Positions 1-64,000 of a stretch of 64,000 nt of DNA are shown in pieces. The notes beneath the pieces are model-generated. The model saw only the letters and a list, made by a program, of their open reading frames with translations. It ran no database searches and was not told where the DNA came from. The first letter of the stretch is position 1. Each line of letters opens with the position of its first letter. This DNA is from TPA_inf: Saccharomyces (taxonomy: Eukaryota), in NCBI GenBank assembly GCA_000146045.2, contig BK006948.2, positions 992,001-1,056,000 of the forward strand. The letters run 5' to 3'. The position numbers and the translations under genes are program-made.

Positions 1-833
<833 letters not shown>

Positions 834-863
834 AATGTAAACGGCAAATTTTACATATAATCA

Positions 864-2855
864 TTATTTTTGTTGCATTTGCTTAGATCTTATGTAAGAA
901 AATAGATTTTCTACTCTCTTTGCATAGGATACATCCGCAGCAAAATTATATTCCGCATCATTTGCGGTAAATAAAGCTTCATTCCGCATTTCTTTATCTC
1001 TTTTTGCTTTAGATTTTTGGAAAATTTCTGAATCCATATGAAATAGAGTTTTTCGCTCCCCAAAAATTTTGCGCAATTCCATTATGTTTATTGGTTGAAT
1101 GGTCCCTTTTTCTGACTTAAATGGTTTATTCTCAACATACCATTCGCCGACGTCATCTGTTATCTGCAAAACTCTATCGGTGTTTTCTTGTATATCAATT
1201 TCTAAGCTGGATAGCCATTCAGAAATTGCATCTCCGATTTGTATTGGCAACCTCCACGAAAACTTATCACTAAACTTATCGAAAAGAAAAAATTTGTGAC
1301 TTTGTGTAACCAACAAATTATAGAAAGCAAAATAGAAAAAATCAGAATCAGAGTAGTTTTTGCAGACTTTCAACATCGAGAGAAAATCGTGGGAGGTAAA
1401 TTGATAGCCGATTTCATTCAACTGGTTATACAATGCCAGTAGAGTAAGTTTGGTAGAAATATCTTGAGAGGCGCCATGAAAGAGGCAATGAAAAGTGGAA
1501 TTTTCTTTGTTTCCAACTATATTATCTGTGAGTAATAATGGCTGCCATAAATTTTTTTCGTATACTATGTGCTCGACCAATGAAAGCATAAAATCGAAAT
1601 CCTTGCGCACAGATAAGTGACACAGTAGCATATCAATAAAAAAAGCTCTTAAGGAATGCAGGTTGGACTCAGCCTGCATTTGGTCATCAACCTCCTTAAT
1701 GTGCTTTTTCCATACTTCTAAGTTCAGAGGCAAATCACTTAATTTAAACGATAGAAATTGAAGAAATGAATCTTGCTTGAGAGGTTCGAAATTATCTTTT
1801 GATAAAATATGTATGCTCTGCTTCAAACTCACGTCAGTTGGTAATTTTTCAAGTCCGAATTGCCTAGTGACAGCGGTAGTTGATGATAATCCATTCATGG
1901 TTTCAATAACTTTGAGGCAAGAATGGTTCTGGGATAATTGTATCAAGTTGGAGGAATCATGCTGATCAAAATGAAAGTTCCATTCAGACAAGCTCCTTAA
2001 AATCTGACAAGCTTCATTCTCCATATTTTGTGCTATCATTACTTTTAGACTTTTGACTAGGCATGGACTAAATAACTCCAACAATTGAATAGCTCTTTCA
2101 CGCTCCTTCGAACCTCTTAAACCAGAATCCGGTACACATGAGGATAAAATATCCAACATACTTGTCCATTGGGAGGTCTCCACATAAAATGCCAGCTGGG
2201 ATAAATTGGCTAATAATTGACCCTCCGAATTTTCCGCGAACAACCGCTGTATTGCCCTTAAGTAGTAGTTCGATTGGGATTTAACAATTAAAAGAGTACA
2301 ATTCCTCAAAAATTTTATGTTTGCCCGAAATTTTCCTTCTATAGTTAAAGATTTGGTTTTAAGAAAATAATAGCGATCCAATAATTGCAATGAAAATTTA
2401 GCTAGTGCAATTTTGTCATTTGCGGACCGAAGCGATAGTTTATAGAGCATATTAGATAGCTCATGATAAAATTCCAAAGGCAGCCGATCAGGTGGGAATG
2501 CATCAATCTGTCGGCCACTTTTATTTAGCCATTTTATGTGACCTGTGCCAATACGATTCAACAACGCAAAATACAAAGCAGGATTATCGGATGTACGAAG
2601 CTTCTGTAGAGTAGTCAGTACCACATTTAATCGTAAATTTACATTTTGGAGCTTATCTTCATTCAGTTTATCTTTTCTTGTTAGCGCATCCTTCAACCAT
2701 TTATCAGTTATTGAGTTAGTTCTTTTGTTATTTGGTAAACGTTTATGCGATGATGGCTGTCGCCCTAGCTGTGGTAGTATTTCAGGAGTGATTAAAGAGT
2801 CCTTAATCAGCTTACCAATATGACTAGACGAATATCTTTTAAAAAGTAACTTCAT
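864..2855 (-). CDS. MNE1: Mitochondrial matrix protein required for COX1 group I intron aI5beta splicing (663 aa)
   Basis: 663-aa ORF with ATG start at 2853-2855 (read as cat on +). Size and position next to MEK1 match YOR350C. Confidence 0.75.
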   Translation of the reverse strand: MKLLFKRYSSSHIGKLIKDSLITPEILPQLGRQPSSHKRLPNNKRTNSITDKWLKDALTRKDKLNEDKLQNVNLRLNVVLTTLQKLRTSDNPALYFALLNRIGTGHIKWLNKSGRQIDAFPPDRLPLEFYHELSNMLYKLSLRSANDKIALAKFSLQLLDRYYFLKTKSLTIEGKFRANIKFLRNCTLLIVKSQSNYYLRAIQRLFAENSEGQLLANLSQLAFYVETSQWTSMLDILSSCVPDSGLRGSKERERAIQLLELFSPCLVKSLKVMIAQNMENEACQILRSLSEWNFHFDQHDSSNLIQLSQNHSCLKVIETMNGLSSTTAVTRQFGLEKLPTDVSLKQSIHILSKDNFEPLKQDSFLQFLSFKLSDLPLNLEVWKKHIKEVDDQMQAESNLHSLRAFFIDMLLCHLSVRKDFDFMLSLVEHIVYEKNLWQPLLLTDNIVGNKENSTFHCLFHGASQDISTKLTLLALYNQLNEIGYQFTSHDFLSMLKVCKNYSDSDFFYFAFYNLLVTQSHKFFLFDKFSDKFSWRLPIQIGDAISEWLSSLEIDIQENTDRVLQITDDVGEWYVENKPFKSEKGTIQPINIMELRKIFGERKTLFHMDSEIFQKSKAKRDKEMRNEALFTANDAEYNFAADVSYAKRVENLFSYIRSKQMQQK

Positions 2856-3017
2856 ATTCTTCTTGGCACACTACTATCATTTTTTCTCGCCGTTTCTAGT
2901 AGAAAAGGGCAACTTTTACTTAAAAATCATACAATTGACTTACTTTTTTTTTTTTACACAGATACCTTTTTATTTTGAACTACGCGCAGTTTGAAAGAGG
3001 AAGAGATAATCCTATGA

Positions 3018-4511
3018 TTACTCCAAAACCTTCTTCTTTTTCGGTATTGCCTGAGAAATGATAACACTTTTGGGTAACTTCCTTTTCCAGTCTGAATTTA
3101 TACTTTCTAGTTTAGGGCCTTCGTTATTGCACAATATCTTTTTGTAATATAATCTCTCTAATTGACTTAAGTGTTTTGCAATCCAAATATGTTTGAGACC
3201 TTGCTTACTATTTAATCGTTTAACTACGTCAGTTTGCAAAAGGTCTTTGACAAAACTCTTGGCATTATCTGAAACAATATCCCACTGCTTCAGTTTGAAA
3301 TTCAGCTTCCCAATTTTTGCATTTTGAATAATACTCCTCTCAGAACCATCTCCATAAAAAGGCGAGATCCCTGTTAACATAATGTGTGTAATGACACCCA
3401 AAGACCAAAGATCACATTTACTGTCATAACCTCGTTGCTCTAACGTAGCTGCTCTTGAGAAGCTTTGATATGCTTTTCTGTTTGCTCTGAATCCAACTTC
3501 TGGAGCGCAGTATTCCGGAGTGCCTACGACAGTATGCATTCTTTCTTTGTTGGAATTTAAATCTTTAGCTATACCAAAGTCTGCCAAGACGATTCTAGTG
3601 CACGGTTCTGGCGTACATAACAAAATATTGTCTAGTTTCAAATCGCGGTGAACAATGTCTTGATCATGAAGGTAGTTTAAAGCTTGCAAAATTTGAAAGA
3701 CGATCAATAGCGATTCAGTTTCTGACATGGAAGTTAGACAGTCGCCTTTAGCTAGGTAAGAAAACAAATCACCACCAGGGATAAGATCCTGGAATATGTA
3801 AAGGTGATTGTTCCTGTCACAGAAAGTATGGTAGACTTTGATAATATTTGGGTGATCCAGTCTCAAAAGGATTCGAGCCTCTTTATCGAATTTATTTGGT
3901 TTTAGTTTAATGATCTTCACAGCATAATTTTCAGGGTGATAACAGACATCTTCATCACGTTCTTTTGAGTTATGCGTGATCAGAACATGACCGAAAGTGC
4001 CATTACCCACTATTCTATTTGTTATTTCCCATTGGTCTACTTCCCTCAGAAAACCCATTTGATCTAAAAGTTTTGGGTCCAGAGAAGATTGTAAATCATC
4101 ATTAATCATAAAAACTAGTCGTGTTTTTTTAATGTCATTTTCTTCACTTCCCTGCGATAATTCAATAACGTCGCAATGTTTTAAAAGATACGTTTTGTCC
4201 CTTTTCAAAAGCAAACCGTTCAAATACGTTCCATTAAGAGAACAATCTTTAACGTAGAACATTGGAATACTATCCTCATCAAAAAAGACACACCAAAACA
4301 CGCAATGAACAGAGGAGATAGAGGGATTCGTTAGAACGAGTTGACATTCCTTATCATTTCTCCCAACTTTCACGAGCTGATGCTTTACTATAGGTATTGT
4401 CTGCTCTGTATTATAGCCGCCTACATTAACTTCCAGGTGAGCAGGAGCTACGCCACCTGCCATCTCAATATCATCTTTGGTTGCAAGGTTGCAGCTATAC
4501 AACGGTCTCAT
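3018..4511 (-). CDS. MEK1: Meiosis-specific Ser/Thr protein kinase with N-terminal FHA domain (497 aa)
   Basis: FHA-like N-terminus followed by kinase motifs (GNGTFG, HRDLKLDNIL, DFG, TPEYCAPE). Track start at 4574 is GTG; first ATG at 4511 gives 497 aa. Upstream URS1 elements support a meiotic gene. Confidence 0.9.
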   Translation of the reverse strand: MRPLYSCNLATKDDIEMAGGVAPAHLEVNVGGYNTEQTIPIVKHQLVKVGRNDKECQLVLTNPSISSVHCVFWCVFFDEDSIPMFYVKDCSLNGTYLNGLLLKRDKTYLLKHCDVIELSQGSEENDIKKTRLVFMINDDLQSSLDPKLLDQMGFLREVDQWEITNRIVGNGTFGHVLITHNSKERDEDVCYHPENYAVKIIKLKPNKFDKEARILLRLDHPNIIKVYHTFCDRNNHLYIFQDLIPGGDLFSYLAKGDCLTSMSETESLLIVFQILQALNYLHDQDIVHRDLKLDNILLCTPEPCTRIVLADFGIAKDLNSNKERMHTVVGTPEYCAPEVGFRANRKAYQSFSRAATLEQRGYDSKCDLWSLGVITHIMLTGISPFYGDGSERSIIQNAKIGKLNFKLKQWDIVSDNAKSFVKDLLQTDVVKRLNSKQGLKHIWIAKHLSQLERLYYKKILCNNEGPKLESINSDWKRKLPKSVIISQAIPKKKKVLE

Positions 4512-4637
4512 TCCGCTCTTCTTCTTTCTGTTGTATATTTGGTCCTTAATAAAATTTGAAACGTACAAGAGCACTCCAGAAGGAGCTCAAGTAAAAAATT
4601 AGTCAAACCTCTCCCTTTTATACTTGAATGAATGAAA

Positions 4638-4647
4638 TAGCCGCCGA
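4638..4647 (-). promoter_or_regulatory. URS1 (Ume6-binding early-meiotic element), perfect TCGGCGGCTA on the MEK1 strand, about -130 from the MEK1 ATG
   Basis: + strand reads tagccgccga. A second partial copy TGGCGGCTA lies at 4652-4660. Confidence 0.6.
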
Positions 4648-5212
4648 AATTTAGCCGCCATCATTCTTCTTTTCCCCGGCTAAATTACCACGGTATGCTT
4701 TATGATTGGAAAATACCCATAAAGTAGGAATAAACTACAAATGATTCCACTTAATGAAAGATAAGCAGACAAATATACTGCATATAAGTGAAAAATAGTG
4801 AGGAGATCGCTATCAGTCAATATTGTGAAGGACCTACCTACTCTTTTTCTAGATATATATTTTTTATTTGCACAGGACCCCTCTTGCATAATTGTTCCTA
4901 CTAATACGGTAGGTAGCACACAATTTTACACCACTTGCTTTACAATCATACCTCATAGGGCCTTCTTATTCTGATAATGCCCCTTTTAGAATGGCTAAAC
5001 TGCTTACGTCCCGCTTTCTTACGCACTGCGCGCAACATGCAGGAAGAACAAACAACCTCGCCCTGTTTCCATAATGAAGGTCCTTGAAATAGAAGCCCCA
5101 CAAAAGGGTGGAAATGTGGCAGAATAAACAGTAAGCTAACTGTTGTAGAGACTCCAAGCCCTGGTAAGGAAAGAAATATTATAAAAATAAAAGATTTCAA
5201 CACAGTATTTTG

Positions 5213-6244
5213 ATGTCTGAGCCAAACACACCATTACATGCTCAACCGAATGAGCAACTGGACTTGAACAACTTAAATGATCTAGATGAAAAAGACATTG
5301 ATGATTTAAACTTGGATCCAAACTCAGATGTAGAAATTAGTGCAGACTCAGGTGATGTCGTAAATTCTAACATAGACAACGTTATATGGCAGCGTAATTG
5401 TAATAAGAAAAGAAGATATCATACACCAGAATTCAATGATGTTTACAATGAAACTAACAACACAATCAACGACGTAACTATGCTCGATGATGTTGACGAT
5501 TTCCAGCCTAGAATAAACGTGTCTTCTCCCTTTTCGTCTGCCACAAAGCTGAGTGAATTATTGCCAAATGATCACAATGGAACGTCACACCCGAGAAGAT
5601 TGTCAATGTCTCAACAATCCAAATTCATCTCTTACGTTGATGATCAGCTTTTACAAATTCAAAGAAAATTTGTTCAATCCAGGGGCCTGAATATCAAAAA
5701 CGGCTATGCCAGTCTTACTCCGCTGCTGCAGGATTTAAAAACTTTAGTTGACTTCGTTTGGTATTCTATTGCCCATGTTCCAAACTCAGACTATTTACTT
5801 CAATCAGAAGAAAAGAGACATTGCCCAGATTCCCGAAACCCAAAAGATACATGCGGATATTCTAGTTATTTTGGTCAAGGGTCCTATTTAATAAAAATTG
5901 CGGACGATCTCATCGATTACGTTGAAAAATTTACATTCAAAAATATGGAAGACTCAGAGATTAATGACACTTTATCCAAATTATTCAAACTCTTCTTCAT
6001 CCTTGACAGGATATTTGTAATTCTAACTGATGATAATGATAATTGCAAAGAAGTCCCTAAAACGTCTTCAGCCAGCAAGAACATAGCAGGATTGAATGGG
6101 ACTGATATTGTGAGGTTAAAAGGTATCGCGGAACGAACAAGAGTTCGCCTACCCATATTTTTGGAATCCCAGGGTATCCATGGTTACCATTATGAATTAA
6201 GCAAGATTTACGAGGGATTTTTAGACCATGCCAATTCATTTTAA
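5213..6244 (+). CDS. TFB6: TFIIH-associated factor Tfb6 (343 aa)
   Basis: Track start at 5210 is TTG; ATG at 5213. Acidic, Asn/Asp-rich N-terminus. Size and position match YOR352W. Confidence 0.75.
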   Translation: MSEPNTPLHAQPNEQLDLNNLNDLDEKDIDDLNLDPNSDVEISADSGDVVNSNIDNVIWQRNCNKKRRYHTPEFNDVYNETNNTINDVTMLDDVDDFQPRINVSSPFSSATKLSELLPNDHNGTSHPRRLSMSQQSKFISYVDDQLLQIQRKFVQSRGLNIKNGYASLTPLLQDLKTLVDFVWYSIAHVPNSDYLLQSEEKRHCPDSRNPKDTCGYSSYFGQGSYLIKIADDLIDYVEKFTFKNMEDSEINDTLSKLFKLFFILDRIFVILTDDNDNCKEVPKTSSASKNIAGLNGTDIVRLKGIAERTRVRLPIFLESQGIHGYHYELSKIYEGFLDHANSF

Positions 6245-6345
6245 CATTTACATTCAACCAGTGGCGTGTATCTTTTATACAATAAATCTGTAACTTTTAA
6301 AACTTCTGTTTCCGAACTCCTCATTTTTCATGCATAAATATATAA

Positions 6346-6366
6346 ATATATATATATATATATATA
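6346..6366. repeat. (TA)10 dinucleotide microsatellite in the TFB6/SOG2 convergent 3' region
   Basis: Alternating AT run. Confidence 0.9.
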
Positions 6367-6452
6367 AAGCATACATTTCAGTACCATGGGGTATATGATC
6401 CTCCCATTACGTATTCTAAAGTTCGCGTTTTCTCACAATGCAAGTTTTTATA

Positions 6453-8828
6453 TTACTCCGGAGAGTTGGCGCTTACTGATACAGCCTTGTATGAACTCAA
6501 GTCCAATATCACAGTGACATCCTTGGTAATCTTCGCCAAGTTGGCTAGGTTAGGTCTCAGCTCATTCAAATTAGGCACGTCGCTCATTACGATTTTAGTA
6601 TTAGCCAGAATTGATATTATTACTTTTAAGAACGAATTCATTATCTCCCACGTTTTCAGCTTCTCCAAAGATGTCAGATACTTCTCTGAATTTGAATCGT
6701 TCGGTATTAATACATTTAACCTTTCATTCAATTGTTTGGATAAATCCATCGCTTGACGACATGTTTCCGTCAAATCACGAATTTTAGGTGCTAGCGAGTC
6801 CGTCAAAATTTGCTTTCCCATGGTGCTAGCAATGGCTATCTTGGATATCTCTGAAGTTAACTGGTTATATACAACGCTCACCATTTTAACTACTGTGGAC
6901 AACGTTTGATACAGTTGAATGTCAATATTTGTCTCCACTACATTAGCACTACTGTTCGCGGCACCACCACCATTCATCGGTGGTGGGGTTATATTAACAT
7001 TCGAGACGTTATTACTATTTGATGCGTTAATTATTGAAGAAGTCATAACCGGATGCTGTTTAGGTTCATGCGCCTGTGACTCTTTTTTCGAATCGCTGAT
7101 GGATTTATTGTGCTGAAGCAGCTGTTGCCTTGGAATAGTATCGCTAGTAGTTTTTACTTCATTCATGTTCGTTTGAGAACTTCCATTGCTTATTGCATTT
7201 TGGTGTCCCAAAATTGGACCATGGGTGTGTGCACCATTTAGATTTGGTGATAAAAGAGGAACAGCAGTGGTATCACCCGTCAGAATATTACTATTTGAAA
7301 GCAATGCAGATGCAGATGGTGTTCTTGTGCTCCTTGTTTTCGGCAGTAATTTTATGTTTCCGCTACAATGTGTACTGGTCGTACTTGCTGCGGGTCCTCC
7401 ACCGCTTGTGATACTACTGGACGATGTCTCGTGCCTCGAAAAAGAATGTTTCTTGGGTGCCTTACTTGCAGAACCGGACACTTGATCATCTTCTTTGATA
7501 AAAGACCATGCATTATACATTTCCATATAAGCACACATTAATGTCATATAAAACATCCTTATGAAGCATAGATCGTCTTCTTTGAAAAAAATCTCAAAAT
7601 TTTTTCTCAACAATGTTATAATTTGTTTAAAATTTGTGATGATAGTGAGGCACAGCTTGATTAACGCCTGATCATGCGATTCGTCTTCGTTCTCTGTTTG
7701 CTGCAAGACCTCCACCAGATTATCAGTATGTGATCTGACAGAGTATAATAATGATACTACATTAACCGCTACGGCCTTCTCTTTACAGAAAGAGGCGATT
7801 TTTCTGATAGCTTGTTGGCATTCTGTAAAACTAAATAGGAGCTTCCGACAGGAAACAACCAACTCTGCATGCGATATTTTTTGATGCCCGTTACTCATTG
7901 ACTCTTCTGGTAAAATCGACAACCTCTTGAAGTAGTCATTATATTTGGTGTGATTGTATAGTTCCGTACCATTCACTGCCCCACTTTGTTCTGATTCTGC
8001 ATTGACTGTACCACTGAAAGATGTTGCAGAGGTTTGATTAGATGAGACCATTGCAGTAGATGCACTTATAGTTGTATTTGCACTTGGGGCAAGTGAAATT
8101 ATATTGTTTTCATTCATTGCTCCATTAGACAAGTTCGTATTTATGAATCCCATTCTTTTCGCTGCTCTAGATATTTTAGGTTCTGGAGTAGGTAGGTTAG
8201 GATGATCTTTTAGATATCGTGATATCGCAATTGCCCAATATTCTTCTTTGGGGATGCCCGTATGAAATGGAGTATAACTCTGTACTTGGTCAAGCTCTTC
8301 TTTGGGTATTTTATTATCCTCTAAATCCAAGATGCTCAGCTTGTTTAATTTTGTGATCGATTTCAAATTACGTATGCTAGTAACGTTGTTGTCTTTCAAT
8401 GATAATACACGAATATTATCTTGCCAAAACGATGATATTTCATCTGGCAATGCTTCAATCTCATTGGAGGACAGATCCAAGATCTCTAATTGAGGGCATT
8501 GTGTCAAAATATATGGGATTTCTTTAAAATTGTTATTATGCAAATCCAGATATTGCAGCCTTGATAACCTCTTGAAACTCGCTGGTAAGGATGTTAAGTG
8601 ATTTTTCCTTAAAGACAGTCTTTCAACATTTTGGATATATCCCACATCTTCATCTGATATGGACTTGATATTAAGAGCTATTAATTTTAGTGTAGTACCA
8701 CTAGAGCTGGATTTCTCTTGTGTTGCCAACTCAGATATTATAGTGTTGCTTGAATTAGTGGATGTTTTGTCAGCAGGCAAATGTTCCTCCTTCGGATCCA
8801 ACGTCCTCTTTGAAGATGTCGCTACCAT
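6453..8828 (-). CDS. SOG2: Leucine-rich-repeat protein of the RAM signalling network (791 aa)
   Basis: ATG at 8826-8828. N-terminal LRR repeats (LxxLxLxxNxL, e.g. LDLSSNEIEALPDEI). 791 aa matches YOR353C. Confidence 0.85.
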   Translation of the reverse strand: MVATSSKRTLDPKEEHLPADKTSTNSSNTIISELATQEKSSSSGTTLKLIALNIKSISDEDVGYIQNVERLSLRKNHLTSLPASFKRLSRLQYLDLHNNNFKEIPYILTQCPQLEILDLSSNEIEALPDEISSFWQDNIRVLSLKDNNVTSIRNLKSITKLNKLSILDLEDNKIPKEELDQVQSYTPFHTGIPKEEYWAIAISRYLKDHPNLPTPEPKISRAAKRMGFINTNLSNGAMNENNIISLAPSANTTISASTAMVSSNQTSATSFSGTVNAESEQSGAVNGTELYNHTKYNDYFKRLSILPEESMSNGHQKISHAELVVSCRKLLFSFTECQQAIRKIASFCKEKAVAVNVVSLLYSVRSHTDNLVEVLQQTENEDESHDQALIKLCLTIITNFKQIITLLRKNFEIFFKEDDLCFIRMFYMTLMCAYMEMYNAWSFIKEDDQVSGSASKAPKKHSFSRHETSSSSITSGGGPAASTTSTHCSGNIKLLPKTRSTRTPSASALLSNSNILTGDTTAVPLLSPNLNGAHTHGPILGHQNAISNGSSQTNMNEVKTTSDTIPRQQLLQHNKSISDSKKESQAHEPKQHPVMTSSIINASNSNNVSNVNITPPPMNGGGAANSSANVVETNIDIQLYQTLSTVVKMVSVVYNQLTSEISKIAIASTMGKQILTDSLAPKIRDLTETCRQAMDLSKQLNERLNVLIPNDSNSEKYLTSLEKLKTWEIMNSFLKVIISILANTKIVMSDVPNLNELRPNLANLAKITKDVTVILDLSSYKAVSVSANSPE

Positions 8829-8974
8829 ACGTTACGGATACTTATAGACTTAACTCCCCCCAATAAGTTCAGGTGAAAAGTAGCATGGAGTTTTGGCATT
8901 AACTTTATTTGCCCACTTATATTTAGAGATCTTGAAATACTTTTTGTTACCCGACTTGTAGCTTCATTTTTTCA

Positions 8975-8992
8975 TTTTTTTTTTTTTTTTTT
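8975..8992. repeat. Homopolymeric dT18, about 150 bp upstream of SOG2
   Basis: 18 consecutive T. Confidence 0.95.
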
Positions 8993-9146
8993 ATTTTTAT
9001 TTTGTATTGTTCTTTGAAAGAATCATGCATGGAAGCAATAACTATTATACGGAAGTTATATACAAGAAATCATTATATAGTTACAGCATCATATGTGCAG
9101 AAAATTGGTTCTGAGCTTTTCTTATTGTCTTCTTATGACAAGTGTA

Positions 9147-11225
9147 TTAAGTCAACTTTTCTGGAACAGTAATTCCATCACATTCTTTTAAAATTTGAAT
9201 ATCCTTAGGGTTGGGACGAAAACCCTCATTAGTGCCTAAATCTCGCATAAACTGGTTAATAAAAGCAACCTCTTTGTCAGATAACTGCTGAGTATTGCGT
9301 GCAAATGTGGCCAAGTTGAATAGAATTTTCGAAACGGCCAAGTTCGACACCCTGATACTTGAATCCTTAGCTAGATTGTAGTACTTTTCGATGTAGGGAA
9401 CGTACTCGCTATGTTTACTCTTGTAAAGTTTATCACAGAACCCCAATAATAAAGCATTTAGAGGCGTATTATCCACGTTTCTCTTTCTAGTCTTTTGATA
9501 TGAGAGAAAATCAGAAAACAAATTCTTTGCCTCGGCCACTGTGCCGTCAGGCTTATTAAACTCTGCGGAAATAAAGTCTGCATAATTCCTAGCATTTAAG
9601 TGAGTTCCCAATTGTTTGTAAAGTTGACGAATCGGCTCGACAGTGGGGCACACTGAAATAAAGGCTTTCGTAATCTTTTCAACCTTTTCATAATCGGTGG
9701 GATTAATGGAAACACTTTGCAATAGATCGAATTGTGGGCGTGTATCTTCTGCCTGAAATTTATAATTAGCGTACATTTTAATGCTTAGAGTATCCAAAGT
9801 AGGGGGTAACACACCATCTGATGGATAATGGTTATAGTAAAATGTGTTGAATTGTTCTTCGCTCACTTTTTCATCATCTAACATTAGCAATAAAACTTTA
9901 TTGAACAACTTCTTGGTTTTAACAGTCTCTGCTAACTCCCCTTTGACTTGGTCATACTTTAGAGGCGAAGTTTGACATAAGGCCAGGAGAAATGCTTCCT
10001 TCACGATGGGATCTTTCTTGAACTTTTTAGGAAGTTCTTCTTCCCAAAATTCCTTTAAATGGTTGAAATTTCCAGAATCAGTTAGTGCGTTAACTAGCGT
10101 CGCATAAGATGTGTTTTTAATATTATCTCCTGGTTTGATAACACTGTTCCAGACTGCTAGAATTCTGTCCAACTTCTCTTTACTCGATTTAGCTCGTAAG
10201 TGCGACACAGCTCTTAAAAGACAATCTTTCAGCGACGTACTATTTGGGAAAACCTTGCTATACTGGTTATAAATAGTAACAACTTGGTCGGGTTTATCCA
10301 AATCAATAAACTTGTCCATGAACTTGCTTATGATCTCTACATTTTTCTCACCTTCAAGTTTATTGTATTGGCCATAAAGATCCCTTAAATCTATCCATCT
10401 AGGAGCATTTTCAATTTGACTTAAGAAATGATCACTATCCTGTACTGTGTATTGATAGTACAAAGTGTTTAGATTTTTGATAATCACGTCTCTTCTTTCA
10501 AGAGAGCTAAATTCTGTACTTAACATTCTTCTAATCATGTTAAAAGGTAAAACCTGGCCCATTTTACGATCGATCTGTAAAATCTTATACAGAATATTGA
10601 TATCCACAGTATTCTCTGGTAAAGATAAGTAAGCAATGGTGGTAATTGCAATATTTTGCATATGTGCACGAGAAGAACTATTTTGAAGTAAGATCACTGG
10701 GTTTTCGGAAATGGTTTCCAAGTACTTCACCCATAAGGCAATAACGTCCTGTGGTGATTGATTATATAGAAGGTACTTTAAAACAATCGTGAAATGTTGT
10801 GAGCGTGCCAATTTGTATTGGCACAATGTGTTTAATACTTGATAAGGATCTAGCGTCATATTTTTGCTTCTGTAACTTAATTCCTGTAGGAGATCCGAAG
10901 AAAAATTCGCTAACAAGTGTGATCTTTCCATAGGTGAAGGGTTCCTTAATTTCTGTTTCAACGATTCAATCTTATCTTTAAAGTCATTAAAAACTTCATT
11001 GATATCTGAATCTGGAGCTTTCAACTCGTTCTTCAAATCAGCAGCCAAATTTTGTACCCTTTCAAACGGTGAGACGTGCTTTTCTCTATTTCCTGAATGT
11101 CCATCATCTGTTTCTTGTAAGTGAACGCTGCTTTGTTGGTATATCGATGTTGAAGAGGTTAGACATCTTCGTGAAATAATCACCTTTGAACAATCAAAGG
11201 CCCTTAAAGCATTATGGGAAAGCAT
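9147..11225 (-). CDS. MSC6: Mitochondrial PPR-like protein Msc6, named for meiotic sister-chromatid recombination (692 aa)
   Basis: Track start at 11333 is GTG; first ATG at 11225 gives 692 aa. Helical-repeat composition. Order matches YOR354C. Confidence 0.75.
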   Translation of the reverse strand: MLSHNALRAFDCSKVIISRRCLTSSTSIYQQSSVHLQETDDGHSGNREKHVSPFERVQNLAADLKNELKAPDSDINEVFNDFKDKIESLKQKLRNPSPMERSHLLANFSSDLLQELSYRSKNMTLDPYQVLNTLCQYKLARSQHFTIVLKYLLYNQSPQDVIALWVKYLETISENPVILLQNSSSRAHMQNIAITTIAYLSLPENTVDINILYKILQIDRKMGQVLPFNMIRRMLSTEFSSLERRDVIIKNLNTLYYQYTVQDSDHFLSQIENAPRWIDLRDLYGQYNKLEGEKNVEIISKFMDKFIDLDKPDQVVTIYNQYSKVFPNSTSLKDCLLRAVSHLRAKSSKEKLDRILAVWNSVIKPGDNIKNTSYATLVNALTDSGNFNHLKEFWEEELPKKFKKDPIVKEAFLLALCQTSPLKYDQVKGELAETVKTKKLFNKVLLLMLDDEKVSEEQFNTFYYNHYPSDGVLPPTLDTLSIKMYANYKFQAEDTRPQFDLLQSVSINPTDYEKVEKITKAFISVCPTVEPIRQLYKQLGTHLNARNYADFISAEFNKPDGTVAEAKNLFSDFLSYQKTRKRNVDNTPLNALLLGFCDKLYKSKHSEYVPYIEKYYNLAKDSSIRVSNLAVSKILFNLATFARNTQQLSDKEVAFINQFMRDLGTNEGFRPNPKDIQILKECDGITVPEKLT

Positions 11226-11663
11226 CTGTATCCCAGTGGAAGGCTCTGATATTATTTTGTGCAGAGCCAACTTAAGCAAACATATAGACAGTACGTCCTT
11301 AGTTAGACATGTGTAGCAATTGAACGATTCCACAGGCGGTATGTATATCGTATATGATGATATTACATTTTACTTACCCCGCTTTTTCCCTCTTATAATC
11401 GATTAATTACTTAGTCGACGAGCAACCTTTTATGGCATATTTGAAAGGTAATACAATGTTCCAACTTCGTTTTTTATTCACAGATCAATTAACGTATTGG
11501 CACACCTGATATTTCCTCAATAGTAAGTAGTTTTGGTGATGTAACTTTGACACTACCTTCGACCGAATATTCACTTATAAAACTTATATATTACTTGCTT
11601 TTACTTCTAACTTGTCTGGAGAGTTCAATCTTTGTTTTCAGCTCTATATACCGGTTTTCTGCA

Positions 11664-11673
11664 TCGGCGGCTA
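11664..11673 (+). promoter_or_regulatory. Perfect URS1 consensus TCGGCGGCTA in the MSC6-GDS1 intergenic region, about 440 bp upstream of the MSC6 ATG
   Basis: Exact 10-mer match read directly from the sequence. Confidence 0.4.
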
Positions 11674-13136
11674 AATGGTATTCTTTTCCGCTTGGCTCTA
11701 CACAATGTTTATTAAGCTGAGCGTCGGTGTTTCCGATTTGGACCGTTTGACTTTCTTTTTGGACTGGTTTTCTTTTTTAGTACGAGGTGTACGGACAAAA
11801 GATACTAACGGACAAAACGCGGTTGCAACTGAAATTTTTTTTTCACTATTTTCGTAGGGCACATTGGTGTAAATATATATATATATACTCAAGGTTCATC
11901 TCGTTTTTTTTAATATTCTTGTTCCTTACTCTTGATCATACGTAGAATGTATGTCTTTATCCTGAAAGTAAAGAAAGGATTATACAATGCTGAAATGTTA
12001 GTACTAAATATGAGCATACAATCACTTGTTGTTCACTAGTTCAACGAGTTTCATTCATATTCAACTCACGCAAGGGATTATGGAAGAAGAATCCTTTTTA
12101 TGAAAGGGAAAAAAAACCGAAATACTATGTTAACTGCTTCCAACGCTCTATACTAATGCGCATGAAGATTTTACTTGCGAATCAAACTGATTCGCACGCA
12201 ATATCTAAGTCTGCTATACCTACCTTACATCTCGCCGTATGTTATGGGTGCAAGGGTGTTTTTTTTTTTTTATATTTTTTTTGTTTGGGGTTTTCGATAC
12301 TTTGTGAAGGAACGACGCAGAAAAAAACGAAAATCATACGCCCGATGAAATTTTTGATAAGAAAATTTTCTGAAAACCCATGCGATGAGAAGTCAAAAAT
12401 TTTTCTTCTTCTCCTTTTCTTGTACTTTTATCCCGGCTAGTTCTTTTTCTAAAATTTTCATATTCCAGTCCAATATTTTACTTCATTTTTTTTTTCTGTT
12501 CTCGCTTGGCTTGATTTAATTTTTTACGTAGGTTTTTTTTACACGATATTGTTTGTATTATCAGTATTCCCTTCAAGCTCCCCTTTTTTTTATCAATTAA
12601 GGTTCTTGGTAATTTCTATTTCTGAAAAACCAAAAACAAAAAGTCATTGATTGACTATTTGACTCAAATTACCAAAATCATAACTTTTCTTTTCAGCATT
12701 CCATTATTGAAGGCTTTAAAATAATAGTTTCTTTTTTCCTATTATTTTATTTTTTCCTTTACATTGGAATACATTTTATTTTGAGTTTTAATTTTTTTTA
12801 TTTTCTATTCCATTGTTTTTTATTTGCTTTGGACTGCCCTTTTCGTAATAATTTCCCTTTTTACCCTATTTTAGTCACTTCTGTGTCAGCAAGCGGGATT
12901 ATATAAAGAAACGTTAGCAGAAACAATATCAGCAAAATAGAAAATAAACGGGCAATCAATCAATAACTACAGAAATATTGGGAGGTTTTAACTAATTTTT
13001 CCAGGATATTTCAACTTTTCATAAATCAAATTTTTTTTACTTTTTTTTTTGCTTTGCTATAGTATTTTAGAAAAGGACAAAAAAATACGAAAAAAGACAA
13101 AAAACCATATAAAAAAATTGATTAGAAGAACTTATA

Positions 13137-14705
13137 ATGGCATTGGCAAATTCCAGACCTTTGCAAATACCAACTTTAGAGAATGAAATTCTTCATAACT
13201 CAAATTCTCCAGTATTTCAGTTGAATTCAATGGGATTTACAACTAGAGCTGACACTATTTCGAATCCAGGCACGGATCTTATCGGCAACCAGCCAGGCAT
13301 GGCCCTTGATGATAATAATTTGGCCGGTTCTTCGTTTTCCTCATCTCAGGAAATAAAAGCTACCAAACCTAAGAAGGACTTTGGTGCTCCCAAAAAAGAC
13401 AATCCATTATTAGAAATTTCTAAGCTAATACCTGTTACTGGTGAGAGGCCAAAACCCGAAAATAGAGACTCCCCTCTGGATGATGACGTTCTTCACGCAG
13501 TTTTTTTAATATTATGGGAAATGGATCCGAATCAACAAGGCATGACCGTCAAACAACTGTGTGACTTGCTTTTGCAAAAACATCCAGATATGTCCAATTT
13601 ATCAACCAAGTTGTCAAATTTAATTTCCGCAAAACTGAACGCTTATGTTAAAAAAATTGAAAAAGGTGAGAAAACGTTAACTTATGCTTTATCAAGGGAA
13701 TGGTCTAATTCATCTCCTAGAAGGATGCTCTATATATACAGAGGCATATTATCTCCCGATTACAAGGAGCATGCTCAAGCTGTTACGATGCAACTTAAAC
13801 AACAATTGGAGACCTCCGGTGATACAAGCGACTTTAATTCAAATGGCAAGAAAAAAAGGGAGTCCAGCAGTAACCAGCTAGTTAACAATGACAGTTATTC
13901 AAGTTCTATGACGGACATGAAAAATATGTCTTCTAACAGTTCCTTCTCAAAAAATTTGAATGTAGGGAATCTGGCCTTTTCATTAAGTCCAGAATTCAAC
14001 ATACCTTATTCCACTTCTCCAGTGTCACTAAATCTTTCCCCATCGATGAGTAATAATCAGCAACAATTACTGACACCTAATTCGGCATCGAAGAGTAAAA
14101 ACAATAATAAAAAAAGAAATTACATGGATGAAGATACTAACGAGTCAATGACCGAGCCAAAGAAAACCAAAACTACTAAACCTGGCAAACAAACAAAATC
14201 CCAATCTTTATCAGTTTTATCCACCCCCAAAAAGGGTTCCTCTGCATCTCTTTCTACATTTGCAAGCTCCAAGAATATTTCGCCAGATTCTTCTCTGTCG
14301 CATAATGCATCGTCAAATACTTATGTTACTGCCGCTGCCGCTGCACCAAGGCTTTCTAAGCTTTTGCCGAAAAATGGGTTTAAGAAAAATTCACGTAGCT
14401 CTTCTGAACTGGCTGCTATCCATAAAGTAATCTCTACACAGACTCCAATTGAGAGCTCTTCAGAGAGCTCTCAATATAACAGTAGTAGTAGTTCACCAGT
14501 TAATAGTGCAGCTGCTTCTTCTGCTGAATCTTTATCCGACATCAATTCCAGTCAGGATAACGGAAGAGAATCAAACCCAAGTTCCCAAGAATCACGAAAC
14601 GAAGTTACGAATTGGATGAAAATTGTGAGAAATGGATTTTTGACACATGATATTGAATCTCCTGAATCAATCACATTAGATGACCTAGAAAATATATTCA
14701 ATTGA
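13137..14705 (+). CDS. GDS1: Ser/Asn-rich low-complexity protein Gds1 (522 aa)
   Basis: ATG at 13137; 522 aa. Long Ser-rich low-complexity region. Long T-rich upstream region. Matches YOR355W. Confidence 0.75.
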   Translation: MALANSRPLQIPTLENEILHNSNSPVFQLNSMGFTTRADTISNPGTDLIGNQPGMALDDNNLAGSSFSSSQEIKATKPKKDFGAPKKDNPLLEISKLIPVTGERPKPENRDSPLDDDVLHAVFLILWEMDPNQQGMTVKQLCDLLLQKHPDMSNLSTKLSNLISAKLNAYVKKIEKGEKTLTYALSREWSNSSPRRMLYIYRGILSPDYKEHAQAVTMQLKQQLETSGDTSDFNSNGKKKRESSSNQLVNNDSYSSSMTDMKNMSSNSSFSKNLNVGNLAFSLSPEFNIPYSTSPVSLNLSPSMSNNQQQLLTPNSASKSKNNNKKRNYMDEDTNESMTEPKKTKTTKPGKQTKSQSLSVLSTPKKGSSASLSTFASSKNISPDSSLSHNASSNTYVTAAAAAPRLSKLLPKNGFKKNSRSSSELAAIHKVISTQTPIESSSESSQYNSSSSSPVNSAAASSAESLSDINSSQDNGRESNPSSQESRNEVTNWMKIVRNGFLTHDIESPESITLDDLENIFN

Positions 14706-15220
14706 TTTTTATCTCCCTTTACAAGAGCATAACGGCTGCTCTACACCTATGTCGTTGTTTTTTTTTATCAACTAATAATATGTGTTCCTCTCATTTGGAC
14801 AATTTTTAGCTAGTTCTAACTTTCACTACAATATTTAAATAAATAAACAACCATAAATAAATAAATGAAAAACAACTAAACCGTTAGAGGTGGACTAATT
14901 TACTGTTAATGACAGTAATTTTTTTTTTTTTGGCTGTTTTCGGTTATTCCGGATATATATGGATTGATCTTCATTTACCCCACAGTTAGTTTATCCGAAA
15001 TTTGCGGGAAGCTTTATTTTTTGTTACCAATGGATCGCGATTTGCCATGACTGTAGAAAAGAAAAGGTTAACTGAAAAATTCAACTTTTTCAAGCGGACT
15101 GAGTAGTAGTGGTCCCCACTTAATTAATTTATTCAATACGTTATATACTTACTGTTACTTCAGGCCACATAAAAGAACAAACTTAAGCTAGACAGGAAAA
15201 TCCACTCTGGGAAAGGGAAA

Positions 15221-17116
15221 ATGATTAAGTTCACTAACGAGAACTTAATTAGAGGGATCCGAATGACGATTTCCGCAAAATCTCGTCATTTGGCTCTAGG
15301 GACAGATATGACGAGAAAGTTTAGCTTGTCGTGTAGGTTTTTGAACAAAGCAAATCTTACTGAAGAAGAGAAAGAGTTGTTAAATGAACCAAGGGCGCGC
15401 GACTATGTGGATGTTTGTATAGTTGGAGGAGGGCCTGCGGGATTAGCAACAGCAATCAAATTAAAACAGTTAGACAATTCGTCAGGAACAGGCCAATTGC
15501 GTGTCGTTGTTCTTGAAAAATCCAGTGTATTGGGTGGACAAACTGTTTCCGGCGCTATATTGGAACCGGGAGTGTGGAAAGAACTATTCCCTGATGAAAA
15601 GTCTGACATTGGCATTCCGTTACCAAAGGAGTTAGCTACGTTGGTAACTAAAGAACATTTGAAATTTTTAAAGGGGAAATGGGCGATCAGCGTTCCAGAA
15701 CCATCTCAAATGATCAATAAAGGACGTAATTATATTGTCTCTTTGAACCAAGTCGTCGGATATTTAGGAGAAAAGGCAGAAGAAGTAGGAGTTGAAGTTT
15801 ACCCCGGAATAGCTGTCTCGGATCTCATATATGATGAAAACAACGCCGTTAAGGGTGTAATTACTAAAGATGCTGGTATTTCGAAGTCCGGTAAGCCTAA
15901 GGAAACCTTCGAACGTGGGATGGAATTTTGGGCTAGACAAACTGTATTAGCAGAGGGCTGTCATGGTTCCTTAACAAAACAAGCCTTGGCAAAATATGAT
16001 TTAAGAAAAGGCAGACAGCACCAAACTTATGGATTAGGTATTAAAGAAGTTTGGGAAGTCAAGCCGGAGAATTTTAACAAGGGATTTGCAGCTCATACCA
16101 TGGGGTACCCGTTGACAAATGATGTTTATGGCGGTGGTTTCCAGTACCATTTTGGTGATGGGCTGGTCACTGTGGGCCTTGTCGTGGGGTTAGATTATAA
16201 GAATCCCTATGTTTCACCTTACAAAGAGTTTCAAAAGATGAAACATCATCCATACTATTCAAAAGTTTTAGAAGGAGGTAAGTGTATCGCTTATGCTGCA
16301 AGAGCATTGAATGAAGGTGGACTGCAATCTGTACCCAAGTTGAATTTCCCTGGTGGTGTTTTGGTAGGGGCTAGCGCGGGTTTCATGAACGTTCCAAAGA
16401 TCAAGGGTACTCATACTGCGATGAAGAGTGGATTACTTGCCGCTGAAAGTATCTTTGAGTCCATAAAAGGGTTACCTGTCTTAGAAGAGGTTGAAGACGA
16501 AGACGCCAAAATGGCTATGTTTGATAAGGAGGCAACTATTAACTTGGAATCATATGAAAGTGCATTCAAAGAATCATCGATATATAAGGAACTATACGAA
16601 GTGCGTAATATTAGACCGTCCTTCAGCGGGAAACTTGGTGGATATGGTGGTATGATCTACTCTGGAATCGATTCTTTGATATTGAAGGGAAAAGTTCCGT
16701 GGACACTGAAATTTGATGAAAAAAATGACGGTGAAATTTTGGAACCTGCTTCCAAGTACAAACCGATAGAATACCCCAAGCCTGATGGTGTGATATCCTT
16801 TGATATATTGACCTCCGTGTCTAGAACCGGAACCTACCATGATGATGATGAACCATGTCACTTGAGGGTTCCTGGACAAGATATGGTAAAGTACGCCGAG
16901 AGAAGCTTTCCCGTTTGGAAAGGTGTTGAATCGAGGTTCTGCCCAGCAGGTGTCTACGAATTCGTCAAAGATGAAAAATCGCCTGTGGGTACGAGACTGC
17001 AAATCAATTCACAAAATTGTATCCATTGCAAGACCTGTGATATTAAGGCGCCCAGACAAGATATTACTTGGAAAGTACCCGAAGGTGGAGATGGACCAAA
17101 GTACACGCTAACTTAA
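15221..17116 (+). CDS. CIR2: Mitochondrial electron-transfer flavoprotein:ubiquinone oxidoreductase (ETF-QO) homologue (631 aa)
   Basis: FAD-binding GGGPAG motif near the N-terminus. C-terminal Fe-S ligands (FCPAGVY ... NCIHCKTCDIKAP) typical of ETF-QO. Confidence 0.9.
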   Translation: MIKFTNENLIRGIRMTISAKSRHLALGTDMTRKFSLSCRFLNKANLTEEEKELLNEPRARDYVDVCIVGGGPAGLATAIKLKQLDNSSGTGQLRVVVLEKSSVLGGQTVSGAILEPGVWKELFPDEKSDIGIPLPKELATLVTKEHLKFLKGKWAISVPEPSQMINKGRNYIVSLNQVVGYLGEKAEEVGVEVYPGIAVSDLIYDENNAVKGVITKDAGISKSGKPKETFERGMEFWARQTVLAEGCHGSLTKQALAKYDLRKGRQHQTYGLGIKEVWEVKPENFNKGFAAHTMGYPLTNDVYGGGFQYHFGDGLVTVGLVVGLDYKNPYVSPYKEFQKMKHHPYYSKVLEGGKCIAYAARALNEGGLQSVPKLNFPGGVLVGASAGFMNVPKIKGTHTAMKSGLLAAESIFESIKGLPVLEEVEDEDAKMAMFDKEATINLESYESAFKESSIYKELYEVRNIRPSFSGKLGGYGGMIYSGIDSLILKGKVPWTLKFDEKNDGEILEPASKYKPIEYPKPDGVISFDILTSVSRTGTYHDDDEPCHLRVPGQDMVKYAERSFPVWKGVESRFCPAGVYEFVKDEKSPVGTRLQINSQNCIHCKTCDIKAPRQDITWKVPEGGDGPKYTLT

Positions 17117-17223
17117 TCACAGGATTCATTATTTATTTAATTATTTTATTCATTATTTATTTAAATTTTTCTATTCATTCTTTTATATAATCTATATTAT
17201 TTATTCACGTAAAAGAGTTCTTT

Positions 17224-17712
17224 TCAGCCGACAAACTTTTCAGCTTCAATGAACCTCACGAGAACTTTAGAACCAGATTGTAAAAGCGGGTGCCCGGCTA
17301 CCGATTGCATCCAGGTATTCAAACCTTGTCTCCTCTCTTCAATGACTTCGTTACTAAATCTATTACTCAAGAGAATTTTACCCGGTAAATGAGGTACCAT
17401 GACTTTTGGGTGATTAAGCATAGAAATTTCCTTGATCAAGCATTTGCGGAAGAATTCAAAGTCTGAGTATCGTCTCCTTACTTTCGATACCCTCTTGTGA
17501 AAACTTGGCAAGTTTGTACGGCATATTATTTCGTAATCTGTAAACATCCCCTTCGAATCCATCCCATTTGGTATATGAGTTTTAGGGTTGTGCACCTCAA
17601 TCTCTAAAAAGTTCTCAGGCTCAGCGTATATTTCGCTGTAACTAGGCTCTCCATGTCCTTTTGACAGCAAAGACTTTTCTGTAGACCCAAAGGATTTGAA
17701 TTCTCTTGGCAT
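17224..17712 (-). CDS. SNX3: Sorting nexin 3 with PX domain (162 aa)
   Basis: ATG at 17710-17712. PX-domain signature (RRYSDFEFFRKCL ... PGK). Confidence 0.9.
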   Translation of the reverse strand: MPREFKSFGSTEKSLLSKGHGEPSYSEIYAEPENFLEIEVHNPKTHIPNGMDSKGMFTDYEIICRTNLPSFHKRVSKVRRRYSDFEFFRKCLIKEISMLNHPKVMVPHLPGKILLSNRFSNEVIEERRQGLNTWMQSVAGHPLLQSGSKVLVRFIEAEKFVG

Positions 17713-18160
17713 ACTTTGTGTAGATGCGTACCGCTTCTCAGCTGTTCTTGCCGTCCTCTTTTATGCAGTATTAAGATCCGTTTTAATCCATTCATTCATT
17801 GCAGGTTTACATATCAATACATATCACTTAGTACGTGATAGTGCCCAAAGCTATCCTCGAGTTCACTTATGCAATTCTGAGCACCCCATAGCCAAGTCCT
17901 CATAGTAAATCATGGTCCCTCCTAGCGCAATACTTACTAGAGTGTAGAAATCCCGAAATGTCAAAATCGAAGAGTGTTGTGCTCCCTTTTCCGTAGTTAA
18001 ACTTAAATTTGCGTGGGACGGCTCCCTTAAGATTGCTTCCGGAGATTAAGCTTCCTTAGCTGCTATAATACCGCGTAAGCAAAGAAGAAGAATAGAGGGG
18101 AATAGGAGATAATGTAAGAGTTGTGACGCATTTGCAGCATCAGGATTGTTTACTCGCATA

Positions 18161-18889
18161 ATGACTGATAGGAATTTCTCACCACAACAAGGACAAGGAC
18201 CTCAAGAATCGCTCCCGGAGGGACCGCAACCCAGTACGATGATTCAGAGAGAGGAAATGAATATGCCAAGGCAATATTCAGAACAGCAACAACTGCAAGA
18301 AAACGAAGGGGAAGGGGAAAATACGAGGCTACCTGTTTCTGAGGAAGAGTTCCGGATGGTACAGGAGTTGCAAGCTATCCAGGCGGGCCATGACCAAGCT
18401 AATCTACCGCCAAGTGGTCGAGGATCGCTTGAAGGCGAAGATAATGGAAACAGCGACGGCGCAGACGGAGAAATGGACGAGGACGATGAAGAGTATGATG
18501 TGTTTAGGAACGTTGGTCAGGGATTGGTGGGCCACTACAAGGAGATAATGATCCGTTATTGGCAAGAATTAATCAACGAGATCGAGTCTACGAATGAACC
18601 TGGTTCCGAGCATCAAGATGACTTCAAATCACATTCCTTACCATTTGCGAGAATCCGCAAGGTCATGAAGACGGATGAAGATGTCAAGATGATTAGTGCA
18701 GAGGCCCCCATCATTTTCGCCAAAGCCTGTGAGATCTTTATTACAGAACTGACTATGAGAGCTTGGTGCGTGGCAGAAAGGAATAAAAGACGAACTTTGC
18801 AGAAGGCAGATATCGCAGAGGCCCTGCAAAAGAGTGACATGTTTGACTTTCTCATCGATGTTGTGCCTAGAAGACCTCTTCCACAATGA
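18161..18889 (+). CDS. HAP5: CCAAT-binding complex subunit with NF-YC-like histone fold (242 aa)
   Basis: Track start at 18146 is TTG; ATG at 18161 gives 242 aa. Histone-fold region [43 protein letters not shown]. Confidence 0.9.
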
Positions 18890-19188
18890 GAGAGTTAATG
18901 GTTATACAGCTGCCATTTGACCGTGCACCACAGCAAATTATCTGTTGGAAAAAGAAAAAACGCAAATTTTTTTCATTATTTTTTTCCAGAATAAGTTTGG
19001 TAGCAAATTGGCGATGAGATATCTAACAACGACTACTACTACTACCATAGGATTGTCTCGAATACATTGTGTTTTGCAGTCACACTGGTACTTCGTCCCT
19101 TGGGCAATCTAGATCACTGTATATACTATAGATATTGTTTTCAGAAGAGAAAAACTGTTCATATAAAGTAATTGTCAGCAAAGAAATC

Positions 19189-19456
19189 ATGAAACATCCG
19201 TATGAGGAATTCCCCACAGGTTCCAAGTCACCATATAACATGTCTAGAGGAGCTCATCCAGGCGCCGTTTTGCTATCACCACAATCTTCTGCCATAAACA
19301 AGAACAATCCGGGCAGCAATTCTGGCAATAACCAGGGCAATTCATCCGTGACCGCGAATGTTTTGTCCCCTCAATCCCATAGTATGTCACTCAATGACAT
19401 GCTTGATCAGCAATCCTTTATGCTAGACACTGCGGGAACCAGGGCTCAGCCGCTCC

Positions 19457-19492
<36 letters not shown>

Positions 19493-20760
19493 CGTCGTTG
19501 CCTTCCCTTAATATTCAAACAGTTTCGTCTACAGCAGCTGGTTCTGCTATCGTTTCCCCCATGATGCAATCTCCAAAGGCGTTGCAATCTACTTTATCTT
19601 CAACATCTATGTATTTGGATTCATTTCAGAGATCTCCAAATAATATTTTGGGTATTCCATCGCAGAGTGGTTCAATTCCTTTGCCGCAATCCCGTCAATC
19701 GCAACAACAGTCTCAATCCCAAAAAAACGATCCGAACATGGGCACCAATTTCAGCCAAGACATCAACCAATTATGTTCTTGGATATCCATGCTGAACAGC
19801 AGCCAACAAAATACTGTAATGGACAATATCCTTTCCATTTTGAATGATGATGTTTTGAAATATACTAAGTTAAAAATAGAGACTTTGACAAACACTCCCT
19901 TCATCTCCCCACCGCTACCTGCAATTGCATCACCTATACCTAATAGGGATGACACACAAATTTTGAATATTGATTCAGTCTTTTCTTCAAGTCCTATAAC
20001 TAATGACCCTGAAAATACCGATAACTTGTTGTATCAAAATTGGTCCCCTCAGCCACATTCAATACCAATTAGCCAACCCATATATGACAACATCACCGAC
20101 GCTAGTCAAAGGTCCAAGTCGGCTGAGCCTCATGTTAATTCAAGCCCAAATCTCATTCCTGTCCAGAAACAATTCAACAACGGTAACAGTACCAAATATA
20201 AAAAGTTGCCATCAGAGAATCCCAACTATCTTTCTCACTCTCTCTCAAGTTCCCATTCTTTTTTCCAACCAAAGAAAAGGTCTAACATGGGAAATGAGTA
20301 CAATTCTCATCACCATCATTCATTGCATCATCCTCTGCATAATACCACCTCATATTTTTCGAATACTTCAAGACCATCAGGAACTGATTTGAATAAGTCC
20401 AACCAGAACGTGTTCAATAATACCATTACGCATCCTAATGCTGGTCCTACAAGTGCCACATCGACATCTACATCATCTAACGGAAACACTCCTTTATCGA
20501 GTAACTCTTCGATGAATCCAAAGAGTTTGACAGACCCCAAGCTACTAAAAAATATACCCATGTGGTTAAAATCGTTAAGACTACACAAGTATTCAGATGC
20601 CTTAAGCGGAACCCCGTGGATCGAATTGATTTACTTAGATGACGAGACTTTAGAAAAAAAAGGCGTTCTTGCCTTGGGTGCAAGGAGAAAATTGTTGAAG
20701 GCTTTTGGAATCGTTATTGATTACAAAGAACGTGATTTAATTGATAGATCTGCTTATTAA
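19189..20760 (+). CDS. VTS1: SAM-domain post-transcriptional regulator Vts1 (523 aa) with internal Q12 tract
   Basis: Track start at 19135 is TTG; ATG at 19189 gives 523 aa. C-terminal SAM domain (WLKSLRLHKYSDAL...). Confidence 0.85.
19456..19491 (+). repeat. (CAG/CAA)12 encoding a Q12 tract inside VTS1
   Basis: 12 consecutive in-frame Gln codons. Confidence 0.95.
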
Positions 20761-21025
20761 ATCTGGCATAATAAAGTTGATTGTCTTGACGTTGCATAAA
20801 GATTTAATTTTTATTTACTTTGCATATACCAACACAGGGAACATATTTCATTTATTTTGTAATTTTAACGTTTTCTTTTATGGAGTTTAATATTTTAGAT
20901 TACACCTGTTTTTGCACCGTTTAATGGCATAAAACTATTTACTTAACTTTTAACTCGGGAAATATGTATCACTATACTAAAAAACATTAATTTAATCAAA
21001 GAAAAATAAATTTAATGTATGTATC

Positions 21026-21044
21026 TATATATATATATATATAT
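21026..21044. repeat. (TA)9 dinucleotide microsatellite in the VTS1/PDE2 convergent 3' region
   Basis: Alternating TA run. Confidence 0.9.
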
Positions 21045-21240
21045 CACTTAAAACAGACAATAGCCATAATCAACTGGGTTATTATTATACAATATTAAAG
21101 GAAGAACGCATATTTGAAAAAAAAATAAAATGGGTAATGAATTTTAGCACAAATACTTCACAAAAGGAAATATACTAGTAGTAAATGTATATATTTATAT
21201 GTTTATACAATGAATGGTACAAGAAATTTTGATATTCTTG

Positions 21241-22821
21241 CTATTGTGGTTTCTTGTGTTTCATCCAGTATTCTTTATTGATTTTGACATTATCGCTTAA
21301 AAATTTTAATCCTGAGAATTTTTGACTTAATGCGTTGAAAAATACTTCAGCAAACGTATTAATGAAAAATATTTGACCGTTTGGAATATGCGGATGGTCT
21401 TTGATAATATCATCAGGGTCTGTTACGTTCACCAAAATATTTTGAATTGATTCCAAATCTTCTTTCGGAGAATCAACATTCTTGTATGAATCGCCAAAAC
21501 AGTCTTGTTCTGGGCGGTGAGCTTTATGAAATGTTTCCAAAAGAGCGCAATCATTAAATTCGAGAGTAATGAGGTATGCCCAACGTGCTGATATTGACAA
21601 GGTTCTCGTCACATTAGAGATGTCTGCAGCTTTAATAATTAGAGATATCAAAGTGATTTGTTTCATTGGGTTTTCATGCATTAATCTATCCTCATACTGA
21701 GAATGCAATGCCATATCTGTGGCCAGAATAGCCTCGGAAATAAAATCAAATTTTTTTTTGGAGATAGATAGCAATTGAGGCCAATGCTCTGATAGCAATT
21801 GTTGAAATAATTCCCTGTGAAAATTCTCCAAGATAGAGACATTTTTGAAATTTTGAGCAACCTCTGATTCACAGTTGCACAATAGTTGATTGTTAGTCCC
21901 AGGATGACCGACATCATGACCTATGGCAGCCATACACAACAGTAATGTTTGTACAGGATTATCTTTAAGAAGATATGTACACAATCGCCATGTGGCTTGC
22001 ATGACATCGATGGCATGCCTAAAATTGTGAAATTTGTTAACTTGATGATAGGATGATTCTAAAGTAAATAGTAGTAGCAGTAACTTATTATCTGCAATGA
22101 GTACTTTTGCATCCTTAGATAACTTTTTGATAAGCGTGAACCCGCACCAAATCAATTCTTGAGTGCTTAATGATAAAGCACAAAAGTCCCAAGTTGATAG
22201 AATGTTCCAATAATGTGATCCCTCTTGAGAAATTTTTTCTATTGGATCTGACAAAAAAGACATAAACTCGATGTTGCGAATTAGCCTTGGCACTGATGCC
22301 TTTCGTAAATGTTGTGCCTTGGAATCATTCAAATGCAATAATAAAGTGTAAATGTTTGCTTCACATGCTTGAGTGGGGACAGAATTCCCATTTACAGTAC
22401 CATAGCTGTTTTTGTTAATACCGTCTGGAGTATCATCATGATGGTGATACATCCAGTGGTTAATTCTCGTTATTCTATTACGACAGATGCTATTTTCACG
22501 CTCAACACATTCAAGACGTTGCAGGTTTTCCTCTCGTGTATGATCTATCGCAGAAATATTGAAAGATGGGAAAAATCGCTTGAATAGAACATCCAATTGT
22601 CGCACAGATAATTGAAATTTTGAAGGGTCATAAAGAACTATAGATACGCCCGTTTCAAAGTTATGGACGTTTGGAAAAGGCGAAACTCTGTCCTTATACA
22701 ATGCTACCATCAGAGAATCCAAATCTTGAAGCTCAATCACTCTATCAAAATAGTGTTCATTCTGTACAATTGTTTGAGATTTCTCAATCTCGTGTATTCC
22801 AATCAGAAAAAGGGTGGACAT
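21241..22821 (-). CDS. PDE2: High-affinity cAMP phosphodiesterase (526 aa)
   Basis: ATG at 22819-22821. Class I PDEase signature HDVGHPGTNN. Confidence 0.9.
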   Translation of the reverse strand: MSTLFLIGIHEIEKSQTIVQNEHYFDRVIELQDLDSLMVALYKDRVSPFPNVHNFETGVSIVLYDPSKFQLSVRQLDVLFKRFFPSFNISAIDHTREENLQRLECVERENSICRNRITRINHWMYHHHDDTPDGINKNSYGTVNGNSVPTQACEANIYTLLLHLNDSKAQHLRKASVPRLIRNIEFMSFLSDPIEKISQEGSHYWNILSTWDFCALSLSTQELIWCGFTLIKKLSKDAKVLIADNKLLLLLFTLESSYHQVNKFHNFRHAIDVMQATWRLCTYLLKDNPVQTLLLCMAAIGHDVGHPGTNNQLLCNCESEVAQNFKNVSILENFHRELFQQLLSEHWPQLLSISKKKFDFISEAILATDMALHSQYEDRLMHENPMKQITLISLIIKAADISNVTRTLSISARWAYLITLEFNDCALLETFHKAHRPEQDCFGDSYKNVDSPKEDLESIQNILVNVTDPDDIIKDHPHIPNGQIFFINTFAEVFFNALSQKFSGLKFLSDNVKINKEYWMKHKKPQ

Positions 22822-23360
22822 ATCAATAGGTTATGTTTTCTTCAATTAAGTAGTAGTGATCTCAAAAAGAATGTCTGGATACTCTAATTAGTGGCTAATA
22901 AAGCGTCAGTGCAAAAGATAAAGAGGGACAACAAAATAATTTAAAAGAAAAACGCAAAATAGTCGGTAACTCGTGCTAAAACCAGTAACGACAGCTAATA
23001 TCAGGAAGATCCCACTTTATCTCAAATTTGCGCTTTTTAGTCCAATCTCTCACAGTGACTATAGTTTTCAATTTGCAAGTATATTCTCTCTAAGCCAATT
23101 TTTCTTCTTTATAATGCCTAAAACAAAAAGAAAAGAGGAAAAATTGTGCCCAGTAAAAAGAAATTCTCGGAGAACAAAAAAAGAAAAGTGCAACTAGAAA
23201 AGGACGCAGGACCCTTTTATAATTTTGTACGAGGAGAGCGACCCCTGCAGATTACAAAGATAATAGAGCCTATTGTAGTATTTATGAATATTAGACTAAT
23301 TCTCATACTTATACTAGATATTGTTGTTAGTTTACATACAAGCCCGTAAGTTCATGAAAT

Positions 23361-25652
23361 TTATTCGACCTTTTCCTTTGTTTCTTCCAAAACTTCTTCA
23401 ACTATCTCTTCGATGGTGGTAAAGTCATCGCTGGCATCTTCTGGTTGAACGTCAAAGATTTTGAAATTCATAGATTTTTCCATTTCTTGGCCAATTTTTT
23501 CTCTATATTCGGTCCATTGCTTCAATAATTCACGTTGGTGTAGAATCAAATCTCTCATGGCGGTGTCAGCTTCCATTGCATCTTGCTCTTCGAATTGGGC
23601 AGACCATTCCCTCAAGTTTTTCCTAACCTTTTTCCTTTCGGCGTTAGACAAAATGGAAGCTGGCCTTGGTCTCCAGGCAAAGTTCTTGAAGCCAGCAATG
23701 ATGTCTTCTTTAACTAAGTTACCAGCAATATTGAAAATTTTGTAACCATGCTCCACCTTGTGTTTCAAAGAACTTGACCATGCGGTAACGTATCTACCAG
23801 ATGGATCCCAAGTGATATTAGTAGCCGCAGAGTAGGTAGGATGAGCAACATCTTTCAAAGAAGCTGAAACATCATTATTGTCATTAATATTCTTTTCACC
23901 TGGATAGTCCATATCGTAAAATTGTAGGTCTGATCTACGCATGTTTGGACCCACTAAAGCACCTACAACCACAAATCTACCCGCTGGAGACCAAGAAACA
24001 GTGTTGGCAAAAGTTTTTGGAATTTCTTTGACCAAGCTCCATCTTTTAATTACGTCAGTCTTTTCTTTAGTTTCTGGAGCGTAAAATCTGATTGTATTTG
24101 CTGGGATAGCATAATTCATATCAGCTACTTCATGAACAGAAATTGTAACAAATCTATTTCCGTGGGGTTCCCAACCGAATTCAAAGACACTATCTTTCAA
24201 TTCAACCTTTTCAACTGGTATATCTCTTTCAGTCAACCTACAAATTTGTAGATTACTGAATTGAGTCTTACCAGACTTTGTGTGACGTTCGACATTGAAG
24301 CACAGGAACTCAGCTTGGTTTTGCCAGTGCAGAGTTACGTTGGAGACTTGAACTAAGTTAACGGTTTTTAGCACTCTACCGCGAGGAACTTCAGCAATGG
24401 TAGCAGTACAAGCGGAATTATTAGTCTCAGGAGTCCAATAAGCCAATAAAACAGAAGGCTCGTCACCGTTTCTGAATGGTTGTAATTTAACACCTTCTGG
24501 AGCAAATGAGAAATCTCTAATACCAGAAGGCTTCAAAGCCTTAGCTTCTAATGGCATGAAGTTTTTAGTAGCATCGTGAACTATTAAACTGTCTCCAACC
24601 ATACGAGCACAATATTTATCATTATAAGACCATCTAACTAAAGGCCATTTCAGATATGGGCTCTTTATCACTGGGAAAGTTGCCATCAACAGACCAGAAG
24701 CAATGTCCCAGATGCATAATTGATGACCCTCATTTTTCTTGGTAAATGGAGAGAATTCGTTATCTTCTTCTACAATGATTGGTTCCGTGGAGAAAGTGAC
24801 CAGGTACTTTTCATTCGGAGAGACGGAAGAGTTTCTTACATCTGGATGATAGAATCTTCTCAAACGATCGAAGTTTGGACCACCCCATGCAGTTACACCC
24901 TGTTGATGGTAAGAAAACAAATAGGTACCCTTTGGGGAGAATCTAACATAATTGGTAGACCAGTTCTCTCTAGATTCCACCAAAGAATCTTCTTCATTGA
25001 ACATAGAGTTCCAGAACACACTAGTCTTCACGTCATCTTGTAATACAAACTGATCTCTCACTTTGTCGTCCATTAACCAGGATTTTAAGGAACTAGATGG
25101 AACGAATGTAGGCATATCAGGCTCCCTGAATTCGGTGTCAAAGTCGTCAGAATTATATCTTTCAACATCTTTCATAGTATAAAGAAACAAACGATGTTTT
25201 AAATCCAGTCTTTTACCGTGGAAACTCTTGATAATTTTTTTAGCATCGTTCATTGAGCCACATTCCACGAAGAGAAAACCTTTCGTCTTACCAGTGGCTT
25301 CATCAATTGGAAATTCCATGTTAACAACTTTACCAGCTTTGGAAAACAAAGAAGTCAAAGCCTTTTTCAAAACAGGAACTTTGGCGGATGGGATGACTGG
25401 GGCACCATTAACGACGATGTACTGATCGAAATTGAATTCTTCAGTGACCTTGTATTGTTCTTCCAGGTCGGAAAAATCAATGTCGTCAACAGGGATGTCC
25501 TCTAGCTTAATGTCTTCGAAAGTCTCGGTAGTCATTTGAATTATCTTTGACCTTTTGAGCTGTGTGTTGCGAGATACTATACTATGTACTGAGATGTTAT
25601 TGAAATATAATTCGTAAATATTTTTCAATGTGCGTGGAAGAAAATTTTTCAT
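23361..25652 (-). CDS. PRT1: Translation initiation factor eIF3 subunit b (763 aa from the first ATG; a second in-frame ATG at 25533-25535 would give 724 aa)
   Basis: Track start at 25670 is TTG. RRM ([16 protein letters not shown]) and WD/beta-propeller region. Confidence 0.85.
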
Positions 25653-25879
25653 TAGTTTCCCGCTATCCAAAATATGGAAAGGAGGGTAATAGGTGTCAGA
25701 AGAATAAAAGTATTAGGCGATCAAGTAATAATGATAAGATGGTGCACAATGAGAAGTTTATCTAGTTACGTAAAATGTAATGGAAGGTACTAAAATGTAT
25801 TTTTTGTTTCGCGGCGTTACACGTGAGTTCATATTATTTCAACTCTTTGGTTCTTCTTAACGTATTATCAGAATGTCAC

Positions 25880-26746
25880 CTATTCTAGGTGAATATCACC
25901 CTCTTGGTCAGTGGTAGCGTTTGCATTCGTAGCCACTGGAGCATTTTCATCATCACTGGACATGACGTTATCACTGTCATCTTCGTCCTCGTCATCATCG
26001 CCGTTAATTTCTTTTTGGGCAAAATCGATAGCTTCCTGTAGCAGATCGCCCTTAACGAACTTGTGCAGACCATTCGTTTCCGACAGTGAACACCAACTTA
26101 TTTCCAATTCAAAATCCTTTTCCTTGTTATCCTCGTGTGCCAAATAGATAATCTTTGCAGCTTGTTTAACGGCCTCTCTTGCTGAAAGACCTTCTGGATG
26201 ATGGTCAACTAATTTTTCCAATTCAGCCTTCGCAGATTGCCTACCTTTCCCAGTGGCAGCCCCCTTGTAGCCCCAATAAGAGCCACTTGGTTCCAACATG
26301 TAAAGATGAGCACCATTTTTATCTACACCACCAAAGATGGTACTGACCCCGAACGGTCTAACACTGTTGTATAAAGTGTGCGCCTGCACATATTGTCCTA
26401 AACGGTCTGCAAATGCAGGAATGGGAATGGGCGTTTTATACAGCTTTTTGAAGCTGGCGGCTTCTTCACGACCACGATTAACCAGGTGCCTACCATCAGG
26501 AATCAAACCTGAATAAACGCAACCGATGTGACGGTCTACGACTTGAATCTTGACATTTTTTTGTGGGACCAGCAGTTTAGACGTAATGAGCTTTTCCACT
26601 GCAAAGACTACACCGTCGTTACACTTTATACCGATTGATGTGGTACCGTTTTCGACTGCTTTGACGGCATACTCTACTTGGAAATTTCTACCATCGGGGG
26701 AAAAAACACTATTGGAAAGATCGTAACCAGTACCAATTGATGTCAT
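25880..26746 (-). CDS. PRE10: 20S proteasome alpha-7 subunit (288 aa)
   Basis: Proteasome alpha N-terminal signature YDLSNSVFSPDGRNFQVEYA. Acidic C-terminal tail. PACE element upstream. Confidence 0.9.
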   Translation of the reverse strand: MTSIGTGYDLSNSVFSPDGRNFQVEYAVKAVENGTTSIGIKCNDGVVFAVEKLITSKLLVPQKNVKIQVVDRHIGCVYSGLIPDGRHLVNRGREEAASFKKLYKTPIPIPAFADRLGQYVQAHTLYNSVRPFGVSTIFGGVDKNGAHLYMLEPSGSYWGYKGAATGKGRQSAKAELEKLVDHHPEGLSAREAVKQAAKIIYLAHEDNKEKDFELEISWCSLSETNGLHKFVKGDLLQEAIDFAQKEINGDDDEDEDDSDNVMSSDDENAPVATNANATTDQEGDIHLE

Positions 26747-26865
26747 TGCTGAAGAGTTATGCTTTTGTTAATTTGATGATGCGACGCTCGAATGTGTTTG
26801 AAAGCTTTACAACTGCACTACCAAATAAACCCTCTACCGCCACTATTACCACTTACTTTCTTATT

Positions 26866-26874
26866 TTTGCCACC
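26866..26874 (-). promoter_or_regulatory. PACE (Rpn4-binding GGTGGCAAA), about 120 bp upstream of PRE10
   Basis: + strand reads tttgccacc. Exact 9-mer. Confidence 0.6.
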
Positions 26875-28221
26875 GATTTAGAGGGGCGGCGAAATCTTCG
26901 TTAAACGTGATTTAGCTATCGGAACCCATTATAAATTGTGAGGAAGCTTACCAACTCATAAGTGGAATAAAGACACAGGCAACACTTTTCAGAAGCAATG
27001 TCAGCAATGATTCAGAAAAGTGACCCCATCAGGGTCGAAATCTGAGTGCTCAGATTATCTCTTCAAAGGGTAAATTACGGGTAGGACTACATATACAGAG
27101 AACTTCTGGGACCTGGGAAATACTGTTCTTTCTAGTGTGTATACATGGGAATAGCTGCATATTTCCAGACAGTTTAGATGTTACCTTTGTTTAAAGTTAG
27201 AGTATTTTTCACACCGATGATTACGAAGTCACACATTCGCATCCTGCGGTATTGTCATTGACAACGCGTAAAAAAACATATACTTAACGGAGGCCGAAGG
27301 AGATGAGAAACAATTGAAGAAAAGGAAAGGTAATATTTATTTAAATAGTCGTTTTCAAACCAAAGCCCAGCAATATTTTTCATCACGTCTAATTGGCAGG
27401 GAAAATAGTAGTACGAATACTTGATAGGATTGCAGAAGATCTTGTACATAAATGGCCTATTATAGAGAGTCACGCTGAACACGCGGCGGTAGCTTCAAAT
27501 CTTTCTCTGCATTAAGTTGCTAGAGCTTGGTCTGCCCATTATATGTTCACTACCATCAGAAATTGTGCCTATGATTGTCTATCTTCACTTTTTTTTTTTT
27601 TTTGAACTTCCAAGCTGGTCGTGCTGCTATATTTATTTATACGTGTGATTTCGTCTTGCTAACATTAACATTTTTCTTCTTAAAACACACAACGGCGAAA
27701 TGATTCGTATCACATGTTTTTCTATCGTCTGAGCTGTCAATGTTTTATAACCTAGACATTAAAAGTTATATAATTAAGGTGGGTTCGTCTTTGGAGGAGG
27801 TGCTTCCTTCTTGTTTAGGACTTTCATACTGGTAATGCTTTATAAGCACGGCCGTTGTTTTAGTTTCAGATCTTCCTATTGTAAATGGAATAAACTGGCG
27901 TTCCTACCGTGATGGCAGCGATATTACCTACCTTATATACTGCGCTTTTAACTTATGTATAATATATATATTAAATAAAATACAAAACAAAGTCTTGAAT
28001 TTCTTTTCTATCTCTGCAATAGTTGACATTATTTCCAGTCCCAATTCAATGCGCTATCAAAAGGCACCATAATTTACAGTATATTATTTGAGCCATATCT
28101 AAGCGGAAAGCTCACAAGTTCTTGTCATGATACAACCTGATAGAATAACTATGTCGACACTCTACCGTATTAGGCGCAATGAAGTGGCCGTATACATCTC
28201 AGGAAAACTGGAAAAGACTTC

Positions 28222-31212
28222 CTAGTCGTTCTGGAAAAGTAGGTCATAATCGAAGAAATCAAGGCTACCAAAAATATCGGGAACATCCATGGATATGTCC
28301 AAAGAAGACATGGGAGGGTCATAGTAGTTTTTAAAATTACTCGGTAACTTAACATTGTCATTGTTATTAATGTTCGAACCACTGTTATTGTAGTTATTGT
28401 TTATCGGCATAAAGTTTAGATTAGGAGCGGCACGGTTACTTTCACTCGAACCAATTGACGGAGGCATGTTTTCCTCATTATTTTGGTTACTAATATTGTG
28501 TGCTAAGCTATAAGTGGAGGCATTACCAACATTTGTAGGGTCATTTGAGCTGCTGTACGGTGGTACACTCTCATTTTCCACGCTGGAGTTGAGTAAAAGT
28601 TCAATTGTGGGTGTATTATCTTTCATGTTTGGTTTTGATGGATTCAGAGAATTTTGTGGGTCAGCAACACCGATGTTTTTTATTCTGTCAAATTCTTTGA
28701 TGATTTGGTATAATTGATCAAGGGTAAAGTTAACAGTGAGATTTTTGCCCTTTAGTCTATCAATTAAATGGTCAGACTTGTCCAAGTTAATTCCAAGTGT
28801 CAACTCCAACATTGTGGCAATTTTTTTGGTAGTCAAGTCTTTGTCTACTTTGACAAACAAACCAGAAAATAATTGACCTTTCCTCAGCCTTTGAATGAAT
28901 ACGTCAAACAAGGTCAACATCTTGAAAATGTAGAAATATTTAAATCTCAGGTTTTGGGACGCAAGTAAATATACTTCCAACAAAAGCCTCTCGAAGTTCT
29001 CCTTGATAGTGTCCAATGACTTTATTTTCTCCTTTATTTCTGGGAGGTCACTAATGTCACCTCTGGCATTGCATTCGTTACATTTGACCAGAAGCATATT
29101 TTTGGCCAGCTCTACCCGCATGATGATGACCAAAAGGGTAAACATCGTGGTAGGAACAGCCAATTGAATAACTTTTGTAGTGATGAAACAAACTAAAGAA
29201 GAAAGAACTTTCTCGTAACTGCCATTGAAATACAGGAAAAAAAATCTGATTAGGGAAATGGTGTCGGCACAACATTGAAAAAAATACTTATAGAAGAAGG
29301 ATAAGCATTCGCTTCTCTCCATTGCAAGTGTTTCAAAATATAACATCAGCGCTATTGAGGCCCTTAACATCATTAATTTACCCAAGATCTGGCCCGATAA
29401 ACTTATAGAATTCAAAATTGAATTGAACGTTAGTTTTTGAAATGTCTTCTCTTCGTCGTAGATGTTAATATCCACACTTCTTAGCTGAAATTTGTTTTTT
29501 AAAAGTTCATTGGCTTTAACGCGTAAAGTTTCTAGTGTATCCATTGGAACCGAACCACTGTATGAAATGGTTATATTATTCAAATCAGACAAGAATAATG
29601 CTAATTGAGCCCTATGGAAAAAAATCTCATGGATTTCGAGCAGTTGCTCATCCGATTCGGAACCTGTTAGATCCTTCTTAACCCTTTTTTTATAGATTTC
29701 TACACAATTGGGATCCCGAACGTCAATGAAAAGATCAATCATTGAAAGGGGTGAGACCAATAGTCTACCCTTCAGGCTTGACTCCAGAGTTGCCATAGAG
29801 ATAATTGATAGCCACTGTATCCTTCGTAAATTTAGCAGCCTTTTGTCTGAAGCTTCGGGGTGGTTCAAGGCTGGAAAGTCAGATGGGTCACGATGTAATC
29901 CGATAGACGTCCCTATTAGTATGACAAGGTTAATTATAACATCCGACGGTTGTTCTAACAGAAAATCACCCTCAGTTGGGGAAAAAACAAATGCACACCA
30001 GATATAGAGTAAGCATGAAATGGTATTTTCATTTGCACAAGCACACCAATTTTCCGATGCAAGTATCTGCTGCGCTAGGAAAATTACTTCGCTTTGAATC
30101 GGATATTGCTCTAGCATCTCTTTGGTAATATACGGACTGTAATCTTCAATCTTATCTTCTATAAATGTCAAAGAGATATACGCGATCCTCAAAATTAACA
30201 GTAAGATACACAGATTCTCCATTTTATTTCGTATAAGGGTTGTGCCCATCGATAGTCGTACCTCTCCTAATTCATTATACTGTACTGTTGTGTGAATTGA
30301 TTCCTCCAACATTTCCTTGCTGGCGAAAGGGATTAGGTGGAAAATATGCTCAAAGAAATGAGAGAGGTACTGTTCAATGATTGCCTTGGGAGGGAGCGTT
30401 TTCTCGATTTCATTGATGTAGCCTTTCAACAAATCAGAATAGTCGTTTTCGGTGGGGCATGTATCCTCTAAATATGACGATTCCCTGTTACTGTATAATA
30501 AAGAAATTACTTTATTTACCGCAATCTGTTCTTCAGGGTTCTTTCTCTGTAGTAGCCTGTCCGTAAACTCGTTAATGGATTTTCTTTGTGATTCGTATTT
30601 TGAGTTTTTCAATAGAACCTCTCTCATTTTTACAACGTTATTCTTTACGCATGGCTGTGTCCTCGACCTACTAATATCTGCATTTAAAGCAGGAATCATG
30701 GAGTTTCTGGAACAACTTAGAAGCACGGAGGCAATTAATGTCTTCAGAAAGGTATCTTGAAATATTAAGTACTTCTCAGATAAAGGGTTGATTTCTCTTT
30801 TCATCACTTTGGTCATAATCAATCTGGGATGAGTCTTATAAAGACTTATTGGAAAGCTATTTTCCTGCAAGCTTTTACATGTCCTTCTAGCAGCTAATTC
30901 TTCAGTCGGCCTTTTCAATGCAGTGTAGAAGTCTTTCTTTTCTTGAGTCAAATCCACGGTTTTATTTCTCCAGTAACGAATCTCCTTTTTCAGTCTCGCT
31001 ATGGTGGCATCCTTATTCGGATTCCTAGGGGCCGCCTGTCTGGCGACATCATATATACAAAAGAGGTTTTGTTTAGTACATCTGCCACATCTAGGTTTTT
31101 CCTGGTCACACTTCGTCTTTGCTTTTCTACAAGCTTGGCAAACAAAAGAAAGTCTATTCCTTTTTTTACCTACTCTATTCATTGCCGGTGATGATTCGTC
31201 TGTAAAGTACAT
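28222..31212 (-). CDS. PIP2: Zn2Cys6 oleate-activated transcription factor (996 aa)
   Basis: N-terminal CQACRKAKTKCDQEKPRCGRCTKQNLFC zinc cluster; 996 aa. ORE in its own promoter. Confidence 0.9.
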   Translation of the reverse strand: MYFTDESSPAMNRVGKKRNRLSFVCQACRKAKTKCDQEKPRCGRCTKQNLFCIYDVARQAAPRNPNKDATIARLKKEIRYWRNKTVDLTQEKKDFYTALKRPTEELAARRTCKSLQENSFPISLYKTHPRLIMTKVMKREINPLSEKYLIFQDTFLKTLIASVLLSCSRNSMIPALNADISRSRTQPCVKNNVVKMREVLLKNSKYESQRKSINEFTDRLLQRKNPEEQIAVNKVISLLYSNRESSYLEDTCPTENDYSDLLKGYINEIEKTLPPKAIIEQYLSHFFEHIFHLIPFASKEMLEESIHTTVQYNELGEVRLSMGTTLIRNKMENLCILLLILRIAYISLTFIEDKIEDYSPYITKEMLEQYPIQSEVIFLAQQILASENWCACANENTISCLLYIWCAFVFSPTEGDFLLEQPSDVIINLVILIGTSIGLHRDPSDFPALNHPEASDKRLLNLRRIQWLSIISMATLESSLKGRLLVSPLSMIDLFIDVRDPNCVEIYKKRVKKDLTGSESDEQLLEIHEIFFHRAQLALFLSDLNNITISYSGSVPMDTLETLRVKANELLKNKFQLRSVDINIYDEEKTFQKLTFNSILNSISLSGQILGKLMMLRASIALMLYFETLAMERSECLSFFYKYFFQCCADTISLIRFFFLYFNGSYEKVLSSLVCFITTKVIQLAVPTTMFTLLVIIMRVELAKNMLLVKCNECNARGDISDLPEIKEKIKSLDTIKENFERLLLEVYLLASQNLRFKYFYIFKMLTLFDVFIQRLRKGQLFSGLFVKVDKDLTTKKIATMLELTLGINLDKSDHLIDRLKGKNLTVNFTLDQLYQIIKEFDRIKNIGVADPQNSLNPSKPNMKDNTPTIELLLNSSVENESVPPYSSSNDPTNVGNASTYSLAHNISNQNNEENMPPSIGSSESNRAAPNLNFMPINNNYNNSGSNINNNDNVKLPSNFKNYYDPPMSSLDISMDVPDIFGSLDFFDYDLLFQND

Positions 31213-31347
31213 CTTTTATCGAAGAAATTTTGTTCAGCAAGATCAGAAAGTGATATTTCATCCGCTCTATACGTTTCAGTAGATTTTCTTTATCTGACCT
31301 CTATTAAGTCCTAACAACGCTTTATGTTTTCTTCGTTGGAGATACTC

Positions 31348-31368
31348 CGGAGATTATATTTAGTTCCG
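31348..31368. promoter_or_regulatory. Oleate response element CGG-N15-CCG (CGGAGATTATATTTAGTTCCG), about 140-155 bp upstream of PIP2
   Basis: Fits CGGN3TNAN9-12CCG on both strands. Confidence 0.55.
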
Positions 31369-31460
31369 AGATGGTCTTACAACCTTTCAAATTCCAAAAT
31401 CAGAAGAAATTTTGCAGGAAGGCAAATCCTACCGGACGTATTAGTCACGATTTTATTTAT

Positions 31461-33572
31461 TCACATATACAGATATTCACAGTTCGAATTTTGTTTACAA
31501 AGGTCAATCTTATTGATCTGCGGCTTTTGAATACCGTTGCATTCAAGAACGGCTTTCTTCATTTCGTGCAGTTCCGGGACCGATTCGTAAACCGCATCAT
31601 CATCCATTTCACCCTTCAAAAAGGATCGTCTTTGATCATCAATAGGTTTGTATCTTGTATCAGGGTGTTTGTAGTATATTGCCATCGTAAAGCATATCAA
31701 TATGAAAATGAAGAGATACAAAGAAAACGCTGCATTTAGAAAAAAGAAAATTAGTCCCATAAAAGAAGACACAGCTATGGGCTGCTGAAATAAGTTACTG
31801 AAAAATAAGAAAAAAAATGCGTTCACTAAATTCAGTGAATGGATACTAATATTGAAGAAGTTGGTTGTTTTATCCATGTAAGGTTGCATCCAGCACAAAA
31901 GGATGAGATAGATAGCTTCATTCAAAAAGATACCAATAGATTGAGATTTTCCGTGCGCTTGTAGAGAACCCACTAGTATAGACCTAATAAGCATGTGTGC
32001 AGAGGTCGCCATTAACCACCAGACTTTTGTAGACTTAAATTGAGAGGAAAGAAAGCCGAACTTGTTTAAGAATTTCGAGCTACTGAAGAGTAAATAGCTT
32101 GGCTGGCCAAATATTTTCTTAGACTTGATCATCTTCCTCCATATTCTTACGCTTGCGGATGATAACAAGACTGTAATCAAAATGAAAACAACGATTGCCT
32201 CCACTAAGGTAGCTGCTGAGTCTGTTTGAGTGAACTCCCAAAGTGCTAAAAGAGATATCTCAGAATAAATTATGAACACCGCTCGATATAGTGTCCCCTG
32301 TAAAAGTGCACTCCAATGTGTGTGGAAGTGTAAATATCTAATTGTCTTAACTTTAAACTTCTGAAGTACTTTCAAAAATGTTTTGAAGATAATAAACGCC
32401 AATATTATCATACAAATGAATATGATAAAGAAGGAAAATCCCGTTAAAAAGAAATTTGATATCTCAATTCCAGCTTTGTAAGACACCCTTTTAATACCTC
32501 TTAATACTAAAATTTTTGACAGATAGTCATTTGAATTTCTCAAATTTGAAGTGTATAATAAATCATTTTTTTGGGAACTTTCAATACCATTTAAATTACT
32601 TGACGCTGATATGATTTTACTGTTCAAGGATCTTTTTTGAACACTGATCGATAAAACTTCTTTATTGCGGTATACAACGGTGGGGGACCCAGATGTTGCG
32701 ACAACATACCAGTCAAATAACCGCTGCATAAAATTTATCCTTATTATTCCCATTGACCATTGGAAATTTTGAGTCCAAGCGGCGACAATAGGCGGTAAAA
32801 ATGATACACTAATCATAGCTAAAATAGCCAAATTTTGGAAATATAAAAGTAGCGATATTGAATAAGACGCCAGTCTTGTTGAAGTAACCGTATAACCTTG
32901 CAAAGAATAAACCACTGAAAACATAATTCCGGAAATTGTCAATATCACTAGATTCCACGATAAATACTCTGTTTGGACTGTTCTACCATTTGATAACATC
33001 ACTTGTACACATGCTAGAGGTTTGGTAAATTCTTTATCAATAGTGGAGTATGCTGTCACCACAATATATGCGTCTAAGTCAGGTATATTATATGTTATGC
33101 TTGGTATTTGGCTAGCTACCGCGGCCTCAACATAATAACTTCCCATGAGTTCTATATTTCCCGGCTTCAACGGACATAATAAATTATCTTGGATTCCACA
33201 TAGATCAAAAACTTTGGTATAAACATTGAGACCATATGCAATCAATTCTGCCTTGATGGTTATGTTTTCGCTCATAATTGTTTGTGCTTCAACATTAAAG
33301 AATAGAGTATTATTTCTCGGGAAAAAAGCAGCTTCGAAATACGATGCAGAAAACTGTGAGTCTTTAGCACAAGTCAACAGAGCCGAAGTCCTTAGATATT
33401 CTTTAGTATATGCATCAAATGGTACTGGGAATAGAGTCGATGCGTTGTTCAGTAGTGTAAAAGAGTTAGAAACCTGGAAAGTAGAGCTGTTAATGGAAAT
33501 AGCGTGTATTTGTCGGAAGATTGCTAGCAAAACAAAAATCCGAGATAAAGAGAAGACTTTAATGGGAAGCAT
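31461..33572 (-). CDS. YOR365C: Multi-pass membrane protein of the FLC/TRP-like family (703 aa)
   Basis: ATG at 33570-33572. Signal peptide plus many hydrophobic segments. Size and position match YOR365C. Confidence 0.7.
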
Positions 33573-34006
33573 ACTTATTCTCTTTACATCTATAAATCAG
33601 AGAGGTTAAATATTATTTAAAATAGCATTACGACTTTGCTTCATCATCCTTCCAAAATATTGACACTGCATCATTTTTTAAATGTGTCAGTAATTCGGGC
33701 ACAAAAATATAAATGGACCGCCATGAACTAAAGCTGTCGTCGATATGGATCGCTCCATAGCAGCATTATAAAAATTAAAAATGCATCAATACCATGCTAC
33801 AGTAATAACAAAATACAGCATGGATTACCACTACATATTCATCATGTCATGCATTATAGTTGTAACATATGCTGAACACCCATTCATCACGTGTAATTGG
33901 ACATCCGTGGAGTTCCAAAAGGAGTATAAACGCAAATAGTAAAGCTAAGATATAAGTAGTGTCTAAGTAAATGACTTCTTTGTAAGCGTACAGCTAAAGT
34001 TTACCG

Positions 34007-34609
34007 ATGAGTTACGATAAGAAGGCAGATGTCACATCCTTAGATGAAGATTTGAGACAACTAAGAGAAAGCAAATTTTCACCGGAAGCAATTCAAAATA
34101 TCAAAATATGGGTATATAAATCTGTCCTAAAAGAGATAGCTCCTCCTGGAGACTTATTGGAATGCTTGAAAGATGGAACAGTCCTATGTAAGCTGGCAAA
34201 TATTTTATATGAAGCAGACACAGGAGAAGCTAACCATATTAGTTGGAAGAGCTCTAAAATGCCATTTGTTCAAATGGATCAAATTTCCCAATTTTTATCA
34301 TTTTCGAGAAAATATGGTGTGCCTGAAGATGAACTGTTTCAGACAATTGATCTTTTTGAGAAAAAGGATCCTGCCATTGTTTTCCAAACGTTGAAGTCAC
34401 TATCTCGTTACGCCAACAAAAAACATACAGATAGATTTCCAGTTCTAGGACCACAACTGTCAACAAAGAAGCCAAGACCCCCGGTTAAGTCTAAACCAAA
34501 ACATCTACAAGATGGTACTGGATGGAGCACTTTTGAATACGGTTATATGAAAGGTGCATCTCAGGCTACTGAAGGAGTGGTGTTAGGACAACGGAGAGAT
34601 ATAGTTTAG
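34007..34609 (+). CDS. SCP1: Calponin/transgelin-like actin-bundling protein (200 aa)
   Basis: Calponin-homology domain. 200 aa. Matches YOR367W. Confidence 0.85.
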   Translation: MSYDKKADVTSLDEDLRQLRESKFSPEAIQNIKIWVYKSVLKEIAPPGDLLECLKDGTVLCKLANILYEADTGEANHISWKSSKMPFVQMDQISQFLSFSRKYGVPEDELFQTIDLFEKKDPAIVFQTLKSLSRYANKKHTDRFPVLGPQLSTKKPRPPVKSKPKHLQDGTGWSTFEYGYMKGASQATEGVVLGQRRDIV

Positions 34610-34842
34610 AGAATTATTATTAACACTTTCTCTGGCAGAAATTGATAAATAAACATTTAAGAACCCTATATACGCAACCAAAGTTCCTTTGATATATTTT
34701 AGTTTTCCATCAAAGTTTTCCTACATAAACACTAAGGTGGCTAGAGACGCGTAACAAAAGTTAACGTTACCGGTAAAAATGTGATTATACAAATCAATCT
34801 CACAGAACGGTGTGGAAACAAAGTAGTTGAAGGATTTCAACT

Positions 34843-36048
34843 ATGCGAATCAACAGTGAGCTAGCGAACAAGTTTTCTGCCTCAACGGTGCACTTAGAAC
34901 ATATCACAACTGCTTTAAGTTGTTTAACACCTTTTGGTTCTAAAGACGATGTGCTTATATTCATTGATGCTGATGGGCTGTCATTTGTCAGGGAGAATAA
35001 TCATGTGATAAAAATCCAACTACTGTTATCTCGGGAGCTATTTATGTCTTATTCGTATAGAAATGAAACTGAGGATCACATGAAACTTTGTGTAAAAATA
35101 AATCATATCTTAGATAGCGTTAGCGTGATGAACAGGAATTCGGATGACATTGTTGAGTGTACTTTATCTTATGATGGACATGGATCACCATTTGTACTAA
35201 TATTTGAAGACTCGTTCATTTCTGAGAGAGTGGAGTACTCTACCTACTTAATTAAGGATTTTGATACTAATGGACTAGAACTCGATAGAGAAAGGATAAG
35301 CTTTGAGGCAATTATTAAGGGCGAAGCCCTTCATTCAGCCTTAAAGGATCTAAAAGAAATCGGATGCAAAGAGTGCTATGTATATGCAAAGACCGAGGCG
35401 AATGATGAGAATGTATTTGCCCTGATATCTAAATCTCAGCTAGGATTTTCTAAAATAAAATTACCCAGTAACAGATCCATACTAGAGAAGTTACAAGTAT
35501 TTGACGGAGATTCCACAACAGTAATAGATGGTTTTGCTGTAATTGGGTTCTTCGATTTCACCTCGTTTGATAAAATCAGAAAGAGTACTAAAATTGCAAG
35601 CAAAGTCCTTTTCAGGATGGATGTTCATGGCGTATTGAGTGTAAATATTCTAAGTCAAACAGACGATGTCATTATCACTGATACTACAAGACCTTCAAAT
35701 AATCGACCAGGTAGTATTCGCCAACTGCAGCTACCCAAGGATTATCCCGGTATAGTAATTGAGGTTTGCATGCTAGAAAAAGAATCCATAGATGAGGCAG
35801 CACAGACAGAAATAGAACTCCTGATGGAGACTAATGAACTTGGCAATCGTAATAGTTTTAAAAAATCAACTATAAGAAAAAGATATGGTACAGATAAAGG
35901 CAATGAAACTTCAAATGACAACTTGCTGCAATTGAATGGGAAAAAAATTAAACTACCATCTGAAGAAGAAAACAATAAAAACAGGGAAAGTGAGGATGAA
36001 GAGAATCACTGCAAGTATCCAACAAAGGATATTCCTATATTTTTTTAA
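34843..36048 (+). CDS. RAD17: DNA-damage checkpoint clamp subunit (9-1-1 complex) (401 aa)
   Basis: 401 aa; position and size match YOR368W. Confidence 0.8.
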   Translation: MRINSELANKFSASTVHLEHITTALSCLTPFGSKDDVLIFIDADGLSFVRENNHVIKIQLLLSRELFMSYSYRNETEDHMKLCVKINHILDSVSVMNRNSDDIVECTLSYDGHGSPFVLIFEDSFISERVEYSTYLIKDFDTNGLELDRERISFEAIIKGEALHSALKDLKEIGCKECYVYAKTEANDENVFALISKSQLGFSKIKLPSNRSILEKLQVFDGDSTTVIDGFAVIGFFDFTSFDKIRKSTKIASKVLFRMDVHGVLSVNILSQTDDVIITDTTRPSNNRPGSIRQLQLPKDYPGIVIEVCMLEKESIDEAAQTEIELLMETNELGNRNSFKKSTIRKRYGTDKGNETSNDNLLQLNGKKIKLPSEEENNKNRESEDEENHCKYPTKDIPIFF

Positions 36049-36193
36049 GTCAATATCCAGCATCGCAGAAAACGCAGAACTTCATTCAGCATTTGGTAAT
36101 TTTATAACATATAACTTACAATTAAATAAAAGTTTAACTATATATTATTATGTGATCTAACTCTAGAAAAAGTACTAATGAACATCACACCGT

Positions 36194-36625
36194 TTATTGT
36201 TGGGAGAAGTGTTCCATGATCATGGACAATTCATCAGTTTCAGCACCCCAGTTCTTGACAACAACAACGGAGGCACCGACAACCTTTCTGGCGTTACCTT
36301 CACGGTCGATCTTACCCAAACCAGCCCATTCACCTAATTGCTTAGCATCAGCAACCTTGATCAATGGAACCTTGTTTTCTGGGTCGTTAGCCAAACCTTC
36401 AACCAACTTGATAATGTTAGCTTCAGTAACAGAGCTGACCAAAACAACCAATAAAGCTTCACCTCTGGTTAAAGCCTTGGTAGATTCTCTCAAACCTCTA
36501 GCTAGACCATCGTGAACCAAAGCGGTTCTCAAAACAACCTTCAAAGCATCTTCGATAGTAACTTCGGCAGTTTGTTCAACAACAGTTTCTTCTTGAACTT
36601 CAACGACTTCTTCAACGTCAGACAT
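36194..36625 (-). CDS. RPS12: 40S ribosomal protein S12 (143 aa)
   Basis: Track start at 36637 is TTG; ATG at 36623-36625 gives MSDVEEV..., 143 aa. L7Ae-family fold. High codon bias. Confidence 0.9.
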
Positions 36626-37182
36626 TTTTCTTCTCAATAATATATAGTCTAGTTTTTGACTTCTTCGACAGTAAGATAATTAAACTGCTCCGTGAAGAGT
36701 TTTGAATTGGGAAAAACAATTGAACAAGGAACACTTATAGACCTGTTGTGATAAGAGATGACATAACTTTTATAATATGTCCTGCGGAGAATTCGATGAA
36801 ATTTTGCAAATTGTAAGTTTGCTTGAAAGTTTGCTTGCGGGTAAGGTATTCTGAAAAAAATAAAATGATTCCACAATGGAAATGTGAAGATGTTGTAAAC
36901 AAATCAAATGTACGGATGCACAATGGTAAACAGTACTGGATTTCTTTTTATATCACCGTTGAGCCGAAACAAACCCCGAAATAACCATTTAATATGCCAA
37001 GATGTACAAACCTCGTCTTTGCTTATTCAACTGCTACATTCGCAATACCTCAATAACGAGGTGCGTATATACATGAAGCAGAATTTTTTTTTACATATAT
37101 ATACTATTCATTAACTTGTAAGAAGACATTAATCACCGTTTCCTGAAGGGAAAAAAATACTAAATAGAATATGTCTTGCTCG

Positions 37183-38994
37183 TCATATCTCCATTTCACC
37201 TACAAATTCACCGGAACCTTCCATATTGACATCGTCGTCATCGTCTATGGCATTTTCAAATTGTTCCGCATTAGCAACGCCGCTAGCCTGTATTTCATCC
37301 TCATCTTCAAAATCTAAATCGAAGAAGTCATCATCACTGCCAACTATCTTTTCGTATAAAACTTTGGCTGCGGTGACTACTTCATCATACGATATCTCAG
37401 CAGAAGGCATGGTTGTATATATGACGCCATTATCACTCGCACCGGGAATATACTTTTTTTCCAAATCTTGATTTACATCAAAGAAGGAGGAGTTAACTAC
37501 ACCAAAGGGTGGCGTGGATGTGTATTGGGTATAATAAAGTTTAAATAAGAACTGTAATCTTTCCCTAGGAACATACTCCTTAAAAGATTGGCCTAACTTA
37601 ACTGAATTTACTATTGTATGACCATTTCCCGTTAGTTGAACAATTTCTTCGTCGTTCTCTAAACCTGAAGACGATTCCCTTAGCAGGGCCATTTCCATAG
37701 CTTCTAGAGCGGCATCAATGTCCATTTCAGCACGTGGGCCTTGTTCTGTGGTCGATAAATACCATACAATAGTTCCTTCTGGACAAATTTCGCTGCCAGC
37801 ACCGAGAATAAAGGCTTGTACTACTTCCTTATTACCAGATTTCAAAGAGCCAGGAGGGAAGACTACCATGGCGGCCGATTCACCCTCATTGAACCATTCA
37901 GTACAGGGGTTTTCAACTATACAGGTCAAACGATGAACCTGGTACTGTTGTTGAGGGACATGCTTACTGTCTTTAGGTGCTTGCGTAGGCGATATTATCA
38001 CTTTCTCTGAAACTTCAACTTTGGATCCATCTTGGAATGTGGCCACTTTAGTTGTAGGGTTGAAGGATACCAATTTCTCATTGAGTTTGTAAGTAGCGCC
38101 ACCTACAGCGGCAGATCTACAAAACCCTTGCGACAATTCTCCTGGCCCACCATACTTGGAGCATAGTGCAGGGAATGGTCCATAAACATCGAAACTAGTT
38201 AGATATCGACGAATCCTTTGTAAAGCTTCTGGTACTTTTACGTTGAGATCATAACATAACCCAATTGAGAAGATTAATTCGAAGACTTGTGGTTTTTCTA
38301 ATTTAAACTTTTCCCCTAAAAAATCAGACATGGTCCTCTCCGCGTAGGGTTGCCATATTTCCGTTTGTGCTTCCCAGTTGAGTACGAATTTGATAAATTT
38401 CATTAAGTTCCTCTTTGTCATTAGTGGTAGGTTTTGATCCGTGAATATTTCTTGCTTTGTATTTGTTAGTTTTTCGAAACAATCATTTTCATAAGTATGG
38501 AAATTAGATAAAGATTGGAATTCTAAATACTGGTGAACTCTTGATTTGATTAAGATGGATAATAAATCAGATTTTGCAAATAGGATCTTCGGGGAAAGAT
38601 CAATACCGAAATCTCTTGAAGAATATTTACCACTACCGATTAGCGTGGATACATACAACTTCGCATTTTTATAGCAACTTACTGAGCCTTCATTAACTTC
38701 ATTTACCCATCTTTTGATTTGGTCTACAGTTAGTGTGGCTGAAGTGTCACCGTAATAATCATTCTTATCAATATGAAGGACATTGGAACCTTGCCAAGCT
38801 AATGCAGCAGCCAATACACTCTCTACCATACCAGTCCCTGCGATTAAAACATCAACTTTATCTGGTGTAGTGGCTGGCAAAGGGTCTTCAATACCGGCTA
38901 AATGCGGGACAACTAGAGGACTTGGATTTTGAGTAAAACTGAAAAATGATGGGCGGCGTTCTGCCATGGATGGTCTACGTTCAGGACTTAACAT
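37183..38994 (-). CDS. MRS6: Rab escort protein (REP) (603 aa)
   Basis: GDI/REP FAD-fold signature (GTGMVESVLAAALAWQGSNVLHIDKNDYYG). Confidence 0.9.
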   Translation of the reverse strand: MLSPERRPSMAERRPSFFSFTQNPSPLVVPHLAGIEDPLPATTPDKVDVLIAGTGMVESVLAAALAWQGSNVLHIDKNDYYGDTSATLTVDQIKRWVNEVNEGSVSCYKNAKLYVSTLIGSGKYSSRDFGIDLSPKILFAKSDLLSILIKSRVHQYLEFQSLSNFHTYENDCFEKLTNTKQEIFTDQNLPLMTKRNLMKFIKFVLNWEAQTEIWQPYAERTMSDFLGEKFKLEKPQVFELIFSIGLCYDLNVKVPEALQRIRRYLTSFDVYGPFPALCSKYGGPGELSQGFCRSAAVGGATYKLNEKLVSFNPTTKVATFQDGSKVEVSEKVIISPTQAPKDSKHVPQQQYQVHRLTCIVENPCTEWFNEGESAAMVVFPPGSLKSGNKEVVQAFILGAGSEICPEGTIVWYLSTTEQGPRAEMDIDAALEAMEMALLRESSSGLENDEEIVQLTGNGHTIVNSVKLGQSFKEYVPRERLQFLFKLYYTQYTSTPPFGVVNSSFFDVNQDLEKKYIPGASDNGVIYTTMPSAEISYDEVVTAAKVLYEKIVGSDDDFFDLDFEDEDEIQASGVANAEQFENAIDDDDDVNMEGSGEFVGEMEI

Positions 38995-39370
38995 AACTTT
39001 TTTTCGGTCAATATTAGTCTTCCTTTTTTTATTTGTATTATAGAAACTGAAATGTTGCTGTTAAACCCTTAAAAAAACAGTAATAAATTAAACTTAAATG
39101 TTTATATCCGAAGGCAGTATCCTAGTGTCTTTTAGTTTATTATCGCAATGTGATAGTTTATCTTTCAATAATGATGGAACGGAATAAAAATTTTTCTTGT
39201 ACTGATTGAATTTAGTTGCGAATTAACCGTACGCACAATCAGTGTATATTACTTCTGTAAAATCAAATGTGCAACAACTTTTGAATATATTTAATGACGG
39301 GAAAAGAACACGGGAAACGCTACTATTGTTGTATAGTGCGATATAGAACCTTTTTTTATCTTCTTCACTT

Positions 39371-39394
39371 GTTCTGTTTTCTTTTTTTTTTTTT
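39371..39394. repeat. Homopolymeric dT24 (dA24 on the MRS6 coding strand) in the MRS6 promoter / GPB1 3' region
   Basis: 24 consecutive T. Confidence 0.95.
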
Positions 39395-39488
39395 TTTTTT
39401 TTTTCAAGTTCCACGAAAAAATTTTCTCGTTTTCCTTTAGTCACTCTTGTCACATAAGGATTATCCGAACCCCGCCCCGCGGAATTAA

Positions 39489-42182
39489 TTAGTTGGCTAG
39501 ATTCATGCTTGGTAGAATGAATTGTAAGACAGCTCCTCTCAAGTAAAGGCTCGAAATGTCTTCGCGACCGGCTACTACACCTCCTATTAAGGTCATGGTT
39601 CCTTTGACCAGTTCTATAGTACCTGCGACGGCCAATACTTGGTGGGGTGTGCCGACATGAGGATCCATAATGACAGATTCTTTAGTATCTCCATCATTTC
39701 GTATTAGCTTGCAACCTTGAAGGCATTGTGTATTTAAATCCACGACATTTATAACGCCACTTCCGAGTGGAACACCCGATATTACTTCTTCAGGAAGAGT
39801 TTCGTCCCGGTATATTCGGTCAACATCACCTTGTCGTAGACCCCCGATAAGCACAACCTTGTGGCCTACAGTTGTCATTGAGTGTCCTACCATACATAAG
39901 TTGATAGGTACCAAACCATCAGATTCCTCTTGTGTTTTGGCATAAAGGTCTATTTTAGTCCAGGTTTCGGAATCGAAGTCAAACCACCACATATCGCTGC
40001 AAACGTCATAGCCATCTGAACCTCCGTGGAACGCAATAGTTCTTCCGATTGATGCACATTTTTTTGATGGATTCAATGGTGGTGTATGTTTAGGGCTTGT
40101 GGGAGGACTGGATGTGGTATTCCTGGTAGACTTTGAAGAAGTGTCTTCACTAGTACTATTATTAGAATTGGAAATATGCATACTATCGCGACCACTCTTC
40201 TTCTCCTTCCTTGAATGTGGGATATTCGGAAAAAGTGGTTGAGAAGGCTTATTTCCTGGGCGTATTTCCAAATCGATGGAGAAGTCATTTTTCAAGTTCC
40301 TCAGTAATCTCGTTTCTATGGGTTCAACATCCTTGGTAAAATAATCTGGTACACAGCACGCTGAAAAGGCTCTTCTGCTCGGCCATAATTCTGGATCATC
40401 AATAATAGGGATCTTAGTAGCAGTTACAGTATCTGCAAATTTATAATAATTACGTTTCCCACGAGAAACTACAGGGATATTTATCTTCCACATGTCATTC
40501 ATAGCTTCATACTTGTCGTCACCAGTCTGACTATACCCTCCAAAGATCAGAATGGTATTAACAGATGAGCAAATGTGTGTTGCTGTGCTACAATGTTTGG
40601 AAGAGAGACTATCTGTAGACCTTGGGTTTGTTACAGGTGGAATTGCATCATCCTCTAAATAGTCCGTACTTCCTGGTGAACCAACCAAATCATCTATTTT
40701 GTGATCCCCATTACCTTGGCGATATGGGCTTATCGACCTTCTTCCTTTCGCACTTGTTGTGGTATTTTCATTGGATACATTGTTGTTGGAATTACTTATT
40801 GATGCCTGCATGTGACCAAATCTTGGCGAGAAATTATTGTAAATTGCAAACTGGTACGGAGGAGCGACTAATTCAATCTTTGAGAAATTGAACGTCACTG
40901 TATCTAGAATGTAACCAGTATTGTTCAAAAAAGCTCTTTTTCTTATAAAATATCTTCCCTTATCATCAACTTGGGTTTCCGACTTGATTTCAAACCCGCC
41001 ATACAAAAAGATATGCCTTTCAGTTAATTTACAGCCCTGGGTGCACACCAGTGGGGGCGGAATGTAACCAGAAATATCAGGTCTTGTTAGTCTGGAAGAA
41101 GTCAAGGAAAAACAGTACAAGTGAGGATTAGGAATCATGGATGGGTTATTAATTAGCTCTGGTATTAGTGGTGGCGGTAAATTCTTTATGCCATCCACGT
41201 AAAAATCCTTTAGATCAGGCGCTTCCTCATCATATCTATGACATGCCATCAAACCACCGACAATAAATAATTGGTCGTTCAACTCGACAGAACAATGATA
41301 TGAAAGGGATGGAAGTTTATATTCTGAAAATATTGAAGCGATTACAGAAGAACCCGAAAAAGTGTCATAACTTCTAGGAACACAGTCTGTACCATTGATA
41401 AAGAGTGGACATGTCTTGTTCTTGAAAATGTCTAAATCTGATTCCGAGAATGTTGGAATCGGCGTTGTTAACCTTACATCTTCCGGTTTCGAACTTGATA
41501 CTAATAAAAATCTAAATCTTCTAGTGATCATTGGCATCCATAAATTATGCCTTTTTAAAACATCACTGTCCCTTAGGTCTACCGTCAAAAGCTTTTTATA
41601 ATACTTAAAGTACGATATTGTCGAACGTGAGCGAAGAATTTCCAATCTTTCTGACGAATAATGGAAAGCACCATGGCACTTGGCATTACACTCGTCGTCA
41701 GTATTATCTTCAAAATCGTATATATCATCTTTGCTCTTACGTTCATCATCGAGGTTCTCCATATTCAAGGCAGTGTTTCTATTTCTTACTGTCATTTTCA
41801 GCGTATATGGATCTACCTCATTTACGCAATTACTGACGAAATCGTTCAAAAAACAGTAGGTCTTTGTTCTCTCAGTGAAGCCTGTAGAAGAATCAGAAGA
41901 ACTGATTACACTTCCTTGCCTAAAGCTGGTAAAAGTAAAAGGTTTTCTTGATTCATAATATTTTTTCAGTAAGGCTTCATTTTCTTTTCTAATCCTAGAG
42001 TCAATATTGTCGCTTAACGCTTGGTCGAAAACAGAAACATAATTTGAAATATACTTTAATGAATCGTATTGCTCCCTGTAGTGAGACCTTTCCTCTTTAC
42101 TGAGTTTGATATGAACAGCTGGCTGAATGTGTAAGGGATGAGCTTCTAGACTGTGCGATCCGAATGTGCTTGCTTGAGGCAT
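39489..42182 (-). CDS. GPB1: Kelch-repeat Gbeta-mimic protein regulating PKA/Gpa2 signalling (897 aa)
   Basis: Kelch-like repeats. 897 aa. Matches YOR371C. Confidence 0.8.
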
Positions 42183-42806
42183 TCTTATGTAGAAGAATTG
42201 GTACGGAAAGCCTTAAAGTAGCCGATATAGGGAGGTCGGCTCAATTTTTGAGTTAAAGAAAGTGCTGCTTTTGCAAGATTCTTCTCCTTTCCTTTAAAAA
42301 TGCCGATTTCGACTCGATATGTGACTTATGTGATGGGCACCATACCATACTAACAGCCATGTCATAATAATGAAATTATACGCCGGGGAATTGCTTTTAT
42401 GGGATACCCGGAAATTAGAGGGAATATCGTAAAATCTGGCAGTAACATCAATTAATGATACTTATAATAAATTGATTGAAAATAGTTACCTATTTACCTA
42501 ATCATATGTATATAGTTTAAACTCCTTAATATATATGAACATCCTGACGAACAATATGAAACCACAGAATAGTAGTAAAGAAAAGAAAAAATGATGATTA
42601 TGAAATAAAATGTAAAAAATGTCCTCGATTGATGTATGTATTCTTCGTGCCATAAATTTGTGATCGTTCTTTTTTGTTTTTAAGATATTTTCAAAATGTT
42701 GTGTAATAAAAAATGTTGAATGGGATGAAACAAGACTAAGCGAAGGAGAGAAAAATGCTTGAAATTTCGATTAAAAAAAAAAGGTGAGATGCAAGTTTGG
42801 TTAATA

Positions 42807-44136
42807 TTACTGTGAATTGAATAAATTTCCATTAGATTTAGAATTACAGCTTTTCCTTGCTTGTGATTTCGATCCGGAATCAGAAAGTAAAGACTGTGAT
42901 CTTTTGAGTTTACTTGCTCTTTTCTTTGTTACGTTTGAATTTGAATTCCCTGCACTCGAACTTGCATTCAATGATGATGATAAAGATGACGATGATGTAT
43001 CCTGGTTAAATTGATCAATATTTGCCACAATAATTTGAAATTTGGAAGGTTTCTTCCCATTTTTTTTGATTCGACCCTTTGAATTATTATTGCCTGATTT
43101 GCTCTTAAAAGAAACTGTGTTTGAACTTGAAATTGGATTGATTCCCGTATCACTTCTAAAAGACCCCATCTTGGGTAGCTCAGGAATTTGTAAGGCAGAT
43201 GTACCTGTGGTTGTACTATGCAAAGAATTACAATTTGGTGTTGGTGATAAAGGTAATCTTGTCAACCCCAAATCAAACAATTGGTCATCCACATTGGAAT
43301 CCAGAATGTTATCTGATCTCGAAGCTAACAAGGGAATTCTAGAGTTATCCAATTTGGAGATAGATTTAGTTATTGATGAATTTAATTGGATGGTAGTCGG
43401 TGAAGAGCCGTATATGTCCTGTTTATTTTCGTTGTCCTTAGTTAGTGTGCTAGTGCTATTGATGGTATCCTGGGGGGTTTTAATAAATAATTTTTTATTG
43501 TTAGATCTTAGCGGCGTTCTCTGTAAGATGTTGTTGGCATTTTCCAGCCCTATGGATGTTGCATTAGTGGTAATATCCTTTCTTGCCTTCTGAAAATCCA
43601 CTAACGCGCTGTTAGACGATATCAATGCTTTTGCATAAGGTGTACCGACGTCATTCAGAATTTTTCTTCCATATGGTGTCAACGACAGGGAGGAGAACCT
43701 TTTTGATGGAGATGTCGGCAGCGGTTGATTGAACATGAGATTCATGTCAATCTTACTCAGAGGAGTGCGTGAAAATGCGCCGGTGCATGAAGATGAGGGT
43801 GTTTTTCCATTACTCTTCAAAAGATTGTTCAAATCGACATTGCTAAAAACATTCTGTTGTTGACCTGGGTTCTCTGTGGTGCTTTGCTGAGCACCGTTAG
43901 AATCTGTTACAAATCGAAGTGGTGTCTTTGCCGGAGTTTTGTGAAAGAAATTGAAATTGGTGGACGGAGAGTCCAACAAAAATTCTTTGAATTGCTCTGG
44001 GGATGCAACCAAAAATTCGCTGGGTAAAGAGTTGCCGAACTGCAAAACAGAAGAAGGTTGAACGTTGATATCGTCCAAAGTCTCACTTGTATCTGTCCTT
44101 GTGACAGCAGGAGGTACAAGTGAACCTAGAGCTTGC

Positions 44137-44170
<34 letters not shown>

Positions 44171-44471
44171 GCTGTTGTATCTGCTGATGATGCGGTAATA
44201 TACTGTTCTCTACCAACGACGATTCGTTGCTCGAACTGTTGTGAGCGTCTGTATTGGCAAAATGATCTTGAGTCTGTTGATACTGATTAGAAGAATAGGG
44301 CGTGGGGAATTGAGTCGTTGTAGGTAACGGACTGTTAAAATTATATTTGAATTCTGACATTACCTTCAAAAAATTTGTATCTGCATTATTGTCCGTAGAG
44401 GGCTGTCTTGAGGAAGTTGCAGTTGCCCCAGTTGAGGTATAATTTTGCTGGTAGCTTATATCTCTGTCCAT
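42807..44471 (-). CDS. NDD1: Essential G2/M transcriptional activator Ndd1 (554 aa) with poly-Q tract
   Basis: Track start at 44483 is TTG; ATG at 44469-44471 gives MDRDISYQQ..., 554 aa. Confidence 0.85.
44133..44177 (-). repeat. (CAA/CAG)15 encoding a Q15 tract (preceded by QQI) inside NDD1
   Basis: + strand shows (TTG/CTG)15 in frame. Confidence 0.95.
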
Positions 44472-44640
44472 AGTTGGAATCAATGCTCTATTCTGACCAA
44501 TTTATTCCAATTTGGACACTTTTTCCACCCACAATGCCGATGCCAAATATTCAGAAGATCCTTGCAGCTCCTTAAGGCTCTGTCCTATTTGTTTTGTTTT
44601 GTTCTTGTTTTGTTGTTTTTTTTTTTTGCGTCCCGTTTCT

Positions 44641-44647
44641 TTTCGCG
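44641..44647 (-). promoter_or_regulatory. SCB/MCB-like CGCGAAA in the NDD1-NUD1 divergent promoter
   Basis: + strand reads tttcgcg. Confidence 0.25.
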
Positions 44648-44833
44648 AGGAGGGTTACGCCAAACGCCAAAAGGCTTATGCGGGTAGTGACCTAAACTTG
44701 TTTACTGGAATGCTATTAACGATGCACAACAGATAATGAATAAATACAGATGAGTATCTAGGATGCCAGAAGTGTTCAACAATATTCAGGTGAAAAAATT
44801 GCCGACTAGGTTGAATAGTAAAAGCATACCGAA

Positions 44834-45517
44834 ATGGATATGGATACGCAGGAGGCAGAACTATCGAGCCAGCTGGAGAATCTTACAATAAATTCACCAC
44901 GAAAGCTACGCTCGAACGCGCACAGTAACAGTGGTAAAGTGTTTAAGGAATATGAAAGTAACCACGATTTTCAAGATTCAAATTTTACTTCCCAAGTTGT
45001 GGAACCTGCAATATCCGATTCTGTCAAAAAACCTCCTACAATGACAGTTTTGAACAACTATAGCACGGTGCATCAGAAAGTGCCGTCAGGTTTTTCAGGC
45101 ACGACTGCTACATCTCATCAAGAAGCTCAATGGAAGCAGTATTTCCCTGGTATTGGTAGCGGCGGTGGTACCAACTTTGGTGGCGCTGTTGGTACTGCAA
45201 ACAAAGTTCCTGAATCGGATCTCATTGTGAGCGACTTGGTTAAGGATTTATCTGGAGTTCTTGAAACAAATACATTTAAAAGACATTTAGATATGAAGAA
45301 TAAAACTACTACTATGCAGACCCATGAAAACCATGATACGATTAGTATTTCACATTCTAAAGATTTCTTTAACGCTGAGAAGGTCTCATCGTCGTTTTCT
45401 GATGACAGCGATTCTGGCCCAGCAGCTGAGGCACATGATGTATTTGATGGCATATTACAAAAGCAAAAATCGAATTATTTGGTGGGTTCTTATCCAAGTA
45501 ATAGCAACAACAAAAAC

Positions 45518-45551
<34 letters not shown>

Positions 45552-47389
45552 GTATTAATATTAATAATAAGGATAACGCTAGAACGAAGGAGGAGGACGA
45601 AGAGGACACTTCCAATTCTTTTGAATTTTCATCATCGTCATCCATGTCGTCCTCTCAAACTCAATCAGGCAGAAAATCAAAAGTTCTCAAGAAACCTCCA
45701 TTGAACACTATTTCACCCGGTCAATTGGGATATCAGTTTAACCATACACACGGCGCATGGGATCCGCCGCTGAACCAGGGCTTAGATGTGTCGAGTTCAC
45801 ATTCTCTGGACAATACATCTTCCAACCAGTCCCAGTTCGCCACAATGGTACCAACTGGAGATAATCACACTAACGGTAAGGCACCTTCAATTCTAGATAA
45901 GAAGGCGTATGAATTAACCAGTACCAAACCAGGTGATGTTGGCTACCGCCAAAAGAAAATACAAGAAGAAGAAAATCTAGCAAATAGCGATGACACGCCC
46001 CTAGACACACCAAAATTTAATGACCTTTTTACGAAAAATGGCACTAGAGCGAAGGTTAAAGGACAAATGCGTACCTCTCGTTCAATCTCTAATTCCAATC
46101 TACTAGAAGCTCACAAGAAACTAAAGACCTTCCCCGCTGAACGGGTTGAAGATATTACGTCCATTTCCGAAGTAAACACCTCGTTCAACGAAACTGAAAA
46201 GCAGCTAATATCAATCTTGACTAGTAAACTATCTGGTTCTCCAAGCTATGATTCCGATTGGGAAAAAATCCTGAAAGTTGACCTATCAAGGGGCAAACTG
46301 AAGAATATGTTTGGCATGCAAAGACTACTACCGAATGTATTAGTGCTAAACCTTAGTGACAATGAAATGAACACTCTAGAAGGTATACCCTCGAACGTTG
46401 TACAGCTATTTTGTTCAAACAACAAAATAACGAGCGCACATTGTTCATTAGCCGGATTCCACGATCTGGAATGCCTCGACTTATCGTACAACCTCTTGAA
46501 TACAAGTTTAAAATTTTTGTCACTTTGTCATCACCTGCAAGAGGTGAACCTTTCTTACAACTCCATCCAATCCTTAGAAGGGATAGGATCCTCCAGGATG
46601 AAAAAACTGAACCTTTCTAACAACGAGATTAATGGTATCATCGATTTCGAACAATTGATACTAACAAACAACTCTGTCGTGGGCGGCTGGTTGACCGTGG
46701 AAGTCTTAGATCTAAGCAACAATAACATAATTGGCGTAAGAAACATCAATTGCTTGCCCCGCCTGAAGGTTTTAAACCTCAATGGTAACCCGCTAGTTTC
46801 CATCGTGGAATCTTCTAAGATGGAGAACGGAACGTTGAGAGCGCTTTCCATCAAAAATACAGGAGGCGCGCTATCCAAATTACAAAATTACAAGTTGGAT
46901 GATCAATTCACGTTCCCCTACCAAAATCTAAAGATTCTAAAACTGGACGGCTTCGCTCAACTTAGCAAATGGCAAAAATGGCCTGCCACTTTGCAAATTC
47001 TGGAGATCAACGGCGGCCTGGCCTCCTCTTTGCCGCGATTCTCTTCTCTAAAATCCACCAACTTATATTCTCTAACTATAGCTAATGTTAGAGACTTCAC
47101 ACACTTACCAGTGGACCTCTCCAAGGAACTACCGTTCTTGCAAGAGCTACATCTGCCAGGCAACAACCTACAAAACGCACACAAGTTAACAAAAACTCTC
47201 CCACGCCAATCAGTAAAATTTCTTGATCTACGAAATAACCCAATCACGACACCACGCCACGATCGCGCCAGCACGAGCTTGCATTACCGGCAGTTGCTCC
47301 AGCTTGCTGGCCTCTGCCAGCAGCAATGTCCCGCCCTGGCGACCCTCTGGTTAGATGACACTCCTGCCCCAACTGCCACGAATCTGTAA
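44834..47389 (+). CDS. NUD1: Spindle-pole-body / mitotic exit network scaffold with C-terminal LRRs (851 aa)
   Basis: 851 aa. C-terminal leucine-rich repeats. Poly-Asn tract. Confidence 0.85.
45515..45550 (+). repeat. AAC + (AAT)11 encoding about 12 consecutive Asn inside NUD1
   Basis: Perfect AAT trinucleotide run. Confidence 0.95.
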
Positions 47390-47839
47390 CCCCATAACTA
47401 TACCCGTACGCAGTACTAAAAATGTATGTAATTAGTAAATGTATGTAACAATTTCACCGTTTTGTGTAACAATTCATTCATTCATTCTTTTGATCCTTTA
47501 GTACCGTCCGCACATGATGTCATTTCCCCCTCATTTTTGTTTGCTGGTATGATTCCCCGCCCGGGCGACGGTACGGCTGTTATCCAGCGATGCGGGACTT
47601 CCGTCCACAGGTATCTTTTTCTCCAACTCCAACAGAGATGGAAAATGAGGGGCGGGTGTAGGTAAGCAGAATGAGGAGAAATTTGTAATGAAAATGGAAG
47701 TTCGGCGGTTATATAAATGGGGGGGGTTTGTCGGTGACAATTGACTTCACTCTCCTTTCCTCAAAAATTCTTGGGTGTTAGGATTAGAAGTATCTGGAAA
47801 ACCAACCAAGAAAACTACAATAACAAAAATAAATAAAGC

Positions 47840-49399
47840 ATGTTCAGTAGATCTACGCTCTGCTTAAAGACGTCTGCATCCTCCATTGGGAGACTTCAAT
47901 TGAGATATTTCTCACACCTTCCTATGACAGTGCCTATCAAGCTGCCCAATGGGTTGGAATATGAGCAACCAACGGGGTTGTTCATCAACAACAAGTTTGT
48001 TCCTTCTAAACAGAACAAGACCTTCGAAGTCATTAACCCTTCCACGGAAGAAGAAATATGTCATATTTATGAAGGTAGAGAGGACGATGTGGAAGAGGCC
48101 GTGCAGGCCGCCGACCGTGCCTTCTCTAATGGGTCTTGGAACGGTATCGACCCTATTGACAGGGGTAAGGCTTTGTACAGGTTAGCCGAATTAATTGAAC
48201 AGGACAAGGATGTCATTGCTTCCATCGAGACTTTGGATAACGGTAAAGCTATCTCTTCCTCGAGAGGAGATGTTGATTTAGTCATCAACTATTTGAAATC
48301 TTCTGCTGGCTTTGCTGATAAAATTGATGGTAGAATGATTGATACTGGTAGAACCCATTTTTCTTACACTAAGAGACAGCCTTTGGGTGTTTGTGGGCAG
48401 ATTATTCCTTGGAATTTCCCACTGTTGATGTGGGCCTGGAAGATTGCCCCTGCTTTGGTCACCGGTAACACCGTCGTGTTGAAGACTGCCGAATCCACCC
48501 CATTGTCCGCTTTGTATGTGTCTAAATACATCCCACAGGCGGGTATTCCACCTGGTGTGATCAACATTGTATCCGGGTTTGGTAAGATTGTGGGTGAGGC
48601 CATTACAAACCATCCAAAAATCAAAAAGGTTGCCTTCACAGGGTCCACGGCTACGGGTAGACACATTTACCAGTCCGCAGCCGCAGGCTTGAAAAAAGTG
48701 ACTTTGGAGCTGGGTGGTAAATCACCAAACATTGTCTTCGCGGACGCCGAGTTGAAAAAAGCCGTGCAAAACATTATCCTTGGTATCTACTACAATTCTG
48801 GTGAGGTCTGTTGTGCGGGTTCAAGGGTGTATGTTGAAGAATCTATTTACGACAAATTCATTGAAGAGTTCAAAGCCGCTTCTGAATCCATCAAGGTGGG
48901 CGACCCATTCGATGAATCTACTTTCCAAGGTGCACAAACCTCTCAAATGCAACTAAACAAAATCTTGAAATACGTTGACATTGGTAAGAATGAAGGTGCT
49001 ACTTTGATTACCGGTGGTGAAAGATTAGGTAGCAAGGGTTACTTCATTAAGCCAACTGTCTTTGGTGACGTTAAGGAAGACATGAGAATTGTCAAAGAGG
49101 AAATCTTTGGCCCTGTTGTCACTGTAACCAAATTCAAATCTGCCGACGAAGTCATTAACATGGCGAACGATTCTGAATACGGGTTGGCTGCTGGTATTCA
49201 CACCTCTAATATTAATACCGCCTTAAAAGTGGCTGATAGAGTTAATGCGGGTACGGTCTGGATAAACACTTATAACGATTTCCACCACGCAGTTCCTTTC
49301 GGTGGGTTCAATGCATCTGGTTTGGGCAGGGAAATGTCTGTTGATGCTTTACAAAACTACTTGCAAGTTAAAGCGGTCCGTGCCAAATTGGACGAGTAA
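47840..49399 (+). CDS. ALD4: Mitochondrial aldehyde dehydrogenase (519 aa)
   Basis: N-terminal presequence. ALDH active-site motifs (ELGGKSP; catalytic Cys in GEVCCAGSR). Confidence 0.9.
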
Positions 49400-49677
49400 G
49401 GTCATCAATAAGCCTGGTGTCCAATCGATGCTTACATACATAAAATTAAATATTCTGTCTCTGTTATATTTCCACATGTCATCATTTCAAATATATGTAC
49501 TTTAAAGAAAATAAAATAAAAAATAAAATTTTTTTCTCCCGATAATCAATTTTCTTAATTAATTAATTGCGTTACGATTCCGTTTTTTTACTTCTTTTAT
49601 CTCATTATCTATCTAAGTTATTTAAAAAAAAGAAAGAACTTTTTATGAACTTTCCTCTTTTCTTTCTTTTAGACTAT

Positions 49678-51042
49678 TTAAAATACATCACCTTGGTCAA
49701 ACATAGCATCAGAGACCTTGATGAAACTTGCGATATTAGCACCTTTGACCAAAGATGGCAAGACCTTACCGTCCTTAGTGTACTTCTTGGCATAGTCGAT
49801 ACATTCATTGAAACAGTTGATCATAATTCTCTTCAACTCTTGGTCAACTCTTTCGCTAGTCCATGTGATTCTTTGAGAGTTTTGTGCCATTTCTAAACCA
49901 GAAACAGCAACACCACCCAAGTTAGCAGCCTTTGGTGGACCGTACCAAACAGCTTCGCTTGGTCCAGTGGCGGTGGAACGAGCAGTTTCAAAGACGGCAA
50001 TAGCTTCTGGAGTGGAACCCATGTTGGAACCTTCGGCAATAAACTTGACACCTTGAGCAACCAAGGCCTTGGCTTCTTCACCGCTGACTTCATTTTGGGT
50101 GGCACATGGCAAAGCAATGTCGACCTTTTGGACGTGGGTCCATGGACGAGCACCAGCAATGTATTGCACTTTGTTTTCGGAGAAAGTAGAGTATTCGTTG
50201 ACGATTTGTTCCAAGGACTTGAAGTTGACCTTAGCACTGGAAATATCAGCGACTTGTTCGGAGGTGATACCAGTTTCAGAGATGATACAACCCTTGGAGT
50301 CAGATAGGGAAACGACAGTACCACCTAGCTCAATAACCTTCAAGGCAGCGTATTGAGCAACGTTACCACTACCAGAGATGGTGACGCGCTTACCTTCGAA
50401 AGATTCCTTACCGTTTGTGGCATAGTCGATCATAGCTTGAGTATAGTAAACTAAACCGTAACCAGTGGCTTCTGGTCTGATCAAAGAACCACCCCAGTTC
50501 AAACCCTTACCGGTTAAGACACCTTCCCAGGAGTTCTTGTATGATCTGTAAGCACCGAACAGGTAACCAATTTCACGACCACCAACACCGATATCACCAG
50601 CTGGCACGTCAGTGTCTTGACCAATGTGTCTGCTCAATTCTCTCATGAAAGCATAACAGATTCTTCTGATTTCGTTATTAGATCTTCCCTTCAAGTCCAC
50701 ACATAGACCACCTTTACCACCACCCATGTCTAGGCCGGTCAAGGAGTTCTTGAAGATTTGTTCGAAACCCAAGAATTTCAAGATAGACAAGTTCACGGAA
50801 GGATGGAAACGTAGACCACCCTTGTATGGACCCTTGGCGGAGTTATATTGCACTCTGTAACCTTGAGCAACTTCTTGTTCACCCTTGTCATTTTCCCAGG
50901 TGACTCTGAATTGTATGATTCTTTCTGGAACAGAAACAATTGGCAAAACCTTTCTGTATTCTGGGTGTTGTTCGAAAAGAGTAGAGTCTTCCAAAGAGGA
51001 GACAACTTCTTCGTAAGCTTGTTGAAATTCTGGCTCTGACAT
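49678..51042 (-). CDS. GDH1: NADP-dependent glutamate dehydrogenase (454 aa)
   Basis: GDH signature GGGKGG. Strong codon bias. 454 aa. Confidence 0.95.
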
Positions 51043-51436
51043 TTCTTTTTCTTTTTGGTCTCCTAACTGTTATATTAGAATAATGCGATAGTACGTATCA
51101 AGCAACTTTCAATGCTATAAGAAAAGTCATTTAAAGAGTGAGAGAATATAAAATGGGTAAACGCATTTGTAACTCTCGTATATTTTATATATGAAAAACA
51201 GAAAATTTTCCAATCTTCTCTTACTTAGATTACGTATACTTTGCTTTAACAAGAAGCCGGCCTTTGCTGCTACTTCTTACGCTTTCTTCTTCCGCAATTT
51301 TTCAGTGCTGATTTTCATTATGGTACCTGATGAAAAAGAAAACGGCGCAGCAGCTGATAACAGCTTCTCTCTGCTGATTGGACGTGGGGTCGTACTATTT
51401 CTTTTTTATTGCCCCACCGCACTGAAAATGCATGGG

Positions 51437-51446
51437 CCGGTTCCGG
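51437..51446. promoter_or_regulatory. Leu3-type UAS CCGGTTCCGG, about 400 bp upstream of GDH1
   Basis: Palindromic CCGG-N2-CCGG. Confidence 0.5.
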
Positions 51447-51460
51447 CGCATTGGTTCTGC

Positions 51461-51501
51461 GATAAGAATATCGAGGCCATCCAATCAGATGGTCAGATAA
51501 G
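51461..51501. promoter_or_regulatory. Cluster of two GATAAG motifs (51461-66, 51496-501) flanking a CCAAT box (51481-85) in the GDH1 upstream region
   Basis: Motifs read directly. GDH1 is known to be under GATA-factor and HAP-complex control. Confidence 0.35.
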
Positions 51502-54102
51502 GTTATTAAGATCAGGCCCGTTTCCATGGAGTCATGGAACCTGCATAAGGGGAGCCTGATACACTAGAGAATAATGACCTGAGTGGATGTAGCATCATAT
51601 TCCTTATGAAATCCTCTTATCCAGCCAATCGTAAACGATGCCCTCCCCCACGTTATTGTTGTATAATTCAGGTTATGCCCAGATGCGGAGTGGTGCCCAG
51701 ATCGACTCGAACGCATGGTCTTCTAGGACTCTTTATCGCAGCCCCATGAAGCAGTGCCACTTTATACTGAATGGAGTTACTAATATGGTTTGGCTCGGTT
51801 GGTATACTGGCCACAGCCCGCTAGAATAATTCAAGAAAAAAAGCCAATGCTGGACAGAATCACTGTAGAGTTTAGCGGACTTGAACCTAAAGAAGTTCAT
51901 CTCCTTCTTGTCGGGAGCTTCGGTGTGCTAGTTTGTTACTGTCGAAGAGTCCATCATTAAGAGAAGTTTTCGAAGCTTCTGTCGCTGAACTACTGTATGC
52001 GAGATTACACTTTACAGAATAACTTGGGAAGCTGTCATTCTTGGTAGAATATGAAGGCTTTGAGTGCTGATCTAAGATCAGCTTACGCAAAGTTTCTTGC
52101 ACTTACGCGATTGGAGCCGACGGCTTGGTAAAAATTTTCGAAATTGCAGGTTCTTGAAGCAGAGATTGTTCCGAAGAAACTTGGTTTCCAATCAGATAGA
52201 GAAGTGGGCTTTCTGGTCATGCCACGCAAGTTACAAGCGCGGAATTGCTACCACTTTACGTCTTTCTTCATGTTCCTCGGACGTTTCCAATCATTAGCCG
52301 TTCCTCTAGACATCTACAGATCTATTCCTAATCACAACCTATCTCTAGCCGCAAGATATATCTGTGTGAGAGGGGTCGCAACAGGAATACCTTAAATGGG
52401 ATAACCGTCACGTGACTCTCACTAGGGGCATCAAGTGCGCTGCTTCTTCAAGGTTTTCGCGCCCTGTTTGAAGAAGTGGCACAGAATCCATAGAGTAATA
52501 TTACTAACGAGCTACGAAACTTAGCTTACCTATTAAATACTCAAAGAAAATACGCTGTGTATGCTTTTGCGGCACATCTATGTCATTAAATCTCTCCATG
52601 GCGCGTATATTTTATGACGGGAAATCTGAGGCCGATCGAGGAGGGAAATTACTAGAAAAGCTTATCCTTCTTTACCTCCGAACAAATTTTAAAATATACC
52701 TCAATGGGAATAAAGAATGCAAGGAAAGGCAAGGTTCAGCCTATGATGATGAATATCGTACTCTAAAATTATAGATATCTAACTGTGGGCGTATTAAACC
52801 TTGCTTTGGTCATTATCCAATCGTGTATGCAGAGAGCGGGGCGATATGCAGCAAACAAAAGGGGCGAAATAATAGTTACTCCAAAGATGAAATGGCAGAA
52901 GAAAATGGAAAACTATACAGTTTGCGAAGGAGGCATCCTCTTAGTTAAAAAAAAATTTGGACTCATTGCACTGCAAACAGAGTTTCTAGGATTGTCATAT
53001 TTTGTACCTCCTGGAATGTTAAGACTTTCTCATTAATAATGGTGTGATACACTTATAGTTGGGTGCTAAAAGGTAACTGCAAGCCCCACATCTATAATAT
53101 TACCGTTAAGTTTCCGGCGAATAGTTTCTCTTTTCGCCCCTCTATTTCTCCCTTCAAATGTGAAGATAAGGAGGACAGCCATAAATATTCCTGTAATGAC
53201 ATTCCATCTTGGGTGGACAATTTTATGGTATAATCAAGCGTATTTAGAAGTTTGGGCGACAGTATTTCAAGACGAGATGCATAAGTATTCTCTTCATCCT
53301 CAATCCCGCGATGCTAAAACAAAGTTTTGTTGTTGCATTCCATTTAAGTAGAGCAAAAGCGTGGCAAATCTGAAAAATTGCCACATAGGGTGCTAAATTT
53401 GGTATAATGGCACAAATAAACAATCTCAGTTTACTGACAGTGAACTACAGGAATATACAATTTTGAGGTGTTAACGACCAACCGTTAATAGCTTATTCTC
53501 TCATATGTTATACCACTGTAGGAAGAGGTGGTTTCAACTGTATTTTGAGCACAGGTAGATATAAGCTCTGGACAGTTTTGCTACCCCTTGAAAGAATTCA
53601 ACAGTATTTTCTGAGGTACTCATCGTAAAAGATTGCTAATTTTGGTCGCGATGTATATAGGTAAAGGAGTATTTCCTAAAAGTTGCCAAAGATTATCAAA
53701 ATATTACCGTGTTTATAAAATAAACTGACACCCGGATAATTAAGAAGTGGTAAGCTTATGTTAGAGTACTTGTACTTGACAAGTAAAATCAGAATTGGGA
53801 ATTATCAATTGAGATCACGTGCAAACCGAAGAAATGCAAAGAAGTAAGGTTAGGGTTTATGGACCCAGGCAGCAGAAAATTGTAGCTTCATTTGTTGGCA
53901 CAGGACTATTCCACCCTTAGAATTGACTTTTTGGACATTGAGCTAAGGTTCAATGCACTCGATGGTCTTCTCACTTCCGAATATATAGATCTAGCGTGTG
54001 AGGACTACTCATTGGCTTGCGATTTACGGTTTTTATATTTTTTGCCGCACATCATTTTTTGGCCTGGTATTGTCATCGCGTTGAGCGGACTCTGAATATA
54101 AT

Positions 54103-54115
54103 CCTATTGTTTTTT
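54103..54115 (+). promoter_or_regulatory. Rox1-like hypoxic operator CCTATTGTTTTTT, about 115 bp upstream of ATF1
   Basis: Matches YYYATTGTT; the 3' half of the consensus diverges. Confidence 0.3.
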
Positions 54116-54225
54116 ATGGATCTCTGGAAGCGTCTTTTTGAAGCCAACCCAACAAAAATTCGAGACAAGAAAATAAAAAACGGCACTTCATCAGTATCAC
54201 AAATACCATCAATTTATCAGCTCTC

Positions 54226-55803
54226 ATGAATGAAATCGATGAGAAAAATCAGGCCCCCGTGCAACAAGAATGCCTGAAAGAGATGATTCAGAATGGGCAT
54301 GCTCGGCGTATGGGATCTGTTGAAGATCTGTATGTTGCTCTCAACAGACAAAACTTATATCGAAACTTCTGCACATATGGAGAATTGAGTGATTACTGTA
54401 CTAGGGATCAGCTCACATTAGCTTTGAGGGAAATCTGCCTGAAAAATCCAACTCTTTTACATATTGTTCTACCAACAAGATGGCCAAATCATGAAAATTA
54501 TTATCGCAGTTCCGAATACTATTCACGGCCACATCCAGTGCATGATTATATTTCAGTATTACAAGAATTGAAACTGAGTGGTGTGGTTCTCAATGAACAA
54601 CCTGAGTACAGTGCAGTAATGAAGCAAATATTAGAAGAATTCAAAAATAGTAAGGGTTCCTATACTGCAAAAATTTTTAAACTTACTACCACTTTGACTA
54701 TTCCTTACTTTGGACCAACAGGACCGAGTTGGCGGCTAATTTGTCTTCCAGAAGAGCACACAGAAAAGTGGAAAAAATTTATCTTTGTATCTAATCATTG
54801 CATGTCTGATGGTCGGTCTTCGATCCACTTTTTTCATGATTTAAGAGACGAATTAAATAATATTAAAACTCCACCAAAAAAATTAGATTACATTTTCAAG
54901 TACGAGGAGGATTACCAATTATTGAGGAAACTTCCAGAACCGATCGAAAAGGTGATAGACTTTAGACCACCGTACTTGTTTATTCCGAAGTCACTTCTTT
55001 CGGGTTTCATCTACAATCATTTGAGATTTTCTTCAAAAGGTGTCTGTATGAGAATGGATGATGTGGAAAAAACCGATGATGTTGTCACCGAGATCATCAA
55101 TATTTCACCAACAGAATTTCAAGCGATTAAAGCAAATATTAAATCAAATATCCAAGGTAAGTGTACTATCACTCCGTTTTTACATGTTTGTTGGTTTGTA
55201 TCTCTTCATAAATGGGGTAAATTTTTCAAACCATTGAACTTCGAATGGCTTACGGATATTTTTATCCCCGCAGATTGCCGCTCACAACTACCAGATGATG
55301 ATGAAATGAGACAGATGTACAGATATGGCGCTAACGTTGGATTTATTGACTTCACCCCCTGGATAAGCGAATTTGACATGAATGATAACAAAGAAAATTT
55401 TTGGCCACTTATTGAGCACTACCATGAAGTAATTTCGGAAGCTTTAAGAAATAAAAAGCATCTCCATGGCTTAGGGTTCAATATACAAGGCTTCGTTCAA
55501 AAATATGTGAACATTGACAAGGTAATGTGCGATCGTGCCATCGGGAAAAGACGCGGAGGTACATTGTTAAGCAATGTAGGTCTGTTTAATCAGTTAGAGG
55601 AGCCCGATGCCAAATATTCTATATGCGATTTGGCATTTGGCCAATTTCAAGGATCCTGGCACCAAGCATTTTCCTTGGGTGTTTGTTCGACTAATGTAAA
55701 GGGGATGAATATTGTTGTTGCTTCAACAAAGAATGTTGTTGGTAGTCAAGAATCTCTCGAAGAGCTTTGCTCCATTTACAAAGCTCTCCTTTTAGGCCCT
55801 TAG
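54226..55803 (+). CDS. ATF1: Alcohol O-acetyltransferase 1 (525 aa)
   Basis: Acyltransferase HxxxDG motif (HCMSDGRS). 525 aa. Confidence 0.9.
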   Translation: MNEIDEKNQAPVQQECLKEMIQNGHARRMGSVEDLYVALNRQNLYRNFCTYGELSDYCTRDQLTLALREICLKNPTLLHIVLPTRWPNHENYYRSSEYYSRPHPVHDYISVLQELKLSGVVLNEQPEYSAVMKQILEEFKNSKGSYTAKIFKLTTTLTIPYFGPTGPSWRLICLPEEHTEKWKKFIFVSNHCMSDGRSSIHFFHDLRDELNNIKTPPKKLDYIFKYEEDYQLLRKLPEPIEKVIDFRPPYLFIPKSLLSGFIYNHLRFSSKGVCMRMDDVEKTDDVVTEIINISPTEFQAIKANIKSNIQGKCTITPFLHVCWFVSLHKWGKFFKPLNFEWLTDIFIPADCRSQLPDDDEMRQMYRYGANVGFIDFTPWISEFDMNDNKENFWPLIEHYHEVISEALRNKKHLHGLGFNIQGFVQKYVNIDKVMCDRAIGKRRGGTLLSNVGLFNQLEEPDAKYSICDLAFGQFQGSWHQAFSLGVCSTNVKGMNIVVASTKNVVGSQESLEELCSIYKALLLGP

Positions 55804-57179
55804 ATCTCACATGATGCTTGACTGATATTATTCGACAATATGATTATGTCGTGTAAATAACCCACTTTCATGTTGTCACTCCCTCGGCTTTGGTTGGTTA
55901 AAGGGACTTATCGGTTTCTTTTTTTAGAGTTGATTTAAGATCAGATCGAAGTAAATAACGTGCAGAACATTGCATATGATAGATAACAACCTATAGTATA
56001 TATTTCAAAATCGCGACAAATCTGAAATATTAATTGATTTGATTAGCTGCAGAGATCTTCTCGATGTAAGGAGCTATTTAAATAGAAAGGGTCAGAATCG
56101 TCGTCCTGTGGGAGCTGGTATATACTAAATTGATGAACAACTAAAATAGCACTCTCATTGTCATTTTGGGTGTGAGACCTTAAGCAAGGAGAGATATTTT
56201 TAATGGATGTATTAGCGCAGCCGTTGCTTACGGTATTCCTTGGCATATTGTCCCTGAAAAAAAACCGTTGTACACTCGGATACGCATTTTTCGGACTTCT
56301 CCCACCCAAGAAACGCAACTTTTGAAGGGCGCCTACACCACTAGACCAACAAGGCCAATGCAAAGCTACAAACAAATGCGTGGGCGCATGGGCATAAGGA
56401 GGTGTAAAAAGCTTTTTTTTTTTATGTGAGGAATTACAGGCGGAAGATACTCAAATAAAGCACTGATTTGATGTTACCGAACTTTTCCCCAGGCATAAAA
56501 TTTTATTTTCATATTTCATCAATTCGATATTATTGATATCGCACCTAATGTAGTCATTTCCTTTCTCTCTTTGCTAGTAGATTTTAAAAAGGTTTCTTGC
56601 TGTATTTTTTTATACTTTTATAGACGCCGCTTTCCAAAGTTCATCTAAAATAAGTCGCTACAATGATTTGATCTTGATTCGGTGCTTCAGGAGCCTGCTT
56701 GCTTCTTTGCAGCTTCGGCAATTTGGAACCTTGTGTGCATATCCTCGTTTGTAAGCCCAGAAGCACACAGACATCGATCACATCTATAATAGGAGCATGC
56801 TATCATAAAAGATTCACAGTATTCGTATAATTACATGGCAGACTTTTTGAAAAGAATGGTATGGAACCAAGTGAGCGCCTAGAAAAAAAGCTGAAAAGCT
56901 GAAATCTTAATTGGATAAGAAACTTCAATAACATTTTTCACGCGTTTCTTTTTCAACTAGATTAGCCTTAACAAACGACAATCATCGAGTACCCACGCTC
57001 ATTACGCTGAACGTGCAAATGTAACGGGGTGGAAACCTAAAACGTTGAATGAACTAGCCAGAACGATGACAATTGCGGCAAGCTTTCCATACGTGTTCTG
57101 TTGTTGCGGCTTAGAGTGGTAGGTAACCGCGCCAAGCAAAATTACCTACCACTTTAAGCCCAAAAAGGTGATGTGTAGC

Positions 57180-57236
57180 TATTGCGGCTGTGGCGGCTAT
57201 TGCGGTTGTCGCCACGCTTGTCGCCAGGGTTGTCGC
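57180..57236 (+). repeat. Degenerate 9-bp tandem repeat (TATTGCGGC TGTGGCGGC TATTGCGGT TGTCGCCAC ...), about 280-330 bp upstream of AMF1
   Basis: Three clear 9-mers followed by 2-3 diverged units. Contains a GGCGGCTA URS1-like core. Confidence 0.7.
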
Positions 57237-57510
57237 TACGAATGTTTCAGCTTTTTTTTCAATGGGCCACTCTTTTCACGTGAAGCGCTCCACGAAATGT
57301 GCGGATATTGCGGAAGCTCTCAATGATGAGCTATCGGTAGGGATTAAAATAAACGAGATTTGGCAGCAGTTTTAAATACCAAGGGAGTAGTATATCTAGC
57401 CTCCAATAACTTCATTTGTGGAAACTTACTTCTATCTCACTCTCTACCTGAAAAGAAAACAAATATTGTACATTCATCAATTGCTGGAACATAAAGAACA
57501 TAAAATCAAT

Positions 57511-59058
57511 ATGTCAACTAGCTCCTCCGTAACGCAGAAAAACTTGGATACAAACGCGGAAGCCTTGAAAAAGGAGGATAAAGTATTATCAGAGTTTGAT
57601 ATTCAGGATGAGAGGCCTAAATCCCTTTTATGGGAGAGTGCCTTTGTCGGAGTGCTGTGCTCTGCCCAACTAATGACTCAGGCAGGACTTGGACAATCAT
57701 TAGCGCCGCTTCACATCATCGGTAACAGTTTTGGAACAACGAATGCTGGACAACTTAGTTGGTTTGCTTCCGCATATTCGCTAACTGTTGGTACATTCAT
57801 TTTAATTGCTGGAAGACTCGGAGATATCTTCGGACACAAGAAATTCTTTGTCCTTGGCTTCTTTTGGTACGCACTTTGGTCCTTACTTGCTGGGTTTAGC
57901 GTCTACTCTAATCAGATTTTTTTTGACTGCTGTCGTGCATTTCAAGGCATGGGTCCGGCCTTTTTGTTGCCAAATGCCATTGCGATTCTCGGACGCACAT
58001 ATAAGCCAGGAAGAAGAAAAAACATGGTCTTTAGTCTGTTTGGTGCTTCAGCACCTGGTGGCTTCTTCCTTGGGGCTGTTTTCTCATCCATGTTGGGTCA
58101 ACTGGCGTGGTGGCCATGGGCTTACTGGATAATGGGTATTGCATGCTTTGTTTTAGCTGTAGCAGGTTACTTTGTAATCCCTCACACCCCCATGCCAAGC
58201 CGCGATGCCTCATCTTTCAAGTTGTTGGAACGAATCGATTTTGCAGGGTCAGTTACCGGCGTTGTTGGATTAATTCTCTTTAATTTCGCTTGGAACCAAG
58301 GCCCCGTTGTGGGTTGGCAAACTCCATACACATACGCTCTTTTGATAGTTGGTACCTTTTTCTTGGTTATTTTTGCATATATCGAGTCCCGAGCAGCTTT
58401 CCCTCTGCTACCATTTGCTGCTCTTTCTAGTGATACTGCTTTTGTACTTAGCTGCATAGCTGCGGGATGGGCCAGCTTTGGTATTTGGATATTCTATACA
58501 TGGCAGTTCATGGAAGACTCAAGGGGCCAAACCCCCCTTCTTTCTAGTGCACAGTTTTCACCTGTAGCAATCAGTGGATTTTGTGCAGCCGTGACGACAG
58601 GTTTCCTTCTAAGCCATACACCCCCAAGCACAGTTATGCTTTTTGCGATGACAGCTTTCACAGTCGGAACTATATTGATTGCTACGGCCCCCGTTCACCA
58701 AACGTATTGGGCTCAAACGTTTGTGTCAATCATTGTTATGCCTTGGGGAATGGACATGTCCTTTCCGGCCGCTACAATAATGCTTAGTGACTCGATGCCA
58801 CACGAACATCAAGGTCTTGCAGCCTCTTTGGTTAATACGGTGGTAAACTATTCGATATCGATAGGTTTGGGTATTGCAGGTACAATTGAATCTAGAGTAA
58901 ATGACGGAGGTGCCAAGCCTTTGAAAGGATATCGTTGTTCGTGGTACATGGGCATCGGGTTGAGCGGACTTGGCATTTTTGTCGCAGCAACGTATGCATG
59001 GAGCACTTTTATGAAGTCTAAAAAAAGGATCTCCGAAAAGCAGCATTTTATAGAATAA
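57511..59058 (+). CDS. AMF1: MFS-family ammonium/low-affinity transporter (515 aa)
   Basis: Track start at 57418 is upstream of a stop-free leader; ATG at 57511 gives 515 aa. About 12 transmembrane segments. Confidence 0.8.
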   Translation: MSTSSSVTQKNLDTNAEALKKEDKVLSEFDIQDERPKSLLWESAFVGVLCSAQLMTQAGLGQSLAPLHIIGNSFGTTNAGQLSWFASAYSLTVGTFILIAGRLGDIFGHKKFFVLGFFWYALWSLLAGFSVYSNQIFFDCCRAFQGMGPAFLLPNAIAILGRTYKPGRRKNMVFSLFGASAPGGFFLGAVFSSMLGQLAWWPWAYWIMGIACFVLAVAGYFVIPHTPMPSRDASSFKLLERIDFAGSVTGVVGLILFNFAWNQGPVVGWQTPYTYALLIVGTFFLVIFAYIESRAAFPLLPFAALSSDTAFVLSCIAAGWASFGIWIFYTWQFMEDSRGQTPLLSSAQFSPVAISGFCAAVTTGFLLSHTPPSTVMLFAMTAFTVGTILIATAPVHQTYWAQTFVSIIVMPWGMDMSFPAATIMLSDSMPHEHQGLAASLVNTVVNYSISIGLGIAGTIESRVNDGGAKPLKGYRCSWYMGIGLSGLGIFVAATYAWSTFMKSKKRISEKQHFIE

Positions 59059-59289
59059 GTTCATATATAGAGAAATACTTCATCGTGGTATATAACCCAA
59101 ACTAATAGAAATAAATATAGTACGATCAAAGTGATAGAGAGGAGCCAGTATATCCCGTATCGTGCGATAAATATGAAAATTACAAGAGGCCATTCTCGAG
59201 TGAAAAGATACATTATTTTTTCAAGTAGAAACCTGAAAGAACTTCAGTAAGATAACTTAGCGCACACTTTCCTACTTTAAGCTCACCAA

Positions 59290-60930
59290 ATGGCATCCCC
59301 AGGATCGACAGCATTACCACACAAGCGACAAAGAGTCCGAAAGGCTTGCGTGCCCTGTAGGGAACGTAAAAGGAAATGTAATGGCAAATCTCCATGTGAA
59401 ATGTGCGTTGCCTATGGATATGTATGTCATTATATTGACGGTCGTGTCCCTTCGGCATCACCTCAAGTGCAACAAGTAGGTGAAACATCTCCTGATACGG
59501 AGAGCAGACCTTTTGTTCTTCCGGGTATACATAGAAACGAACAACCGCAGCCTATAAATACACAGAACGTTACAAGTCAAAACATTGTAGATCCAACTAA
59601 GTCTAGGTACACGATCCAGCACTCTGCAGTTGCTTTCCCCCGCTGTCTTGGTCTCGAACTCCGATCAACTAATCCTCCACGCCTACATTCCTTCGCTTGG
59701 CATTGCGGAATCAGACCGGAAGAAAATCCAAACTCACATGTCCTTCTTTCTGATTTAGTTACAAAGGAAGAGTATTACCGTATCTCAAAAGTTTATTTTT
59801 CAGTTGTTCACCCGATATTTGATGTTGTTAATCCAGAGCAACTGGCAAAGAATGTTGAAAAATACTGGGATGGCGACGTAAAAACCTTAGAGTATGGGGC
59901 TGTTATTGCAGGGGTGATAGCTTTAGGATCATTTTTTATGGGAAGTCTTGGCCATCCCCGAGAGATGGATATAGTACAATATGCCAAAGGGATCCTTGAT
60001 GACCCGACTTTCAGTCGCATTCCCACGGTGGAGCAAGTCTCCGCATGGGTTTTGCGCACCATTTACCTGCGAGCCACTTCGAGGCCCCATGTAGCATGGT
60101 TAGCTAGCTGCGTAACCATCCATCTTTCTGAGGCAATTGGCCTGCATCATGAGATTGACAGAGAGGATATAGCGATATCGAACAACGTTCCACCAAAAAG
60201 AACTACTGTAGTGAGCGAACACACTAGAAGATTATTTTGGTGTGCATGGTCAATCAATACCATTCTTTCATATGACTATGGGCGCTCAAGTGTTACGCTG
60301 AATAGAATTACTTGCAAGCCAGTTAAGGAGACGGACGGTAATTTTACAGCTCATTTAGTCGCGTTAGCACACCTGATTCCCCAAGACAGCGTGAACGCAA
60401 ACGCAGCGCAATTGTTGCAGGCCCTGGCGGCCGTTCATGAATCACCAAACGCACATCCGTTTTTGTCGTTGACCAAGGGTGATATATGCCTCTCTTTGTA
60501 TAGAAGACTTCGTTTGCTGAATCATATTCTTGATAAAAATGTTGTTTTACAAATAATTGATATCGGCAACACTGCGCTATCAGCAGCATACGCTCTTGTA
60601 AAACTGGATCAAGCATGGTGGAATGTGTTGAGCACCTCATTCCAGTACGTCTGTGTCCTTCTTGCCATCGACACACCGGAAAGTCTTTCACATGTTGCTA
60701 CTGCCATGAAAACGTTAGATAATATTACTCAAATTCTCGGTACACGTATTGCTTTTGAAGCACAAAAGACCGCAAAACTGCTTCTTGAGGATTCCATGAA
60801 AAAAAAAAGACAAGAAATTCAGCAGCTTGAGCAGGCAACTCACCAGAGATCTAATCTTGAAACTACTCACCTACTCGATATTGACTGGGATGCTTTGCTA
60901 GATCCATCAGACACGTTAAACTTTATGTAA
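59290..60930 (+). CDS. RDR1: Zn2Cys6 transcriptional repressor of drug-resistance genes (546 aa)
   Basis: CVPCRERKRKCNGKSPCEMC zinc cluster near the N-terminus. 546 aa. Confidence 0.85.
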   Translation: MASPGSTALPHKRQRVRKACVPCRERKRKCNGKSPCEMCVAYGYVCHYIDGRVPSASPQVQQVGETSPDTESRPFVLPGIHRNEQPQPINTQNVTSQNIVDPTKSRYTIQHSAVAFPRCLGLELRSTNPPRLHSFAWHCGIRPEENPNSHVLLSDLVTKEEYYRISKVYFSVVHPIFDVVNPEQLAKNVEKYWDGDVKTLEYGAVIAGVIALGSFFMGSLGHPREMDIVQYAKGILDDPTFSRIPTVEQVSAWVLRTIYLRATSRPHVAWLASCVTIHLSEAIGLHHEIDREDIAISNNVPPKRTTVVSEHTRRLFWCAWSINTILSYDYGRSSVTLNRITCKPVKETDGNFTAHLVALAHLIPQDSVNANAAQLLQALAAVHESPNAHPFLSLTKGDICLSLYRRLRLLNHILDKNVVLQIIDIGNTALSAAYALVKLDQAWWNVLSTSFQYVCVLLAIDTPESLSHVATAMKTLDNITQILGTRIAFEAQKTAKLLLEDSMKKKRQEIQQLEQATHQRSNLETTHLLDIDWDALLDPSDTLNFM

Positions 60931-63108
60931 AAGAGTATTATAGATTATGTGTATCGAGAAGCAAATTGATTTATAATTAGAGGGAATGGAATTGATGTTT
61001 AATACCTGCTTACTATATTTTATCTTTGATAATTGCGCAGAAAGTAATATATCCGGTATTTGAAAATAGGAAATTTAAAGAAATCCCGTCACGCCTGGAA
61101 TGAGGGGTGAAACCTTGACTGATATTATATTCTTTTCTTGGACATAGTGTCTGAACCAAATGCAAATTGCACTGCATTGCACCAAATTGATGGTTCAAGT
61201 TCGATCTATAAAAATACGAGAGAAGGTCTGACTGTTTATGTCAATACTCAAGAGGCTCAGGAACAGTGTTAAAGCTTGGAAGTTCAATTCATTAAAGAAA
61301 AGTTGATAACGTCAGGTGGAAAACCGAAAGATAAAAATAAAAGCAAGTCAAGATTTGAAGTATTGCTGAGCGAAATTTTGTTTGAGTGGTCCGGAAATTT
61401 TTATACACTTTATTAGTATTTGGTTTAGTGTAGGTGGGAAAGCTTAGAACGTATGTAGAAAAACATCCCTGAAGAGTTCTCTAGATCTTATCATCAGCAA
61501 TAAAAGAATGCCGTTGTGACACTTAAATAGTCATATCACATGCGGATACACTTCTAATACACTAGTCTTCTTTCACTGCCCTTTATTTATAAGACTCATG
61601 TCCAGTCTATTTTTTTTTTAAAAAAAAAGACTTTCAAGCTTTTTACAACTTGATATTCTAATATGAATAATGAATAATGAATAATTTAATTAATTGTTTT
61701 GTTTAAATTTTGTTCGGTCTCGGCTATATTTGGAAGAAAAATAGCCAGTACATACTTTCTACCACTTTCGCTCAATTATCAATAAAAACATTTAATCGAA
61801 AGTCATTCAAACTGAAAACTTCAAAAGTCATTTTTTTATTGCTTCCCATTCCAATCACAATTATGCTTTGAGCCAATTTCAGTAAAACTTTGAAAATACG
61901 TAGGCGCATCGCATCGCCTAACTTAATTCGCGGTTTAACTAGCTTCCTCCACCAGTTCCATAAAAAAATGATGGATCAGTGCAAAAAAATTTTATCATAA
62001 ATCTGATGAAGTATACTAAGCTGAATAAGCTGTAGGCCTTATTTGCTTTTTTCATACCCTTGGTTGGTACGACAGTAAAGATTGGCAGGTTCGGAGATAC
62101 AACTTTTTTTGAGGCTTAGAATGCTCGGCCTGCATAAAATGGCGTTAAAGTTGCGCACAGGCCCCGGAAACCCTGCCAAGGAATATTACATAAGTTGCAA
62201 CATCTTTTTCCAATACATGGTTAGAGAGTTTTTAATCGTTATACTTTTTTCTCATTTGATTAAAAAATATAAAATGAATTGCGAAATTCTTCTAGAAATG
62301 CGTTACTATTTTACGGTTGGCATTGCAAGATTATTATAACTACGAAGCAGTGTTGGAAAATATCATCTGGGAAGAAATTCCTATTTCTTGGGAAGAATTA
62401 CATGTGCATAAAAAGATAAAACCCTCGATCACCCAAAATTGACTTTGCGACTAAAAAGTGATTTTTTCAGCATATTGCATTTCAAAAAGTCGTTGTTTAG
62501 CACAACTCATAGAAAATAAATACTAGTATGATTCGGGAATTATTTATCAGTTAATTATAGGAGTACAGCCTTTTATAGAGTTGGCGAAGATAGCCAAAAG
62601 ATAAAAGCTTTGACGTACGTCTGTAAAAAGTGCCTTTTCTGATCGAATCCAGTTGCTCAGATATCCGGGAAGTTGTTAGCATTCATTGCTTTTCTGCACT
62701 ATATCAGCATATGAATGCTTTCAGTATTTTAATTTTACCCTTTCACGAAGTACGCCAGAAAATGATTGGAAACGTACTCAAAAACAAAGCAGGAAATAAG
62801 CGACGAAAATTTTTCATTTCAATTAAGAGGTACTGAGCGGCTACTTAACTTTTTCTGCAGTAAGTAATGACAGAGTATCACTACAGAATTCTGTGCCTCC
62901 GGTCTGGGAATGCAGCTAGGGAGACAGCACCCTTTTGCTAATAATGCGCCGGAAATGAAACATTTAGATAAAATCTAAAGTTACGAAAACAATACACTTT
63001 GAGGGAAAGATATCAGAGAATTAAAAGCTGCAAAGAACTATGACAAATTAACCGCTTTGTTGACCCTAGATCATAGTTTACACTGCGAACGGGATAGTTG
63101 CAACCTCT

Positions 63109-63116
63109 TTTGTAAA
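63109..63116 (+). promoter_or_regulatory. Aft1/Aft2 iron-responsive element TGCACCCA, about 430 bp upstream of FRE3
   Basis: Exact YRCACCCR match. Confidence 0.5.
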
Positions 63117-63544
63117 ATGCACCCATATCTCATTTTGCCTTTATTTCGGGTGTATAATAGGAGAAAAATTTGAATGGTAAAGAATAAGTCCCTTGCGAGT
63201 GTCAAGAGAAGCACAATTATTATTACTATTGGTGACGTGATTGAACTCGAGAATTTTCCTGGACCGATATTTGAGTTTTACGTGGAATGTGGGTGTACCT
63301 CATCTCAAAGAATTGGCGAAAAGCCAAACTTCTTAATTCTAACAAAAGCTACTGATTCGTTGGCGATGAAAGACTCTTTTTTTTGGCTGTCAGAAGCTTT
63401 CATCTTTGACATAGATGTACAGAATTTGATCAATTGTTTATATTAAAAGATTCGTCGCAACTTATATAAGGTGGCAAGAGAATGATTAACTTCAATTGCT
63501 GATGAACGTTCTCAATTCAAAAATTATAAGACACAAGGAAAACA

Positions 63545-64000
63545 ATGTATTGGGTCCTCCTTTGTGGTTCTATTTTGTTATGCTGCTTGTCAGGAGCAAG
63601 CGCCTCCCCTGCTAAGACAAAAATGTACGGCAAGTTACCACTGGTTTTGACAGATGCCTGCATGGGAGTTCTCGGCGAAGTAACCTGGGAGTATAGTAGT
63701 GACGATTTATATTCCTCACCAGCATGTACATATGAACCGGCATTACAGTCAATGTTGTATTGTATTTACGAATCATTGAATGAAAAGGGTTATTCCAATA
63801 GAACCTTTGAAAAAACCTTTGCTGCTATCAAAGAAGACTGCGCATATTACACTGATAACCTTCAGAATATGACTAATGCAGATTTCTATAATATGCTGAA
63901 TAATGGAACAACATACATAATACAGTATTCTGAAGGTAGCGCGAATCTTACGTATCCAATCGAGATGGATGCCCAAGTGAGAGAAAACTATTATTATTCT
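63545..64000 (+). CDS. FRE3: Ferric/cupric reductase, N-terminal 152 codons only (runs off the window end)
   Basis: ATG at 63545. Signal peptide MYWVLLCGSILLCCLSGASASPAKT, then an FRE-family N-terminal region. No stop before the window end. Aft1 site upstream. Confidence 0.75.
   Translation, partial: MYWVLLCGSILLCCLSGASASPAKTKMYGKLPLVLTDACMGVLGEVTWEYSSDDLYSSPACTYEPALQSMLYCIYESLNEKGYSNRTFEKTFAAIKEDCAYYTDNLQNMTNADFYNMLNNGTTYIIQYSEGSANLTYPIEMDAQVRENYYYS

Follow-up and report, generated by a model that had tools for sequence, protein, structure and literature searches.

Ume6 is a Zn2Cys6 regulator that binds URS1 elements, through which it generally silences transcription in vegetative and premeiotic cells, while at meiotic entry Ime1 joins Ume6 and the complex activates, with a usual range of action of URS1 of about 100-300 bp. 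The closest described systems with which the locus studied here can be compared are the NDC80-LUTI and other Ime1-Ume6 prophase LUTIs (Chen et al. 2017; Chia et al. 2017; PMC8153250), and MSC6 itself has been listed among them. LUTIs are long undecoded transcript isoforms, i.e. 5'-extended transcripts of meiotic prophase, and in the survey of Tresenrider et al. (2021, Mol Cell 81:2231; PMC8153250), which combined transcript-leader sequencing (TL-seq) with nanopore direct RNA sequencing in synchronised SK1 meiosis, 74 loci with a prophase-specific transcription start site (TSS) upstream of the CDS-proximal TSS were reported as candidate LUTIs. MSC6 is one of these 74 loci and one of the five that were taken into single-gene experiments, and its LUTI has been verified by RNA blot (PMC8153250). 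Like the other prophase LUTIs, MSC6 possesses a conserved URS1 at about 100 nt upstream of the distal TSS, is bound by Ume6, depends on Ime1-Ume6 and carries upstream open reading frames (uORFs) that block translation of the CDS. It differs from NDC80, SWI4 and APL4 in that the proximal promoter of these genes is strongly shut off, whereas the proximal MSC6 transcript stays about constant and the protein level is unchanged when the LUTI is removed.

Further points of comparison are located within the window, that is, the whole 64-kb stretch of DNA that was analysed. MEK1, a canonical Ume6 target in the published tables (PMC8153250), shares with MSC6 an identical URS1 10-mer and its extended core, and its promoter is likewise Ume6-bound, conserved and sensitive to ume6-T99N, which encodes a Ume6 protein that is unable to bind Ime1 (PMC8153250). 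The perfect MEK1 copy (4638-4647, minus strand) precedes the MEK1 ATG (4511) by 127-136 nt and is one of two tandem URS1 cores, TAGCCGCCGA at 4638-4647 and TAGCCGCCAT at 4652-4661, which are separated by 4 nt. The two genes differ in distance and in outcome, since the URS1 is about 130 nt away from the ATG at MEK1, where it yields a productive mRNA, and about 440 nt away at MSC6, where a constitutive promoter follows and the isoform that it yields is non-productive. Divergent from MEK1 is TFB6 (YOR352W), a published LUTI for which Ume6 enrichment, URS1 and conservation are all recorded as Yes (PMC8153250). Published coordinates refer to the paper's own assembly and were transferred to the window with the MEK1 CDS as anchor (chrXV:959574-961067, 1494 nt, equal to window 3018-4511; offset 956,556). 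On this basis the TFB6 5' extension maps to about 4766-5138, with its distal TSS at about 4766 and thus some 105-130 nt from the MEK1 URS1 pair, so that a single URS1 pair serves MEK1 (productively) and TFB6 (non-productively) in opposite directions. The TFB6 LUTI resembles that of MSC6 in its URS1-TSS spacing and in its unrepressed proximal transcript (log2FC -0.18), but its URS1 also serves a canonical meiotic gene, whereas the MSC6 URS1 is without a known divergent partner.

MNE1 (YOR350C) is another prophase LUTI of this region, with a log2FC of +6.6 for the extension and -4.9 for the proximal transcript, and with neither a Ume6 peak nor a URS1 of its own (PMC8153250). Its mapped extension, in the stretch 2890-3042 (MNE1 upstream region and MEK1 3' end), starts within the MEK1 3' end, which suggests that the MNE1 LUTI arises by read-through of, or initiation inside, the MEK1 unit that the URS1 drives. 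The first 12 kb of the window hold three of the 74 published LUTIs.

Position, rarity and conservation of the MSC6 URS1

The MSC6 (YOR354C) CDS was placed at 9147..11225 on the minus strand (692 aa plus stop) from the ORF list, homologues and synteny. The mechanical ORF extends to a GTG at 11333, and the ATG of the 692-aa protein is at 11225. The identity of the locus is secure, because its homologues carry the name Msc6p and it has SOG2, TFB6 and GDS1 as syntenic neighbours in related genomes. GDS1 (YOR355W), which was identified by a Pfam match to WH_GDS1 (the GDS1 winged-helix domain), starts at 13137 on the plus strand, and the interval between the two ATGs measures 1911 bp. A search of this interval for a hidden gene returned no ORF longer than 94 aa, no tRNA (ARAGORN) and no Rfam match at E <= 1, and the MSC6-GDS1 intergenic region contains no Ndt80 middle-sporulation element (GNCRCAAAW). 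With respect to the protein, published work ascribes to Msc6 a role in mitochondrial translation initiation without formylated Met-tRNA; the description of Msc6 as PPR-like in the original prediction found no confirmation at the level of sequence profiles, where a Pfam search of the protein detected neither PPR nor any other significant domain.

The 10-mer TCGGCGGCTA is an exact (10/10) URS1 with an intact GGCGGC core at 11664-11673 on the plus strand, in antisense orientation relative to MSC6, and it spans -439 to -448 of MSC6 since the MSC6 ATG is at 11225 on the minus strand. This is in line with the original prediction, which had placed a perfect 10-mer about 440 bp from the corrected ATG in a gene-free interval of 1.9 kb, had put the number of chance copies below 0.2 and had named MEK1 as the only other site of a perfect copy. 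The two strands of the window together indeed contain two perfect copies, the second being the one at MEK1, against 0.01 expected, with the chance level taken from dinucleotide-preserving shuffles of the 64-kb window (two copies were reached in 0 of 100 shuffles). When one mismatch is allowed, 6 sites are found versus 0.88 expected. Additional GGCGGCTA cores are present elsewhere in the window, at 57192-57199, about 225 nt upstream of an ORF starting at 57418, and at 54731-54738, inside ORF 54226-55803.

Conservation was determined over the 700 nt that precede the MSC6 ATG, in a five-way alignment comprising S. cerevisiae and four Saccharomyces relatives that were found by Msc6 protein search (Msc6 identities of 86%, 80% and 77%, plus S. 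eubayanus with 77%). In this alignment, 28% of the columns are invariant, and the longest invariant run of the entire 700 nt is ATTTAGCCGCC, which is the extended core GGCGGCTAAAT (11666..11676, plus strand) written in the MSC6 sense and is shared by all five lineages, with 21% invariance across the 50 nt to either side. An 11-nt invariant run arises in 1 of 5000 column shuffles, and the distance of ATTTAGCCGCC to the MSC6 ATG has been kept between -439 and -467 among the five lineages. The exact 10-mer occurs in the 86% relative as well, while the remaining three relatives read TTGGCGGCTA. It follows that the perfect 10/10 match is not the conserved entity, because its position 2 is C in two of the five lineages and T elsewhere; as to conservation of the 10-mer in relatives, the core is retained by five of five lineages and the exact 10-mer by only two. 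Our result agrees with the published phastCons call 'Conserved: Yes' (PMC8153250). The second URS1 copy of the MEK1 promoter (core 4652-4659) carries the 11-mer GGCGGCTAAAT as well, at 4649-4659. Beyond the genus, GGCGGC is absent upstream of MSC6 in the four non-Saccharomyces loci inspected, including those of Torulaspora globosa, Zygosaccharomyces rouxii and Nakaseomyces glabratus, and at these four loci the upstream neighbour of MSC6 also differs from that in Saccharomyces. This comparison represents a modest extension of the published sensu stricto analysis.

A second conserved block was observed at 11786-11843, 115-170 nt upstream of the URS1, where the MSC6 sense reads GTGAAAAAAAATTTCA.TTGCAACCGCG...TCCGT.CACC. 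The TACTAAC at 11803-11809 had been regarded as coincidental in the original prediction, and it can be attributed to chance because the window holds 6 copies versus 6.9 expected; it is moreover not conserved. In the two most distant lineages, a second URS1-like core, CTGCCGCCGAT or CTGCCGCCGGT, is aligned with the S. cerevisiae TACTAAC. On the plus strand, GTATGT at 11339 could be combined with this TACTAAC and with an AG near 11857 into an intron-like set of signals, and the candidate intron was rejected because GTATGT and TACTAAC are specific to S. cerevisiae, TACTAAC is at its chance count and no plus-strand gene extends across them.

The 5'-extended MSC6 isoform and its translation

Taken together with the published data, the MSC6 URS1 is very probably a functional Ume6 site that serves as promoter element of a distal, meiosis-specific TSS from which the MSC6-LUTI is made. 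Table S2 of the survey lists YOR354C MSC6 as 'Ume6 enriched: Yes', 'URS1: Yes' and 'Conserved: Yes' (PMC8153250), where Ume6 enrichment denotes a ChIP-seq peak with log2FC > 2 at a distance of at most 300 bp from the LUTI TSS in at least two of three replicates, and where conservation of the URS1 was called by phastCons. According to Table S3, the MSC6 5' extension (urs1_motif TRUE) is induced with wild-type Ume6 by a log2FC of +4.32 (padj 3e-14), or about 20-fold, versus a non-significant log2FC of -0.19 (padj 0.84) in ume6-T99N (PMC8153250). The proposal that a URS1 ties MSC6 to early meiosis through Ume6 was therefore correct with regard to factor and stage, both meiotic induction and a Ume6 ChIP-seq peak being on record, but it erred in expecting productive induction, as the induced transcript is a LUTI. 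The URS1, its factor, its conservation and its transcript are already known at MSC6, and the finding is not new, having appeared in 2021 together with experiments on this very locus (PMC8153250); a literature search for MSC6/YOR354C with Ume6 retrieved nothing beyond Tresenrider et al. 2021 and its preprint. That a reading of the bare sequence arrived at an experimentally validated element and at the correct transcription factor can be considered a positive control. Regarding the basis of the present account, Ume6 occupancy, Ime1-Ume6 dependence, the distal TSS and the block of translation by the uORFs are published (PMC8153250), while the present analysis established the motif and where it lies in relation to TSS and primers, the four upstream ATGs (uATGs) and the conservation island.

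The LUTI-specific 5' extension, published as chrXV:967803-968117 (PMC8153250), maps to 11247..11561 on the minus strand, and the same conversion via MEK1 positions the distal TSS at about 11561 (-336) and the proximal TSS at about 11246 (-21). The mapped distal TSS agrees with the independent published description of the LUTI-deletion construct, in which the deletion ends at -335 and what remains lies downstream of the TL-seq start, and the published MSC6 LUTI qPCR primers match exactly within the mapped extension, at 11409-11428 (minus strand) and 11259-11278 (plus strand). Given that the distal TSS maps to -335/-336, the URS1 is situated 103-112 nt upstream of it. A TATA-like TATATA at 11645..11650 on the minus strand, located between the URS1 (about 15 nt away) and the LUTI TSS (about 85 nt away), may act as a core promoter element of the LUTI; it is present in S. 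cerevisiae only and is not conserved in the five-way alignment.

The LUTI leader has a length of 315 nt, and exactly four uATGs occur between the two MSC6 start sites on the minus strand, each opening a uORF of 1-3 codons: uORF1 (ATG CCA TAA) at 11430..11438 with its uATG at -213, uORF2 (ATG TAA) at 11363..11368 with its uATG at -143, uORF3 (ATG TCT AAC TAA) at 11299..11310 with its uATG at -85, and uORF4 (ATG TTT GCT TAA) at 11272..11283 with its uATG at -58. This number fits the fact that MSC6 does not figure among the LUTIs that the paper tabulates as having fewer than four uORFs. The putative leaders of all five Saccharomyces species contain uATGs, at non-aligned positions, which matches the view that uORFs stem from the background frequency of ATG (PMC8153250). 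Translation of an N-terminally extended Msc6 from the long isoform was also considered, as the frame is open for 36 codons up to the GTG at 11333, with no in-frame uATG in S. cerevisiae; in the 86% and 80% relatives, gene callers took in-frame uATGs at -84 and -45 as the starts. This extension was rejected as non-conserved, being missing in the two most distant Saccharomyces lineages. In the same region, the Abf1 consensus RTCRYNNNNNACG is matched exactly by ATCATCATATACG at 11349..11361 on the minus strand (-124..-136 relative to the MSC6 ATG). The positions that the consensus specifies, ATCAY...ACG, do not vary among the five species while the spacer does, a pattern that is typical of a real site, and this candidate Abf1 site is likely part of the constitutive proximal promoter that LUTI transcription crosses.

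These elements can be assembled into a model of how the locus very probably operates. In vegetative and premeiotic cells, Ume6 would keep the distal MSC6 promoter off, as expected from the general behaviour of URS1 elements. Upon meiotic entry, Ime1 would convert the URS1-bound Ume6 into an activator, and transcription would then start at the distal TSS some 105 nt downstream, at -336. The resulting MSC6-LUTI bears the 315-nt leader, and its CDS is poorly translated because the four very short uORFs capture scanning ribosomes. LUTI transcription would also cross the constitutive proximal promoter (TSS at about -21, with the Abf1-type site) and dampen it mildly, with the amount of Msc6 protein being buffered. 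In this regard, Table S6 reports for the proximal MSC6 transcript in prophase versus premeiotic cells a log2FC of -0.44 that is not significant (padj 0.35; PMC8153250). Deletion of the MSC6 LUTI promoter (-800 to -335) increases the proximal mRNA in meiosis and does not raise Msc6 protein (PMC8153250); the deleted segment amounts to 466 bp and takes out the URS1 together with the second conserved block at 11786-11843. As regards the repression by which a fully effective LUTI is defined, MSC6 displays a proximal change short of significance and a protein level that is not raised by LUTI deletion. MSC6 is best described as a weakly repressing or 'buffered' LUTI, because its proximal transcript is steady and removal of the LUTI leaves the protein level as it was.

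It could be argued instead that the URS1 forms part of a conventional early-meiotic promoter, which would raise productive MSC6 mRNA and Msc6 protein and so explain the recombination phenotype. The motif and its Ume6 dependence are as at MEK1, and total RNA across the MSC6 locus does go up in prophase (PMC8153250), but several observations make this explanation very unlikely. The URS1-driven TSS is 336 nt away from the ATG with four uATGs in between, and genome-wide the 5'-extended isoforms of the published set are negatively correlated with CDS ribosome footprints (rho = -0.297; PMC8153250). Furthermore, the proximal MSC6 isoform has a separate, constitutive TSS and does not rise, and extra Msc6 protein is obtained only upon mutation of the uATGs: when all uATGs of the leader were changed to ATC, Msc6-3V5 protein was higher at 4 h and the proximal mRNA was not (PMC8153250). 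Where a URS1 is located far from the ATG with uATGs in between, a LUTI of repressive or neutral effect is to be expected and not induction of the gene, which means that motif-to-ATG distance and intervening uATGs have to be weighed jointly with the motif itself.

Wider context and further readings

If the URS1 is accepted as the promoter element of a LUTI, its biological purpose might be sought in mitochondria. The published LUTI list also includes MNE1, RPO41, MBA1, HSP60, TIM23, MIC10, MIR1 and COX16 (PMC8153250), and a mitochondrial retuning, in the sense of a coordinated change of gene-expression and biogenesis factors in meiotic prophase, could be what these transcripts reflect. The combined proposition that URS1 and LUTI are an innovation of the genus Saccharomyces, that they are part of such an Ume6-timed retuning and that the msc6 phenotype is downstream of it has, in our estimate, a rather small chance of being correct. 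If true, the sister-chromatid recombination phenotype of msc6 would be a downstream effect of a disturbed mitochondrial programme. A literature search for MSC6 with meiotic 'sister chromatid' returned nothing relevant and no link of the URS1 to the msc6 recombination phenotype.

The direction in which the URS1 acts has to be considered as well, since it is active in both orientations and the URS1 pair at MEK1 serves both MEK1 and the TFB6 LUTI, and since the MSC6-GDS1 intergenic region is unusually long and in part very conserved. The element might accordingly act the other way, with GDS1 or a divergent non-coding transcript as its target. We consider this very unlikely indeed: at 1464 bp, the distance to GDS1 far exceeds the usual URS1 range, the published table of prophase-specific intergenic and antisense TSSs is without an entry near the MSC6 locus, and YOR355W appears in none of the supplementary tables (PMC8153250). 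Finally, any 10-mer may arise randomly, and nothing further speaks for a chance copy without function, the probability of which is next to nil in view of the 0.01 copies expected, the Ume6 ChIP enrichment, the T99N dependence and the 11-nt invariant island in divergent flanks.

The GDS1 side of the interval

Apart from the MSC6 URS1, for which action as a LUTI promoter element remains our preferred reading, the intergenic region shows features of its own on the opposite side. The 640 bp adjoining GDS1 (12500-13136) are far more conserved than the MSC6 side, with invariant runs of 30, 25 and 20 nt among four Saccharomyces lineages, e.g. at 12971-13000, 12638-12662 and 12752-12771. Within 12500-13136 there is no ATG-initiated plus-strand ORF and no Rfam match, and this segment may correspond to a conserved 5' leader of GDS1 of considerable length or to an element that is so far unannotated. 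A perfect GCGATGAG, the core of which is invariant in four species, is found at 12382-12389, some 750 bp ahead of the GDS1 ATG, and it is adjoined by AAAATTTT runs within 12340-12410. We take GCGATGAG to be the PAC motif and the AAAATTTT runs to be RRPE-like. The pairing of PAC and RRPE is a promoter signature of ribosome biogenesis, and a putative pairing of this kind upstream of GDS1 is unexpected.
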